Source: Escherichia coli
GTDB lineage: Bacteria; Pseudomonadota; Gammaproteobacteria; Enterobacterales; Enterobacteriaceae
Reading direction: 5' to 3' (one strand)
Length of the DNA stretch: 536 nt
Assembly: GCF_003334335.1 (NCBI RefSeq)
Contig: NZ_QOWQ01000172.1
Part shown: in pieces, positions 1 through 536 of the stretch
How positions within the stretch are numbered: position 1 is the stretch's first letter
Layout of the letters: every line of letters starts with the position of its first letter
Position numbers and translations under genes: made by a program
Notes under the pieces: generated by a model
Database searches by the model: none
What the model was told of the DNA's origin: nothing
The model's input: the letters and a program-made list of their open reading frames with translations, nothing else

Positions 1-530
1 TTTTTTGCCCAGCGATGGATGCTGCCGTCAATGTTTCCGGCATCCACATCACCAGGCCAGAGAGCGTAGGCCAGTTCGTCATCCAGTGTTTTCCATGTCT
101 GCTTGTATTCGCGATGAATGGCAGCAATGACCGGGCTGATTTTTCCTGTTGAATTTTCAGTGTACTGTTGATTGGCTCTGGCGCGGGCGAGATCAACAAC
201 AGACGTGTATTTTCCGGTTTCCTTGCGTTCACCTTCGCGACGTTTTTTCCAGATGCGCATCTCTGCCTGAATTTCGGGCCATTTAGCACCAGGAATACAT
301 TTATGCTTAACCCACCCAATGGCGTGCAACTTAAGCTCCGGATACATGGCGTTAACTTCTGGCATTTTCATCAACGCTTCAACGATATGTCCGTCGAATG
401 TTGCCATGTCTTCCTGCAACAATTCCTGTGCGCTAATAACCATATCAACGGTGATGTTTTCACATGTGTCGAACTTAACCATGACAGCGTTCTGTACTTC
501 AGGGGCCAGCTTGTCAAAAGTGACGTTCAT
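1..530 (-). CDS. Hypothetical protein, function unknown; partial CDS (start codon in window, 3' end beyond window position 1)
   Basis: Reverse-complement translation from the ATG at forward 530-528 gives 176 sense codons with no stop: MNVTFDKLAPEVQNAVMVKFDTCENITVDMVISAQELLQEDMATFDGHIVEALMKMPEVNAMYPELKLHAIGWVKHKCIPGAKWPEIQAEMRIWKKRREGERKETGKYTSVVDLARARANQQYTENSTGKISPVIAAIHREYKQTWKTLDDELAYALWPGDVDAGNIDGSIHRWAK, plus a partial codon. All three plus-strand frames hit stops within the first ~150 nt (e.g. TAG at 64-66, TGA in the other two frames). A 176-codon open frame is unlikely by chance, roughly (61/64)^176, well below 1 in 1000. Codon choice (ctg, gaa, aaa, gcc, atc frequent) fits an enterobacterial coding region. 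The ribosome-binding site would lie beyond position 536 and cannot be seen, so the start is provisional. Confidence 0.8.
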   Translation of the reverse strand, partial: MNVTFDKLAPEVQNAVMVKFDTCENITVDMVISAQELLQEDMATFDGHIVEALMKMPEVNAMYPELKLHAIGWVKHKCIPGAKWPEIQAEMRIWKKRREGERKETGKYTSVVDLARARANQQYTENSTGKISPVIAAIHREYKQTWKTLDDELAYALWPGDVDAGNIDGSIHRWAK

Positions 531-536
531 CGGATC

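Follow-up and report, generated by a model that had tools for sequence, protein, structure and literature searches.

An Escherichia coli prophage fragment of a ydfE-type gene and the probable non-catalytic role of the protein segment it encodes

The stretch of Escherichia coli DNA analysed here, referred to as the window, is 536 nt long, and the question it raises is which protein it encodes and what this part of the protein does. In a first-pass annotation, made from the letters alone, the window was described as being filled by a single open reading frame, and the protein of 176 residues was considered unassignable to any known family. The GC content given there, about 48%, agrees with the measured value of 48.1%. 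In the following sections, the reading frame and the gene to which it belongs are identified, the domains encoded by the window are described, and the role that these domains could play in the complete protein is discussed.

Identity, spread and genomic context of the gene

A stop-free frame of 178 codons is present on the minus strand (window 3-536), which fills the window and is open at both ends. The window-filling reading frame proposed earlier is thereby borne out, but on this strand only. Open runs of at least 178 codons, counted in any frame, were obtained in 17 of 20,000 mononucleotide shuffles of the window. Compared with an 86.9%-identical copy from the prophage PPompW_14040, the frame has a dN of 0.076 and a dS of 0.476, resulting in a ratio of 0.16, and 40 of the 70 differences between the two copies are located at third codon positions of the minus frame. 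Based on the rarity in shuffles, the dN/dS ratio and the third-position bias, the frame is a genuine coding sequence under purifying selection. Coding on the plus strand was rejected, as the open reading frames there are at most 45 aa long and the substitution pattern suits the minus frame.

The window is 100% identical to positions 12001-12536 of locus L001 (L001:12001-12536), which are located within a coding sequence (11704-14175) annotated as 'exonuclease'. This coding sequence, from E. coli ATCC 11775, consists of 2,472 nt and encodes a protein of 823 aa (WP_000048435.1), of which the window contains codons 100-277 (Table 1). It is virtually certain that the window represents an internal part of an intact ydfE-type prophage gene. 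The earlier proposal of a 176-residue product holds for the frame, which is the same when read from the ATG at 530-528, but not for the start, since this ATG encodes the internal Met102 of the 823-aa protein and is not a start codon.

Table 1. Position of the encoded features within the 536-nt window
Feature	Window position	Strand	Basis or remark
Internal coding fragment, codons 100-277 of the 823-codon ydfE-type gene (WP_000048435.1)	3..536	-	100% identity, dN/dS, shuffle test
First two bases of codon 278	1-2	-	
In-frame ATG, internal Met102	528..530	-	Full-CDS translation; the upstream frame runs 99 more codons in all matching records
Six-helix domain, residues 102-205	219..530	-	Probably Pfam YdfE_C
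Basic, poorly ordered linker, residues 206-245	99..218	-	pLDDT 55-74, charge, alignment variability
First third of the second helical domain (246-340), residues 246-277	3..98	-	Onset of RecE homology; AF2 helices
DNA identical to the Qin pseudogene ydfE (b1577) of K-12 MG1655	67..536	-	470/470 bases; K-12 diverges below 67 at IS2E

The gene is already catalogued and extremely common in E. coli prophages, and curated families exist for it. The window sequence is present in 4005 of 5426 complete E. coli genomes, at up to six places per genome, and the exact 823-aa protein is found in 7283 index blocks of the assembly collection. Among lambdoid phages, matches have been found in HannyBb (100%), PhiR42_1 (99.8%) and Tritos (98.3%), and also in Evi, mEp460_ev081 and PPompW phages. 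An exhaustive phmmer search of 1.84 billion proteins, with residues 1-345 as the query, returned only 174 representatives (E <= 1e-3). The matches of the window in E. coli fall into identity bands of at least 99%, 95-99% and 80-90%, a pattern that points to several allelic lineages residing in different lambdoid prophages. In the same genome collection, 15 of the places with the window sequence are on plasmids.

The assignment of the residues to known families depends on the library that is used. The window residues belong to phrog_2082, labelled 'exonuclease' (E 1.7e-135), and also match phrog_5943, labelled 'unknown'. The precomputed Pfam matches for the exact 823-aa protein (L011:6001-8472) are PF27430 (YdfE_N), PF27432 (YdfE_C) and PF16473, and the families YdfE_N and YdfE_C, both listed on this protein, carry no function. 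The Pfam-A library that was searched returns nothing for the YdfE segment while the precomputed list does, so that the two evidently represent different Pfam releases. A result of 'no Pfam match' for the window residues can reflect an outdated release.

Residues 100-255 of K-12 YdfE are 100% identical to the corresponding residues of the window product. The earlier view of the protein as unassignable to a known family is contradicted by this identity, by phrog_2082, by PF27430 and PF27432, and by the annotation of the gene as an exonuclease in thousands of genomes. The novelty that had been put forward, on the understanding that a confident database match would remove it, has to be given up as well, as the window is 100% identical to a known prophage and phage gene.

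The K-12 gene (b1577) is the same gene with the same neighbors, dicB-ydfD upstream and an integrase downstream, but it is cut by IS2E at codon 255/256 (ydfE, L006:6079-6999; IS2E, L006:6844-7549), whereas the allele in the window runs on into a RecE-like region and a DEDDh nuclease domain. The source of the window is therefore a strain whose allele is intact, and not MG1655. The annotation of the K-12 ydfE pseudogene extends into IS2E. The PPompW_14040 copy, from an Stx2a phage (L004:3704-6171), is also an annotated pseudogene, due to a frameshift caused by a 4-bp deletion. Together with the IS2 insertion in K-12, this shows repeated inactivation in resident prophages, and the existence of such pseudogene copies indicates that the gene is dispensable for the host.

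In a family of lambdoid E. coli prophages and phages (PPompW, Qin-like, Tritos and HannyBb), the ydfE-type gene comes last among the large genes of the early-left operon, and the prophage adjoins ompW. The gene order is: a cI-like repressor gene, ydfA/B/C, (dicF), dicB, ydfD, the ydfE-type gene, xis and int. The gene is directly followed by xis and int, with no annealase gene (recT) next to it, in all six genomes compared (ATCC 11775, HannyBb, Tritos and three others). The accessory or prophage origin that had been considered is confirmed by this position in the early-left operon, between dicB-ydfD and xis-int and beside ompW.

Within the window itself, no Rfam match at E <= 1 was obtained, and no promoter-like sites or repeats were found. 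A weak terminator-like hairpin with a T-run is present at window 223-250 on the plus strand, antisense to the gene. With one such hairpin against an expectation of 0.6 +/- 0.9 in shuffles, it is probably due to chance.

Predicted domains of the window and catalytic domain of the complete protein

The N-terminal module of the protein was modelled with AlphaFold2 on a 36-sequence alignment, with a mean pLDDT of 90.5. The predicted architecture consists of an alpha/beta domain (residues 1-95), a six-helix domain (102-205), a basic linker (206-245) and a helical domain (246-340). Modelled alone, the six-helix domain reached a pLDDT of 96.0 and a pTM of 0.88. L109, A116, D/E141, A153, M163-x-P165-E166, W185-P186, W195 and R203 are conserved in this domain, mostly at hydrophobic-core or helix-capping positions, with M163-x-P-E166, W185-P186 and W195 in addition to these. 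Its charge is mildly acidic to neutral (pI 5.6), and it is therefore no obvious DNA binder. The linker has a pI of 9.7 and one predicted helix at 212-228, and its length and sequence are highly variable in the alignment. In the part of the second helical domain that starts within the window, AlphaFold2 helices are predicted at 247-257 and 270-281.

The Pfam family YdfE_C probably covers the six-helix domain, a mapping based on the two folded domains that are predicted in YdfE 1-255. The best match of the domain profile among solved structures is Med26 (E 0.019), which was judged to be due to chance and rejected as a relative, so that no match to a structure points to an activity of the domain. 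The 178-aa product itself had no match in the Pfam-A and NCBIfam libraries that were searched. The observation made by eye that no signature can be recognized is in line with this: the segment is without a catalytic or DNA-binding signature, and the Pfam-A, NCBIfam and PADLOC libraries were empty for it. The segment encoded by the window carries no chemistry of its own.

The catalytic part of the protein is located outside the window. PF16473, the Rv2179c-like DEDDh 3'-5' exonuclease family, matches residues 642-813 (E 3.4e-67) and is the sole match of the 823-aa protein in the Pfam-A library searched. The nearest solved relative of this C-terminal domain is T4 DexA (PDB 8kel, E 6e-8), and D7, E9, D119, H186 and D191 of DexA are all invariant in the alignment with it. 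The protein thus resembles T4 DexA, the Rv2179c family of Mycobacterium tuberculosis and EcD in having a DEDDh domain with the five catalytic residues kept. These relatives are, however, small and stand-alone (DexA has 227 aa), without the 640-residue N-terminal extension that holds the window.

Between the N-terminal module and the DEDDh domain lies a middle region that is acidic, of low complexity and marked by a CxxC...CxxC motif. The motif (CxxC-x8-CxxC, CTACGQTGGGNCPDC; L001:13357-13401, residues 552-566) is nearly identical in Rac RecE (518-532 region), including the acidic flank, and it is a probable zinc ribbon. To our knowledge, a zinc ribbon has not been described in RecE. A second motif, GPFYF...G..Y.RANKL.GL.KAL..G..EIT.EEY, is located at residues ~385-433 (about L001:12857-13003), recurs in several relatives (P0005, P0061, P0113) and is missing from K-12 RecE at an aligned gap. 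This motif may represent a small independent mini-domain.

Similarity to Rac RecE and exchange of C-terminal domains

The likeness of the protein to RecE of the Rac prophage is limited to certain regions. In BLASTP, residues 262-627 align to residues 278-592 of K-12 Rac RecE with 39% identity (E 2e-61), including CxxC...CxxC, and no similarity is found outside these residues, neither in the first ~260 residues nor in the catalytic domain. Profile comparison is more sensitive for the N-terminal part, as a family profile of residues 1-350 compared with RecE 1-350 by hhalign matched RecE 175-350 (99%, E 4e-18), starting from residue 164. A profile of the six-helix domain only gave no significant match to RecE 1-250 (E 0.088). 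The relative P0092 is collinear both with the 823-aa protein (102-344) and with RecE 50-339 (E 4e-15). For residues 102-163, the candidate link to RecE is transitive only, via P0092, and the first ~160 residues of the ydfE-type protein have no detectable RecE similarity.

Several entries of this protein, in Tritos, PhiR42_1 and AFDB, are labelled 'exonuclease VIII'. Rac RecE (866 aa) and the ydfE-type protein are alike as large early-left-operon proteins with a long non-catalytic N-terminal part. RecE is, however, a PD-(D/E)XK 5'-3' exonuclease, whereas the ydfE-type protein is a predicted DEDDh 3'-5' exonuclease with no recT after its gene. The NCBIfam equivalog model for exonuclease VIII (NF007259) covers residues 246-623 only, with 278.1 bits against a cut-off of 1269. 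PF06630 and DUF3799 have no match in the 823-aa protein, and a phmmer search with RecE 601-866 misses it. The reading of the protein as RecE was rejected on the missing PD-(D/E)XK domain, the score below the cut-off and the lack of an adjacent recT. As the domain comparisons indicate a catalytic domain of the DEDDh and not the PD-(D/E)XK type, the label is a misnomer and stems from the common middle region.

The C-terminal domain is not the same in all proteins that have the N-terminal module. In 28 long relatives with this module, the last 230 aa form four unrelated groups of 16, 6, 4 and 2 members, and all of these shuffled relatives are labelled 'exonuclease' in PHROGs. In the alignment, residues 1-99 are conserved among the relatives, as is the order of the domains. 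The smallest group, with the DEDDh domain (Rv2179c-like in Pfam), consists of the 823-aa protein and P0005. The group of four has the RecE-type PD-(D/E)XK domain (DUF3799/Exonuc_VIII, Pfam). A recT gene follows P0054, which is of the PD-(D/E)XK type, and none follows P0007 or P0012. These alignments show the N-terminal module to be reused with what are, judged by similarity, different C-terminal domains.

The group of 16 has, in place of a nuclease, a conserved C-terminal domain (alignment A4) with the motifs FGP.G.GWG and DGEA.KKSLTDA.KKALS.LGFSAD. Its members include P0011, P0012, P0020, P0028, P0035 and P0040, with L010:5001-7226 as a locus, and correspond to phrog_2489 and phrog_7838. With a threshold of E <= 0.1, the Pfam family Rad52_Rad22 matches 8 of 15 members, the best E being 0.01, and hhalign against an N-terminal sequence of human RAD52 gave an E of 0.02. 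A profile search of the PDB with this domain resulted in no match. The A4-type proteins may be mis-annotated annealase fusions with a Rad52-like domain. The group of six has a different C-terminal domain without a nuclease signature, the P0007 type (L007:5001-7109). The P0007-type gene is located between kilR and xis-int and adjoins ompW. These proteins may correspond to the nuclease-less 'RecE-2' proteins described in PMC12315714.

Proposed role of the N-terminal module and alternative readings

The explanation that accounts for these observations, and that we consider quite probable as a whole, is that the window contains codons 100-277 of an intact ydfE-type gene and encodes part of the non-catalytic scaffold or targeting portion of a mosaic exonuclease. 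For the more specific role of the N-terminal module as a scaffold or targeting adaptor, the chances are about even. In this role, the parts encoded by the window (six-helix domain, linker and beginning of the second helical domain) would together act as the scaffold or targeting part, either through oligomerization or by binding, at DNA ends or forks, to a partner from the host or the phage. Whatever the type of the attached catalytic domain, the module would position it, and the enzyme would be made early in lytic growth and process DNA ends. The adaptor role is suggested by the lack of catalytic residues, the exchange of effectors, the purifying selection and the compact domains on flexible linkers. 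It also parallels what has been described for RecE. The N-terminal part of RecE is regarded as a 'domain of unknown function' that is not needed for nuclease activity and boosts linear-linear recombination (PMC11611040).

The enzyme would serve recombination, replication or another DNA transaction. A role in recombination is uncertain, because no annealase gene is adjacent and because 3'-5' exonucleases usually oppose recombination, as stated in a survey of Rec modules (PMC12315714). The same survey mentions DnaQ-like nucleases as components of lambdoid Rec modules, as well as RecE relatives lacking a nuclease domain, and describes Tritos as having a Rec module with a nuclease, without an annealase and without an anti-RecBCD protein (PMC12315714). 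Tritos carries the ydfE-type gene with 98.3% identity and is in this respect a close parallel for such a nuclease-only module. The N-terminal module is not dissected in this survey of 'RecE-2' proteins and Rec modules (PMC12315714).

A more far-reaching idea, which we regard as rather doubtful, is that the YdfE-type module would be a portable targeting cassette with which enterobacterial lambdoid phages deliver swappable DNA-end-processing domains to one host or phage partner. The cargo of the cassette would then comprise the DEDDh 3'-5' exonuclease, the RecE-type 5'-3' exonuclease, possibly a Rad52-like annealase, and one further domain. In a variant of this idea, the DEDDh version could also be a prophage defence nuclease.

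As a result of a sequence scan, the window has little significance, since it is a fragment of a very common prophage gene and the exact protein is present in databases. What is useful is that the label 'exonuclease VIII/RecE' is wrong and that the catalytic domain is, by similarity, DexA-like with a predicted 3'-5' direction. In addition, the N-terminal module consists of confidently predicted, family-restricted domains that are shuffled among several effectors. Once defined, the partner of the module would help to account for Rec modules of the nuclease-only type in Chi-rich lambdoid phages, and RecET-type recombineering tools might be improved as well.

An alternative is that the ydfE-type protein is a prophage superinfection-defence nuclease, in which the DEDDh domain degrades incoming modified phage DNA and the N-terminal module senses or regulates. 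This reading, which we judge improbable, starts from the membership of the C-terminal domain, outside the window, in the DexA family and from EcD, a stand-alone DexA homologue of E. coli that protected against T4 (PMC12153337). EcD, also named HREX, is reported to restrict T4 by degrading 5hmC DNA, and equivalents of Trp152 and Asp169 of DexA together with a lost Asp90 would be the features expected of this type (PMC12153337). The ydfE-type gene is prophage-borne and very widespread, and HMMER pairs D90 of DexA with Ala719, in agreement with the report on EcD. This register is ambiguous, however, as MAFFT places Asp718 at this position, and W152 and D169 of DexA, the residues reported for 5hmC recognition, align to Tyr and Phe in the ydfE-type protein. 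EcD is also encoded by another gene, with a cloning primer that translates to MIDTET, compared with MIDLET in the ydfE-type protein. The possibility that EcD is a fragment of the ydfE-type gene was rejected on the basis of this differing N-terminus and of the absence of the primer from all loci compared.

In PADLOC-DB 2.0, neither the 178-aa segment (at E <= 0.1) nor the whole N-terminal module was matched, and the full protein gave just a generic weak DEDDh match at the C-terminus (E 1.7e-5). The position of the gene also argues against defence, as it lies in the lytic early-left operon at the place of the Rec module and not among the lysogeny-expressed genes. The defence or anti-defence function mentioned in the first-pass annotation thus finds no support for the segment in the window; the only link, an indirect one, is the distant DexA-family domain at the C-terminus. 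The scaffold or targeting role remains the preferred reading.

Compared with this role, it is very improbable that the gene is a functionless passenger decaying in cryptic prophages, in which case the window would be effectively neutral. The inactivated copies in K-12 (IS2E) and PPompW_14040 (frameshift) are what such a passenger would leave behind. The dN/dS of 0.16 between the diverged copies of the window argues against neutrality, the gene is intact in the isolated phages HannyBb and Tritos, and the 823-aa protein recurs unchanged in the 7283 index blocks with its catalytic residues intact.

That the window encodes a stand-alone protein of ~176 aa, starting at the ATG at 530-528 and resembling the short database entries of the region (phrog_5943 with 257 aa, and many entries named 'Exonuclease (Fragment)'), is hardly credible at all: in every full-length record, the frame extends without a stop by 99 codons upstream and by 546 codons downstream and is annotated as a single 823-aa CDS, the relatives keep residues 1-99 and the domain order, and the short entries are either fragments from assemblies or the K-12 pseudogene truncated by IS2.

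Follow-up and report, generated by a model that had tools for sequence, protein, structure and literature searches.

The basic patch encoded in the 536-nucleotide stretch of Escherichia coli DNA analysed here (the window) probably plays a role that is mainly structural and electrostatic: judging from structure models and family conservation, it would form the solvent-exposed, mixed-charge end of the helix that closes a small helical domain, module B, of a prophage exonuclease. I put the probability of this reading at roughly 55%. The patch, residues R193-K208, is an ordinary feature of a known, annotated protein. The features of the window are as follows.

1-536, minus strand: internal fragment of a prophage 'exonuclease' CDS of the YdfE type (codons 100-277 of 823).
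258-527, minus strand: core of module B (residues 103-192), acidic, net charge -8 (from AF2 helices, family consensus and charge).
216-281, minus strand: last helix of module B, residues 185-206, as predicted from AF2, column conservation and helical-wheel angles.
210-257, minus strand: basic segment R193-K208, RIWKKRREGERKETGK, comprising the C-terminal half of the last module B helix plus three coil residues.
99-209, minus strand: low-confidence linker, residues 209-245 (from AF2 pLDDT, alignment rows and column counts).
3-98, minus strand: start of module C (residues 246-277), predicted to be helical (AF2 helices 247-257 and 270-281; NF007259 match from residue 246).

Identity of the gene

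The sole long open frame of the window lies on the minus strand, and its translation is open at both window ends. The DNA is 100% identical to L001:5001-5536, which falls within a CDS (L001:4704-7175) of 2472 nt and 823 aa that is annotated 'exonuclease' in E. coli ATCC 11775 (WP_000048435.1). Phage HannyBb, where the CDS is likewise annotated 'exonuclease', is also 100% identical to the window, and matches to it occur in 4005 of the 5426 complete E. coli genomes. The profile phrog_2082 aligns with the whole protein over positions 1-823 of 823 (E = 0), which places it in the YdfE-type family, and the fragment in the window covers positions 100-277 of the same profile (E 1.7e-135). Orthologues of the YdfE-type exonuclease carry phrog_2082 and phrog_5943, together with the precomputed Pfam entries PF27430 and PF27432. 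The initial annotation had numbered the basic residues R92 to K107, counting from a supposed M1. I reject a standalone small protein beginning there, as the frame runs past both window ends and forms part of the 823-aa CDS; the supposed M1 is the internal Met102, and the segment is really R193-K208.

In E. coli K-12 the corresponding gene is ydfE (b1577, a pseudogene of the Qin prophage; L006:3579-4499), which represents residues 1-256 of the exonuclease at 98% identity. It was truncated by IS2E (IS2) and retains modules A and B with an identical RIWKKRREGERKETGK. Set against YdfE and its intact 823-aa orthologues, the window protein belongs to the same family and occupies the same genomic position, namely the early-left region of a lambdoid prophage, with dicB and ydfD upstream and xis-int downstream (annotations of L001, L002 and K-12 Qin). 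The gene is already known and annotated: it is common in E. coli prophages, and K-12 ydfE is the pseudogene of which it is the intact form. A literature search on ydfE did not find a functional study. Many entries in the databases represent fragments, or fusions to integrase or excisionase, indicating that the exonuclease gene is often decayed in prophages. The orthologue in the Stx2a phage Stx2_14040 / PPompW (L004:1204-3536) carries a pseudogene annotation ('frameshifted by deletion of 4bp').

Neither strand of the window yielded an Rfam match or a meaningful promoter or terminator signal, and a plus-strand feature, for which no Rfam match or promoter-like site was found, was rejected. A terminator-like hairpin with a T-run is present at 223-250 of the plus strand, antisense to the gene. 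Because this hairpin is the complement of the Lys/Arg codons, and its count (1 found, compared with 0.6 +/- 0.9 in shuffles) is within expectation, I rejected it as a terminator. A run of six A residues lies at 245-250 (minus-strand codons W195-K196-K197: TGG AAA AAA CGT). Several protein fragments in the databases change frame at this run (P0147 'RIWKNVAKV', P0150 'NWKNGRTQSAK' and P0177 'PKFRQRCASGKKRREGERK'), which suggests homopolymer indels; these could have arisen in sequencing or reflect true pseudogenisation. For programmed slippage of the known kinds the run is too short.

Composition, fold and conservation of the patch

Translation of the reverse complement of 210-257 gives RIWKKRREGERKETGK, which contains 8 K/R and 3 E (net +5) and confirms the eight basic residues in 16 counted by the initial annotation. 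It is the most basic 16-residue window both in the 178-aa fragment and in the entire 823-aa protein. At least 8 K/R per 16 residues were reached in 0.9% of residue shuffles of the fragment and 2.6% of those of the full protein, and the clustering of K/R is therefore modestly beyond chance (p 0.009-0.026). A net charge of +5, on the other hand, is not unusual (30% of shuffles for the fragment and 56% for the full protein; p 0.30 and 0.56), because three Glu lie inside the stretch. These figures pull in opposite directions on whether the patch is merely a compositional accident, that is, a lineage-specific charged run at a tolerant helix end or linker: the unremarkable net charge favours such an accident, whereas the unusual K/R count speaks against it. 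The patch had also been placed immediately after an acidic region, across a sharp charge switch. However, windows of net -3 to -5 stop about 35-40 residues before it (at residues 20-51 counted from the supposed M1), and the stretch between is already mildly basic (+1 to +3). Thus, the patch does not directly follow the acidic region, and the switch was overstated.

An AF2 model of residues 1-300, built with a 54-sequence alignment, has a mean pLDDT of 88.7 and predicts module A to be alpha/beta, module B to be all-helical, and module C to have helices at 247-296. Within module B, whose core carries the family motifs VxFxxL, LVKYG, DD..F.GH..EA and MYPE, helices are predicted at 111-121, 129-139, 146-156 and 165-178 (pLDDT 94-98), followed by one at 185-205. 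Residues 96-212 modelled alone gave a pLDDT of 92.8 and a pTM of 0.83, with the last helix at 185-206 (H90-111 in model numbering). In the longer model, pLDDT is 96 for residues 191-200; block means then run 71 (201-210), 64 (211-220), 50 and 47 across 201-240, with values below 50 at 226-236. In these models the segment is shown as helical at high confidence; it ends a domain that folds independently, has a linker next to it, and is predicted not to be a free linker or a module of its own.

The proposal that the patch is an inter-domain linker stands in so far as the segment lies at a domain boundary and runs into the low-confidence linker, but the segment itself is mostly the last helix of module B. 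An arrangement of two modules, acidic N-terminal and then basic C-terminal, does not fit the models. The acidic part and the basic stretch both fall in one domain (about 100-206), so that the predicted domain boundary comes after the patch, not before it, and the RecE-like module begins from about residue 246, some 40 residues past the patch. Module B (~100-206) probably corresponds to Pfam PF27432. I was unable to find a significant structural superposition of module B on HTH / sigma region 4, RuvA domain III or phi29 p16.7C.

Burial and exposure along helix 185-206 were deduced from periodicity and conservation. On a helical wheel, W185, I188, M192, W195 and R203 have one face in common, and K197, R198, K204 and K208 point elsewhere. 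The AF2 models contain a helix here, with confidence falling after about residue 200; the initial annotation had named an ordinary buried helix as what would refute its reading, and the residues from K197 onward are probably exposed. R193-K208 would accordingly be read as the exposed, charged tail of this helix.

In the family alignment, W185 is found in 36 of 47 sequences, P186 in 35 of 46 and W195 in 39 of 46, I188 is 100% hydrophobic, and L192 (M192 here) is 93% hydrophobic. The sole family-wide basic positions of the patch are R203 (77% basic) and K204 (55% basic). Columns 196-199 usually have L/I at 196 and K/D at 197, are variable at 198 and often have P (or R) at 199, and columns 196-202 are among the most variable of the domain (entropy 2.4-3.3 bits). 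KKRR as a cluster is confined to close E. coli relatives; WKKR and ERK are kept down to ~44% identity. In 42 homologues the mean for the aligned segment is 4 K/R and net +1.1, with 5.0 K/R and net +2.0 in relatives of at least 40% identity and 3.6 K/R and net +0.6 in those below 40%; the domain core is acidic throughout the homologues (mean net -5). The basic residues are not conserved family-wide at the same positions, and the patch does not show the conservation expected of a nucleic-acid-binding basic patch or an arginine-rich motif. An orthologue at 87% identity reads RNWKKRQDAERKETGK, with the substitutions R199Q, E200D and G201A. In this orthologue the codons of R193, R198 and K204 carry synonymous changes, which argues that part of the cluster is constrained at the level of the protein.

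The variability of columns 196-202 and the three substitutions in so close an orthologue are what a compositional accident would leave behind. However, R203 and K204 are conserved across the family and WKKR and ERK persist to ~44% identity, and I consider an accident very unlikely.

Module B among RecE-like prophage proteins

An exhaustive HMMER search recovered 114 relatives, and the ends of their alignments define modules A (~1-95), B (~96-212) and C (~238-330). The window covers residues 100-277 only, out of an 823-aa protein of five or more modules. A Pfam-A scan of the full protein found only the C-terminal PF16473, an Rv2179c-like DEDDh 3'-5' exonuclease (residues 642-813 matching model positions 2-177 of 177, E 3.4e-67), which lies outside the window; PF27430 and PF27432 over the N-terminus are precomputed accessions only. 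In the PDB, the closest match by sequence is 8kel, an entry with the title 'Exodeoxyribonuclease'. A scan for defence systems with PADLOC returned nothing beyond a generic DEDDh match (E 1.7e-5).

Module B is also found without module A, or behind a RecE-type N-terminus, and what lies downstream of it across homologues (P0123, P0138, P0197, P0203 and others) is a DEDDh nuclease, a PD-(D/E)XK RecE nuclease or no recognisable nuclease. Given these varied contexts, module B is a shuffled, self-contained unit, and the alignments point to domain shuffling among enterobacterial prophage 'RecE-like' proteins. As the homology of relatives typically ends at ~204-226 and module B occurs without A or C, the patch travels with module B.

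What ties this protein to RecE? The K-12 RecE of the Rac prophage and the exonuclease share a middle region (residues 262-627 and RecE 278-592, 39% identity by BLASTP), and they hardly differ around a zinc-ribbon-like CxxC..CxxC segment (550-565). The overall plan is also alike: in both, the nuclease is C-terminal and is preceded by a long N-terminal region whose function is unknown (PMC11611040). However, BLASTP similarity stops at 627, the C-terminus of the exonuclease being a DEDDh/Rv2179c-like 3'-5' exonuclease and that of RecE a PD-(D/E)XK 5'-3' nuclease. The NCBIfam model NF007259 (exodeoxyribonuclease VIII) matches residues 246-623 with 278.1 bits against a cutoff of 1269, and the protein therefore does not qualify as a RecE equivalog. 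Judged by sequence, the exonuclease is a mosaic in which a RecE-like middle is kept and the PD-(D/E)XK nuclease is replaced by DEDDh. Unlike RecE, its gene has no adjoining recT; no recT-like gene was seen beside it in L001 or L002, where xis and int lie downstream. 'RecE-2' relatives, whose role is unknown, have also been mentioned (PMC12315714).

The N-terminal 260 residues, which hold the patch, showed no significant similarity to K-12 RecE (BLASTP; hhalign E 0.24). In a weak hhalign match, RecE 177-221 aligns to the final helices of module B (E 0.24, probability 0.25%), and the transitive link between module B and K-12 RecE through P0212 is likewise weak (E 0.013).

Possible roles of the patch

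In the structural and electrostatic reading, the first turns of the helix (185-196) would pack onto the domain via W185, I188, M192 and W195, and from K197 onward the helix would project past the domain core. Lys/Arg-Glu salt bridges at i/i+3-4 could keep the projecting part helical, and R193-K208 contains seven opposite-charge i/i+3 or i/i+4 pairs. The positive charge of the patch might partly offset both the acidic domain (core -8) and the very acidic protein, whose net charge over 823 aa is -64. The patch would also mark the junction to the flexible linker, which leads to the RecE-like middle and then to the C-terminal DEDDh 3'-5' exonuclease. Any contact of the patch with nucleic acid would be non-specific and secondary.

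Two known kinds of charged helix offer comparisons. Like ER/K single alpha-helices, the segment alternates K/R and E with i/i+3-4 pairs and is predicted to project past a hydrophobic core. True ER/K helices extend for tens of residues, whereas the charged helical part here spans ~10-13 residues (about 196-206), is broken by G201 and is attached to a folded domain. An uninterrupted charged helix of at least ~25 residues was not found in the segment, and the preceding turns carry conserved core residues. Arginine-rich motifs are the second comparison. The N proteins of lambdoid phages are arginine-rich-motif RNA-binding helices, and the patch resembles them in being a short helix, about half basic, that has a Trp next to it and comes from a lambdoid phage. 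Unlike them, it ends a folded acidic domain, is also Lys-rich and contains three Glu. The likeness to N proteins is a lead, the patch having neither sequence homology to them nor a target RNA.

Speaking against a structural role, an element in contact with DNA or RNA could be expected to look just like this, the most basic window of a nuclease-bearing protein of net -64. In close relatives W-[KQ]-K-R...E-R-K is kept, implying some selection on the cluster beyond what structure alone would fully account for. The patch could then be a short basic helix that tethers the acidic exonuclease to the DNA or RNA backbone or aids its loading. Its composition resembles that of arginine-rich motifs, no other cationic island exists in this very acidic nuclease, and the same protein carries both the DEDDh 3'-5' exonuclease (PF16473) and the CxxC..CxxC motif. 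The retention of the cluster in orthologues of 44-87% identity, with synonymous codon changes, is in keeping with such a contact. However, the patch is poorly conserved in the wider family and module B has no DNA-binding fold, and overall a nucleic-acid contact seems rather unlikely.

Directly after the patch, within the linker, lies the motif SVVD[LI]AR[AE][RK]A (residues 211-220; window 174-203, minus strand). It is conserved only in closer relatives (~44-97% identity), even though pLDDT there is ~64, and it may fold on binding. The homology of several relatives stops directly past it, at positions 219-226. Together with the patch it could form a short linear motif for partner docking, by which a protein of the phage or the host (such as an annealase, SSB or a different repair factor) is recruited. 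Conservation of 210-220 in spite of low AF2 confidence is a pattern typical of fold-on-binding motifs, the abrupt end of homology past the motif fits as well, and the pairing of module B with different nuclease types is what would be expected of an adaptor module. Nevertheless, with xis and int in place of a recT-like neighbour, and with the motif absent from distant relatives, I regard docking as improbable.

At this point, a mainly structural and electrostatic helix end is the best candidate for the role of the patch, and as such the patch matters little. A modest residual value remains: no function is known for the N-terminal regions of RecE-like prophage nucleases (PMC11611040), and the analysis defines a confidently predicted, shuffled helical module whose only cationic surface would be the patch. 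Finally, the basic helix end and SVVD[LI]AR might together be the working surface of module B, which would then be a portable adaptor that prophages attach to nucleases (DEDDh, PD-(D/E)XK or none) and that binds nucleic acid or a host or phage partner. Although I consider this unlikely, if true it would offer a first way into the function of the N-terminal regions of RecE-like proteins, which have long gone unexplained.

Follow-up and report, generated by a model that had tools for sequence, protein, structure and literature searches.

The 536-nucleotide stretch of Escherichia coli DNA analyzed here, called the window throughout, is almost certainly the interior of a long prophage gene that starts 297 nt beyond position 536, with the first ATG of the open frame (530-528) serving as an internal codon, Met102. 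Public annotation already contains this gene with its boundaries and domains, which makes it an ordinary, known feature. Literature searches on ydfE, the exonuclease of Qin and prophage proteins of the Rv2179c-like type revealed no work on the function or the start of this gene. The relevance of the result extends little beyond correct annotation: in a partial ORF on a short contig, the first ATG should not be assigned as the start. A start at 530-528 would drop 101 residues and the whole N-terminal domain from a gene whose boundaries are annotated alike across thousands of E. coli genomes. The wider point is that a very common E. coli prophage protein is often mislabeled as RecE or exonuclease VIII.

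Reading frame of the window and its place in the gene

Read on its minus strand, the window opens with gat ccg ATG aac gtc act ttt. As the preliminary description had noted, the ATG at 530-528 is preceded by six nucleotides (codons 536-531, Asp-Pro) that are in frame and free of stops, which we confirmed on the minus strand; with only these 6 nt inside the window, a Shine-Dalgarno sequence is not visible there. The frame is open at both window edges and spans 178 codons, 176 of which run from this ATG to position 3. With a chance of 61/64 per codon, two stop-free codons are expected with a probability of about 0.91, (61/64)^2, and a 178-codon open frame with a probability of about 2e-4. The open edge alone is uninformative, and the 178-codon frame represents true coding sequence. 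In the other frames of the window there are five closed ORFs, each encoding only 32-48 amino acids. The next in-frame ATG, at 482-480, is preceded by acgctgtc and corresponds to residue 17 when counted from the first Met.

The reverse-complemented window is an exact substring of the loci from E. coli ATCC 11775 (L001) and phage HannyBb (L002), in both of which it is enclosed by the same 823-codon CDS (Table 1). The offset between window and CDS, 4001 - 3704 = 297 nt or 99 codons, makes window bases 536-534 codon 100 and the ATG at 530-528 Met102. The gene thus extends 101 residues upstream of Met102 and 546 residues beyond the other window edge. The window was also aligned to positions 100-277 of the PHROG 2082 profile, which has 823 positions (E = 1.7e-135). 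The earlier view that the start cannot be fixed from the window, and that the protein may be longer with this Met internal, was borne out: the frame continues for 99 codons past position 536 in identical and near-identical records.

Table 1. Position of coding features and predicted protein segments in the window.
Feature	Position	Strand	Remarks
Partial CDS, codons 100-277 of 823	3..536	-	Exact match to L001:4001-4536 in CDS 3704-6175, in frame
First two bases of codon 278	bases 2-1	-	
Codons 100-103 (Asp-Pro-Met-Asn), linker between N-terminal alpha/beta domain and helical YdfE_C	525..536	-	pLDDT dip to 81
ATG, Met102; internal, not the start	528..530	-	303 nt downstream of annotated ATG
ATG, Met118 (M17 of the preliminary description); internal codon	480..482	-	Leu/Ile in most relatives; anti-SD pairing -0.5 kcal/mol
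Residues 104-205, all-helical domain, core of Pfam YdfE_C	219..524	-	AlphaFold2 pLDDT >92
Residues 206-245, basic and polar linker, probably disordered	99..218	-	pLDDT 44-67
A6 run on coding strand (T6 on + strand), codons 196-198 (KKR)	243..248	-	One-base frameshift in several database alleles

A megablast search found the window to be 100% identical in HannyBb, 97-99.8% identical in five other Escherichia phages, and matched in 4005 of 5426 complete E. coli genomes, with 2354 genome records at 99% identity or more. In the matching records, the annotation over the window was always "exonuclease", "3'-5' exonuclease" or "exonuclease VIII". The gene is located between dicB/ydfD and xis/int in lambdoid prophages and phages. 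Every isolate or phage record with identical sequence has the full architecture and the dicB-ydfD-exo-xis-int synteny, whereas the 536-nt contig itself is too short to show them; to judge from these sequences, the flanks of the source contig are presumably the same. We further observed that about 70% of the complete E. coli genomes carry the gene, often with 2-8 copies each, and that records frequently label it exonuclease VIII/RecE.

Both window ends are open because the window is a whole short contig. In an exact-sequence look-up, its 178-residue translation proved identical to the product of two public metagenome contigs of exactly 536 nt each (ENA ERZ28621087 scaffold_96069 and ERZ27246728 k141_9381), for which a match to Pfam PF27432 (YdfE_C) is recorded. 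The window starts at CDS nt 298, and the last mismatch between L001 and L002 is at nt 285; it ends at nt 833, one base before L004, L005 and L006 first show a mismatch on the downstream side (nt 834). The proximity of both ends to allele-variable sites suggests that the contig may have been cut by an assembly-graph break between co-occurring prophage alleles. An Rfam scan of the window with E-values up to 1 gave no match, and a repeat search of the window found none.

Translation start and the internal Met codons

The annotated start is the ATG at L001:3704, and the start region in this record reads ...ctgtaaTGAGGTAAAACAAAATGAGTAAAGTC. In the start context tgaGGTaaaacaaaATG, the motif GAGGT (L001:3691-3695) lies 8 nt upstream of the ATG and an in-frame TAA (L001:3695-3697) is found at -9, so that the ATG is the first start codon past this stop. 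The predicted pairing energy with the 3' end of 16S rRNA was -6.9 kcal/mol for M1, whereas Met80, Met102 and Met118 gave weaker values (-4.0, -3.0 and -0.5, respectively). The mean over the whole gene was -2.2, and only 5.7% of its positions reach -6. The check that the preliminary description had proposed, inspecting the sequence beyond position 536, thus led through an open frame to an ATG with GAGGT and an in-frame TAA, and revealed no stop or ribosome-binding site directly upstream of 530-528.

The same start is annotated in 11 records. Five of these are annotated by PGAP (L001, L004, L006, L007 and L008, the latter a truncated copy), one is the curated RefSeq record of K-12 MG1655 (L003), where the gene is the IS2-cut pseudogene ydfE of prophage Qin, and five are independent phage submissions (HannyBb, Tritos, Evi, PhiR42_1 and Stx2a PPompW). 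At a coverage of at least 80%, the window alone was found in 3849 genomes and the window with 361 upstream bases in 3837; among 30 evenly sampled rows, 25 covered the window and upstream segment end to end. The annotated ATG is probably the start used in cells. Translation would begin there, served by the GAGGT Shine-Dalgarno sequence, and the ribosome would read through the ATG at 530-528 as an ordinary Met102 codon. The window would then encode residues 100-277, comprising the inter-domain linker, helical YdfE_C and the disordered stretch that follows.

A promoter scan of the gene strand over L001:3200-4600 gave no promoter-like site, and a terminator scan around the start and the window returned terminator-like matches at chance level. 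No ribosome profiling or N-terminal proteomics for the gene was found in the literature. In the K-12 copy (L003:3059-3081), the spacer from GAGGT to the ATG is shorter by one A, which removes the upstream in-frame TAA and leaves the frame open as far as an ATG five codons upstream. The extended frame reads ATG AGG TTA AAA CAA ATG; the annotated pseudogene start is unchanged.

The substitution pattern upstream of the window indicates that codons 1-99 evolve as coding sequence. When L001 is compared with alleles that differ by 8-9% in this segment, third positions account for 20-21 of the 25-26 differences, and dN/dS is 0.05-0.06. Against L004 and L005, which are more divergent, dN/dS is 0.15-0.16 in codons 1-99 and 0.17 within the window; K-12 (L003) and NEBExpress (L008) were left out of the window calculation since an IS2 or deletion junction lies inside it.

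Conservation also places the N-terminus at M1. In an alignment of 13 alleles, E. albertii among them, with identities down to 63%, M1-S2-K3 does not vary, nor do most of residues 1-44. A HMMER scan of residues 1-300 against 1.84 billion representative proteins gave 114 relatives, 50 of which were included in the N-terminus alignment (distant ones with 19-54% identity). Nearly all full-length relatives begin with M-x-x-(F/Y)-(I/V), in register with M1-S-K-V-F-I and with a few extra residues at most. For the remote PHROGs 2489 and 26058, the alignment starts at profile position 2-6, which corresponds to residue 3 of the protein.

At 530-528 there is no Shine-Dalgarno sequence, as the pairing energy of Met102 is near the background and far from that of the annotated start, and there is no boundary set by an upstream stop, as the frame is open for 101 codons back to the TAA at L001:3695-3697. 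Homologue N-termini align to M1 and not to Met102. In alleles of 70-74% identity, Met102 is replaced by Glu and Met118 by Leu; in the 50-relative alignment, the column of Met102 holds P, E, K, L and others in distant homologues, and that of Met118 mostly L or I. The 20 nt upstream of Met102 in identical records are tcgagactgaatccgatccg. Alleles differ at CDS nt 285, 288, 289 and 291, directly upstream of Met102 (nt 304-306), which argues that no conserved signal is embedded there. The assessment of M17 as a poor start also stands, given the sequence that precedes it and its pairing energy.

Domain architecture and relation to known nucleases

The AlphaFold2 model of residues 1-300 (m53905ab68d79, 51-row alignment) has a mean pLDDT of 87.5. 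Residues 3-94 are predicted to form an alpha/beta domain with a pLDDT of 92-96, and the score dips to 81 at residues 91-100. The helical domain in the window is followed by the low-confidence segment listed in Table 1, and three more helices are predicted for residues 247-297. Pfam names for the two parts are YdfE_N (PF27430) and YdfE_C (PF27432), taken from precomputed annotations with a newer Pfam release; an older Pfam copy without these entries reports only the C-terminal domain. The complete 823-residue protein would comprise YdfE_N, YdfE_C, a RecE-like middle segment and a C-terminal DEDDh (Rv2179c-like) 3'-5' exonuclease domain.

Residues 642-813 match the Rv2179c-like domain PF16473 (E = 3.4e-67), the family of DEDDh 3'-5' exo(ribo)nucleases, and the motifs DLET, NFDN and HNALDD are present in the translation, pointing to a putative DEDDh 3'-5' exonuclease. 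In a PDB sequence search, relatives were found only for this domain: 8kel ("exodeoxyribonuclease", E = 1.5e-6) and 8ken, with E-values around 1e-6. PADLOC gave only a weak generic DEDDh match.

Database fragments that lack approximately the first 87 residues keep only YdfE_C, and P0203 starts directly with this domain, query residues 100-212 being aligned to its residues 8-119. The distant relatives P0123, P0197, P0212 and P0220 carry another N-terminus.

RecE, the exodeoxyribonuclease VIII of the Rac prophage, is encoded at the equivalent place of a lambdoid early-left operon, likewise upstream of xis/int. Residues 262-627 of the present protein are 39% identical to K-12 RecE 278-592, with very high identity over residues 474-627, a stretch that includes a CxxC...CxxC motif. 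In contrast, the N-terminal 261 residues, which cover almost all of the window, are unrelated to RecE. The PD-(D/E)XK 5'-3' nuclease at the C-terminus of RecE appears to be replaced here by the predicted DEDDh 3'-5' exonuclease domain, and RecE residues 600-866 have no counterpart in the alignment. Downstream of the gene lie xis and int, with no recT. We considered filing the gene as RecE/exonuclease VIII and rejected this: the NCBIfam RecE equivalog NF007259 scores 278.1 bits against a cut-off of 1269, with only residues 246-623 aligned, the nuclease domain is different, and recT is lacking. The common label "exonuclease VIII" is thus unsupported. The gene takes the recE operon slot but carries a nuclease of predicted opposite polarity.

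The closest known system is K-12 ydfE (b1577), a pseudogene of the Qin cryptic prophage. It is the same gene, with the same start codon and the same place after dicB-ydfD. The K-12 copy differs in being cut by IS2 within the window region (IS2E from L003:3844, approximately 468 nt into the window equivalent), whereas the window matches intact 823-codon alleles.

Alternative readings and variant alleles

Met102 lies at a true domain boundary and looks like the beginning of a protein, yet it is internal in the gene. That the ATG at 530-528 is the genuine and sole start, giving a protein that begins with YdfE_C, would agree with the location of this codon in the linker before a domain that folds independently in the AlphaFold2 model, and with the distant relatives P0203, P0160 and P0163, which also begin with YdfE_C. 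P0160 and P0163 may be contig-end fragments, however, and the 99 upstream codons are open and show coding-type evolution in all 11 inspected records. Since, in addition, Met102 lacks a Shine-Dalgarno sequence and is not conserved, we consider a sole start at this position extremely improbable. By analogy with the few natural relatives that begin with YdfE_C, such as P0203, a protein starting near residue 100 would be structurally viable.

The same domain boundary, the natural occurrence of YdfE_C without YdfE_N, and a pairing energy that is not zero could also accommodate a dual use, in which Met102 is a minor internal initiation site and a truncated isoform lacking YdfE_N is made beside the full-length protein. 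This is highly doubtful, because the pairing energy lies near the within-gene background, Met102 is lost in sister alleles, the 20 nt upstream of it carry abundant synonymous and non-synonymous variation, and no internal promoter was found. We give just as little weight to the idea that low-level initiation at Met102 produces an isoform without YdfE_N that acts as a built-in regulator of the full-length exonuclease. If an internal start were true, YdfE_N/YdfE_C might be a targeting module with a novel fold, which lambdoid prophages join to unrelated nuclease domains. Finally, the contig might stem from a copy that has decayed through IS interruption, deletion or frameshift, like those of K-12 ydfE, BL21-type strains and PPompW, and that has no functional start or full-length product. 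Pseudogene versions are indeed frequent, as illustrated by the IS2 insertion in K-12 ydfE, the NEBExpress truncation, the 4-bp deletion in PPompW and frameshifted database proteins. Such an origin is nevertheless very unlikely: the 178-codon frame of the window is intact, thousands of genomes carry intact alleles identical to it (with the 2354 records at 99% identity or more mentioned above), and the contig breaks fit allele polymorphisms rather than an IS junction. An interior segment of the long prophage gene, with Met102 read through, is the reading that we retain.

Alleles of the gene are mosaic. Across the window, identity to L001 is 100% for phage HannyBb and 99% for strain AR_0374; in codons 1-99 it is only 91-92%. 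This drop implies that a recombination event had its breakpoint at about CDS nt 285-298, not far from where YdfE_N and YdfE_C meet.

Several database proteins carry frameshifts in A-runs at two sites that fall within the window. The tails of P0038, P0069, P0073 and P0082 read WKNVAKVNARKP, which corresponds to the window sequence minus one A in the A6 run. The tails of P0068 and of P0055, which represents a cluster of 84 members, read GNTRLLLIS or NTRLLLIS, with a one-base deletion at approximately position 215-225 (ggaaaatac). The frameshifts in these A-runs are either recurrent pseudogenization or homopolymer sequencing errors.

Other copies have lost larger parts of the gene or its frame. 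P0026 (392 residues; L009:3001-4179 and L010:2332-3510) is internally deleted, so that YdfE_N/YdfE_C are fused directly to the Rv2179c-like domain. Its gene adjoins rspA-type genes and lacks xis/int, and from this gene context the locus appears to be a decayed, Qin-like prophage remnant. In the Stx2a-converting phage PPompW (L005:2204-4671), a 4-bp deletion causes a frameshift in the gene, and NEBExpress, of the B lineage, retains a 166-codon stub (L008:2566-3063).
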